Assembly: GCA_964016885.1 (NCBI GenBank)
Contig: OZ024741.1
Location: forward strand, 358,980,001 to 359,044,000
DNA from: Eledone cirrhosa
Lineage: Eukaryota
Reading direction: 5' to 3'
Length of the DNA: 64,000 nt
Shown here: positions 1 to 64,000 of the stretch, in pieces
Numbering within the stretch: position 1 is the stretch's first letter
Layout of the letters: every line of letters starts with the position of its first letter
Translations under genes and position numbers: made by a program
Notes under the pieces: model-generated
Databases searched by the model: none
What the model saw: only the letters and a program-made list of their open reading frames with translations
What the model was told of the DNA's origin: nothing

Positions 1-1335
1 CAGTGATAGACTGGTACTTTTTTTATCAACCTCAAAAGGCAAAGTTAACCTCAGCGGGATTTGAATTCAGAGAGCAGAGAGCTGGATCAAATACGATAAA
101 GCATTCTATCCGATGTTCTAACTACTCTGCCAATTTGCTGCCTTATAGATCACATTTTACAGTCTTGAAAAGCAGGGAACACATTTTAGTTAATGTATTT
201 ATAGATACTCTTATAAGGACAGGATGTTCCTGACTAAGACTTTTGATCATAGGTTTATCCCAAACCACATTTTTCAAAAGCAAACTCCTTAACTCTGGGC
301 TGGATTAAGACCTTCTGAGGCCTTAAGAACTTAAAAAATTTCTTTCAGAATGATAAAAACAATTAATTTGAATAAAATGATGCCCCTCTTGATGCCCAAA
401 GTATATGCTTATTTTGCTTAATGATCAATCTAGCCCTGTCATAATCATACAGCCCTGTCATACTCATACAGCCCTGCCAGCTCTTACAAAGTACATTTTA
501 AATAAGTGGATCAGAAAGCAGAAAGGTGCAAGGATCTTCCAGGCCTTTGTTTAATCGCTGTTTTGGAAATTATTTTTACTAGTTGTTTAACACCAGATCT
601 GTTCTAAACTTTTTAGTATAGTACATAGTATCGGAGCTATGACCTCTCAATTTGAAGAAATAGCGGTTCTACCTGGACTGACCCTCTGATCTCCGAGCTA
701 TGCACTCTATTGAGTAACGTTACCTTCGGAGGAACCCCATTTCGGCTGCTTGTATCCGCAATTGTATTCTTTCGGTCTTGGTAGTGAAAATGATTAGAAC
801 CACCGGCTTACAATGTTACCAAGTCCAGATCTGACCATCAATATATTCGAGTGTCCATGGGGTACAGCTGAGATGTACCATCCAACCAAAGGTGTACAGT
901 TTGCCCACTCCACATTTCTCCCCCACCCTTCTTTATTTTTTCTTGATCCTCCTTTTTCCATCTTTTTTTCTCCCTCCCTATTTGTAAATATCATCACTGT
1001 CATCAATTGTTCTCCCTGTTATGGGTTTGACTAAATGGTTAGACTAAAATATAAATAACTGAGATATATCAATAGCTTTGATTTAAAACTGGCTTGGTCT
1101 GTCCAACCAACTCTAGCTGACAGTGAAAATGCATGTTAAATATTGATGATGATGATGATATATAAACACAAACAAAGAAGGCAAATGTATTCTGTTTTCT
1201 TCCTTTTTTTTCATATATAAGAAGATATTGTTAGTGTTTTCATGTTGCCATCAATCCTGCAATCTAAAGGAACTGAAAAACCAACAACAACACAAAAACA
1301 ATACATAAATTAAATAAGTAAATAGTTCTTCTTAC

Positions 1336-1490
1336 CTTATCAATTTGAACTCTTGTGGTCTTCTTGCGATATTCTGCTTCTGTGGGAAGGTTTTCCCATA
1401 ACCGATGTGATGAGTCGTACTTTTCTTTTAAACGAGGGAAATGTTCAAACATGTAATCAATGATGAAAACCTTGATACCCAGAGCTATTC
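1336..1490 (-). CDS. GRAMD4: GRAMD4 exon (IALGIKVFIIDYMFEHFPRLKEKYD...VQIDK)
   Basis: ctattcag acceptor, AAG|gtaaga donor, phase 1 to 0. Confidence 0.9.
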
Positions 1491-2660
1491 CTGAATAGAC
1501 AACAAAAACAAAACAAAAAAATATTTTAATAAATTAATCTATTATATTAAAGCTGTTTTATAATAATGTCAGTTATGCTGAAAACGAGATGGAATGATTG
1601 TATGTATGTGAGAGAAGGGGGAGAAAAAGCATGGTGGTGATGCTGGTGTTTTTTTTTTATCTCATTCTGTAACAAGTCTTTATGTAAATGAGATGAGAAG
1701 ACTGTGTGAGAGAGAGAGGTTTTGGATGCACTTATAATCTCATACTGTAACATGTCTTTATGGAAAGGGGATGGTAAAAGTGAGTATGCAACTTATTTTT
1801 TAAATCCCAGCTAATTATACTCATTGGGTGTCTATGCATAACTTATAAATAAAATATTTAAAATGTCTTTAATATAATAATGAAAATATTGTGTACAGTG
1901 TTCAGGTGCACTACAACTCATCAAAAGTGTATGTATAGTACATAGGGTAATGTACAAACGTTGGGAAAATGAACAGTGCATGAGTCATGATATACACATG
2001 TGTGCATGTGTATGGAAGGGGGACATCAGGTGTAGTTTTGGCGAATTTCGGGAAACATGAGGGTTTTAAAGGATGCAGTGCCTCGGCTGCTAACAACTGA
2101 CGCAAGCAGTTTGTTCCATGCTTCAGCAACTCTAAGCGTGAAAAAATGTTTCCGAAAGTCATATTGATCTGTATACTTGGTGATTGTTTCATGGAATTTC
2201 CATGGGGGCTCAACTAGTATATATATATATATAATAATAATTGTACTGGACTTTTTGTCTGTCTATCACATGAACACTATTCATGAAATAGGGAACAAAA
2301 ACAAAATAATTAATAAGCTAATTAATCAATAGTTAACTATTAATTTTTTTTTCCATCTTAACCACAACAGCCATGCCTGTACATATTAAGTACATTTCAA
2401 CACATTCATGTACATACACACACACATATATATAGATGTGTATATATTAACAGATGTTAAACAATGATGATAATTATATATGATATATATATATATCATT
2501 ATCATCATTGTTTAACATCTGTTTTACCAGCTGGCAAGGGTAGACCTAGTCAGTACAGAAGCAGGGCTACTAATTTTACAGACAGGCTGAGGGGTCTGCA
2601 TCTCGCTTACATACGGGCATACAACTATAGGGTCCTCCCAACCCTTTGTTTGGCAAGCTT

Positions 2661-2718
<58 letters not shown>

Positions 2719-2819
2719 TGTCCGAAATGTTAAGACCCTCTTCCTGCTATATCAAGCGTTAACCTAATATATACCTTCCATATACTGTACTGATTTTGTT
2801 GTTATCTCTGTTTACCTTT

Positions 2820-2862
<43 letters not shown>

Positions 2863-2942
2863 TTTCTACAGTACTAGAACTGTTTCATTTGAAATAAATT
2901 GAGTACCTTACTTACTGTAGTTACCCCCGATTGAACCTGGAA

Positions 2943-2985
<43 letters not shown>

Positions 2986-4340
2986 TTAATTCAACATTAT
3001 TTTATTGCAGTGACTCTCTTTTTCTCTCTCCTACTATCTATCTCTATTCTTCCCTCTATATTCCTCCATCTACCTTTTTCCTCCCTCTCTGTACTATTAC
3101 TACCCTTTCCACCACTTCTGTTCCCTATCCAACACTTTCGTTCAACCTTTATTTCTTCCTTTTGCGATCTAACTACCTACCAGATCAGCTGATCTCTCTT
3201 GCTTGTTAATACTGTCCCAGGACTTATGTCCTACAAACTTGTATTAATTATTTTCATTTCCTGAGGTTACTAACCACACTTATGTGTGCTGCCTTCAATT
3301 GTAACTTTTCCTGTCCCATATCGGTATGTCGATATCTCTTTGATTTTTTTTTGGTTGTGTTTTTTGTTTTTCTTTCTCCAATGTCTGTTGTGTTTCTTCC
3401 CGAATAGCTATCCAAGAATAGTTATTAATGCCCTGTGGTGAATAGTCCTGTCTTCACTGCATTCAAAACTATAATGATCCACAGAAACCACTGATGAGTG
3501 GGAATTGTCCTTGTGTCTTCTATGTTTTCACCTTCATGCTTTCTGAATTATATATATATATTTCATATATGTCTGTCTATGATATAGCTAGCTATGACTG
3601 TTATATGATATACAATAGCTAATTATTATAGTCTGTAAGATGCAGCATAGACATCACAGTCACTGTCAACAACATATCAAGTTACCACTGACTAAATATC
3701 AGTTTTTATGATGTTCTAGAACATTCACATTTACACAACATAGTTTTTATTACTCTTTCTGCATTAACTGGTAATCAAGTATTTTACTACTGCTACTTCT
3801 ATTGTAGTTGTTATTATTATTTACACATCACTAAAATATTGTATTCATTATTAACGATAGAGTGTCACACACCTTGCTTTGCAACATAGCGTTATGGCCC
3901 TTTACGTTCTGAGTTCAAATCCCGCCGAGATTAGCTTTGCCTTTCATCCTTACGGGGTCAATAAAATAAAGCTTATTAAAGGGACATTTAAAAAAAAATT
4001 TGGAACAAGAGATCAGGATGCTAAATTTGTGAAAAAAAATTTGGAATAGAAAATTTGCCTCACCGAGGTGCTGCTAATAAAAAAACAATCTAATAAACTA
4101 AATATTAACATTATGGCTAAAATGATCCACAAGGTAGATCTTAAGGGTAAAGAGACAGCCAATAATCGCTGGCTTAAGATATATGTGTTATACATCACAG
4201 AGGTGTACAAACTAAATATTAAAGTTTGTTAAAGCACATGCTAAAAATAAAGGAGATTAAGATCAGGATGCTAAGTTTGTTAAAACGACATTTAAAAAAA
4301 ATTTTGAATAGAAAATTTGCCTCATCAAGGCACTAAATAA

Positions 4341-4371
<31 letters not shown>

Positions 4372-4574
4372 TAATTATTATTATTAGTTTATTTTTCCCT
4401 TTATATCAGCAAACTACCAGCAGACAAAAACTGAAACTCTTAGATAATATATTGTCTCCTAAGGAGGTATTGGAGTGCAGTTTTCTCAAGAGTTTCAGGC
4501 GAGAAAGTGACATAATTATGTTTCTTTTGTTTGTCCCTTAATTAAAACATAGGTGTAATGTGTATTGCGGGTAG

Positions 4575-5478
4575 ATGTGTGTGTGTGTGTATTGGGAGCA
4601 CGTGACTGTGTATTGGAAGTAGGTGTGTGTGTATTGAGAGCAGGTGTATGTGTGTGTGTATTGGGAGCAGGTGTGTGTGTATTGGGAGCAGGTGTGTGTA
4701 TTGGGAGCAGGTGTGTGTGTGTGTATTGAGAGCAGGTGTGTGTGTGTGTGTGTGTGTATTGGGAGCAGGTGTGTGTGTATTGGGAGCAGATGTGTGTGTA
4801 TTGGGAGCAGGTGTGTGTGCATTGGGAGCAGGTGTGTGTGCATTAAGAGCAGGTGTGTGTGCATTAATAGCAGGTGTGTGTGTATTGGGAGCAGGTGTGT
4901 GTGCATTAAGAGCAGGTGTGTGTGCATTAATAGCAGGTGTGTGTGTATTGGGAGCAGGTGTGTGTGTATTGGGAGCAGGTGTGTGTGTATTGGGAGCAGG
5001 TGTGTGTGTATTGGGAGCAGGTGTGTGTGTATTGGGAGCAGGTGTGTGTGCATTGGGAGCAGGTGTGTGTGCATTGGGAGCAGGTGTGTGTGCATTGGGA
5101 GCAGGTGTGTGTGCATTGGGAGCAGGTGTGTGTGCATTGGGAGCAGGTGTATGTGTGTGTGTATTGGGAGCAGGTGTGTGTGTATTTGCAGCAGGTGTGT
5201 GTGCATTGGGAGCAGGTGTGTGTGTGTGTGTATTGAGAGCAAGTGTGTGTGTGTGTATTGGGAGCAGGTGTGTGTGTGTGTGCATTGGGAGCAGGTGTGT
5301 GTGTGTGTATTGGGAGCAGGTGTGTGTGTATTGGAAGCAGGTGTGTGGGTGTGTATTGGGAGCAGGTGTGTGTGCATTAGGAGCAGGTGTGTGTATTGAT
5401 AGCAGGTGTGTATGTGTGTATTGAGAGCAGGTGTGTGTGTGTGTATTGAGAGCAGGTGTGTGTGTGTATGTGTGTGTA
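4575..5478. repeat. Minisatellite, 21-bp unit GGGAGCAGGTGTGTGTGTATT with variable GT run
   Basis: Roughly 40 tandem copies. Confidence 0.95.
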
Positions 5479-5734
5479 GAGAGTGTTAACCAGTGTTCAC
5501 ATTCCTGAGAAATGGTGATGACAATTCTATTAAATTTCAGTTGTAAGGGTAGTAGGCTGGTGACTGAAGTTGTGAGTTTGATTCCTGGAAAAAGCAGTGC
5601 GTTGTATCCTTGAGCAAAACACTTTACTTTTACGATACTCATAATCCACTCAGCTGGAAAATATAATGCGCTGCTTTTCTCTTGGACAATATTGGTAGTG
5701 TGGAGAGAGCTAAGCCAAGCTGAACTAGACAGAG

Positions 5735-6398
5735 GTGTGTTAATCAGATACGATCCTGGATCAGATCTGATAATATAGGCAGTCAGATAGTGTTGACTAA
5801 TAATACAGACATCAGATCTGATCCTGGAGCAGATTTGATAATACAGGCAGTCTGATACTGTTGACTAACAATACAGACATCCAATCCGATGCCAGATAAG
5901 ATCTGATCCCAGATCAGATCTGGTAATACAGGCAGTCTAATAGTGTTGACTAATAATAGACATCAAATCTGATGCCGGATCAGATCCAATGCCAGGTCAG
6001 ATCTGATAATACAGGCAGTCTGATAGTGTTGACTAATAACATCAATATCAGATTCGATGCTGGATCACAACTGATCCTGTATCAGATCAGATAATAGAGG
6101 CATTCTGTTAGTGTTGACTAATAATACAGACATCTGATCCAATGCTAGATTAGATACAATTCTGAATCAGATCCGATGCCAGATCAGATCCAATAGTGCA
6201 GGTAGTCTGATAGTGTAGACTAATAATACAAACATCAGATCTGATCCCAGATCAGATTTGGCAATACAGGAAATATGATAGTGTTGACTAATAATACAGA
6301 CATCAGATTGGATCCCAGATGAGCTCCGATGATACAGGCAGTCTGATAGTGTTGAATAATAATATAGACATCAGATTCGATCCAGGATCAGATCCAAG
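5735..6398. repeat. Degenerate tandem repeat (gatagtgttgactaataatacagacatcagatc...), about 60-80 bp period
   Basis: About 9 recurrences of gtgttgactaataa separated by CAGATC-rich subrepeats. Confidence 0.85.
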
Positions 6399-6629
6399 TA
6401 TATATATATGAGAATCATATAGTAGGAAAAGAGTCTTAATGTTTCTGACATTAATCTTTCATTGGAGAATAGAATCAACATCATCATCATTGTTTAATGT
6501 CCATTTTTCCACGTTAGCATGGGTTAGACGAGTTGACTTGTTGTGATCAGATCAGGTGACCATGTCTTGCTCATACAGAACTGGTTCTGGCTTGATTTCT
6601 GCAGCTGGATGCCCTTCCTAATGCCAACC

Positions 6630-7092
6630 CCATTTAGTGTGGGCTGGCTGCTTTTTCTTGTGACACCTACATGACCACTTTACAGTGTGTTCTGGGAGCT
6701 TTTTGTTGTGACACCTACACGACCAGTTTACAGTGTGTACTGGGTGCTTTTTGTCGTGACACCTACACAAACACTTTACAGTGTGTACTGGGTGCTTTTT
6801 GTTGTGACACCTTCACGACCACCTTACAGTATGTACTGGGTGTTTTTTGTTATGACACCTATATGACTTCACAGTGTGGGCTGGGTGCTTTTTGTTGTGA
6901 CATCTACATGACCACTTTACAGTGTGGGCTGAGCACTTTTTGTTGTGACACCTTCACAACCACTTTACAGTGGGTGCTTTTTGTTGTGACACGTACATGA
7001 CTATAGTATGGGCTGGGTACATTTTGTATGTCACTAACAAGACCACTTCACAGTGTGGGCTGGGTACATTTTGCCATGTCACCAACTTTACA
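6630..7092 (-). repeat. 48-bp minisatellite derived from the RTE 3'UTR unit
   Basis: About 9-10 units gtgacacctacacgaccactttacagtgtgggctgggtgctttttgtt, attached to a minus-strand LINE tail at 6478-6630. Confidence 0.85.
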
Positions 7093-7440
7093 GAATGAGG
7101 GAGAGAAATGGAAATAGAAAGATAGATGGGAGTAAGAAAAAAAAGAAAACGGAAAAAAACATTTTTTTTCCCAGAGCAAAATATGTGTGTAGTTAGTCAG
7201 CGATTTTGAAATTCTGCATTTCAGTACAAGGTATTAAAGATTTATATATATATATATATACACACACATGCACACGTGAATGTATGTTTGAGTTTGTGCC
7301 TGTGCATAGTAGTTGGATTGTTAAAAAAATACTGGGGTCAATATGATTGAATAAATTGTTGAAGGTAGTGCCCCAGCATGGCTGCAATCTAATGACTGAA
7401 ACTGGTAAAAGAATAAATAAAAATATATAAGAAGACTCAC

Positions 7441-7550
7441 CTGCTACATAGAATATCACAGATGCTTGGAATAGACATGAAACTAGGAAGGCAAGGCATA
7501 CTGTAATGTAGAGTTGTTTGGTAGCTGGAGGATAGCGCCATGTCAGAAGA
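7441..7550 (-). CDS. GRAMD4: GRAMD4 exon (LLTWRYPPATKQLYITVCLAFLVSCLFQASVIFYVA), TM
   Basis: tatgcag acceptor, G|gtgagt donor, phase 2 to 1. Confidence 0.9.
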
Positions 7551-7675
7551 CTGCATAGTAGAGAGAAAGAGAGTGAAAGGGATATATATATTATCTTAGT
7601 ACATTTATAATAAAATATATATATCTGTCCCAATTAATATTATAAAAAATCAGTATATATATACATATATACAAA

Positions 7676-8062
7676 GGCACATGGCTTAGTAGTTAGAGCA
7701 TTGGGCTTGCAATCGAAAGGTTGTGAGTTCAATTCTCAGACCAAGTGATGTGTTGTTTCCTTGAGCAAGGCACTTTATTTCACATTGCTCCAGTTTACTC
7801 AGCTGTAGAAATGAGATGATAGGACTGGGGTCTTTATCATTCCACTGCAAGGTGGTCGTGGAGGTGCCACAGCAAAAAAGCACCCAGCCCACACTGTAAA
7901 TGAGGTTGGTGTTAGGAAGGGCATCCAGCTGTAGAAATCAAGCCAGAATCAGTTCCCGTATGAGCAAGACAAGGTCAGCCGACTGGACACTGCCCACAAC
8001 AGGACAACCCGTCTAACCCATACTAGCGTGGAAGAACGGACGTAAAATGGTGATGATGATGA
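7676..8062 (+). mobile_element. tRNA-derived SINE with CORE/Meta-like body and RTE LINE-derived tail
   Basis: A box TGGCTTAGTAG, B box GTTCAATTC, body ccttgagcaaggcacttt; 3' part matches the LINE 3'UTR; (GAT)n tail. Confidence 0.85.
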
Positions 8063-9549
8063 GTGGTTTTAACGACCCCACGAGAGAGTATCCATGAACT
8101 GGAACTGGAAGCTAGCACTATGGAGAGTATCCAGCAAATAGCTAACTCCATCCACCAAAGCATTAGAGTAACAGTAGACCACCTGACTCAGCACCCCAAA
8201 CATAGACTACCTGTGTTAGACACAGAACTCAGAATGTAAAGAAGCAAAACAAATACTGTTAAGCATGAGTCTGATGCTCAAGTGACTGTTAACCCATCGC
8301 CAAATAATAATAATAATATTTCTTTCAACTAGTAATAACTATGCCTCAGATAACCCTCATTGGCTAGCAGACAAATTTTCAATTAAATTATTAATTATGG
8401 AAATATGATTAAAATATATATTGTGCTGCTTCCACAATGAAATGCACCCAGTACACTCTGTAAAATGGTTAGAAACCATGCCAAACAAAGGGTTGAGAAA
8501 ACACTTCTCTTGTGTCAAGGATATGAAAACCTCTCTTGTACTGGTGCCACAATAAAATGCATCCATGGGTTGCCTTCATTGCAAGATATATACACATATA
8601 TACATGTATAATGTAAAACAGATATTCAAATACTAAATAAAATATTGATAATTAAAAAGGAAACAAAGAAAGTATTAGAAAAACAAAAACATGAATTACA
8701 GAAATGTTTGAGATGAACAGAAAAAAGTAGATCGTATAGCTTCAAGATGGAAATAATAAATTATAAAATTATAACAATTCAGAAAAATAATGAACTACTT
8801 GAAAATATGTTTAAAATAGAAATGAAAAAAAATACATAAATATATAAAAAAAAAATTTTTAAATTCTAAATTAGAAAATATGAGTTATACAATATAATGA
8901 TTGTAGAAAAAAATACCCCCCCAAAAATTTATGAATTATACAATAAGTCATCAACACTATTTTATGTCTGCTTGCATAGGTTGAGCAATTATAAAATAAT
9001 ATATATATATATATATATATTCATTCATTCATTCATATATATATATATATATCATCATCATCATCATCATCATCGTTTAACGTCCATGTTCCACGCTTGC
9101 ATGGGTTTGGACGGGAGTTTTCCCACTTGAGGCAAGAGTGGTTGTCTTGCTCGCATAGGACTGTCTGGCGGGTTTTCTACAGTTGGATGCCCTTCCTAAC
9201 ATATATATATATACATATATATGTATATGTATGTAATGTATGTATATATATATATTACATAACTACTTTAAAAAATAATATGAAGTATTTAATGAAGTAT
9301 ATGTATTTCTATAAAAGTAGAAACCACCTTAAAAATCTACAATTTATAAATTAAAAGTTACGTAAGACATGTGTGTGTATGTGTGTGTGTGTGTGTGTGT
9401 GCAATGTATATTTTAATGCAATTTGTTAATATATATTATATTGGTATGCAAATGAGGCTAATGAGCCAATATATACATATATATACATACAAATATATAT
9501 ATATATATAATAATATATAAGATCAAAAGATGGTTAAAAGAGTTCCATG

Positions 9550-9620
9550 TATTTTATTATGCGCATTTCAAAAACAAATATCATCATGCAATAACATTTG
9601 CGTTTTCGTCAGATAAAATA
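9550..9620 (-). ncRNA. Mirror copy of the hammerhead motif (sense to the GRAMD4 pre-mRNA)
   Basis: Exact reverse complement of 9741-9811. Confidence 0.72.
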
Positions 9621-9740
9621 GGGAGACATGATATGAAGGTTAAAACACACTTGTGAATAGCGCAGTTTTAAATCAACATATATGTTGATTTAAAACTGCA
9701 CTATTCACAAGTGTGTTTTAACCTTCATATCATGTCTCCC

Positions 9741-9811
9741 TATTTTATCTGACGAAAACGCAAATGTTATTGCATGATGATATTTGTTTTTGAAATGCGC
9801 ATAATAAAATA
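9741..9811 (+). ncRNA. Minimal type I hammerhead ribozyme motif
   Basis: Stem I tattttat/ataaaata, core CTGACGA (9749-55), about 16-bp stem II, GAAA (9792-95), palindromic stem III A-TGCGCA-T, cleavage triplet AUA at 9803. Confidence 0.75.
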
Positions 9812-9937
9812 CATGGAACTCTTTTAACCATCTTTTGATCTTATATATTATTATTTATACTCCAGTCCTACAAACTGTAGAGTGCTACTTATCCGATATC
9901 TGCATTGCTTTATTGTACTACAATAAAACTCACCTCC

Positions 9938-9974
<37 letters not shown>

Positions 9975-10007
9975 AAAACATATATATACAAATATATATA
10001 CATACAA

Positions 10008-10042
<35 letters not shown>

Positions 10043-10135
10043 AAGAAAACATATATATACAAATATATATACATATATATACATACAAACATATGCACAC
10101 AAATATATATATATACAAACATATACATATATATA

Positions 10136-10410
10136 GGTTTCAGCCAGTACTGGCTCCTCAGGCCATTTCTAACTTAATAGCACCACCTGGCAAAGCCTTT
10201 CAAATCAGGATTTGGAATCTGGCTCACTCAAGTAGAGAGTTATTATTTATGGAAACATATTTGGGTGTAGGAGGTTTATCTGGGATTTTTTGGAGGAATT
10301 TGTTGAAAGACATTTTGAATTTTATGGGATCCGTTTCTGTTTTAATGTGTTTTGGTGTAATGTTAAAGTGAGCGGGACCAGTTGAGATGAAATAATTGTG
10401 TCGTAATGTT
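10136..10410 (-). mobile_element. C-terminal fragment of a CR1/L2/Jockey-group LINE
   Basis: GPAHFNITPKHIK...FKMSFNKFLQKIPDKPPTPKY...NSLLE. Confidence 0.6.
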
Positions 10411-12259
10411 ATATACAAATATATATACAAATATATATACAAATATATATATAAACTTGTGCTGATGCCACAGGTTGAACAAGTTGGTCCTTAGGGCTAA
10501 TGAAACGTATGTTCCTGGTATGGCACCATTGTAATATCTGGCGCTTAATAATTATATTCAAATTCTCCCTACAAACTTGAGTTGCTCTAAACCTTGGATA
10601 TTTTTATATTGCTATTACTACTACAATTATATACACACACACAAATATATATATATATTTGTGTGTATATATATGTGTATATAAAAGTTATAAAATATAA
10701 AAATATAAATTAAATAAATTTCTTGAGTATTTGAAAAGAAAAAAAAAGGAACAATAAAATATGACATTAAAAAGAAAAGATGGTATCTATGGTGCTTGCT
10801 ATTATTTTTACAAAACAGCTAAAAGGTTTGTGAATTGTAATTTCCTCTCCGGTCATGCTTCAAATACCACTTAAAGAGAATGGTGAGTATAACTAAAGTG
10901 GAGTTGTCTTCTTTTGTGTTCCATGAAACCTGGTTGAGAGCAGCAAGATTGACTATGCTGAATGGGACTTCTATGACTCCGCTAAATTGGTAGTGCTGGT
11001 GTCATGATCAAATGTAAAGTGATTAGTGTTCGGAAGAGCATTCAGTTGTAGAAACCTTGCCAAAATATGTCACACATGTCTCATCTCGGACTGTGACAAT
11101 TCGTCTAACCCATTCCACCTTGGAAAATGGATATAAAATGATAATGATGAGGAGGAAGAGGAAGAGGTAAGAAACAGGAAGAAGCACTTTCAATGCCCTT
11201 GATGCTACAGAGTAATCTGGGAGTTTTCATGAGGTTTTCTAAGGAATTACCTTAAGTGGTTATCCTTTCCTAGTGGGGAACTTTCCTTTGTTGATTTTTT
11301 TATTACTGTTTTGTATTATTATCATTATTCTTTATTTCCGATATTGTTATTGTTATATCTTCGGTTTTCCTTTGTTGATGTCCCCAACACGGACGTCCTT
11401 GTGGCCAATAAAAGAAATCGTTATTTCTTAAAAACATCATATCATCTAACATCTGTCTTGGGAGGAAGAATGGCCAGGATTGATATATAGTTTGGTTTGA
11501 AGCTATTCAAAATAACCTTTTAATAGTTTAAACTACCAATCAATATCATTGATTTTTCTCTTCTTTATTCTTTAAAGTTGAGAGTCTCATTGAACTATAT
11601 AGATAAGCCTGTCTTTTTCTTTCAAAATATCATAATAGTAATAATAATGATTTCTGATTTAGGATCAGGGCTGGCAATTTAGTGATAGAGAAAAGTCAAT
11701 TAAATTGTACCCAAGGATGAAAAACAAAGTTGATCTCAGTGGTAAAGATCTCAGAAACTAAAGAATGCCACGAGGTATTTTGTCTTATGTTCTAACGATT
11801 CTACCAACTATTTGTAATAATGATGATGATGATGATAATAATAGACTTTAAATCACAAATTGTTTTCCTACAAAAGATGGCCCTGTTGGACACTGCCAAT
11901 TTACTCAGGAAAGAACTGTCTATTTAAGGTCCTTGTTAAGACACAACTGGCAGTAGAAGATCCAGTAGTTATCATATTTACTGTAAAAACCATACATACA
12001 TACAACTACTACTACTACTAATAATAATAATGGTTTCTGATTTAGGCACAAGGCCAGCAATTTGAAGAGGATGGAGAAAGTCGATTAAATCGACCCCAGT
12101 GTATTACTGGTGCTTTATTTTATCGAACCCGTAAGGATGAACAGCAAAGCTAACCTTATCGGGATTTCAACTCAGAACATAAAGGGCCTTAACTCTGTGC
12201 CACGAAGCAGGTTGTCTGGCACTCTACCAATACTGTCAATATGAAAAGAAGTAACATAT

Positions 12260-12900
12260 TGATAAGACTAGGGATTCCCCTTTGTGTATGATGTGTGGAG
12301 CTAAAAGAGAGACTATAAGCTACATAGTAAGTAAATCCTCCAAACTAATTCAAAGAGAATACAAGAGAAGGCATGACAACTGAACGCACATTGTTTACTG
12401 GAAGCTTTGTGAGAAGTTTTGTTTTGAGAGAGAGAGAGAGAGCTAATAAATGGTATGTACATAACCCAAAGAGTGTCACTGATAATGTTGTGGTTAAAAT
12501 ATTGTAGGATTTTATGATACTATGTGACAATATGATTGAAGCAAGGAAGTCAGATGTAGTAATTGTCAACAAGAAAATCAAACATTGTATTATAATGGAT
12601 ATTGCATTTCCTGGTGATGAAAAAAGAGGAGGAAAAGGTAAACACATATCTCAAACAGGTTATATTATGACAAATGAAAAAGGTAAAAATAGTGCCTGTG
12701 GTAGTTGAAGCACTTGGAACGTTGTCAAGGAAATTAGAGGATTGGCTTGGGAAGCTCAGAATAGAAATAAATATACACATTACAAAAAACAGCAAGAATT
12801 TTGAGAAAAGTTTGGGAATCTCGGGTCATTTGTTATGACACGCTTCCAAAGCTTAAATTCGGTTGAAGATCTACCAGCATTCAAGAGACAATAATAATAA
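12260..12900 (+). mobile_element. 3' fragment of an R4/Dong-like non-LTR element (restriction-like endonuclease region)
   Basis: KWYVHNPKSVTDN..VKIL*DFMILCDNMIEARKSDVVIVNK..CIIMDIAFPGD; followed by (TAA)n; a further terminal piece at about 11850-11990. Confidence 0.7.
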
Positions 12901-13803
12901 TGGTTTCTGATTTATGCACAAGGTCAGCAATTTTGGGGGAGGGGAAGTCGATTAAATCGACCCCCGTGCATGACCAGTATTTTATTTTATCGACCCCATA
13001 AGGATTTGAACTCTATGTAACTCTATGCTACAAAGCATGTTGTCTGATGCTCTACCGATACTGCCAATCCACAATAATAACAATGATAATAATAGTTTCT
13101 TTTTTGGACCATAAGGATACAAGACATTGGGAATAATACAAAAACGAAAATAACACAATGTGGGATTTATATCGAGTAAAAAGGACAACACCAAAGGGAA
13201 AATGGTAGGTATAAAAATCTAAACTATAATAAAGTAAGGAGTGCACGACTGCGTACAGTTTATTATTTTTTATCCCATTAGTAAAATAAGTTGGATTACT
13301 TTGAATAAATAATGAATGAATATTACATAATTTATCTATTAAATTTCGTGGCTGTTGATTAAATATATTTTATTTATTTAAAGATTCACTTCTTTAAAAT
13401 TTCTGAAATGTCATCACTTCCGGTTGGCCATCGCTTAAATAAACATACTAATTTTCTCCTAATGCAGTTTATATATAATATCGTCTTTTTTAATGTATCA
13501 TGGATTACATTACTGATTAAATAAGACAGTGTAACGCAGTCTTCATTCAATTTCTATGTATTATATATTGTCAATTACGATTTTATTTGATGTATCATAT
13601 ATACTTGCGTATAATATCAATATACAATCTACACATGCTAGCAGAAAACCACCAATGATAACAATACAAAAATAAAAAGGAAAAGTTTTCTAATAGGAGG
13701 AGACAACCTTTTAGAATAATTCCAGGGACATCCCCCACTTTCCCTACATAAAAAACCCAATATAAACCAAAATATTAGGAAAGAAATAGACTCTCAGACC
13801 AAC

Positions 13804-13847
13804 CTGTTCACTTTTTCTAAAGTATCGGCTAGTATACCAAGGGTATT
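13804..13847 (-). CDS. GRAMD4: GRAMD4 exon (NTLGILADTLEKVN)
   Basis: cattccag acceptor, AG|gttggt donor, phase 0 to 2. Confidence 0.88.
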
Positions 13848-14672
13848 CTGGAATGAAAAGGGTTAAAAACAGAGTTACTGGGGCTAATTTACAATTAGGT
13901 AAGTTATAGCTAATATATTTAGACCTTTCATTACCATATTTTTAACAAAAGACACTACTAATTTTGAAAATAATCAGGATTTTCAAGTGATTTAGTAATA
14001 TAACTAACTTTCTTATTATTAAGCTGGTGTTTGGAACACAATAACAGTTCTTAGATAGAATTTTAATGGAAGGTTTTTAGATAAATATAAATACTTTAAC
14101 CATGCTAACGTGGAAAATAGACGTTAAATGATGATGATGATGATTACCATATTTCTAATATCTATGATATTTTAATCTCTTTGTAAATAATCAAGAATTT
14201 GAAGAGAATTAGTAAAATAGTTCTTTCATTATTATGCTGGTGTTTGCGACATAACTGAAGAAAGGTTTTTACAGAAAATTATGGTGGACAGATTCTAGAT
14301 AAATATAAGCTTTTTAAAAGATACTGTTTTGTATTGTTAAAACCAGGTGCAGATTCAAATGTTTTTGGGTAAATATATGTAGAATTTAAAAAAAAAGTAA
14401 AGAAAACTATCTAGAAATGTAAATAAACCATTCTTGTTGGAGGCTTATTTAAATAAATGAAATGCATCTGCCACTCTTACTCCAATACTGAGACAGCTGT
14501 GATGTGATTACAGCTTACATACTCACAGCAGAACTATATGTATATCTATTTAATTGCGATCAAGTTAGGAATATGTTCATGAATAAGTAGGATAGGAATG
14601 TATCCATGTAAGAATGTGACTATGTAGCCATGGAACATTTATCAGAGGAAAATAGTAAAATATCGTCAATAC

Positions 14673-14744
14673 CTGTACTTTTTTAGCCACCTGAAGAACA
14701 ACACTGAATTTATCTGAAACTCCTTTGTCTTTATCATCAGATTC
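14673..14744 (-). CDS. GRAMD4: GRAMD4 exon (ESDDKDKGVSDKFSVVLQVAKKVQ)
   Basis: ctttacag acceptor, CAG|gtattg donor, phase 0 to 0. Confidence 0.9.
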
Positions 14745-15561
14745 CTGTAAAGAACAAACAAAAAATATGGATATAGTTAACAGAGACAACAACATCACTA
14801 TGTTATTGATGTCTGTTTTTTGAAAGCATATCGTGATTATATGTAAACTTACATTACGGTTATATCATATACATTTCTCACAGACATCTGCCCTTTTACA
14901 CTACTTAAAATACTAGGAGAGAAGGTAGAAAAGAAGAAACAAAAAGAGAGAATCAGAGAGAAGCAAAGAGAAATAGAGAGACAGAGAAAGAGAAAAACAG
15001 ACAAAAACAAAGAGATGAAAATTAAAAAATACACCGAGAGAGATAATTGTTTCTACATTTGGCACAAAGCCAGCAATTACCTAGTACATTACTACTACTT
15101 TATTTTATCGACCCCGTAAGGATGAAAGGTAAAGTTAACCTTGGCGGGATTTGAACTCAGATCGTAAAGGGACGTAACTACGCTGTAACTACCAAGAGAG
15201 AGAGATAATTGTTTCCACTTTTGGCACAAGGCCAACAACTACCCAGTGTATTACTGGTACTTAATTTTATCGACCCCGTAAGGATGAAAGACAAAGTTAA
15301 CCTTGGCGGGATTTGAACTCAGAATGGAAAGGGCCGTAGAGAGATAATGATAGAGAAAAAGAAATGAGAGTTAAAGAGAACCAGCAAGTGAGGGGGGGAA
15401 GTGGATAGATACATAAATATATAGATAAATAAATTCATGGATAAATAGATAGAAAAATTAGTAGACATAAAGAGATAAAAAAATAGTTAGTGAGTGAGTA
15501 GGGTTATTTGAAGGTATAAGAGGAACAAAAGTTAATTTATAGTTGGGTAATGAATACTTAC

Positions 15562-15610
15562 ATTGACAATTTCCCCTGGATCTAAGTAATGTAGATTGAT
15601 ATTCCAGCCC
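15562..15610 (-). CDS. GRAMD4: GRAMD4 exon (GWNINLHYLDPGEIVN)
   Basis: attccag acceptor, gtaagt donor, phase 2 to 0. Confidence 0.88.
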
Positions 15611-16489
15611 CTGGAATAATGAAATATATAAATAAATACTGTACTTCCCGGCGTTGAAGACACTACTTTTTTCCTAAAATAAGTCTCAAAAATCTACCAT
15701 GCATCCTGGAGGCTGAACGTTGTTTATTATTTTTTTTAAACAATTATTTTTATTTTTAGTTGTCAAAGTTAGGATGCGTCCTCGAGAAATATGGTAAATA
15801 CATAAAATATAGCTGATCAATTTAAAAAAACGGTGCAGAAAAAGGAAGAAAGGAAACATGATTTAAGGCTTGTCTTCAGATAAGAGACCTGGTCCAAATG
15901 TTTGTAACAGTGATTTGCTAAAGGCACTCAGATGTCAGGTTGTGGTGTAAGTTTACCACTGAACAACATATACAATAGATGCAACAGTCTTACACACAGT
16001 TTCTCTTTACCTAATTTGAATTACAAGGTTTGAGTTGACCCACTTCTATGGTAGAATATATTTGACCAAAGTGCTACTCAGTGGGATTGAACACAGAACC
16101 ATGTGATTGCAAAACAAACTTCTTAAGCATACTGTCATGTTTGCACCTGTTTGAGATATGCAATGTTATAATGAAAGCTATACAGTGTGTATTCCAGTTA
16201 TATCAGGAGTATCCGGGTTTTTTTAAATTCACCATATTCCTGCATGTTGTAAAGGATTGTAAAGTTCACCATATTCCTGCATGTTGTAATGGATTGGCAC
16301 CGGGAAGAGCATCTGACTTTAAATCACTGCCTCAAAAAGTCCTGTCCAACCCATATCAGTATGGAAGAGTGGACATAAAAATGACCTTGATGATGATGAT
16401 AAAAGAGATTTTACTTAACTCTGAACATCCAGCAATGATTTAGCAGAAAAAAACTAAAAATGTGCTTATTAATTCATATATTTATTTTA

Positions 16490-16800
16490 TCTTTACTAGT
16501 GGACAGATCATTGCCAAAATTTGCAGTCATCTAGAGCTTTTAATTTCTCACGTGATACAGTCATAGAGTTGTTTTATACTAGTCAAGAATGTTTTGCTAA
16601 TGTGAATCCATGCAGTACAAGAAATTACGAGTTAAAATGATGCAGTCAGAGTGGTGCTTTTTACTTTTCAAGAATACTTTGCTAATGTAATTTCATGTGA
16701 TACAGGACATTAAGAGTTAATGTGATGCAATCATAATGCAGTTTCATACTTTTCAAGAATGCCTTGATAATGTGGTTTCATGAGGTACAAAACATTAAAT
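16490..16800 (+). repeat. Unclassified dispersed AT-rich repeat (also near 32070, 58311 and inverted near 51840-52070)
   Basis: Shared ctttactagtggacagat...aaatttgcagt...gcagtcatagtg. Confidence 0.55.
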
Positions 16801-16838
16801 GACATGAGGATGATAGACTGGATAACTAATGGACTTAC

Positions 16839-16930
16839 TTGTATCGCATATAACTGATGGAAAGTCGGAAGAAAACGAGGAAGAGTGTTAGAGGAAGTAG
16901 CAAACCATACCAAGCTGAGTACATGTAGAC
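16839..16930 (-). CDS. GRAMD4: GRAMD4 exon (VYMYSAWYGLLLPLTLFLVFFRLSISYMRY), hydrophobic/TM
   Basis: tttgcag acceptor, AA|gtaagt donor, phase 0 to 2. Confidence 0.9.
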
Positions 16931-18329
16931 CTGCAAATACAGAATTTAAAAGACTTCTGAAAAGCATTGTTCTACCCTAAATTAAATTCATTTCAGTTCA
17001 GTTAAAGACAAGATTGGTATCATTAAGTGTGCTTTGGTGCAGGAATGCCTATGTGGTCAAGGAGTTCACTTTGCAACCACATGGTTTAGGGTTTAGTTCT
17101 TCTGTGTGGCACCTTGGTCTTCTACAATGACCCAATACCTTGTGATTGAAATTTGGGAGATAAAAACTGCAGAAGATATTTGTACAAGATATTAGTGTAA
17201 GTTATAGCATGACCACGTGGTTAAGATGCTGGTCTAATAAACAGAATGACATTTATTCCTGAAGTGCACAGCATGAAGTGCAAAAAGCTTCATTTCATGT
17301 TTTTCATGATAGGACTGGGGTCTCCATCATTAAAACATCAGAGAAACTTCCTATGCGATACAATCTCATAGGAGACAAGCTTAACCTGCATAGATGTAAA
17401 CTATAAATTTCATTTTGCATTTCATTTTTTTTTCTCCATAGATTTAAGATGTCAATGTAATGACATATATAAGATATTGGGTTATGATATTGGTGTAAGT
17501 CATAGATTTAAGACATTTGTGTAATGACTTATTTGTAAGAGATTTGGTTAATCCCTTTGATACCAATCTGGCTAAAACTGGCTCTGGTTCTATGAAACAA
17601 AATTGCCCATTTTAAAGGGTTTCTATTTAAATCAAAATCTTTTAACATAATTTTGTATAAGAACCATATGTTAAGTTACTATTTTAGTAATGAAATAATA
17701 ATTTTAGTAAATTTCTAAAAATAATTCTTCATGAATTAATTGAAATACAATGTTTTCATTCGAAATCTGGTTGTAAAACAATTACAACATTTAGAGGAAG
17801 AGACCTTATAAGTGTTAAAGGGAGCTACATATCAGACACTGTTGTACATAAAGTCTTGGACAGAGGCTAATACTGCAAACCACATCAATGTAGGCTAACA
17901 AGGACAACATTTACAAAATAAATAGATGAAAAAAAACAACAATGATGATAGTGGTGGGGTGGTATTGGAGGTGGTGTTGGTGGTGATGGTTGTGGTAGTG
18001 GTGGTGAGGGTGAGTCTGATGATGATCATAGTAATGATGGTAGTGGTGATGGTTGTAGTGTTGATGATAGTAGTTAGAAATTACAATTGAAAATGTTAGA
18101 ATATCATAAGAGAAAGAGGAGGAAGTAGTGAATCATGAGATTGACCAAGGAAACAATGTTTCTATTAGTTTTTCCATGACTGATATCTGTCTGTTGGCTG
18201 TCTGGAAGAAAGAGGCAAGATTAGCAGTCAGAATACACACAGCTGGATCAGATACTGCAAAGCACTCCATCTGAGTCATTAACAACTCCAATAATCCACA
18301 ACCCCTGACGTGGTATTATAGTTATTAAC

Positions 18330-20020
18330 CCCTTCCCATCCTGTTCCTCCTTTTTCTTCTTATCCTGTCAGGAGCAACCATCTCAAATTGATCTGATTGG
18401 ATCCCCAAGCAAGACCAGCCAAGCTCATGGTTGTTATCCAACGATCTTGCCATGGGTCTACTCCTGAGTCTCCAGCCAGTTGGTTTTACCTGTAAAATCT
18501 ATCCAGTGATTCTTTCCCAAGACATTGTAACCACATGGCTGTAGTATTGGAGATGTGATTTCTCAATTCAGAGAAGTTGTGGCTCTACCTGGAGTAACTC
18601 TCTGATATTCAAGCTACACACACTATTGGAAGAACCCCATTTTGGCCACTTGTATTCGCAATTGAATTCTTTCAGTCATTACTCGAGATTCAAGGTAAGG
18701 GTTGGCACAAATACCAAATTGAAGATAGTGAGTTTGACTTTTACACCTACCTCCTTTCTTCTAATTACAGAATGTTGAAGCTGCACCAGCTCCTGCAATT
18801 CTTGCACTTAATTCAGTCTCCTGCCTTCCATCATTCGTGAACACAGCTCAAAGATACTTAACTTTTTTTCATGCTTCAGTGGAACCCCATTCATATATAA
18901 AATGCACTGCGCAGGCTTCCTTGAGAGGACGAGTGTTCAGTTTTCACAACACTGATTTTCATTCCAGTCATGCAGCACTTGGCATCAAATCTATCAAGTG
19001 CAAGCTGGAGATCCCTTTCTGCCGAGACATAACACCATGTCATCTGCAAATTCTAGTCGACAGATTTTACACCCGCCAGTCGTGATACTACTTCCAACCT
19101 GGCTGTGCATGTCAAACCTGTTTACGAAAATAATGGATAGGAGAGGTGACAGTATGCACTCTTGGTGGAGTCAGACTCCCACATTGAATGGTTTTGATTT
19201 AGCACCATTTATTTGAAAACAAATACCCAGGCATTCATATAGAGATATCAGGGCAGCAAGAAGCTGACCATCGATCCCATACTCTTGCAGAAACTTCCAC
19301 AGCAGGCCCTGAGGAATTCAGTCATATGGCTTTTCGAGGTCTACAAAACAAGAATATACTTCTTGGCAATACTCCCACGATTTCTTGAAGACCTGCTGCA
19401 GTGGGAATATTTGGTCAGCTGTGCTGTGCCCGGGGCAAAAACAGCACTGTTCATCAGTTAGCTTGGACTTGACAATCTCCCTGCATCACTTAACATAGAC
19501 TTTATCGGAGAAGCTTAACAAGGAGATCCCTCTGTAATTGGAACAATCTCCCTTTTTGAAAATTGGGATTATCACTCCCAGTTGCCATTGTTTAGATGTC
19601 TTTCTAGAGATCCAGGCCACCCGGCACACATGAGTCAGCCAGAGAATACCTTCTCTATTTAAGGCTTTAACATCTCAGGCTGGATTTCATCTTCCCCAGT
19701 AGCCTTACCACATTTGAGCTCTTTAACTGCTCTTGTGACTTCAGTTTGCAAGGGATTAGTTATCACTCTCAGATGTACTTCATTTACATCAGCAAAATAT
19801 TCTCTCCACCTTGCAAGGATGTGCCTCTCTGAAGAGAGAAACCCAGACACATTCCTGATAGCAGATGTGAAGGAGGACTTCTTATTACAAAGTCAATGGA
19901 TGGTCTGCTAGAGTACTTTATTTGCTGATCTGAAGTTGGATTCTAGCTTAACCCCAAAGACTTCCCATGTCTTAACTTTGAATGCCTTTAGTGTCTCTAT
20001 TGCAATTCTTCATGCCTGCT
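18330..20020 (-). mobile_element. Decayed RTE LINE of a different family (related short piece at about 640-790)
   Basis: Minus-strand fragments KATGEDEIQPEMLK, VIIPIFKKG, NYRGISLLS, FVDLEK, FADD, LESSRW. Confidence 0.8.
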
Positions 20021-20216
20021 TGTACCCCGAAAATATAAAAATCAATATTGATCTTGGTGGGATATGCACTTGGAGCGCAGTAGGCCAGAATTAATACTAA
20101 AGCATTTAATCCAACATCTTGATGATTCTGTCATTTCACTGTCATATTGGAATAAAACATTAACAAAAGACATAAAACAAAACAAAAAAGAAAATAACTG
20201 ATTGTAAATTACTCAC

Positions 20217-20308
20217 AGTGAAAACAAAAAGTGTATATGAAGGTGATCTCCATGAAATGAGGTTTTTCAGACCACGTATTGTGTTCATTATTGGTTGTGT
20301 AACTGCAC
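20217..20308 (-). CDS. GRAMD4: GRAMD4 exon (AVTQPIMNTIRGLKNLISWRSPSYTLFVFT)
   Basis: cctctag acceptor, gtgagt donor, phase 1 to 0. Confidence 0.9.
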
Positions 20309-23202
20309 CTAGAGGAAGACAAAATATCGTCATTAGCTCCAGCTAAATATGTACAATAAACTTAACACTTTAAAGTTTAACCTCTTTGTTACCATATTTC
20401 TAAAAAAAACTCACTCCCTATGATTTTCAAATCATTAACAATATAATTAATAATTTGGAGGGATTTAGTAAGAAAACTTTCTCAATGATTAATCTAGTGT
20501 TTTTAGATAAATATAAACACTTTAAAACAGAGTTTTGTATTGTAGAATCTGGGGTGGTTTTATGTGGTTTTGGTATCTAAAGGATTAAAAGGGTTTGTTC
20601 CAGAGGTTCATCACGTCACAGCTTATCTCAGTTTCATTAGAGTTGAACAAGTGACAACAGAAGACTGCCTCTAGATGGATACCAGTCTATTGCAGGGTTA
20701 ATTTCTAGCTGTTGTTGCAAGTACAACTCATTTGTCTCATGCTGAGTGAACTGGAACAATATGAAATAACATGTCTTGCTCAAAGACAGAATGCACCATC
20801 CAAACCAGGAATCAAACTCACAACTTCATAATAAGTCCAATACCCAAACCACAATAACAATAATTCTTAACATCTTGTTATTCACTTTTTATTGAGATAA
20901 AAATGAAAGAAGTTGTTGATGAAGAATTTACGAAGAAGCTTGTTAGTTCTATTCCATAAAATCTCAGATATTCCAGGGTTCTCCTTGGGTAAATTACAAT
21001 TTATCAGAAAATATATGGTGAGGCTAGAAATGCATGTATAATTTCAATCTCTGACGTTTTTATAAATGTATATAAATTTCTTTCTTTTTCAAAGAAATAA
21101 TTGTTTTGTTGCTATATATTTGGTAAAGCATTTTAACATCTAAAGAATTTTTTTGATTGTTGCTTAAGATAACATTCTAAGTTGATGCACAGCTGAAGAT
21201 ATTTCCATTCCCCCAAAATTATTTAGATTTTCTTTAGGAGTCTTATTCTTGTTGTGTTGCATACAATGGATATGACAGAACTAGCCTTCAGTGCCATATC
21301 AATATTTTTGGTAGCCCTCCCATCTTCATAAAATGGCATAAAGTCATTACTAGAACTACAATTAAGATATCAGTCTTCAAATTGGTCTAAATTAATTATG
21401 GAATATATTATATGGATAGAAACTGTAGTGTGAAATAAAGGTGATGGAATCAAGATTTAGAAAGAAACATTTGACCTCAAAATAAAATAATGCTATATGT
21501 GGAAAGTTTGAAAATTTAATAAAAGGATTATAAATAATGCCATGCATGGCCTAGTGGTTAGGGTGTTAAACTCATGATCATAAGGTTTTGGGTTCGATTC
21601 CATGACCAGACAGTGCATTGTGTTGTTGAGCAAAGTATTTCATATCACATTGCTTTTCATGATAGGACTGAGGCACCATATCATTAAAGCACTCAAGACA
21701 TATTCTATGAGATACAACATTGTAGGAGTCCAGCTAAACTTACATAAATGTGAGCTGTAACATTTACATCATAGGTTGAGACACCATTCAGCATTTACAT
21801 TGCTTTATATATACTATTGTATTTTCACAGTAAAGTCTTTACCTCACATAATATCGGATCTATGTGATTTTGATATTATTTATTTTGAGAACAATACCTT
21901 AAAGCTAGTATAGCGGCTGGTTACGGCCAGTTTGAACAGAAAGTTAGAGAATTTTGGCCAGATACGGACAGTTTAAATGTTAAAGGGTTAAAGTACTCAA
22001 GACACATTCTAAGAGAAACAACTTTAAAGGAGTCTAACTAAACTTACATAAGTGTGAGTTGTAACATCCACAACATGATAGGTCTTGAGCCCTTATCATT
22101 AAAACACCTGAGAAACCGATCAGATATGACCTCATAGGAATCCCGCTAAACATTTATAGGTGTGAACTGTAAGTTTCATTTCATTTCATTTAAATAATCT
22201 ATAAACTCCATTCTCATGGTGAACAACTGGGTGGCATTTATCCAGAATATCTTTGGAAATTAGAAACATATTTCTATTCAACAAATATAGGCATGAACCT
22301 GGAATGATGCCATATAAATATTTAATAAACTATTAATATGATTTAGGAGATATTTTTCCATGTAGCAATGCTGAAAAATCCATCAGGAAAATTCATTACT
22401 CATTTTTTTTTGTTTTATTAGGCATTTAATTTGCTTTTAAAACCTCTACGTTTAATGTTAGTTTTGTTGTTGAAATTGCAGTAGCAGTGATGGTGGTGGT
22501 GATGGACTATTTATCTTCCAATATAATTTTATACAAGAAACATATGTTATGTTATGTTTTTAGAAATGAAATAATTAAAAATATTAGTAAATCCCACAAA
22601 ATTCTACATTACCCTTTTAATACGAACTTGGCCATAACTGGCTCTGATTCTATGAAACAAAAGCATCCTTCCAGCATAATTTTTTACAAAAACCATATGA
22701 TAGGTTACTATCTTGGTAATAAAATAATTTAAATAAATCCCTCAAAATTCTTTTGTAATTAAATAATTCAAATGTTTATATGGACCTGTAACTTTTGATG
22801 GAGTCATAGGGATGCCATACAATGTGTCTTGGGCACTTTGAACATGGCAGCGCCCATCTCTTCTCCAGGTCTGAAGACAGCCAATTTGTTCCAGAGAAGA
22901 GAGATAATGTGAGAGAAGATGTGAGAAAGAGATATAGAGAAAGAATTGACTCCATTACTGGATTGGTACTTCATTTATCAACCTTGAAAGGATGAAAAAC
23001 AAAAATTAACCTTGATGAGATTAGACTACAGAGAGCTGAAAAGAATACTGCAAGGCATTCTATTCAATGTTCTAACAACTCTGTCAATTCTCAATCTAAT
23101 TAATTCAAATACAGTATATTCAATTAGAAATATGGTAATGAAATTATTAATAGGATAGTATAAAGAAAGATATCCAATGAAAAATGTGTATAATATACTT
23201 AC

Positions 23203-23228
23203 CAAACCGAGTGATATTGTTCTTTAGC
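23203..23228 (-). CDS. GRAMD4: GRAMD4 26-nt microexon (LKNNITRF)
   Basis: ctctacttcag acceptor, G|gtaagt donor; needed to convert phase 2 to 1; aligns to vertebrate LTENMRRL. Confidence 0.85.
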
Positions 23229-23789
23229 CTGAAGTAGAGAAAGAGAGTGAACAGAACAGATATAGATTAAACATTTAATACATTTAAGTCTAGACACTAT
23301 ATCTCAGCAACCACTGCCACCCCTATGCCTCACTAACTGTGGGTAACCCCGCATCAAAAACAACCTGTTTCACTCTTATGTGCTATGTCATATGACATAC
23401 CTTATGCTCTATAATTCCATGGCCTACACCACCCTTATATTCTTCTAATCCTTATATTTTAGTTTACTTCATATATTATTGTCATAATTTTTCAATTATA
23501 TTTTTTAAATCTTAATTTTTTTAAATGTCTTCTTTTAATTTTTAATTACTTTTCTTCCATTTCATCATTCTGTTATTTTGACATTTTTGTTATCTTTCCA
23601 ACTTTTCATTTTTCCATTTTTCATTTCCCTTTCTCCATTTTTCAGCCTTTTCATTTTTCCTTACTTCCTTTATTCCTCATACCTTATATGTGCCTAACAC
23701 CCACACCAGCCCCACCTACACTGCTATCATCATCATGTATAATTTCATAATATTTATATTTCCATAATCTTCATTGTAGTTAATTCTTT

Positions 23790-24180
23790 TAATAATAATA
23801 ATAATGAAATGATTGTGTACAGTGCTCAGGTGCACTACAACTCATCAAAGGTGCATGTATAGTACATAGAATAATGTACAAATGTCAGGAAAGTGAACAG
23901 TGTACGAGTCATGATATACATGTGTACGTCTGCATGGAGGGGGAATATCAGGTGTAGTGTTGGCGAATCTCAGGAAGCATGGAGGTTTTAAAGGATGCAG
24001 TGTCTCGACAACTAACAACTGATGCAGGTAGTTTGTTCCATGGAGGTTTTAAAGGATGCAGTATCTTGGCAGCTAACAACTGATGTAGGTAGTTTGTTCC
24101 ATGCTTCAGCAACTCTGAGTGGGAAAAAATGTTTCTGAAAGTCATGGGAGCTGTTCTGTTTTCTGACTTTATATCTCCAT
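23790..24180 (-). mobile_element. CR1/L2-like LINE 3' end (second copy at about 1870-2165)
   Basis: WNKLPASVVSCRDTASFK motif, shared 3'UTR and (TTA)n tail; internal tandem duplication of about 60 bp. Confidence 0.7.
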
Positions 24181-24796
24181 AAGCTATATTAGTAAAATCC
24201 TACAAAATTTTTCATTAACCTTTTCATACGAACTTGGCCAAAACTGGCTCTGGTTCTATGAAACAAAAACACACTCTTTAAAGGGTTCTTCTTTAATTAA
24301 AAATCTTCCAACATAATGTTTTGCAAGAATCATACATTAGGTTCTTATCTTAGTGATATAATAATGAATAATTTTAGTATATTTCACATATTTACTTAAC
24401 ATCAATACCACCCTGCCAACACTCACACATCATAGCTTCTATTATTTGATATTCCCATAATCTTCTTCGTACTTAATTCTTCAATTTTTAAACTACATTG
24501 CTTTATATTCTTTACTAATTCCACTACACCAAGACCGCACCGCCATCCCCCACCATTATCCTCCCCACCACGGTACCCATACACCAACTCACCTATCGTA
24601 TATATGTATGTATGCATTAGCACTTGTATATTCATATCTGTATGTATATATGCATGTCTCTGTGTAGGCATGTATCTATTTATATGCTTGTGCATATTTT
24701 ATGTGTATATGGCCATTCATATGTATGTGTATGTATACACATATGTATATACATACATATACAAATATACATATGAACATTCATGTGTATATATAT

Positions 24797-25740
24797 ATCA
24801 TCATCATCATCATCATCTTCGTTTAACGTCTATCTTCGACGCTAGCATGGGTTAGACTGGAGTTGTCCGACTTGAGGTAAGGTTGGTTGGGTGACCGTGT
24901 CTCGCTCATAGGGGACTATCTGGCAGGTTTTCTACGGCTGGATGGCCTTTCTAACACCAACCACATTTACAGTCTGGAACTGGGAACTTTTTACCATGTT
25001 ACCTACACAGCCACATTATCTCATTTATTTGGACTGGATGTTGTGGTACCAACTTTACAGAGAGAGGGTGGTGTTGGTGGGAGTGGGAGGATAGGGTAGG
25101 GATAGTGGATTGGGGTGTATATTTGGTTAAGAGGTGCCTACTGACTGTATTACTGCATAGCGCCAAAGATCTCGGTCCAGTGACATTGTCTTAGAGAGGT
25201 GCAAGTGTGTAAGGTTGGAATTTATCAAGCTCTCTGAATTGATCAAGCTCTCTGAATTTATCAAGCTCTCTGAACTTTTTCCATCCCGTTCTGACTCTGG
25301 CTACTGTACTTTCAGAGCACCCTCCACCACTGCTGATTTTATCACCCAGGTAACGGAAAGTGTCCATTATTTCTATAGAACCATCTGGGCAATAGAAGGA
25401 GCACTTGCTTCTTATTGCACCTGAGCATCGGCCACATATAAAATCTACGTTCTTAGATAGTTTACCTGTGATCCCACTACATCTTTTATGTACCCATAGT
25501 TTGCATTTGGGACATAAAATGGAATTTCTGCCTACTCCTTTCCTACACACTGAGCATGGCCATTTCCTTGAGGGCACCTGTGCCCTATTTTCCTTTCTAC
25601 AAACTAGAACCTTAGTCTTAGACAAGTTAACTTTAAGGCCTTTTGATTCTAGGACATTCTTCCATGTTTGGAATTTCTTTAGTTCAGCCATAGATTCAGC
25701 TATGAGAGTTAGATCATCTGTGTATAGGAGTTCCCATGGG
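24797..25740 (-). mobile_element. Truncated RTE LINE of a related subfamily (RT + PHD fragment, rearranged 3' part)
   Basis: PWELLYTDD...KWPCSVCRKGVGRNSILCPKCKLWVHKRC...FRYLGD; (CAT)n tail at about 24800. Confidence 0.85.
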
Positions 25741-26499
25741 CATATATATACATACACAAACATGTATATATATATATAAGTCCCACATTCAATCGGGGGT
25801 AACCACAGTAAGGTACTCAATACATTAGTAGAGTGTAAACATCAAATTTAATATATAAATGGCTTCTACAGGACTATAACTGTTTCATTCCAATGATTTT
25901 TTTCGAATGAAAAAGTTCTAGTCCTCTAGAAGCCTTTTCTCTCTCCTTCTCTCTCTCTCTCTCTCTCTCTCTGTCTATATATATATATAGAGAGAGATAT
26001 TTATACATATATATAAATGTAATCTCAGTTTTTCGAGTAATAATAATAACATTTGATTCGTTTGCAATTATGCAAACACCCTTTTTAAAGCCATGTCAGT
26101 AGAATGACCTCGTCATTCTTGCTCTTGTGTTGGCATGTAAACAGAACTTCAAACACTAATGTTTCTGGGTGATTACCCTTCATCAGTACAGTGTACTGCT
26201 TACCTGCCAACTGTCAGAGCTAGTGAAAATATATATGATATTTTCTAAAATATACAGTGACTGATCAGCCTGATTTGCATATTAGCAGACTCCCTGATCA
26301 GTCAGATCTGGATATTAGCAGATGTTACACGATGATGATATATATATATATCCTCATCATCATCATGTTTATATATTGTTGAAAAACTATCAACCTGTAA
26401 ACTGTATTTTTCTCACAGGAATAATGACATTAAAGAGACAGATGTGTGCAAAGTGAAGCTGCATACAAGCATGCGCTGCATTATAATTTTGTCTGATAC

Positions 26500-26990
26500 T
26501 GTCTACAAGTATCCTGAGTTCCCAAATACCATGATAACTGGAGATGAGATGTAGGTGTATGAGTAAAACCCAGAAACCAAAGCTCAATTATCACAGTTGA
26601 AGCATTCAACATTACCAAGCCCAATAAATTCCATGAAGTGCAGGGCAAAATGAAGGTGATGCTGACTGTTTTTTATGACTATCAAGGTGTATCACAAATA
26701 TGTTACAGAATGACAAACAGTTACAAAGGAGTAGTATCAGGGAATTCTACAATGTTTTCATAATGCAAGCCAGCATAAAAGACCAGATTTGTGAGCCTCA
26801 CAAAACTGGCAGCTGCATCATGACAACACTCTAGATCATTTATTACAGCTGGTCAAAGGTTTCTTGGCAAAGAAAAGCATTTCAACCATTTCCCTGGCTC
26901 CCTATTCTCCAAACATGGCGTGTTTTGGTTTCTTTGAGAGCTGAAAGGGAATCATGCAGACTGCTATGGCAGAACCAAGCACAATTCCAC
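26500..26990 (+). mobile_element. Decayed mariner transposase fragment
   Basis: KVMLTVFYDYQG, KRPDL, WQLHHDN, PYSP motifs. Confidence 0.75.
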
Positions 26991-27510
26991 ACATCGAACA
27001 ATGGAAGGATGTATATGTATATGTGTGCATGCGTGTATGCATGTGTGTGTCTATATTTATGCTTGTATTTGTATTTATCTCCTGTAACTTATGTCCTGGT
27101 TCAACAAAAAGCGATCAATAAAATAAGTATCGGATTTGAATAAATAGGTTGTGGGATTTATATTATCAACTAAATCTTTACATGGTGATGCTCCAGCATG
27201 GCCAGTCTAAGGAATCAAACCAATAAGAATGACTTAATGAGTAATATAAAGATTAATGTTTGCTATTCCACTTGACAAATCATCCATTATCCTGCCAATT
27301 CTCCCTTGGATGATTCTCTTTAAATCCACCTGTCACCTGCTTAAAACATTTGAGATATTGATTAAAAACACACCCACTCACACACTGTTTATTGTGTTTT
27401 CATATTTGAAGTCTTTCTACATTGTGGATGCATGATTGCCAAATGGTTAATCCCTTTGATACAAATCTGCCTAAGACTAGCCCACTTCTATCATAAAAAT
27501 CTGTCCATTT

Positions 27511-27740
27511 TAACCCTTTTAATACTAACCCGGCCAAAACTAGCTGTTTCTAAGAAACAAAACCCACCCTTTTTAAAGGGTTCCTATTTAAATTTAAACA
27601 TTTCAACATAATTTTATATAAACACCATATATTAAGATATCTTAGTAACAGTAATAATTTTACTGCATCTTTCAAGTTTCTTAGTTAATTAATTGAAATA
27701 AAATGTATTTCATTAGAAATATGGTCACAAAAGGGTTAGA
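27511..27740 (+). mobile_element. Second piggyBac-type MITE family (pieces also near 13.9-14.4, 17.55, 20.38, 22.6, 24.2, 30.96, 31.9, 42.85 and 57.25-57.76 kb)
   Basis: TTAACCCTTTT...ACAAAAGGGTTA ends with a conserved ggctctggttctatgaaacaaaa core. Confidence 0.65.
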
Positions 27741-28202
27741 ATGTTTGCAATATTGATTTAACATCTCATTGGAGGAGAGCTAAAGAGAATGTCCCCCACC
27801 TCACCTCACACACATACACACTGTTTTTTTGTATTTTGTTATTTAAAGTATTTCAGCTTGACAAAATGTTTAAGAAGTTCGCTTTACAATCATAAGGTTC
27901 TCAGTTTCATCCCATGTGACATCTTGGGCAAATATCTTGACCGAAGACTTGTAAATTGAATTGCAAATATTTCTGCGTGAAATATTTGATATTCCCACAA
28001 TAGGTGCAGGCATAGCCATGTAGTCTGCTTTGAGGTTTCAAGTTTGAGTCCATAACATGATATCTTAGACAAGTGTATTTTTTTTACAATAGCATCAGGT
28101 TGACCAATGTTTTGTGAGTGAAATTTTGAACACAGAAACTGTACAAAAGCCCAATCTTATAAATGTATCATCATCATCATTCACTTTCCCTGATTATATA
28201 TA

Positions 28203-30120
28203 TAAAGATATGAAGACGGAGAAGGCAACCGGTCCATCGGGTATAGCTGCCGAGATGCTGAAGGCATCTGGGTCGGTAGGTCACACCATAACCACACGTA
28301 TTGTTAACCAGGTAAAACTAGAAGGTGTCATACCAAAGGATTGGTGCAGTAGCATTATTGTCAACTGCTACAAAGGTAAAGGTGATGCACTAGATAGAGG
28401 AAACTATAGATGTATAAAGCTGATGGACCAGGTCATGAAAGTAACAGAAAGAGTTATAGCACAGTTGATTAAGGACCAGGTGAAACTAGATGAGATGCAA
28501 TTTGGGTTTGTGCCAGGAAGAGGCACCACTGATGCCCTCTTCCTTGTGAGACAGTTACAGAAAAAGTACCTAGCTAAAGGTAAGCCGCTCTACCTTGCAT
28601 TCGTCGATCTCGAGAAAGCCTTTGACAGAGTTCACCGTGCTATAATCTGGTGAGCTCTTAGAAAACTAGTAGATGAATGGCTTGTGAAAGCTGTACAAGC
28701 AGTCAGCAAAGTTAGGATTAGCAATGACTATAGCGAGGAATTTAGCGTACAGGTTGGTGTCCACCAGGGCTCTGTTCTTAGCACTCTCCTGTTCATCATA
28801 GTCCTGCAGGCAATAACGGAGGAGTTTAAGACCGGATGCCCATGGGAACTCCTGTATGCAGATGACCTCGCACTTATAGCTGAATCTATGGTAGAACTAG
28901 AGAAGAAATTCCAAACTTGGAAGCAGGGACTAGAGAGAAAGGGTCTCAGGGTCAACCTGACAAAGACTAAGGTCCTTGTAAGTAGACGAGAAAATAGAAC
29001 CCAGATCCCCTCAGGGAAATGGCCTTGCTCAGTATGTAGAAAGGGTGTAGGTAGGAACACCATTCTCTGCCCCAAATGTAAACAATGGGTACACAAGAGA
29101 TGTAGCGGGATCTCAGGGAGCTTAACTAAGAATGTAGGCTTCACATGTAGCAGCTGTGCTGGGACAGCAAGCAGCAAACAGCCACAGGAAACAAGTACCA
29201 CCAATCTCTGGGAGGGCTCTGTTGAAACAGTAGACAGCTTCTACTAGCTAGGTGACCGAATTAGCAGCGGAGGTGGGTGTTCGGAAAGTACAATAACTAG
29301 GGTAAGAACGGGATGGAAGAAGTTCAGGGAGCTACTGCCACTGCTAGCTGCAAAAGGCTTTTCCCTTAAAATGAAAGGCAGACTCTATGATGCGTGTATA
29401 CGAACAGCAATGTTACATGGTAGTGAGACCTGGGCGCTGTCTGTGGAAGACTTGCGTAGATTAGAAAGAAACGAAGCCTGCATGCTCCGATGAATGTGTA
29501 ATAGTAATATACGCGAACGGCAAAGCATAAATGAATTGAGAGAGAGACTGAGCATAAGAGGAATCAAATGCTGTGTGCAGGAGAGGCGGTTGCGTTGGTA
29601 TGTACATGTGATGCGTATGAAGGATGACAGCTGCATAAAAAGGTGCAGAGCACTAGACGTCGATGGAGACAGCAGAGTGGGGAGACCCAAGAAGACCTGG
29701 GATGAGGTGATAAAAGCCGACCTTACCCAATTACACCTCTCAAAGGCGATGACACACGACCGTGACCTCTGGCGTCACGCAGTAATACAGAGTACCCGAC
29801 CTCCCATGGGTACAAGCTGAAGCATATAGACAATATGCCCCCACACCCTACCACTGCAAAGTGGTCGTGGAGGTGCCATGGCAAAACAGCACCCAGCCCA
29901 CACTGTAAAGTGGACGTGTAGGCACCACGGAAAAAAGCACCCAGCACTTACTGTAAATGAGGTTGGTGTTAGGAAGGGCATCCGGCTGTAGAAATCAAGC
30001 CAAAATCAGTTCCTGTATGAGCAAGGCATGGTCAGCCGACCAGACACTGCCCACAACAGGACAACTCGTCTAACCCATGCTAGTGTGGAAGAACGGACGT
30101 AAAATGGTGATGATGATGAG
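28203..30120 (+). mobile_element. 5'-truncated copy of the same RTE LINE
   Basis: Colinear with 39000-40925, with several nonsense changes and small deletions; same 3'UTR and (GAT)n tail. Confidence 0.92.
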
Positions 30121-30415
30121 AGAGAGAGAGAGATAGCAGTTCTAGTTCTATAGAAGTCATTGTTATATATAAATATAAAACCTATATCTAACCCATGCTA
30201 GTGTGGAAGATAGATGTTAAACAATGATGATGATGATATGATGTATATAATACTTGTAATATGGTTATTTTTATAAGAGAGAGAACTCAATACACAAGCA
30301 AAGTATGTATGTCTAGTAAGGAAATAGAAGGTACAATTCCTTGTAGTGACTGACCAGTTTCATGAATATATTTGAAAAGACATATATATATAAAAGAAAA
30401 TTGACAGTGACTTAC

Positions 30416-30581
30416 TTTCTGACTGTTAAAGGATCTCCTTCAGAATCAATTTCCGGATTTGGTTCTGGAACTTCAGAGAAATCGTTGATGACTTCAGAGA
30501 TTTGATCAACAACGGCGTCCCAGATCCATTGCCAGCGTGTCTTGGGACCAAGTGAATTGACATCGGTCAAGTCATTGACAA
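30416..30581 (-). CDS. GRAMD4: GRAMD4 exon (VNDLTDV...WQWIWDAVVDQISEVINDFSE...DPLTVR)
   Basis: ttttcag acceptor, AA|gtaagt donor, phase 1 to 2. Confidence 0.9.
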
Positions 30582-31264
30582 CTGAAAATTAACAAAGTGT
30601 ATTTTGGAATTAAACTGAATTGTTTAGACAATGAAACAAGGGTGATATGCATGCAAAAGAATTGTGGGAGTTTTGCAGGAGATCTGTAAGCCTTTTGTAA
30701 GGTCTTTATGAGAATTCTGTAGGGATTTTATAAGATGTTTGTGGGAATTTTGTGATAACTTTTCAGGAGATTTGTGAGATCTTCATGAAGATTTTATGGA
30801 AGTTTTGTGAGAGCTTTACAGGATATTTATGGGAAGTTTTGCAGTGAATAAATCATTTTCACAAGTTCTTTAGTTTGTGGATAACATCATGCATTTGCAC
30901 AATGGTTGGTGCATCTAGATTGCATGTGTAAGGAATGGTATACATGGAGTCTATACACATGTTTGACACTAAATCACCCCTAGTTTTATGATACAAAGCT
31001 GTTTATTTATTTTAGAGTGTTTATATTTATTTAAAAACCTTCCATCATAATTTTGTTCTAAACACCAACTTAATAATAATAAAATTTATTATATTATTAA
31101 ATTCCTTCAAATTTAGAATTATATTCAATAATAATTGAAAATCATAGGCAATGTCTTTCACAAGAAATATGGTAACAAAAGGGTAAAACTATGTTGTGAA
31201 TTCAACCACCATACAAGAAAATATATATTAACTGCTGAAAAATAGTTAAACAATAGTTTGTTAC

Positions 31265-31371
31265 CTTCTCGATCTTCTGTTGGAAGGGAACGATCTTTAA
31301 CTTCATTGGAGTCAGTCTCATCTGGCGAAACATGATGCGTTGCATCAGACTTGCTCCGTTGCACCTTTCTT
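31265..31371 (-). CDS. GRAMD4: GRAMD4 exon (RKVQRSKSDATHH...LPTEDRE)
   Basis: cttccag acceptor, G|gtaaca donor, phase 2 to 1, bridges the neighbouring exons. Confidence 0.8.
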
Positions 31372-31399
31372 CTGGAAGTGTTAATTGTAAAAAAAAAAA

Positions 31400-31870
31400 T
31401 GTTTGGATTTAATTTTTAAAATGTGTGGTTTTAGTAAAAAAAATATGTATAGATTTAATAGAAATGTGTGAATTAATAAAAAATATGTGAATTAATAAAA
31501 AATACGCATGAATTAATAAAAATACGTGTGTGGATTTAATGAAAATATGTGTTGATTCAATTACAATGTGTGTGGATTTAATTTTAAAATGTGTGGATTA
31601 AATAAAAGATGTATGGATTAAATAAAAATGTGTTGATTTAATAAAAAAAATAAGTGTGAATTTAATAAAAATGTGTGGATCTAATAAACATATGTGGATT
31701 TATTAAAAAGTATGTGTGGATTTAAGGAAAATATGTGTGAATTTAATAATAATGTGTGTGTGGATTTAATGATGTGTGGATTTAAAAAAAATGTGGATTA
31801 ATAAAAAAAAATGTATGGATTTAATGAAAGTGTGTGCGAATTTAATAAAACTATGAGTGGATTTAACATG
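31400..31870. repeat. Degenerate ~20-bp tandem repeat TGTGGATTTAATAAAAA (another ~19-bp array at 30655-30845)
   Basis: More than 20 imperfect copies directly upstream of an exon acceptor. Confidence 0.85.
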
Positions 31871-33141
31871 AATGAAATAATTTTTTTTCTTTTTCTTTTA
31901 TAGCTGAACTCTTGATACCAACTCAGGTAAAACTGACTTCGATTTTATAACACAAAACTGTTTGTTTAAAAGTGTTTATATTTTAATTAAAAACTGTTGT
32001 CATAATTTTATGTATGAACCCTCTGTTACCTTTTAACAATCTGTAATGATTTGGCTAAAAAATAGTATCTTTACTAGTGGATAGATTGTTTTGAAAATTT
32101 GCTGTATTAAAATAAAGACGTCAATTTTTAATGTAATGCTGTCATAGTGCTATTTTGAGTTTTTTTAAAATTCCTTGCTAATGCAGTTTCATTTAGAGTT
32201 AAGTAATATTTCAATCACCATCTTAATAATAAAAAAGTTAAGCTATGATACTAAATTCCTTTGAATTCTTCATTTTTTTTTCCAAATTAATTAAAACACA
32301 TAGAAATGAAGTTATCTACTGTACACTGGGTTGGAATGCTTACAACAGAGTTTTAAAAAAGTGAAGTCTGTCCCAAAATTTGTTGCTCAACAAGTCAGAA
32401 ATTTTTCTAGTTACATTGGCATTAACCAAATGAGAGTACAAAGCCCTGCCCTGAATTGGACATAAGTCCATTGCAAGGTTAACTCCCAGCTACCACTGAT
32501 ACTCATTTTCAGCTGAGTGGATTAGAGTGCAATGAAGTGTCTTGTTCAAAGACATAATGTGCCACTCAGTCTCAAACCTGCCAACCTCTAAAAACCCAAA
32601 CGGGGAGTACCATGTAAAAAAGTGCCCCAAAACGAGGAGAAATGAGGCAAAATGGGAAGATATTACATAATGAAAGCTATACCCATTTTTACAAGAGAAG
32701 ACATCTCTCACCCACCCCAAAGTGGGTAGGAGATCTCTCCATCAGACAGGGAGAGTTGAGAGGTCTACAGTCTGGTAATTGAATCCATGATGTTACAATT
32801 GTAAGCTCAACAATTTAACCACTATTTGTCAAATTGTGATGTTATGGGAGATAAACAATCAACACTAGTTGTTAAATAGAGTAGATATAAACCCAGAAAC
32901 AGACATTCATTAAAAAAATGTATTGAAATATATATAATCTTTCCTTACATAACCCTACTCTACAATAAAATACAAGCCTAAAGTAGCCAAAACACACTAC
33001 AGAAAATATAATTACTCAATTAAATAAAATTCAAATTCAAACCACAACAGAAAAAAATCCTTTGTACCAGAGAAGCAAAATCTAAATTTGATAATTAAAA
33101 CAAAACTGAATTTTAAAAAGGCAAAAGGGAAATAAATTTAC

Positions 33142-33262
33142 CGTCTCTTCTCTAAAGTCTGACATTTCTCTTCCAAATGTATATTTCGGCTTTTCTCATA
33201 GTCAAGTTCCTGCTTAACTTTCTCAAATTGACAGGCTTTCTTATATTCTTGTAATTCACTAC
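33142..33262 (-). CDS. GRAMD4: GRAMD4 exon (SELQEYKKACQFEKVKQELDYEKSRNIHLEEKCQTLEKR), coiled coil
   Basis: ttccag acceptor, CG|gtaaat donor, phase 1 to 2. Confidence 0.88.
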
Positions 33263-33734
33263 CTGGAAGTAGTTTTGAAATGTAAAGAACATGAACACAG
33301 TTAAAAACTGAAACTTGCTGCAGTCATCATCACAGTTTAACATCTATTTTCCATGCTTGCATGAATTAGACAGGCTGTAACATATTAAAGTTAAACTGGT
33401 CACGTGACCATGTCAGACTCATTATTCTGTTTTGGGCTTGGTTTCTATAGTTGGATGCCCCTACTAATGTGAACCACTTTACAGCATGTACCAGGACCAC
33501 CACCTAACAGGATGGACTGGATACATTTTTATCATGGCACCAGCACTACCACTTTACATAATGGGCTGGATACATTTTTATCATGGCACCAGCATCCATA
33601 TATATATTCTTTTATTGGTTCCAGTCATTAGACTACAGCCATGTGGGATCACTGTCTTGAAAGGGTTTAGAGTGCGGCACCTCAAGCCAATGCCTAGTGA
33701 GTGGCATTTGGAGGATTTAAACTGTGGAAGTCCA

Positions 33735-33788
<54 letters not shown>

Positions 33789-34285
33789 ATGCCCGTCCAC
33801 ATCTGTGTTTACCATTGCTGTTTATTTATATCCCATAACAAGTACCAGACTTGAAAAAATAAGGACTAGGTTTGATATGATTGACAAAATCCCTTCAACA
33901 CAGTACTGCAGTCTAATGACCAATACTAGTAACAGATCTAAAGAAAGAACACATCTGGATTCATACTGAAGTAAAAAGTTCAAATCACTAAAGGCAGAAT
34001 TCCATCAAAACAATTTACATGGAAGAAAAATAATGAAGAAAAAAGAGGACTTGAGGGTAAAAATTTGGTAAGGCGCCTAACTTAATGTGAAATTCCTTCT
34101 ATAATAAATTTTTATGTCTGAATTTTATAATTTAGCCAGCACTTCTTCCTAAAATGGTCTGAACAGCTGGAACAAACTACTCATCATCGGCTTGTTCTAT
34201 CAATTATATTGCAGCCTTGAGCTAGGAATATTCTTACACTTGTTTTAATTAACCCAACAGGAAAAACAAAATATATATTTATATG

Positions 34286-34320
<35 letters not shown>

Positions 34321-34875
34321 AATGTTCTTTTGAAAGACAAGGTGAAAAAGAACAAGAAAGAATTCTTTAAAGCCAGCAAATTGCTAAATATTTTACCTTA
34401 TTCTGAAGGGATGCCAAGAAAGTGGTATTTTTCATAATATTTATCTTTCTTGAAAAATGCTTTTTTTTTCTTTTTTTTTTTTTTGGAAGTTGTACTTGTT
34501 TGGCAAGTGACTTGATCTGAGATTGGTGTGTTGAAACTAAAGCAATTACATCATAGAAGATTTGTTTTAGCCATTCAAAAAAAAACATACAAAAACTGTT
34601 AGATTCACTTGACATTTATCATTTATTTCTTATATACGAACATAATTTTATGTATAACTTAAAATATGGAATAGTTGATGATGATGATATAGATAGATAT
34701 ATCATCATCATCATCATTTACCATCCATTTTTTTAATGCTGGCATGGGTTGGCTAGGTTGTCACGGACTAAGTCAGCATAGAGCTACTATTCCTCCTAGA
34801 CAGGCTGGGGGAGATATCTCAATTACATATATTCCAGTTTTGGTATGGTTTCTACTGCTAGTTGTCCTTCTGTCA

Positions 34876-36155
34876 CTAACCCTTGCTGCCTAACCCTAAC
34901 TGTTGTCATGACATCAAAATGTCAATTGAAGTTGAAGTGCACCATAAGTTGTTTACATTTCATATTCCTAGTCAAACCACGACCACAGTCATAGTCTGAG
35001 GGGTACTCCTTTCTGATGTAAAATACTGTAATTAGGATGAATTATAAAGCTATTTTTAGCTTAAACCAATCAAGGAGTGTTTTATGAATAATTTCTGAAT
35101 ATAAGGGCACATTGAAATTAATCATTCCCTTTTTGAGAGAGCGAGAGAGACACGGAGCAACATGTTTTAATAACAATAATTTATATCAACAAATATGGCA
35201 TCAAAAAGTGAAAATGAAACATTTTTCGAAGGCTTTACTGAGACTTATTTAGTTGAAGTACAAAAAAATAAGATTCTCTTATTGAAAATTAACAGAATTT
35301 ATCAGACATTGATTTAATGTCAAAATCTGATTCTGATGATGATGATATATCAATGAATTCAAGTGAAAATGAAGACATTAGTGATCACACACACGTTGGA
35401 ATGGAGTGATCGATTTTCTGAAGATGATGCTGATGTATTCAGAGGAAATCCTGGAGTAGTAAATATTTTGGATACTGAGAAGAAAGAACTAGATTTTTTC
35501 TTTCAAATATTTAATAAAGATTTCTTTGATTTTCTGGGAATTGAAACAAACAATTGTGCAAAAACGAAAGGCCCAGATCAGAAATGGTGAAACACAGTTG
35601 CTTCAGAAATGAGGGCCTATATTGTGTTTCAGATAGTGATGGGAGTTGTTTCTGTCCCTAATCAGGCCATGCATTTTTTAATAGATATCTTATTCTGGCC
35701 AGCGGGGATCAGGGAAATGATTACAAGGGACAGACTGGACAAACTGAATCAGTAGTTCCATGTTTCTGATGTTGCCCAGAAACCAGCATGTAGTCACCTT
35801 AAGTACGACAAACTTGCCTGTGTTTAGCTGTTTATTGAAAGGATACATAGGAACAAAGTCACAGTACAGTCCACACTGATTTCATTGGATGACTTGTCTT
35901 CAAACAATATCTTCCACTGAAACCTACAAAGTTTGGGATAAAAGTATGAAGGCAGGCTGATCCACACAACAGCTATGTAAACGACTTCCAAGTTTATACA
36001 GCGAAAGTCCCAAATCAAAACTAACAAGGACTTGGAGAAAGAGTTGTGAAAGACCTCGGGAAGGTCATATGGGGAAAAAAAAAAATCACATGTATTGTGA
36101 TAATTTTTTCTCCTGTGTCAAACTCTTTCAGAAACTTTTACGCTTGCACAGGTTA
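34876..36155 (+). mobile_element. Decayed, internally deleted piggyBac (PGBD4-like) transposon
   Basis: Broken frames: LDFFFQIF..IETN, EMRAYIVFQIVMG, MITRDRLDKLNQ*FHVSD, KYDKL, KPTKFGIK, HMYCDNFFS; ends in GGTTAA. Confidence 0.75.
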
Positions 36156-36490
36156 ACAAATATAAACCACTATTAAACGTAATTGTCCCCTCATTAGGCA
36201 ATAAATAATTATCTATAGATGGGAATAACCAATCTACAAACATCTGTAAGCAAACCACACACACGTACACACACTCACCACAAAATAAAAGGAAAAATCA
36301 TAGCTCTAATGAAACCTTTTCACTTTTCTTCTTTTATTTTTTCAAATCCTCCTTTGACCAATGTAATCCCCCACCCTAAAAAGGATCATTTTCAATCACG
36401 TTTATGCCTATATTTGTATTTTTATTTACTCCTCTTATTCCTTTTATTCTTGCTTTTATCTATAAATCCTTAAAATAATCTTGAACTCTT

Positions 36491-36525
<35 letters not shown>

Positions 36526-36863
36526 CAAAACAAAAGAAAAATTTTATATCCACTCTTAGTTATTTTTAGCTATTTTCACAAACACTAAAAATAACTTGAA
36601 CACTTGACACAATATAACACACCACAAAATTCCATCTGGACCATTATTAGGAATAGAAAAGGAATTTTCTATTTAAACCAAGAGCATTTTCTAATGTATC
36701 AATTGAATCCTGATCTGCAGAAGCTCACTTCCACCCCACCTTCATCAAGAAATGTTCACATATATTCTAACTGCCCACAGAATATGAGAACAAACAGTTT
36801 TAATAATTGATAAAATCGACATACCAATCAAAACTGGTAATATTTGACAACATTTAAATCCAT

Positions 36864-37261
36864 TTAACCCTTTAACATTTGCATTACTCTATATTCACTA
36901 TTGTATTTTGGTGGTAAATATCGAATATATGAGATTTTGATATTATTTACTTTGAGAATTCCTTAACATCAGTATGAGCAGCCAGTTACAGCCAGTTTGA
37001 ACAGAAAGAGGTGAGAGGATTCAGTTCTAATGTTAAAGGGTTAATGTAACAATTATTAAAATATTAATTCTATTGGATTAACCCTTTAGCATTTAAACCA
37101 GCCATATCCGGGCTTAATTCTCTCACCTCTTTCTGTTCAAACCTGCCACAACCAGCCGCTTATATCAATGTTACAGTATTGTTCTCAAAATAAATAATAA
37201 TATCATCAAAATCTATTATGTGAAATACAATAGTAGAGTAACGTAAATGTAAAAGGGTTAA
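36864..37261. mobile_element. Two piggyBac-type MITE copies in inverted tandem (other copies at about 21760-21990 and 48008-48206)
   Basis: Each is bounded by TTAA-CCCTTT...AAAGGG-TTAA; internal sequences are reverse complements. Confidence 0.75.
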
Positions 37262-37366
37262 AGAAAAGGTCTTTAAATATACTCCTGTGCTTTTTCACTT
37301 TTACTTTTTACCTAAATATATACTGTATATATATATATGTATATGTATATATGTGTATATATATAT

Positions 37367-40300
37367 ATACTACTACCTAACTAACTCTGTCGCAGCCCAA
37401 CACACCCTGCCATTATCCCACCACCACTGTTCTTCTAGTCCTCAATTTTCCAACCGTTATGGATGGATGAGCTGAGAATAAATTTGAGCAACTCTGAATC
37501 AATAGATGAAATATGAATCTGCGAGCTACCAAGCACCCACGTGAAGCGCCAACCCAGAGACCCTTCCCTACGAGTGTCGACAAATGACCAAAACTCCGAG
37601 TTGGTACCATCAATGTAGGTTCAATGAAAGGAAGAGCAGGAGAAATCGTAGAAATGCTAGAGCGAAAGGAAATTGATATATGTTGTGTGCAAGAAACTAG
37701 ATGGAGAGGAGAGTCTGCCAGAGTCCTTGTAGGAAAAAGTCGGTGCTACAAATTTTTCTGGGTGGGAAATGACGATGGGATGGGTGGTGTAGGTATACTA
37801 CTAGCTGACAAGTGGGTAGATAAAGTAATCTCAGTGTACAGGGTAAATGCAAGAATCATTAAACTCAGACTAGTCCTGAACAAAACAATTACCACAATAA
37901 TATCAGCTTACGCACCCCAATCGGGGCTGCCAGACGAACTTAAGGATAGGTTTTACGAGTCCCTAATGCACACTACTGCTCTAACAGACGACAATGACTT
38001 CCTAATCATCGCAGGAGATTTTAACGGACACGTAGGTAAACACTGCGACGGCTTCAATAGAGTACATAGAGGCCATGGGGTTGGCACAAGGAATGAGGAA
38101 GGATTCAGACTTCTAGAATTCTGCGACGCCAATGACATGTCGATATGTAACACAAACTTTAAAAAACCCGACAACCACCTGATCACCTATAGATCAGGGG
38201 AGCACTCTAGTCAGTTAGATTTTATCCTCATCAGAGGACGTGACAGATGGACGGTCGTAAACACAAAAGCCTTCCCTAGTGAGGAATGTACATCCCAACA
38301 TAGCTTAGTTGTCAGCGACCTCACGGTCAGAACTAGACGAACCCGGAAACAGAGGCCAACCTGGAGAAGAAAGATCTGGAAGCTGAAAGTCCCCTCAACC
38401 AGTAACAGATTTAAAGATATTTTACTCAACGCCTACGACAGTAAAGAAGAACAGATAAAGACATTTAATGTAGAAGAGAACTGGGACTTCCTAAAAAACA
38501 ATTTACTCGAGGCGACGGATGAGGTCTGTGGCTGGAGTAAGACCTCAAGCAGGAGGAGAGTGACTTGGTGGTGGAACAATAAGGTAGATGAAGCAGTTAA
38601 GGCCAAGAGACAGGCATGGAAAGAATGGAAGAACGGGGGGAGCAGGGTACATTACATAGAGACCAAGAGGGAAGCTAGGCGACAAGTATACTTAGCTAGG
38701 AGGGAAGCAGAGGATAGAAAATTCAAGCATGTTTTGCAACGTGAAGACCAGAAACAGGAGGTATTCAAGAATGCGAGGCAGTGTGTCAGAGATAGTTGCG
38801 ATGTCATTGGAGAGAAGTGTATCCGGAATGATAAAGGTGAGCTTGCCCTCACAAGTGCTGAGAAGAAAGATGCATGGAAGAGTCATTATGATAGATTACT
38901 AAATGAGGAGAATGCATGGGAAGAAGAGACCCTACCCCAAGTAGACCCTATAGAGGGACCAGCAGTACAAGTCAGCAGCAGCGTAGTAAGTAAGGCAATC
39001 AAAGATATGAAGATGGGGAAGGCAGCCGGTCCATCGGGTATAGCTGCCGAGATGCTGAAGGCATCTGGGTCTGTAGGTCACACTATAACCACACGTATTG
39101 TTAACCAGGTAATACTAGAAGGTGCCATACCAAAAGATTGGTGCAGTAGCATCATTGTCAACTGCTACAAAGGTAAAGGCGATGCACTAGATAGAGGAAA
39201 CTATAGAGGTATAAAATTGATGGACCAGGTCATGAAAGTAACAGAAAGAGTTATAGCAGGGTTAGGGACCGGGTGAAAATAGACGAGATGCAATTTGGGT
39301 TTGTACCAGGAAGAGGCACCACTGCTGCCCTCTTCCTTGTGAGGCAATTACAGGAAAAGTACCTAGCTAAAAGTAAGCCACTCTACTTGGCATTTGTCGA
39401 CCTTGAGAAAGCCTTTAACAGAGTTCCACGTGCTGTAATCTGGTGGGCTCTTAGAAAACTAGGAGTAGATGAATGGCTTGTGAAAGCGGTACAAGCCATG
39501 TATAGGGGAGCAGTCAGCGAAGTTAGGATTAGCAATGAGTATAGCGAGGAATTTAGCGTACAGGTTGGGGTCCACCAGGGCTCTGTTCTTAGCCCCCTCC
39601 TGTTCATCATAGTCCTGCAGGCAATAACGGATGAGTTTAAGACCGGATGCCCATGGGAACTCCTGTATGCTGATGACCTCGCACTTATAGCTGAGTCTAT
39701 GGTAGAACTAGAGAATAAATTCCAAACTTGGAAGCAGGGCCTAGAAAGAAAGGGCCTCAAAGTCAACATGACAAAGACTAAAGTCCTTGTAAGTAGACGA
39801 GAAAACAGAACCCAGATCCCCTCAGGGAAATGGCCTTGCTCAGTATGTAGGAAAGGTGTAGGTAGGAACTCCATTCTCTGCCCCAAATGCAAACAATGGG
39901 TACACAGGAGATGTAGCGGGATCTCAGGAAGCTTAATTAAGAATGTAGGCTTCACATGCAGCAGCTGTGCTGAGACAGCAAGCAGCAAACAGCCACAGGA
40001 AACAAGTACCACCAATCTCTGGGAGGGCTCTGTAGAAACAGTAGACAGCTTCTGCTACCTAGGTGACCGAATTAGCAGCGGAGGTGGGTGTTCAGAAAGT
40101 ACAATAACTAGGGTAAGAACGGGATGGAAGAAGTTTAGGGAACTACTACCACTGCTAGCTGCAAAAGGCTTCTCCCTCAGAATGAAAGGCAGACTGTATG
40201 ATGCGTGTATCCGAACAGCAATGTTGCATGGTAGTGAGACCTGGGCGCTGAAGGTGGAAGACTTACGTAGATTAGAGAGAAACGAAGCCTGCATGCTCCG

Positions 40301-40925
40301 ATGGATGTGTAACAGTAATATACGTGAACGACAAAGCATAAAGGAATTGAGAGAGAGACTGAGCATAAGAGGAATCAAATGCTGTGTGCAGGAGAGGCGG
40401 TTGCGCTGGTATGGACATGTGATGCGTATGGAGGATGACAGCTGCATAAAAAGGTGCAGAGCACTAGAAGTTGTGGAAACCGCGGAGTGGGGAGACCCAA
40501 GATGACCTGGGATGAGGTGATAAAAGCCGACCTTACCCAATTACACCTTTCAAAGGCAATGACACACGACCGTGACTTCTGGCGTCACGCAGTAATACAG
40601 AGTACCCGACCTCCCATGGGTACAAGCTGAAGCATATAGACAATATGCCCCCAAACCCCCCACCTCAAAGTGGTCGTGGAGGTGCCACGGCAAAAAAGCA
40701 CCCAGCCCACACTGTAAAGTGGACGTGTAGGCGCCACGAAAAAACACCCAGCACTCACTGTAAATGAGGTTGGTGTTAGGAAGGGCATCCAGCTGTAGAA
40801 ATCAAGACAAATCAGTTCCTATATGAGCAAGGCATGGTCAGCCGACCAGACACTGCCCACAACAGGACAACCTGTCTAACCCATGCTAGCGTGGAAGAAG
40901 GGACGTAAAACGGTGATGATGATGA
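37367..40925 (+). mobile_element. Near-full-length RTE-clade LINE (APE endonuclease + RT with internal PHD finger), (GAT)n tail
   Basis: APE motifs (LRVGTINV, VQETRW, SAYAPQ, AGDFNGHVG, SQH) and RT motifs (QFGF, FVDLEKAF, GVHQGSVLSP, LYADD, YLG); 3' tail gatgatgatgat; TA tracts on both sides. Confidence 0.93.
37513..40630 (+). pseudogene. Disrupted single ORF of the RTE LINE
   Basis: In-frame TGA at 37585; net 4-nt loss near 39260 and 1-nt loss near 40473 relative to the 28.2-30.1 kb copy; original stop TGA 40628-40630. Confidence 0.85.
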
Positions 40926-41048
40926 TATATATATATGTGTGTGTATATATATGTGTATATATGTATATGTGTATATTATGTATATATATATGTGTATATA
41001 TATGTGTATATATATACATGTGTGTATATATATATATGTATATATGTG

Positions 41049-41081
<33 letters not shown>

Positions 41082-41140
41082 GTGTGTATATATATATATG
41101 TATATATGTGTGTATATATATATATGTATATATATATGTG

Positions 41141-41171
<31 letters not shown>

Positions 41172-41272
41172 GTGTGTATATATATATATATGTATATATA
41201 TATGTGTGTATATATATATATATGTATATATATGTGTGTATATATATGTGTATATATATATATATATATATA
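40926..41272. repeat. (TA)n/(TG) compound microsatellite
   Basis: Direct reading. Confidence 0.95.
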
Positions 41273-41275
41273 CAA

Positions 41276-41726
41276 ATGGCAAAGGAGCTCTTAAGAGTCA
41301 ATGTCCATCCAAAATCACCGGGAGAGATGACCCCTTAGCCTTTGTCAAGGCAGAATTCTAGGAGAAGGAAAACTCTGATATAGCACCTGCAACCCTGATG
41401 GTATCCAATGATGTTGACTTATTCTTCTTTTTGGTAAATATCATCTTGGTTAAGAGAGTGGGACTGGCTTTGTGCAGTGCCTTTGTTCACTATAAAAGCT
41501 TCACGGCACAGGCATTGTTTTATATCTGGAGATCTCTCTGCACTTGTCACATGGTACCAGGGGCCCAGCACTATGTGTCCATAATTGTCACAAGTGTAGT
41601 GTTTGTACCAGAGTTTTGAAGTCGCTGGCTGGACTAAAAAGTCACACTCGTTCAGCGCATCAGTAGGGGTTCTCCTACATGGATATAAAGTAGTGGCCGT
41701 ACTCGAAAACAAGTTGGCAGCCACCA
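41276..41726 (+). mobile_element. Non-autonomous element with an RTE 5'UTR-like motif (homologue at 55335-55770, minus)
   Basis: Shared aagagtcaatgtccatccaaaa, tagcctttgtca.ggca...ctaggagaagg(a)aaactc and tggccgtactcga...ggcagcca ends. Confidence 0.55.
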
Positions 41727-41744
41727 TATATATATATATATATA

Positions 41745-42174
41745 TCATCATCATTTTACGTCCGCTTTTCCCTGCTTGCAAGGGTGGGACAGGAACTGAT
41801 TCTGGGTTGATTTCTACAGCTGGATGCCCTTCCTAACACCAACCTCATTTACAGTGAGTGCTGGGTGCTTTTTTGCCGTGGCGCCTACACGTCCACTTTA
41901 CAGTGAGTGCTGAGTGCTTTTTTTCCCTTGGCGCCTACACGTCCACTTTACAGTGTGGGCTGGGTGCTTTTTTGCCGTGGCACCTCCACGTCCACTTTGC
42001 AGTGGAATGATAGGGACCCCTGTCCTATCATCTCATTTCTACAGCTGAGTAAACTGGAGCAATGTGAAATAAAGTGTCTTGCTCAAGGAAACAACAGATC
42101 ACCCGGTCTGAGAATTGAACTCACAACCTTTCGATTGCAAGCCCAATGCTCTAACCACTAAGCCATGTGCCTCC
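41745..42174 (-). mobile_element. Same SINE family, full length
   Basis: Reverse complement of the 7676 element with three 48-bp internal units. Confidence 0.85.
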
Positions 42175-43899
42175 ATATGTGTATGTGTGTGTGTGTGTAT
42201 ACATATATATATATAGAGAGAGAAATGGCTTCTATAGGACTAGAACTGTTTCATTATGTATGTATGTATATAAATATATATATATATAGTTGTCTGGCAA
42301 ATGACTTGATATGAGACTGTGTTGAAACTAAAGCAATAACATGGTGGAAGAGTAATTTCAGGTATTAAAAGATGCCACAGAATCCTCTACTTTAGGCACC
42401 AACAAATAAATAATAGATGTAATGTGAAGGCAACAGGTTTTTATTGTTTTTTTAATAACTAAAAAGACTGTCATGTTTTTAATTGCTGTTTTCTTTTATG
42501 CCAAAGGAAAAATTCCAACAATTTTTTTATAAGAATTTTTTAAACCAATTTCTTTTTCTCTTTTTAAACAAATTTTCCAAATTGTTTATTCATTTATTTC
42601 AATCTGGTATTTTTTTTTTTCCTGGTGTAGCTAAGAAAAAGAAAAGGAAATTGTACAAAGATCTGGTACATTGGCACAGTGCCACATGCAATTTTATGGT
42701 TAGGTGTAGGTATAGACAGGCAGCAGTTAAGATATTCACCTGGTTACTTAGTTCAAAGTAGTTTATTTAGTACAATACCTTGTCTAACAGTCAGAGGGAC
42801 TTCCTATTTAGTCACCTATACAAAAAAATGTGAATGATACCAAACCATCCAAAACCACCCCCTGATTCTTCTTCAATACAAAATTGACTGTTTTAAAGTG
42901 TTTATATATATCTCTAAAAACCTTACATCATTATTTTACATAGGAACCTTTGTTAAGTTATCCTCCAAATACCAGAATAACCCCTTTGATACAAAACACC
43001 CAAAACAACCCCTAGTTCTATAATTCAAAACTGTTTATTTTAAAGGATTTATATTCATAAAAAAAAATCTTCCATGACAATTTTATGCAAGAACCTTTGT
43101 TAAGTTATGTTCCAAACATCAGATTAATAATGAGACACTTAGTTATATTAACTATATCCCTCCAAACACTTTATTTACATATCACACTTCATTCTTCTCA
43201 CAACTAAGGCTTCTGATTCAAAAAGCAATAGTTATATCTATCATCAGTTACCTTAAAATCTTCAAATACACACACATATAGAACACTCACATACACAACA
43301 CACACATACACAATGCACTATATTTTTCGGAATAGAAGATGCACTTTGTTTTGAAAAAAAAATGTTTAGGGAAGAAAGTTATTGTAGCATTTGTAATATT
43401 CAAAAGATTTTTATTGAACAAAACTTCAATATGATATTAAAAAAAGGGTGTATTATTCTAGACACAAAAGAGTTCAAAAGAGTGTTTTGTACCACACTGA
43501 ACAGCGAATGCCTAATATTTACAAAAGCTTTCCACCCATGTCTATTACCAATAATTACTGTGTATACAAATGCTACCACCCAATATCTACCACTGCCATC
43601 TATTCATTCATTTTTGTTATGAATGACAGTGCAATATAAATAGTGATGTATTCTATGCATGCCTATTTTAATACTCAGCTATATTTGTACATGGCTTGGG
43701 TATAGCACATGTATTATTATCATTATTATTATTAGTATAATTATTATTGTATGCTGCCACTGCATTACCAAGCATTGCTCTATGAACCTTGGGTATGTGC
43801 AGTGTTATTTTTGATGATGTTGCTTCTATTGTATTAAAATACTCTTTGTAATATCTGTGTAGTTCCTAATAGTGCTATTTTCTGAACAATGTATATGTT

Positions 43900-44720
43900 A
43901 GTAAGTCCTAGTGTTTTGGCTATTTATCTACTGTCAATATCCATTGCATGGAGGATCGGTGGGAACTCCCCATGGCGTTCTTTAGAGAGTTAGTGATGGG
44001 TAAAAGTGATAAAGTTCTTCGGAAAACTCTGAATATTGACAAAAGTCAACTAGCCATTCTCTTCCACAGGAGTTTCGGTCCAGGGACTATGGATAACTTC
44101 CAGAAATCCCTGATCAGGTCATGCTACTAGGGAGATAAACTATACAGGCATAGAAGTGCCATCAGCTGGGCATGTCTGAGATGCACAGAGGGCAATGAAA
44201 CTGTACTGCAAGCATTCATCCAGTGTCTGAGTATCACTGGCTTGTGGGTTTATCAAGAACATCTGATGTCACGTGTAGAACGGATCCAACTGTCAACTGA
44301 GTCCATTGTCAATTGCCCTGCTGCCCTTTCTTAGCCAGGAAGGGCAGGCTGTTTTTGTTTGTCTGGTGACGATGGCGAAAGAGGAGGTATGGTGGATACA
44401 TCTAAAAGGGTTGAAGATGGTCACTTTCCTTTTCGACAACCCCCTGATTAACTTCTTGAGGTTTCACTTGAAGAGGAAAGTCAGGGTGGAGAAGGAAGTG
44501 TTGCCTTAAAAGCAATTTGTTGAAAGTTGGTTAAAGAGGTGAGAATGGTTCAAGTGAATGGGCCAGCTCTGAGTGTGTGCTTGTAGATTGAGGGAGGACA
44601 CCAGGGAGAGGGCCCTGGCAGTCAGGGTGACTGTGGCTTTTGTGGACTTTCTCCACAAGTAACCCTTGGAAGTCTACCCTCTATTGGAGAATTTTCTTTT
44701 GTTTCTATTTTTTTGTTTCT
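43900..44720 (+). mobile_element. Decayed L1/Tx1-like LINE 3' fragment
   Basis: CLRCTEGNETVLQAFIQC zinc-knuckle remnant, FHLKRKVRVE, T-rich 3' region. Confidence 0.55.
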
Positions 44721-46175
44721 TTATTTTTGTTTTATACTCATTTTTACAGAAACTCACATTGTGCTGTCCTTAATGTGTTTTTTAAAAACTTTCAATAAAG
44801 AAAATATTATTATAGTTATTATTATCATTGTTGTTGTTGTTATGGAGCTGAATTGGCAGAATATTTTCCAATCCAGCCATTTACCAGCAGACGAAAACCA
44901 GAGAACTAAACAAATAACCACACCATGTTGTACTACACCATGTTGTGACACACCATAATGTACCACAATGTGTTGTATCACACCACTACATGTTGTACCA
45001 CACCATGTTGTACTACACCAGAGGTTCCCAAACTTTTTAGGCCACCGGCCCCCTCTCAGCCCCAACTCTATTTCCAGAGAGACCTGCCTACACTGTTCTA
45101 GATATATAGATAAATAATTGTTTCTACAATAGGCACAAGGCCAGCAATTATCCCAGTGTATTACTGGTACTTTATTTTATTGAGCCCCGTTAGGATGAAA
45201 GGTAAAGTTAACCTCGACGGGTTATATAGATAAATAATGTAATCTATATATCTAAAACGGAGAATGTCTGTCTATCTGTCTAACTCCCTAAAACTTTAGA
45301 ACCACCCAACCGATTGTTTTCAAACTTTACACATGTAATACTTATGGTGGTGGGAGTGTTTTGAGCAAAAAGTATTTTAAATGTTCAATGCCCTAGGGGC
45401 TGCATTAGGTAGATACATAGCTACGACGTTGCACCCTTATAATATCTGTCTGTATGTCTGGCTGTCTGCATTACGACATTATGACACTATCTGTGTATCT
45501 GTGTGTGTGTGCATATATGTATATATAGTATATATATATATATATATAATGTGTGACGTTTTTTCGAAATATTTACTTCTGCGTTCACAGATTGATTTAT
45601 TTTAGTTTGAGAAGATCCCGTGAAGGGTGAAAGCAGCGATTCTTTGCTTACACTTTAATCTGTTATTTTAATATATATATTCGTGTACAGATATTTTTGT
45701 ATACACAAAAACAGAATATAAACAAACAAGGCCAGCGATTACATAGTCAACGGTTCGGAAATCACATGCATCACTGACGAGTTTACTCCTTACTCTACCA
45801 GTTAGTCTTAGTGTACTTCATCCTGCTTTTAGGTCATGGCATGAAGGAAGAGATACTCCATTGGCCGAAATACTGCGAAAGCGGCATTAAAAAGGAGGTG
45901 CTACAATCATTTTTTAGGTAGACGAGGCAGAAGGGGATATACACGATTGGCTGAAGAAGGACGAGACTGTGTTAGTAGTACGACCAACGGCTGCTATCAC
46001 ACCAACAGCAGCAAAAACAACAACAAAAAAGAGAGGGGACGCAATTACATGCTTTTGAAAAATCTTAATGGAAAATTATTTGCCTATTCACCCAAGGCGA
46101 CTTCACTTCTTATTAGGACTTCTGCATCAATTGGTGAACATACAACAAAACATTGAAAGGAGTAAGACCCTCGGT

Positions 46176-46845
46176 ATTACACCACGTTGTACCACACCAC
46201 ACCATGTGTACCACACCACACCATGTTGTACCACACCACATCATGTTGTACCACACCACACCATGTTGTACCACACTACCCCATGTTGTACCACACTACA
46301 CCATGTTGTACCACACCACACCATATAACACACTACCCCATGTTGTACCACACTTCACCATGTTGTACCACACCATGTGTACCACACCATGTTGTACCAC
46401 ACTACCCCATGTACCACGCCATGTGTACCACATCATGTTGTACCACACCACACCATGTACCACACTACCCCATGTTGTACCATGCTATGTGTACCACACC
46501 ATGTTGTACCACACCACACCATGTACCACACCATGTGTAGCACACCACACCATGTACCACACCATGTGTACCACACCACACCATGTACCACACTACCTCA
46601 TGTTGTACCACACCACACCATGTACCACACTACCTCATGTTGTACCACGCCATGTGTACCATACCATGTTGTACCACACCATACCATGTACCACACTACC
46701 TCATGTTGTACCATGCCATGTGTACCACACCATGTTGTACCACACCACACCATGTACCACACTACCTCATGTTCTACCACGCCATGTGTACCACACCATG
46801 GTGTACCACACCACACCATGTACCACACTACCCCATGTTGTACCA
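46176..46845. repeat. TGTACCACACCA/CCATGT minisatellite (shorter piece at 44918-45019)
   Basis: Tandem 15-20 bp variants. Confidence 0.92.
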
Positions 46846-47362
46846 TTTCCAAAGACAACATATGTATCCTTGCTGTATTATTTTTCTGAAACCCTCATTT
46901 AAAAATGTAATCCCACCCACATGTAAGTATAGTCACACCTACACTATATATTTATACACACACATACTCAATTACTCACAGTAGATTCTATTTGTATTAC
47001 ACAAACATATACAACTACATTATAGCATATATGTAAACATATACACACACTCATACACTGAATCCCTTGTAGAAACATACACATCCCTATTACACACTCT
47101 TGTACAACATTACAGAGTATATGCAAGAATACACATACATTCACAATATACACACACACAACATACATACACACACACAACTATAATACACACACACATG
47201 CACACTTATACAACTATACTATTGCATATATACAAGACAATACACACACACATCTATACTACATATATATACATGTGTAGGCACACACATACATACATAC
47301 ATTCATATGCACATATACATACATACATACATACATACATAATACACAACACACACGCACAC

Positions 47363-47673
47363 ATCATCATCATTCATTTCATGTCCGCTTTTTCCCTGCT
47401 TGCAAGGGTGGGGCGTGAACTGATTCTTCCTAACACCAACCTCATTTACAGTGAATACTGGGTGCTTTTTTGCCATGGCACCTCCACGACCACTTTACAG
47501 TGGAATGATAGGGAGCCCAGTCCCTATCATCTCATTTCTACAGCTGAGTAAACTGGAGCAATGTGAAATAAAGTGTCTTGCTCAAGGAAACAACACATCA
47601 CCCGGTCTGAGAATTGAACTCTCAACCTTTCGATTGCAAGGCCAATGCTCTAACCACTAAGCCATGTGCTTCC
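47363..47673 (-). mobile_element. Same SINE family
   Basis: Head, body and tail similarity. Confidence 0.85.
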
Positions 47674-48529
47674 ATATATATATATACACACACACACACA
47701 AATATATTCAAACGTATACACACACACGTTTATAATCTGAAATAAGTACAAGGTACATGAAACTCAATTTATATCATGTTTAATATCTATGAGAATGTAT
47801 AGGGGAAACCAAGTCTAATGCTATTTGCTTTGAAACCTTCTTTAGTTTATATATTTTTTGTCTAAGACCACTGTAAAAATACACCCCAGAAACATGTGTT
47901 TAGATGTTCCGATGCTCAGTTTTAACTGTATACCTGTGGAGTGTGACGACTGTTAAAGCTCTCACCCAAATATCTATTCTTTTATCCTTTTTACTGGTTT
48001 CAGTCATTAACCCTTTAACATTTACATTACTCTATACATACTATTGTATTTTCTCAGTAAAGGCTTTATCTCACATAATTATTTCATATAATATCGAATC
48101 TATGAGATTTTGATAGTATATACTTTGAGAACAATATGGCCAGTTCGAACAGAAAGAAGTAAGAGAATTCTGGCCAGATATGGCCGGTTTATATGCTAAA
48201 GGGTTAAACTTACAACCAAGCCAGGCCACAGTCTTGAAAATGTTTAGTTTATTATATCAAACGCAGTACTTCACTTTTGGTTAAATCTTGTAGTTTTTAT
48301 ATAGAGATTTATTAATTTTATATATCTCTAGGATGTGGTGGTGATGGTTGAATGATGAGGAGGAGTGAGAAAGAAGAACCAACCCTTGTATTATACTGGT
48401 ATTTTATTCATTGAGCCCCCCGCCCCCTCACACAAAAAAGGATTGAAATGCAAGGTTGAATGCAGAGAAGCAGGCCAAATACCACAAGCCATTCTCTCTG
48501 ACACTATCAACTCTGTCAATAGGAAACTA

Positions 48530-48793
48530 CTAGGATTTTTTTCAACACCCTGATGCATATGTATATGTATGTGTGTATGTGCATATGCATACATATATAT
48601 GTATGAGTATACAAATATACACGCGCAAACACAGCCACACTTACAAAAATACACTCACAGACATACATTCACACACATACATTTACAGAAACATACATAC
48701 ACATACACTCACACACAGCATAGCAAATGAACGCCAGCCATTGTTTTGCTATAGTTTTTTAACCATCCCCTTCCTTCCTTTTAAACACACATA

Positions 48794-48842
<49 letters not shown>

Positions 48843-48890
48843 TGTGTGATGGACAGACGAACGGAAGCTGCTCAAATTTATATATAGATT
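48530..48890 (-). mobile_element. Helitron-like non-autonomous repeat, duplicated at 51435-51775; another Helitron-like 5' end at about 45242-45400 (+)
   Basis: Two direct copies of about 350 bp; minus strand begins TCTATATATAAA...GTCTGTCC. Confidence 0.45.
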
Positions 48891-49433
48891 GAAACATCTA
48901 CACTTCAACTGGATGTCTTCCATCATTATCCTCAGGAAGAAAGATGCAGATAAACAGCTACAATCAAAGCGTCACCAACTGCAATACAGGAGCAGAAGAT
49001 AACTAAATACTGGATTTTGATTGGCTGTTTCCTTTCTGTGCCAGTTGCTATTGAGACCTTGGTGTCTTTGGTCCCTGGACAGCCATTTGCCAAATTGGGT
49101 AGAAGTCTAACAAAGTGGTACGGTTGAAACTGAGGGTATTGCTGGCTGTTCTCTGTAGCAATGCTTTCATGTGGCAGAGCTGAATTATCCCATCCTGCCA
49201 AGAATTTAAAATCCCCTCCCACCCTCCCCATTACATCTACACACTTTTTTTTACTCTTTCTTTTTGTCATTATGATATTATATGTGAGTGAATTAATTCT
49301 ATTTTGATTATAAGAATTAATATTTGTACCATCAATATTTTTCTAACAAATGTTCAAAATTATTTATAAAGGACAGTACTAAATTCATTCTTTAATAATA
49401 ATCAAGCATTTAAGTAATAGAAACTTAACTTAC

Positions 49434-49620
49434 TGAGAGCTTGGTTTTCTATCATAATAGCAACCAGTTGTTCTTGAAGGTGAGTCAGTTGGTGTTCAAA
49501 ACTCAGTCTTTCTTCAGAATTAAGTGGATGAATACATTCTGATCGAGGTGACTCAGGTGTTCCTTGGCCTGATAAACTGCTGTTTTCACCCTCACGGTCA
49601 GCAGTTATCAATTCAAAAGT
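49434..49620 (-). CDS. GRAMD4: GRAMD4 exon (TFELITADREG...LQEQLVAIMIENQAL)
   Basis: Polypyrimidine-ctag acceptor, A|gtaagt donor, phase 0 to 1. Confidence 0.88.
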
Positions 49621-51007
49621 CTAGAAAAGAAAAAAAAATGATTTTATTCTTTTACTGGTTTCTGTCATTGTGGAGGCAGATGACAGTAGTTCAAGTGTTG
49701 TTGTTACAACACATTTAGACAGGTTTAGCTGGCCTTCTACAAAGTTGTATCTCATAAAACATCTATGCAGGGTTGTATCTAATACACTGTTTCTCAGTTA
49801 TTTTAATGATTGAGGCCCCCAGTTATATCCTGAAAGCAATGTGAAGTGAAATATCTTTCTCCTTAACACAATACCTTACTATTGTGAGTCCAACACCCTA
49901 ACTACTAAGCCACATGCCTTCACAGAATATTGAGCTCCGGACCAAGTGTCATGTGTCCTTCAGCAAGACACTTTCACTTTATTTCACATTGCTCCAATCC
50001 ACTTTGCTGGTAAAAATGAGTTACAATAACACTGGTGACAAGCTGCATTGGCTTTTACCTTCCATTTGGACAATATTAGTGGCATGAAGAGGGAAGATTT
50101 CTATGATTGAGCAACTGTTGGTCTTCCACAAAACACCTTGCTCAAGCTTGTACCTTAGAGAGGAACTTTCCAGATGCAAACCCATGGTTAGTCATTGGCT
50201 AACATGTCATTTCATACCATTGTTTTAGTTATTAGACTATGCCCATGCTGGTTCATCCCCTTGAAGGCATTTAGCTGATCATATTAACCACTTTTCCCAG
50301 TCCAATATTTATTTTATCAATCTCTTTTTGTTGAACCACTAAATTATGGGATAAACAAAATGAAACAAAGAAGATACAGACACAAATATGAAACATGCTT
50401 CTGCAGTTTTGATCTACCAAACTTCACTTACAAGGCAATGATCAGCTTGGGGCTATAGTAAGATACTTACCCACAGTGTCATGCAGTGTGACTGAACCTG
50501 AAACTACATTGTTGTAAAATGAACTCTTTAACTATACAATCATGCTGGCACCAATAGAAATCAATACAAAGTTTCCTACTTTCCAATTTTCAATTTCCCA
50601 TATTGATATGGACTTGTCAATAATTAATCATTTTAATTAATCAATTGGAAAGTAATGAAAAAAAATGTTTGTCCAAATGCTGTGATCATGAGGGATTTTG
50701 TTAATGTAGTGATGGGTAATTGGAGATGGTGGGAGTGGTGGTGGTGGGGATGATGATAAAAGCGATGAAATGATAGTGGTGGTGATGGGATAATAGTGAT
50801 GGTGAAGTATTGATAGAAGTGGTGGTAGTTTTCTTGTTGTTGGTGTTGTTTTCATAAATGATTGTCTAAAGAGAAGAAGCAATACATATGTGAGTGTGGA
50901 GAAACAAACCAGACTATGAATCAACATAGCTTTGTCTGCTCTCTGTTACCCAACCCATGTATCTCTATAGATCTTGTAGACTTCAATGAACATGCATAGA
51001 GTTGTGT

Positions 51008-51009
<2 letters not shown>

Positions 51010-51067
<58 letters not shown>

Positions 51068-51125
51068 AAAGTAGTAGTAGTGAAAGTAGTAGTAGTGGTG
51101 ATAGTAGTAGTAGTAGTAGTAGTAG
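51010..51125. repeat. (GTA)n microsatellite
   Basis: Direct reading. Confidence 0.95.
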
Positions 51126-52366
51126 TTTCAAGCAACTCTAGCAGGGTGGGGTTAATGCTATTAATGTTCAATTTGAGCTGCTATAGGTTGTAGTACAGTG
51201 ATTGGAAAGAAGACATGTATTCAATATAGTTTAGTGTTACAGAGGGAAAGGTTGCTGGATTAATTTCATTGAAAATATGAACATAAACATTTTCAAAAAG
51301 TAGCTTAAAATTATAAATTTTTCCAAGTAGCTTTTTTTAATCCATACAAAAATTGCATGTAGGTAGGTTCTAATTTACTTTCTTTACTTGATTCTTTGAT
51401 ATTCAACAGGATTTTAGATTTTAAATTTAAAGAACTAGAATTTTTTCAGCACACTGACACGTGTGCGTATGTGTGTGCATGTGTGTATGTGCATATGCAT
51501 GCATTTATATGTATGAGTATATAAATATAAATGTACAAACACAGACACACTTACAAAAACACACACTCACAGACATACATTCACACAAATACACACACAC
51601 ATACATACATTTACACAAACACACACATACACAGCGTAGGAAATGGAACACCAGCCGCTGTTTTGCTATTGTTTTTTCACTATCCCCTTCCTTCCTTTTA
51701 CACACACATAAATTCATACAAATATACACACACGTTGTGTGATGGACAGAAGTCATTCAAGTTTATATATAGATTAACTCTTAATGTCCGATACCATAAT
51801 GGAACTACATTAATAACAGATACTTGACACAAAAATAAAACAGCACTATGACTGCATCACATTAAAAATTTAAGACTTTAATCTAATACGGCAAATTTTC
51901 GATAATCTATCTACTACTAAAGATACTATAAACGTGAAATTATATTAGCAAAACATTCTTGTAAAGTATAAAACAGCACTATAATTGCATCACATTAAAA
52001 ATTAAAGTCTTAACTTTAATATTACAAATTTTCACAATGATTTGTTCACTGATGAAGATACAATAAATATTTGGATTAACAGAATGTTAAGAATTCTAAA
52101 ATGTAGTGGCAAAATGGTATGCAGTCATCAAATGAGTTACAAGGGAAAGTTTTTTAATTCAGCATTTATATTATATGGCGAGAAAGTGAAAGAGCTGTTT
52201 AATTAAAGGATCTTCATTGCTAGATATAACATTTATATAATGATGATACTATAACATAGAACCACTTCATTATTTTGAGTGTCTATATATATATATATAT
52301 ATATATAAGTATGTATACGTACATACATATATGCATACAGATGTACAGTAGTATGTATATATATAT

Positions 52367-52707
52367 GGAGGCACATGGCTTAGTGGTTAGAGCATTGGCC
52401 TTGCAATCGAAAGGTTGTGAGTTCAATTCTCAGACCGGGTGATGTGTTGTTTCCTTGAGCAAGACACTTTATTTCACATTGCTCCAGTTTACTCAGCTGT
52501 AGAAATGAGATGATAGGGATTGGGGTCCCTATCATTCCACTGCAAAGTGGTCGTGTAGGTGCCATGGCAAAAAAGCACCCAGCACTCACTGTAAATGAGG
52601 TTGGTGTTAGGAAGGGCATCCAGCTGTAGAAATCAAGCCTGAATCAGTTCCCGTCCACCCTTGCAAGCAGGGAAAAGCGGACGTAAAATGGTGATGATGA
52701 TGATGAT
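52367..52707 (+). mobile_element. Same SINE family, nested in the fold-back element
   Basis: Full head to (GAT)n tail, inserted in a TA run. Confidence 0.87.
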
Positions 52708-52857
52708 ATATACATACATGCACACATATATATATGTACGTATGGATTCACCGAACATTTATTATAATGCTCGGTGTGTTTGTAAACAAACATCCCGAAT
52801 TAAGCCGTACAGTGTCTAGCAACCATCGTTGCTCATTTGTTCAACACTGACAAAGGA

Positions 52858-52900
52858 ACGCTGTACTAGTTTCAAGCTTATTAGCTATCGTCAGCAACGT
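52858..52900 (-). ncRNA. Minimal type I hammerhead ribozyme motif (second family)
   Basis: Minus strand reads ACGTTG CTGACGA T AGCT aata AGCT T GAAA CTAG TA CAGCGT: stem I ACGTTG/CAGCGT, stem II AGCT/AGCT, palindromic stem III ACTAGT, GUA triplet. Confidence 0.72.
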
Positions 52901-53291
52901 ATACCTTCCTGCCAGATGGTTGAACGTCTGAAGGTATATACTTTCCTTATGCATATTAACGGCTGAGCAGCCTAATTTGCATATCGAGTGAGTTAATCGG
53001 CCGGGGTACCATAAACGATACGTACATATATATATGTGTGCATGTATGTATATATATATATACATACTACTGTACGTCTGTATACATATATGTATGTACG
53101 TATACATACTTATATTTAAGTAATAGCCGTACTAAGAGTGAGAAATGAAATTTCGTTTCATTTTTTCCGTTTATCGTTTTCGGTACCCTGGCCGATTAAC
53201 TCACTCGATATGCAAATTAGGCTGCTCAGCCGTTAATATGCATAAGGAAAGTATATACTTTCAGACATTCAACCATCTGGCAGGAAGGTAT

Positions 53292-53334
53292 ACGTTGCCG
53301 ACGATAGCTAATAAGCTTGAAACTAGTACAGCGT
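53292..53334 (+). ncRNA. Inverted copy of the second hammerhead with mutated core (CCGACGA)
   Basis: Same sequence as 52858-52900 except T>C at 53299 in the CUGANGA core. Confidence 0.6.
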
Positions 53335-53615
53335 TCCTTTGTCAGTGTTGAACAAACGAGCAACGATGGTTGCTGGACACTACGGCTTAATTCGGGATGT
53401 TTGTTTACAAACACACCGAGCATTATAATAAATGTTCGGTGAATCCATACGTACATATATATATGTGTGCATGTATGTATATATATATATACATACTACT
53501 GTACGTCTGTACACATATATGTATGTACGTATACATACTTATATTTAAGTAACAGCCGTACTAAGAGTGAGAAATGAAATTTCGTTTCATTTTTTCCGTA
53601 TATATATATATATAT

Positions 53616-53990
53616 ATGGGATTATCTCACCATAATTGCTTTATTGTATGATATATATTTCTGTTACATGGTTATGCATGTGACTTCAACAGATTCTTAT
53701 GCAATCATAGGTGTAGTTATGCAGTCATTAGGATACACTGCTGGCCGTGTATAACCATCCTGTTCTGATGGCAGCAGGCATATGATTGCATAAACATCTG
53801 ATGAAGTCACATGCATAACCAAGTAACAGCAATATATATCATGCAATAAAGCAATTATGGCGAAATAGTCCCATCTTAACTACTCTTATTTGATAAATGA
53901 ATACTCTGTCACTCCTAATCACCAACTCTTAACTGGGATAAACTACTGACATGAAGTGCTTTTGGATTACTCAGACCGCCTTATCATCAA
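53616..53990. mobile_element. Fold-back element with degenerate hammerhead-like core
   Basis: Inverted arms of about 95 bp (53616-53712 / 53780-53874) after (TA)n; CTGATGA...CGAAATAGTC in the right arm. Confidence 0.4.
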
Positions 53991-54019
53991 GAAGTTATAA
54001 CGTAACAACTGCATATAAG

Positions 54020-54331
54020 CAACTTATCCTCTCAACTATTTTGTGTGGGGTGTCATGGAGAGGGAGGTGAACAGCAGGCCCTACAACATCAAGGAAGTTC
54101 TCAAGGCAACCATCAGGGATGCCATGACCAACATGTACAGGGACGCCATCACCAAGGTCTGCTCTGGCATACAATCTCATCTGGAGAAAGTGGTGGCTAC
54201 ATCAAGTGATATTTGTACCCTATATATGTGCCTAACTGTGCATAAAATTTCATTGAAAAATATTAATTTGTTATATAAAAAACGCTGTTTTTATTATTCA
54301 TTAATTTTTTCTAGATTTATCTGTGCCACAC

Positions 54332-54335
<4 letters not shown>
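54020..54335 (+). mobile_element. Tc1/mariner 3' fragment
   Basis: PLNYFVWGVMEREVN...LKATIRDA...LEKVV C-terminal signature. Confidence 0.65.
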
Positions 54336-54377
<42 letters not shown>

Positions 54378-54439
54378 TGCACACGCACAAACACACACAC
54401 AAACACACATATACACACACACATATATATACATACATC

Positions 54440-54702
54440 ATAAGTGATACAGACATGTAATGTGCATGGATGATGATGAATGCTGGGTGAAGAAGTGCCA
54501 GGAAATCCTAGTGAAAGAAAGTCGCAGTAGAGGTAGACCAAGAAAGATCTAGGCAGATTTGGTGAGAGCTGACCTCAAATTACTGAAACTCACAGGGGTG
54601 ATGATGAATGGATGCAGTGAGAGGGTAGATACTGTGCTGAGATGGACCCATCCAAACCATCTAAGCGTGGAAATATGGTCGTAAAAACAATGATGATGAT
54701 GA
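54440..54702 (+). mobile_element. RTE LINE 3' terminal fragment
   Basis: HVMCMDDDECWVKKC...RGRPRK remnant plus (GAT)n tail. Confidence 0.65.
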
Positions 54703-55819
54703 TATATTGCTGGTGCCATGACAAAAGCACCTTGCCAACAGTGTAAGTTGGTTGTGATAGTGCCATGACAAAAAGTACCTAGGCCATCCTATTAGGTGGT
54801 AGTGCCAGTGCCACAATCAAAACACCCAGTTCACTTTGTAAGGTAGCAATGCTGGGGCCATGAAAAAAGGTTCTCTGTACATACTGCAAAATGGTTGGTA
54901 TTAAAAAGGGTATACAGCCATAGAAAACTAAGCCAAAATTAGAGCCTATGAATAAGACATGGTCACCTGACCTGTTCAGTCTCATAATGTGACAACCTGT
55001 CTAACCCATGCAAACATGGAAAATAAGCATTAAATGGTGATGATGATATATACATATATACACATATATATATACAGTGACACTCAAAATGCTCCCCCAC
55101 CTCATTTTGTTTTCCCTTTGAAGTGAGAAGTATTAAATTATATGGAAGAGAGTGTTAAAAAGTAGGCCAACTGTCATCATGTTACATTAATGTGTCAAGT
55201 GGTCACTCAGCAGTGACACATTACGCACATGCACACATTCCAGCCAGGCCAAACTACCCACATTTCTTACATGCAGTACACAGTACTGTGCAGTGATGTA
55301 CGCATGTACATACATAAATAAATACATACATACATGATGATGGCTGCCCCCTCATTATCGAGTATGGCCAATGCATGATATACTATTATTAATAATTATT
55401 AATTAATTCTATCGTGCAAAGACTGTGCGTGAAGATATTTTTTAAAGTGAGGAAATACTGTGCACTGAGCCAATCTCACTCTCTGAGAAACAGTAGCTAT
55501 AACCCGAAAAGAAGAAAAGATCCACATCATCGGTAACTACTGAGTTGCAGGTTTTATATTGGAATTATCCCAGTTTCCTGAGTTGCCTTCTCCTAGAAGA
55601 ATGCCCTGACAAAGGCTAGGGATCCTTCACTCCCAGTGTTTTAACCGTGCGGTACAATTGTATAATTTACACACTTTTGGATGGCCGTTGACTTTTAGGA
55701 GTTCTTCCGCCCTTTGTCAGGTTTTGTTTTTTGTCCTGCAGGTTGTCCAAAATCACCCTCCTCACCAAGTACTTACATACATACATACAACATACATATG
55801 ATCATACAATCATACATAC

Positions 55820-56145
55820 ATGGAAGGCACTCCGTCGGTTATGACAAGTCTTCTAGTTGATCCGATAAACGGATAGCCTGCTCGTGAAATTAACGTGCAA
55901 GTGGCTGAACATTCCACAAACACATGTACCCTTAACATAGTTCTCAGGGAAATTCGGCATGACACAGAATGTGACAAGGCTGGCCCTTCGAATTACAGAT
56001 ACAACTTATTTTTACCAGCTGAGTGGATTAGAGCAATGTGAAATAAAGTGTCTTGCTCAAGGACACAGCCTGCCGCTAGGAATCGAACTCAAGACCTTGC
56101 GATTGTGAGCCGAATTCCCTGACCACAAAAACACACGCCTTCACA
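55820..56145 (-). mobile_element. Related tRNA-SINE with the same body but a different tail
   Basis: gtgtcttgctcaaggacac body, tRNA-like head at about 56080-56140, (CATA)n tail. Confidence 0.7.
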
Positions 56146-56382
56146 TACATACATATTTGCTACCTAATAATAATAATAACAATAACAATTCTTTCTAACA
56201 TTGGCACAAGGTGAGAAATTTTGGGGAAGGGGCAAGTTGATTATATCAACCCAGTACTTGACTGGTACCCTATTTTATCAATTCAGAAGGATGAAAATCG
56301 AACAAAGTATGTAAAGAGTCAAAACAAATACCACAAAGTATTTTGTCCAATGCTTTAATAATTCTGCCAATCCACTGCTCTA

Positions 56383-56600
56383 ATAATTGTTTCTTATATA
56401 GGCACAAGGCCAGCAATTTTGGGGGAGGGGAAAGTCGATTAAATCGACCCCAGTGCGTGACTGGTACTTTATTTTATCGACCCCGTAAGGATGAAATCAA
56501 AGTGAACCTCGGCAGGATTTGAACTCAGAGTGTAAAGGGTCGTAACTCTATACTGCAAAGCATGGTGTCCGACCTTCTACTGATTACTGCCAATCCACCT
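56383..56600 (-). mobile_element. Nin/Deu-domain-like tRNA SINE with (TTA)n tail (copies near 1, 3870, 12030, 12900, 15045, 15205, 22950, 45115, 56190, 56990, 61465, 62470)
   Basis: gagttcaaatcc B box followed by gcctttcatccttacggggtcgataaaataaagtaccag; family naming is from recall. Confidence 0.75.
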
Positions 56601-57796
56601 AATCTAATAATAATAATAATAATAACAACGGAAAGGAGTAAATAGCCAGAAAACTGGAAGAAAATGAATAAAACTGATTTCCGTTTTGAGGCAAGCCAAT
56701 AACTCTAAAAGCTGTGTGCTATATTTGCTGGCTTCCCTCAGGCAACAGACAGTTATGCCAAAGAGACAACAACAATAACAGAAACTATATAAAAACCAAC
56801 AAACATCTAAAACTAAATAATAAATGGATTATTGTGTGTTAAATGCCTTTTATTTTAACGTTACATTGTTTATTTTATAGTACCGTAGTATTGCATTGAA
56901 ACAACACACTGTTAAAACACGTAATTTATTAGTTGAATTAGCAAGTCAGGTATGTATTTATCATTATCATCATCAACAAATCACTAACTCTGGGCTGATA
57001 TATTATTTATCAACCTCGAAAGGATGAAACATCAAAGTTCACCTTGGCAGGATTTGAACTCAGAATGCACAGAGCTAGAACAGATATTTCAAAGCATTCC
57101 ATCTGACTCTTTAACAATCCCCTGCTGCTGCTGGACTGGTACTTTATTTATCGACCAAGAAGGATGAAAAGCAAAATTAATCTCAGCAGGATTTTAACTC
57201 AGAGTGAAGCATGTAATCTGGTGCCCTAATGACACTGCCAATTCACTTCTTTAACCCAAGCCAAAACAGGCTCTAGTTCTATGAAACAAAATCACCCATT
57301 AAAATATTCCAGCATATAAATATATATATATGAAACAAATCACCATTAAAATATATATATATGCTGGAATATCTTAATTTAAATAGGAACCCTTCAAAAT
57401 GGGTGATTTTGTTTCATAGAACTAGAGCCTGTTTTGGCCTGGGTTAAAGCATATATATATATATAAGAACCATATGTTGTTGTTATTTTTTTAGGAACAA
57501 AATAATTAATCATTTTAGTACATCACTAAATTTTCTTCCTTAATCTTTTTGATAACCCAGCCAAAACTGACTGTTTCTATAGATCAAAAGTACACATTTT
57601 AAAAAGTTCCTATTTTAATTAAAATTTCCAACATGATTTTATATAAGAACCACATGTTAGGTTGATATCTTGGTAATCAATAAATTAGTAAATCCTTCAA
57701 AGTTCTTAAGTAATTAATTGAAATAGTATCTCATTAGAAATACAGCGACAAAAGGATTCAACTAATAAAATGAAACATTAAAATCTAAATACATAC

Positions 57797-58075
57797 ACTT
57801 GTGTCCTCTTCATCTTTTGGGATATTCATTTTGCCTGGACGAGAGATTTTACGATTGGCTGAATTCATCACTGGAGTTGTGGTTACACTTGGTACTGAAG
57901 AAGTTTCTTCGTCTTTCTCCTTGTCTTTTTCCTTCTCTTCTCCAACACCACTGGCACCACCAACACCGCCTCCACAACCAGTTGCTCCCCCCACAGCCAC
58001 TGTGGCCCCACCACCTCCTTTCTCAGATTTATCTGTGTTTCGGAATCGTGCTCGTATGACATTCCTCAAACTCAT
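57797..58075 (-). CDS. GRAMD4: GRAMD4 first confidently coding exon (MSLRNVIRARFRN...KDEEDTS); exon acceptor at 58153
   Basis: Acceptor ttttcag before 58153, ATG at 58075, donor AGT|gtatgt in phase 0 matching the next exon. Gly-rich and KEKD tracts. The start codon choice is inferred. Confidence 0.75.
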
Positions 58076-59493
58076 TGCGTCTTGCAAGGGTATCCCTCTC
58101 AGCTGGTCATGACCACATTGGAACTCATTCCAATTTAGCAGTAAATTAAAAGTCTGAAAATATAACAAAATAGATAAAAGAATATTAATGACATTTTATT
58201 AATTATTATTTTTTAAATTTTTTTATAGAAAGTATTAAGTCTTAACATCCTGAAATGATTTAGTAGTAAACATCTAAAAATGGGTTTGTTAATTCAAATA
58301 TTTAGAACAACTTTACTAGTGGACAGACTATAACAAAAATTTGCAGTATTGGAGTAAAGACTTACATTTTTAATGTAATGCAGTCATAGTGTTGTTTTGT
58401 GCGTTACAAGAATGTTTTGTTAATGTTATTTCATGTGATACAGGATGTTATGAGGTAACAGAATATAAAGCTATACGTTTTTGTAGTTTTATTTAACAGT
58501 TTTCTTTAAAAAGAATGGGAGCCAGATAGTGTGAAATATATGAAGGTGAATGAGCAAATGTGTCTGTGTATGTGCGTGTGTGTGTGTGCGTGTGTGTGTG
58601 TACGTGTGTGTGTGTGTGTGTGTGTGTTATCAGAGGGCTTGTGGTTTATTTCAGAGAGGTCATGAGTTTGATTCTGGAAGTAGGCACTACATTGAGCCCT
58701 TCACTAAAACACTATTCCATGTGGCTCCAATCCACTCACATAGAAACATATGTTGCAATAACATAGGTACTAAGTTGTATCAGCCTTTGCCTTTCCCTTT
58801 GGATAACATCAATGACGCAAAGAGGGGAGACTGGGATGCTGGGCTTCCACAAAACACCTTGCTCAGGCTTGCACTTTGGAGATGATGATGATGACAATGG
58901 AATATTATAATATAGTAGGTATCACTTATGAGAGCTGGATCAAGTATTTAATACTCTACTACAGTGGGCAAAGTCTACTCCAGTGATTATTTTTTAAATT
59001 AACTAAGACACATATACAGTGATTCTATAAGAAACATCATGACGAAGGTTTTGAAAAGAGTTAAAATGAAAGCAGCAAATCTGCTGCCAAAATGTAGTTA
59101 AACCTTAAGGAAAGAGACTATCACAAAATGTCAGTGTGCTAAATATAATTTAAAAGCAAACACACACACACATCATCATACGTCCGCTTTTCCCTGCTTG
59201 CAAGGGTGGAACGGGTCTTATTCAGCAGATATATATATATCTTAAGAGCCAACTATTAGTATTATTGTTGTATATTTGTACATCTTGATATTTTTCCAAC
59301 AGAGGACATATTTAAATGCTTATTTTCACTCCAGTGCTAATCAAATATTTTACATTTATTTTTAATTTTTGGTTTGGTTGATTTCTCCACACTTTATTTT
59401 TATACTACCTGAATAAACTGAAAATTGTTCTAAGATTGTTGTTGTTTTTATTATTATTATAATAGTTTATATATATATATATATATTATATAT

Positions 59494-59681
59494 AAAGATA
59501 CAGGACCTAGATGGCTGAGCTCCAGCTGTTTCGACAGCTAGATCTGAGTTCAGATCTAGTTATCGAAACGGCCAGATGTCAGCCGTCAGAGTCCTGAATC
59601 TTTTCATATTATCCACTCTACAACTTCAAGTATCGAGTACTCTGGTGAGTAATGGTCTAGCTGATTTTTACCACATCCTAC

Positions 59682-59685
<4 letters not shown>
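59494..59685. mobile_element. Short fold-back element between (TA)n tracts
   Basis: Imperfect hairpin 59494-59604 (CGAAAC plus palindromic core) with a unique 3' extension. Confidence 0.45.
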
Positions 59686-59727
<42 letters not shown>

Positions 59728-60364
59728 GAATGGTGAATTGGCAGTATTGGTAGGGCCTTGAAGAAAATGATTTGCAGTATTTTGTTAAACCTTTCTACAT
59801 TCTGAGTTTAAATCCCATCAAGGTCAACTTTGTAGAAACTAAGCTAAAATATAGAACATGAGCAAGACATGGTTCCCGTGACAAACCATTCAACCCTTGC
59901 TAGAATAGAAAACGGATGTATGTTGATGATGATAATTTATGATATAATTGTTATGCAATGGGAAATTATGTACACATAGCCACACACACAACTACACACA
60001 CACTAATCCCAACAAGGTGTTAGTCACTGTCTAGTGTATAGTTGTATATAGTTGATATAATTATAGTCCATCACTTCACTTGATGACATTCAAGGGGTGA
60101 CTTATATTAAACTTCAGAATTCTAATGATTTTAATTCCTACCCACACACATATACACACAAATGAACATATACATGAATGCATGCACACATGGTTGCACA
60201 AACACATACATACATATAAACAACACAACAAGCATTTGAAGGTTATTTCCTATGCTAAAGCAGGGTTAGTCTAATAGACCCCATGATTTCTTTACAATTA
60301 TTTTATACTTGTAACTCAGATGTCGTAGTTCTTTGGGCAATAACAAAAACATACTTTGAAGAAG

Positions 60365-60398
<34 letters not shown>

Positions 60399-60400
60399 GA

Positions 60401-60594
60401 TATTATCCTGGATTCAATCGGGGGTAATCACAGTAAGTAAGGTACTCAATACATAGCAGAGTATCAATATTTAATATAGAAATGGCTTCTACAGGACTAG
60501 AACCGTTTCATTCGGAGGAAATCATCAGAAAGTGCTTTCCTGATGATTTCCTCTGAATGAAACAGTTTTAGTCCTGTAGAAGCCATTTCTATAT

Positions 60595-60601
<7 letters not shown>
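60401..60601. mobile_element. Fold-back repeat family member (related pieces at 2857-2945, about 3300-3546, 25780-25945, 30135-30180, 42222-42255)
   Basis: Palindrome 60467-60601 containing CTGATGA..GAAAC; shared ggcttctacaggactagaactgtttcatt and gagtaccttac...ttacccccgattgaa motifs; TA flanks. Confidence 0.55.
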
Positions 60602-60637
<36 letters not shown>

Positions 60638-63436
60638 GTATGAGGTTAACAGAAAAGGGATGTGTGGATCACATTATGGTATGGTCTGTCGGTTGTGAAG
60701 CAGATAAAAAGAAGCACTCAACGACCTGTATAAATGGTACAAGATGGAGCATTATATATTAATAAAAGATGGGAGGCCATATTCAGTCGATTCAGGCTTA
60801 TTTAAAAACTCAGTTACACATATTTCACTGAGAACTATCAGTTAAGATAGCCTGAACTCTTCAGACAGCAAACTCTAAAATAAACATGGTTATCGAAGAA
60901 ACAACACCACATATTCCATCACACGGGGTATTTTACACCTCACGCGTAATTTTCTAAGCTATTTTATTAGTAGCAATCAACTTTTGTTATTGTTATTTTC
61001 TGCATCTGGGATTCCCACATATTCAAATTTCAAATCACCCGGTTCTTTCATGTCTCATAATATATCCATATATTTCCATGCAAGCATGGAAAAGCTGCCG
61101 TAAAAACGATGATGATGTGTGTGTATATATATAGCTGTATGTGATTGATGGATAGGAAAAAAGAGTATTCAGTACTGAAGTAGAGTTTAAATATTCATTT
61201 TATTATGACTAAATAGTGAGTCTTGTTACTCTGGAGTTTTGCCTGTTTACCACAGGGTCAATAATATAGTCTATTCTTTCTCTAACCACCAAACATCAAA
61301 TTTTTACACATCTACTAATTTTAGTAATTATGTCAACACTCTTTAGTAAGTTAGAGATTCTCAGTTTGTCTCTTGTAACCCTCAGCATCTGTTGGTGGTG
61401 AGTTATATTGCTAAGTGTAAGGCTAACATTTATGTCTTTATTGTATTACATAATATATTAGGGCTGCAGATTGGCAGAATCGTTAGAGTGTTGGACAATA
61501 TACTTCGCTGCAATTAGTTATGGCCCTTTACACTCAGAGTTCAAATCCCACCAAGATTGACTTTGCCTTTCATCTTTCTGGGGTCAATAAAATAAATTAC
61601 CAGTGAAGTACTGTGGCCAATAAAATAAAGTACCAGCAATGTACTGGGGATAATATAATCAACTTTTCCCTCCCCTCAAATTGCTGGCCATGTGCATAAA
61701 TCAGAAACCACTATATTACATAATATGTTTAAAAAGAACAACAGGTTATTCAAATTGAGCTATGTATCTTTCAACTTGTATATCACATATCATCACAATG
61801 AAAGACAGCAGTGCTAAAAGATATCACAGAGCTTGGTTCTCAATGATTTAGAGATGAGTTATTTTTATAATTCTATTTTTCCCATGCTTGCACGTGTTAA
61901 GTCTGGAGCTTATTCCAGCTTGAAAGGCATTAAGTGACTGAGAGTACAAGATTCCCCACTGGATGAGAGACCAATCAGTTGCAGAGCTAACCCCCATATG
62001 TTGCTGGTACTCATTTTAAGTTGAGTGAACTGGAGCAAGTCTAGGAATTGAACCCACAACCTTATACGTAACTGTAAGTCCAATACTCTAACCACTAGGC
62101 CATGCGCCTTAATGGGAGCAGATGATATAGGGAACAAGGGAAATTCTGAATTTCTCATAGCATCATCCTCATATAGTCAATCTTGGGTACCTTTAGTGGA
62201 GTCTACTTGGCTGTAAGCATTAAGTGTAGATCTAAAGAGAGTCAATAACTCCCTCTCCCCAGTCATGAAGACTTGAATAAGGATACAGGCACTGCTCTTC
62301 CTCCTCTCACTAAACCATTGTATGTACATACTGACTCATAACTCATGGTGGAGTCGTAAAGGTGTAGTACTTGCATATGGTGTGTCTTGAGCATTCCAAA
62401 TCTGGTTGACCCCATCCCTTTCAAGGTCCAAACATAACCGATTTCCTTCAGAGAGAAAGTGATATAGTGGAAGAATCAACCCCAATACTAGACTGGTGCT
62501 TTATTAATTGACCTTGAAAGGATAAATAACAAAGTTGACCTCAAAAGAATGAAAGGCAAAGTTGACCTTGGTGAAATTTGAACTCATGGCATAGAACACT
62601 AACACAAACACCAAAAAGCATTATATTTGATGTTCTAATAACTCAGCTGCCTAAACCATTAAAGGGAAAAAAAGGTTATGAAGTTGATGTTAGAAGCAGT
62701 AACACAGAACCATCTTTGAGGGTAGGAGACTAACTCAAAGGCCAACACAAAGGGTAGAAACTCTAGCTACGCCCAGGGCTGATGTTACCATTAAGGCCAA
62801 CATAGCAGCCACCTAAGGCACAGACCTCATTACTGAACCTTAGAGAATCACAATTTTATAAAAATTTGTTTAATTAAATTAAACATATAATAATTTCCTC
62901 CAATCATTAAGTAAATTACTTCACATCTTTTCCACATGTTATGGAAATATCCAAAGAAATTGAAAATAAGGACAACGTCAACTTTTACAACAGTTACAAG
63001 AACAACAGAAACGACAAGAAAAAGAAGCAATGGTGATGAAAGGTGTGGGTGTATACATACATACAATCATACATACACATGCATACATACATACACATAT
63101 ATACACACACAGGCCGGCGTTGGTGTTTGATGAGGTTGAGAACCTGGTCAGCTTTCAGCCAGAGCTGTGATATATAAACACACACTAATAAACTAAGATA
63201 GAATACAATAACCAAAACACAGTGACCCAAATGTGAACACGCACACCAAACACTATACACACACGCAAACGCATGTGCAAAGACGAAGACAAAAATAAAT
63301 AAATAGATAAAATAAAAATGGCGTAGACATTACAATTCATACAATACAGGAGGGGAAACATGATAATAGTACCACTGATGATGTTGCAGATGTGCAACGA
63401 AAGAACTTTGTTAGACTATATATATATGTATTAATA

Positions 63437-63755
63437 TCTCAGACCGGGTGATGTGTTGTTTCCTTGAGCAAGACACTTTATTCCTCATTGCTCCAGTTTA
63501 CTCAGCTATAGAAATGAGATGATAGGACTGGGGTCCCTATCATTCCACTGCAAAGTGGTCGTGGAGGTGCCACGGCAAAAAAGCGCTCAGCCCACACTGT
63601 AAAGTGGACGTGTAGGCGCCATGGAAAAAAAGCACCCAGCAATGTAAATGAGGTTGGTGTTAGGAGGGGGCATCCAGCTGTAGAAATCGAGCCAGAATCA
63701 GTTCCCGTCCCACCCTTGCAAGCAGGGAAAAGCGGGCGTAAAATGATGATGATGA
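63437..63755 (+). mobile_element. Same SINE family, 5'-truncated
   Basis: Starts just after the B box; two 48-bp units; tail. Confidence 0.82.
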
Positions 63756-64000
63756 GGATGACGATCTGTATTTTTGACCGTTGGTCAGTCAGTGATAAAC
63801 ATTGATGACCAAATGAATTAACTGTGGGGATATAAAAGATGCAGAAGCGGAAACCAACCAAACAGTGAGTGTGTGCTGTTATTATTTCTGGCAATATTAT
63901 TACAACAATATGACCCTCCCCAAGTATAACAATATTTGTTTCGACACGATTTCATATAAAAAACTTTGCAAAACAAATTCATCGCCGTCATTATATATAT

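Follow-up and report, generated by a model that had tools for sequence, protein, structure and literature searches.

A hammerhead-bearing palindrome in Eledone cirrhosa and its likely origin from two head-to-head end pieces of a Hydra-clade Penelope-like element

A 64-kb stretch of the Eledone cirrhosa genome (hereafter the window) was found to contain an inverted repeat with a spacer of 0, whose arms (9502-9680 and 9681-9859) are 99% complementary. The near-perfect fold-back that a sequence-only reading had placed at 9507-9854, centred at 9680/9681, is real and contains a single mismatch (9661/9700). The (TA)n surroundings and the AATAAA named in that reading are both present, and the 3' extension that it had called unique is the tail of a repeat family, which runs on into an ORF in full-length copies. 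The features are listed in Table 1, in which the position of site B is blurred by TA-richness. The AATAAA was rejected as a poly(A) signal, since about 15 nt further on the copies end in (TA)n and lack poly(A), and the tail is continued by the ORF. No target-site duplication was distinguishable in the (TA)n-rich flanks of the palindrome.

Table 1. Features of the palindromic insertion, in window positions
Feature	Position	Strand	Basis or remark
Left target flank, (TA)n-rich	9468..9506	.	sequence
Inverted arm, same sequence as the direct arm, running between the fixed 5' site and an end that lacks the tail (site B)	9507..9681	-	inverted-repeat and comparison data
Mirror hammerhead motif, core 9612-9606, predicted cut after 9558 of the minus strand	9550..9620	-	descriptor match
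Head-to-head junction, likely transcription start (cap site)	9680..9681	.	both arms begin at the A of TTTC/ATATG and overlap by 2 nt
Direct arm, terminal pLTR part of the PLE placed by motifs in the Hydra clade, running between the fixed 5' site and the end of the tail (site A)	9680..9942	+	98.9% identity (263 nt) with the 5' pLTR of L060, a full-length copy
Type I hammerhead motif	9741..9811	+	descriptor match; pairing kept in all 7 common variants of the stems
Tail, confined to one arm and spanning about 90 nt from site B to site A	9855..9942	+	has AATAAA at 9922; followed directly by the 5' leader and ORF in tandem copies
Right target flank, (TA)n-rich	9943..10135	.	sequence

A type I hammerhead descriptor matched at exactly two places in the window, with cores at 9749 (+) and 9612 (-). 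There is thus one motif per arm, with all the parts that the sequence-only reading had named for each strand at their places. None of 100 block-wise dinucleotide shuffles gave a match with an 8-bp stem I, and the relaxed settings gave a mean of 0.01 matches per shuffle. The plus-strand motif consists of an 8-bp stem I (9741-9748/9804-9811), CUGACGA (9749-9755), a 15-bp stem II with one C-U mismatch (9756-9791), GAAA (9792-9795), a palindromic stem III, AUGCGCAU (9795-9802), and an AUA triplet with a predicted cut after 9803. The motif occurs on both strands because the arms are inverted. The proposed Rfam check did not return the hammerhead family among its 39 matches (E up to 5), all of which lay below the gathering scores; these were only hairpin-type miRNA models and were rejected. 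Therefore, the hammerhead call rests on the descriptor and on stem variation. Among 203 arms of the family, common core variation was confined to position 7 (C/U), a conservation that is partly built in, since the arms were chosen with a motif overlapping the core. Pairing was kept in 7 of 7 common stem variants, compared with 18 of 83 private changes (p = 6e-5). The common variants were all one-sided and none two-sided. Since stem III was computed at +4.7 kcal/mol as a hairpin and at -10.5 as an intermolecular duplex, a dimer is predicted; the modelled hammerhead would need a dimer or the help of a protein. In the RNA from 0 to +260 (position 0 of the family coordinates being window base 9680), the hammerhead fold was computed to lie 5.4 kcal/mol above the best fold. 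The read-through RNA of the palindrome is predicted to form a long hairpin of -286 kcal/mol that buries the hammerhead.

To judge from comparison with the whole genome (3.0 Gb), the palindrome represents the final 260 nt, comprising the pLTR end and the tail, of a young and abundant PLE of the Hydra clade, joined head to head to a tailless inverted copy inside (TA)n. The right arm had 528 first-look candidates, and the 40 scored were 98-100% identical. Bases 9685-9940 showed 100% identity over all 256 nt to five other loci, which bears out the earlier view of a young, mobile, ribozyme-bearing sequence linked to PLEs and inverted pLTRs. A 23-mer of the ribozyme core had 2,099 exact matches genome-wide; for a 22-mer immediately 3' of the predicted cut, the number was 8,527. 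Some copies extend upstream via a 1.1-kb UTR into the ORF, and five loci have the arrangement pLTR-ORF-pLTR, with 3.62-3.69 kb between the hammerheads in the four measured. The unit is a PLE of about 3.65 kb, whose ORF encodes an RT plus, at the C terminus, a GIY-YIG-type domain. The anticipated genome-wide copies and their linkage to a Penelope RT/GIY-YIG ORF were thus found, and the right arm is identical in 259 of 259 nt to an ORF-linked copy, L007. Neither blastn nor tblastn found an autonomous partner inside the window, and the RT ORFs of the window are LINE-type.

The open frame of the family is 771 aa long and broken near its end in L060, and 596 aa long in L032, with the motifs YRDD and LIY..YFG. 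Its N-terminal region has an exact DKT and has RWI replacing RWK, the linker has CNCPVKNKC (CxCx5C), and the endonuclease has CNLC (CxxC) and CLH (CxH) with a degenerate GIY-YIG. The ORF aligned end to end with 10 database relatives at 32-40%, and no CCHH motif was seen in that alignment. Among 12 aligned members, two matched Pfam RVT_1 and one GIY-YIG; the family ORF alone had no Pfam match, and searching the PDB sequences by profile gave 0 matches. The marks of the Hydra clade are RWK, DKT, a CxCx5C linker, CxxC and CxH in the endonuclease, and the absence of CCHH (Craig et al. 2021, PMC8557442). Since the family has these, with RWI for RWK, its placement in the clade is made by motifs. Also common to both are the C-terminal GIY-YIG-type domain, a hammerhead near the 3' end and in the pLTR, (TA)n targets, and pLTRs in tandem and inverted structures (PMC8557442). 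However, Hydra-clade elements are generally under 3 kb, a length described as typical and not as defining, with tails of 30-40 nt (PMC8557442), whereas the unit described here has the length given above, a 1.1-kb 3' UTR, an Asn-rich linker insert and a tail of about 90 nt. This insert of about 60 aa lies before CxCx5C (ORF residues about 590-655; L060:3168-5414) and is absent from the 10 relatives; it is reminiscent of the N-rich insertions in the Penelope elements of Adineta (PMC3846280).

The Hydra clade includes Hydra-1_Obim of Octopus bimaculoides and Penelope-13_HM, and for the latter an inverted copy, truncated at its 5' end, is recorded, its hammerhead being listed for both strands, as in the window (PMC8557442). 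The protein was about 40-45% identical to that of Hydra-1_Obim over about 100 residues (hand count). The hammerhead, with its long stem II and AUGCGCAU stem III, is unlike that of Hydra-1_Obim, whose motif had 0 matches in the genome of the window. Membership of the Hydra-1_Obim family was rejected, since the hammerhead differs and the sequence identity is not high. By these comparisons, the object is a stub of a new family in a known clade; by its hammerhead, the family differs from Hydra-1_Obim, the one octopus Hydra family that has been described.

The ends of the arms were compared in two samples. Sample 1 comprised 99 arms, all but one of the 100 listed of the 2,099 core-motif matches, along one contig. 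Their 3' ends lay at site B (+160 to +180) in 59, at site A (+255 to +265) in 33 and elsewhere in 7; 45 of the 99 had 5' ends at -5 to +6, and an inverted partner was present for 56. Sample 2 comprised 96 arms picked 3' of the cut site and partly overlapping sample 1. Here, 29 started at -5 to +6, one of them a divergent long copy, so that 28 compare with 3.4 expected. About half of the short arms begin at one base (9680/9681).

Head-to-head candidates numbered 84 in 160 loci, and 82 were kept after two at locus edges were dropped. These comprised 69 A+B pairs, one B+B, no A+A, one B+other and 11 with ORF-side ends; when both ends lay in the pLTR end sites, one tailed arm was paired with one tailless arm in 69 of 70 (p = 6e-20 versus an even split). 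The window copy is a typical A+B pair. In many pairs, part of what the B arm contains is lacking from the A arm, and several A arms end at +151 to +172, close to B. A one-ended tail is known for PLEs (PMC8557442; PMC3846280). Genome-wide, 2,185 head-to-head junctions at the start site were counted, with varied centres, and some of them were short snap-backs rather than full palindromes. The 50 listed were classified by hand count into 22 four-base overlaps, 5 two-base overlaps (the exact type of the window), 16 with a G on at least one arm, one mutated G type and 6 others. A cDNA end can copy itself, as is shown by short snap-backs inserted at the start site in L066, L130, L132 and L136. Exact read-through junctions, from the tail into the ORF leader, numbered 216 in the genome. 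At L009:1311-2235, two palindromic stubs lie tail to tail in one (TA)n tract, an instance of repeated target use.

When one base stood between a (TA)n ending in T and the start motif (131 matches), it was a G in 85, an A in 9, a C in 3 and a T in 3 of the 100 listed (hand count). The base of the element itself at this position is C, so the G is non-templated. The same design at an internal C/ATAT site gave one match, a C. In the other (TA)n phase (77 matches), the inserted base was C in 40, G in 29 and A in 8; some RNAs may thus start one base upstream, or variants of the run may blur the count. The base before 101 truncated arms starting at 0 was C in 43, T in 26, G in 25 and A in 7, although these arms are not independent and the partner sequence can supply the preceding base. 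Among the 50 listed of the 2,185 junctions, a G was present on both arms in 2, and 7 of the 16 G-bearing ones can also be read as an arm starting at the templated C; the junction of the window has no G. RNA structure was rejected as the cause of the 5' stop, since no stable fold surrounds the site (z -0.69), and so was microhomology alone, since a second C/ATAT, 46 nt downstream, is no hotspot. The TCATAT context of the site is one that we take to resemble an initiator motif. In L1, an extra G at 5' junctions is the mark of a copied cap (PMC11702581). By analogy, the non-templated G is likely the mark of a copied mRNA cap, and, from the arm starts, 9680/9681 is likely the transcription start (cap site). 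Neither cap-G nor twin priming in PLEs was found in the literature searched, a scope outside which the subscription papers on the Penelope promoter and structure fell.

The direct observations are that the sequence belongs to the family, that arms have two fixed 3' ends (A with the tail, B lacking it) and a single fixed 5' site, that each pair combines an A arm with a B arm, and that a non-templated G occurs at the 5' site. On this pattern, we consider it fairly probable that two end-pieces were joined head to head, likely in one insertion, with both cut target strands priming RT on capped sense RNA. The endonuclease of the element would nick both strands of (TA)n. Of the resulting 3'-OH ends, one would prime at A and its counterpart at B, which is AU-rich and lies within the transcript's 5' pLTR. 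Each cDNA would extend to the cap and run off there, in many cases with an extra base copied from it, and the two cDNA ends would anneal through the start-site ATAT (a 2-nt overlap in the window copy) before repair. The hammerhead would be carried along uncut, and it would more likely act on long precursor RNAs than on stubs.

Self-priming would produce the same A+B pairs with one primer, if the cDNA running from A to the RNA 5' end folded back at the ATAT and copied itself to B, and later central deletions made the pairs uneven; a variant on an antisense template was proposed in 2013 (PMC3846280). The four-nt-overlap palindromes, which are the commonest junction (22 of the 50 listed of 2,185), and the existence of short snap-backs speak for this course. 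However, B arms often reach the start site with a G of their own while the A arm stops at +90 to +210, the double-G junctions (2 of the 50 listed) need two run-offs, and a G on the sense strand at the 5' end fits a sense template rather than an antisense one. We therefore regard self-priming as rather unlikely; the anatomy of the junctions, with its extra G, speaks more for twin priming, with a capped sense RNA as template, than for the antisense self-priming that has been published.

The sequence-only reading had taken the palindrome for a separate non-coding element, i.e., a non-autonomous, retrozyme- or SINE-like ribozyme element with short masters of its own, mobilised in trans by the PLE protein. 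Its fixed ends, thousands of copies and probable promoter at the 5' end are as such an element would have them, and animal retrozymes have been argued to derive from pLTRs (bioRxiv 10.64898/2026.07.22.740005). Non-LTR retrozymes are likewise short, non-coding and PLE-related, with a type I hammerhead, but they are head-to-tail tandem repeats, whereas the window holds a head-to-head pair with a near-identical autonomous parent. No short-unit head-to-tail tandem was present among the 99 arms, no variant above 6% was private to the short arms, and the subfamily markers were common to 96 short and 107 long arms; a non-LTR retrozyme was rejected on these grounds. Moreover, junctions vary between copies, which means that every palindrome is made anew. 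With a right arm identical to that of an ORF-linked copy, a separate element is improbable, although some re-mobilisation of solo stubs may occur. Chimeric reads can make perfect palindromes, and an assembly or sequencing fold-back was considered too, but the flanks past the arms show no mirror symmetry, one base and the tail distinguish the two arms, and the genome has 2,185 junctions of this kind, whose centres vary, which makes an artefact scarcely credible.

The twin-priming model with a single template did not extend to the long copies. The ORF-leading arms (32, of which 30 distinct) came from 30 listed of the 216 read-through matches, and 18 distinct ones pass position 0. None of these 18 ORF-leading pLTRs stopped at the start site, compared with 45 of 82 hammerhead-selected arms (p = 7e-6); full-length copies starting at the cap site were thus rejected. 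Therefore, a simple model in which a single capped mRNA accounts for all copies fails, and another template has to be invoked. Since no ORF-leading arm ends at 0, the long copies would use a template without an end there, and circular RNA, which has been proposed for PLEs (PMC4209133), read-through RNA or strand transfer would each fit. Our tentative suggestion, which we think doubtful as a whole, is that there are two template pools: twin-primed capped sense RNA may give 'strong-stop'-like stubs and palindromes with the cap G, and an end-less template, i.e., a hammerhead-made circle or strand transfer to the 3' pLTR, may give the long and tandem copies. If true, it would account at once for the tail, for the inverted pLTR and for what the hammerhead does. 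Ribozyme-cut RNA as the template would be at most a minor route. Only 3 of 96 arms started at +121 to +127, the footprint of the predicted cut, versus 2.0 expected. Genome-wide, the predicted cut site had 65 matches (28 small internal deletions and 37 junctions) and the control site 13, but the control-site design shuts out (TA)n-joined ends, and without such ends the counts were 11 and about 10.

Related arrangements are known from other systems. Truncated PLEs of Schistosoma contain opposite-strand pairs of minimal hammerheads (Cervera and De la Pena 2014, PMC4209133), likewise about 100-700 bp apart, with a palindromic helix III and a dimer requirement. The junction anatomy and mechanism given here for the Eledone family have no counterpart in the accessible text of that paper. 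The purified Poseidon PAc of Anolis cuts both strands of AT-rich DNA in vitro (Frangieh et al. 2024, PMC11167929); its RT starts at two internal sites that delimit the tail, and its main template is uncut RNA. Poseidon PAc belongs to a different clade and its hammerhead overlaps the ORF start (PMC11167929), unlike the present hammerhead, which is followed by the first in-frame ATGs about 190-220 nt downstream; inverted pairs and the 5' junction are not treated in the accessible text of PMC11167929. In LINE-1, the second target end likewise primes internally and an extra G is present at full-length 5' junctions, and the pairs in which the A arm lacks B-arm sequence resemble L1 twin priming (PMC11702581). 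However, the second site of LINE-1 is variable and its two cDNAs abut (PMC11702581), whereas the PLE family has two fixed sites, and its two cDNAs often cover one stretch in common, up to the 5' end.

The object itself is routine PLE debris, and opposite-strand hammerhead pairs from truncated PLEs are already in print (PMC4209133); the contribution of the family is its sharply defined anatomy. The origin of head-to-head pLTRs and one-sided tails, and the choice between sense and antisense template, have been called unresolved (PMC3846280, PMC8557442). The value of the family is as a readout: it offers thousands of young copies whose ends are fixed, pairs that keep almost strictly to A+B, and a G resembling that of a cap. 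It gives base-exact predictions, namely a start at 9680 and priming near 9846-9859 and 9940-9942. Read-through transcription of the palindrome would yield a hairpin RNA of about 170 bp, a possible source of small RNA.

Several other elements were seen in the window and beside the copies. A LINE-type element with an AP endonuclease, an RT and a C-terminal PHD finger lies at 37588-40505 (+) of the window, and other copies of it, differing in completeness, are fragments at 28093-29247 (+) and 25191-25841 (-). A (CAT)n-headed, SINE-like short repeat at window 9053-9200 also flanks the loci L004, L021 and L032. A fragment of a second Hydra-like family, with 61% protein identity, adjoins the full-length copy at L060:426-1040, and another PLE family (YVDD, YIG motif with histidines) stands beside copies at L032:4646-5704 and L062:7174-8568. 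In L060 (start site L060:2824), positions -457, +271 and +288 mark an octamer resembling a U12-type donor, in the 3' UTR, and one resembling a U12-type branch site just after the tail, with AG and AC behind it; both octamers could be due to chance. Eight ATGs lie between the putative cap and the second in-frame ATG of the ORF in L060, so an intron or a ribozyme cut may be needed for translation.
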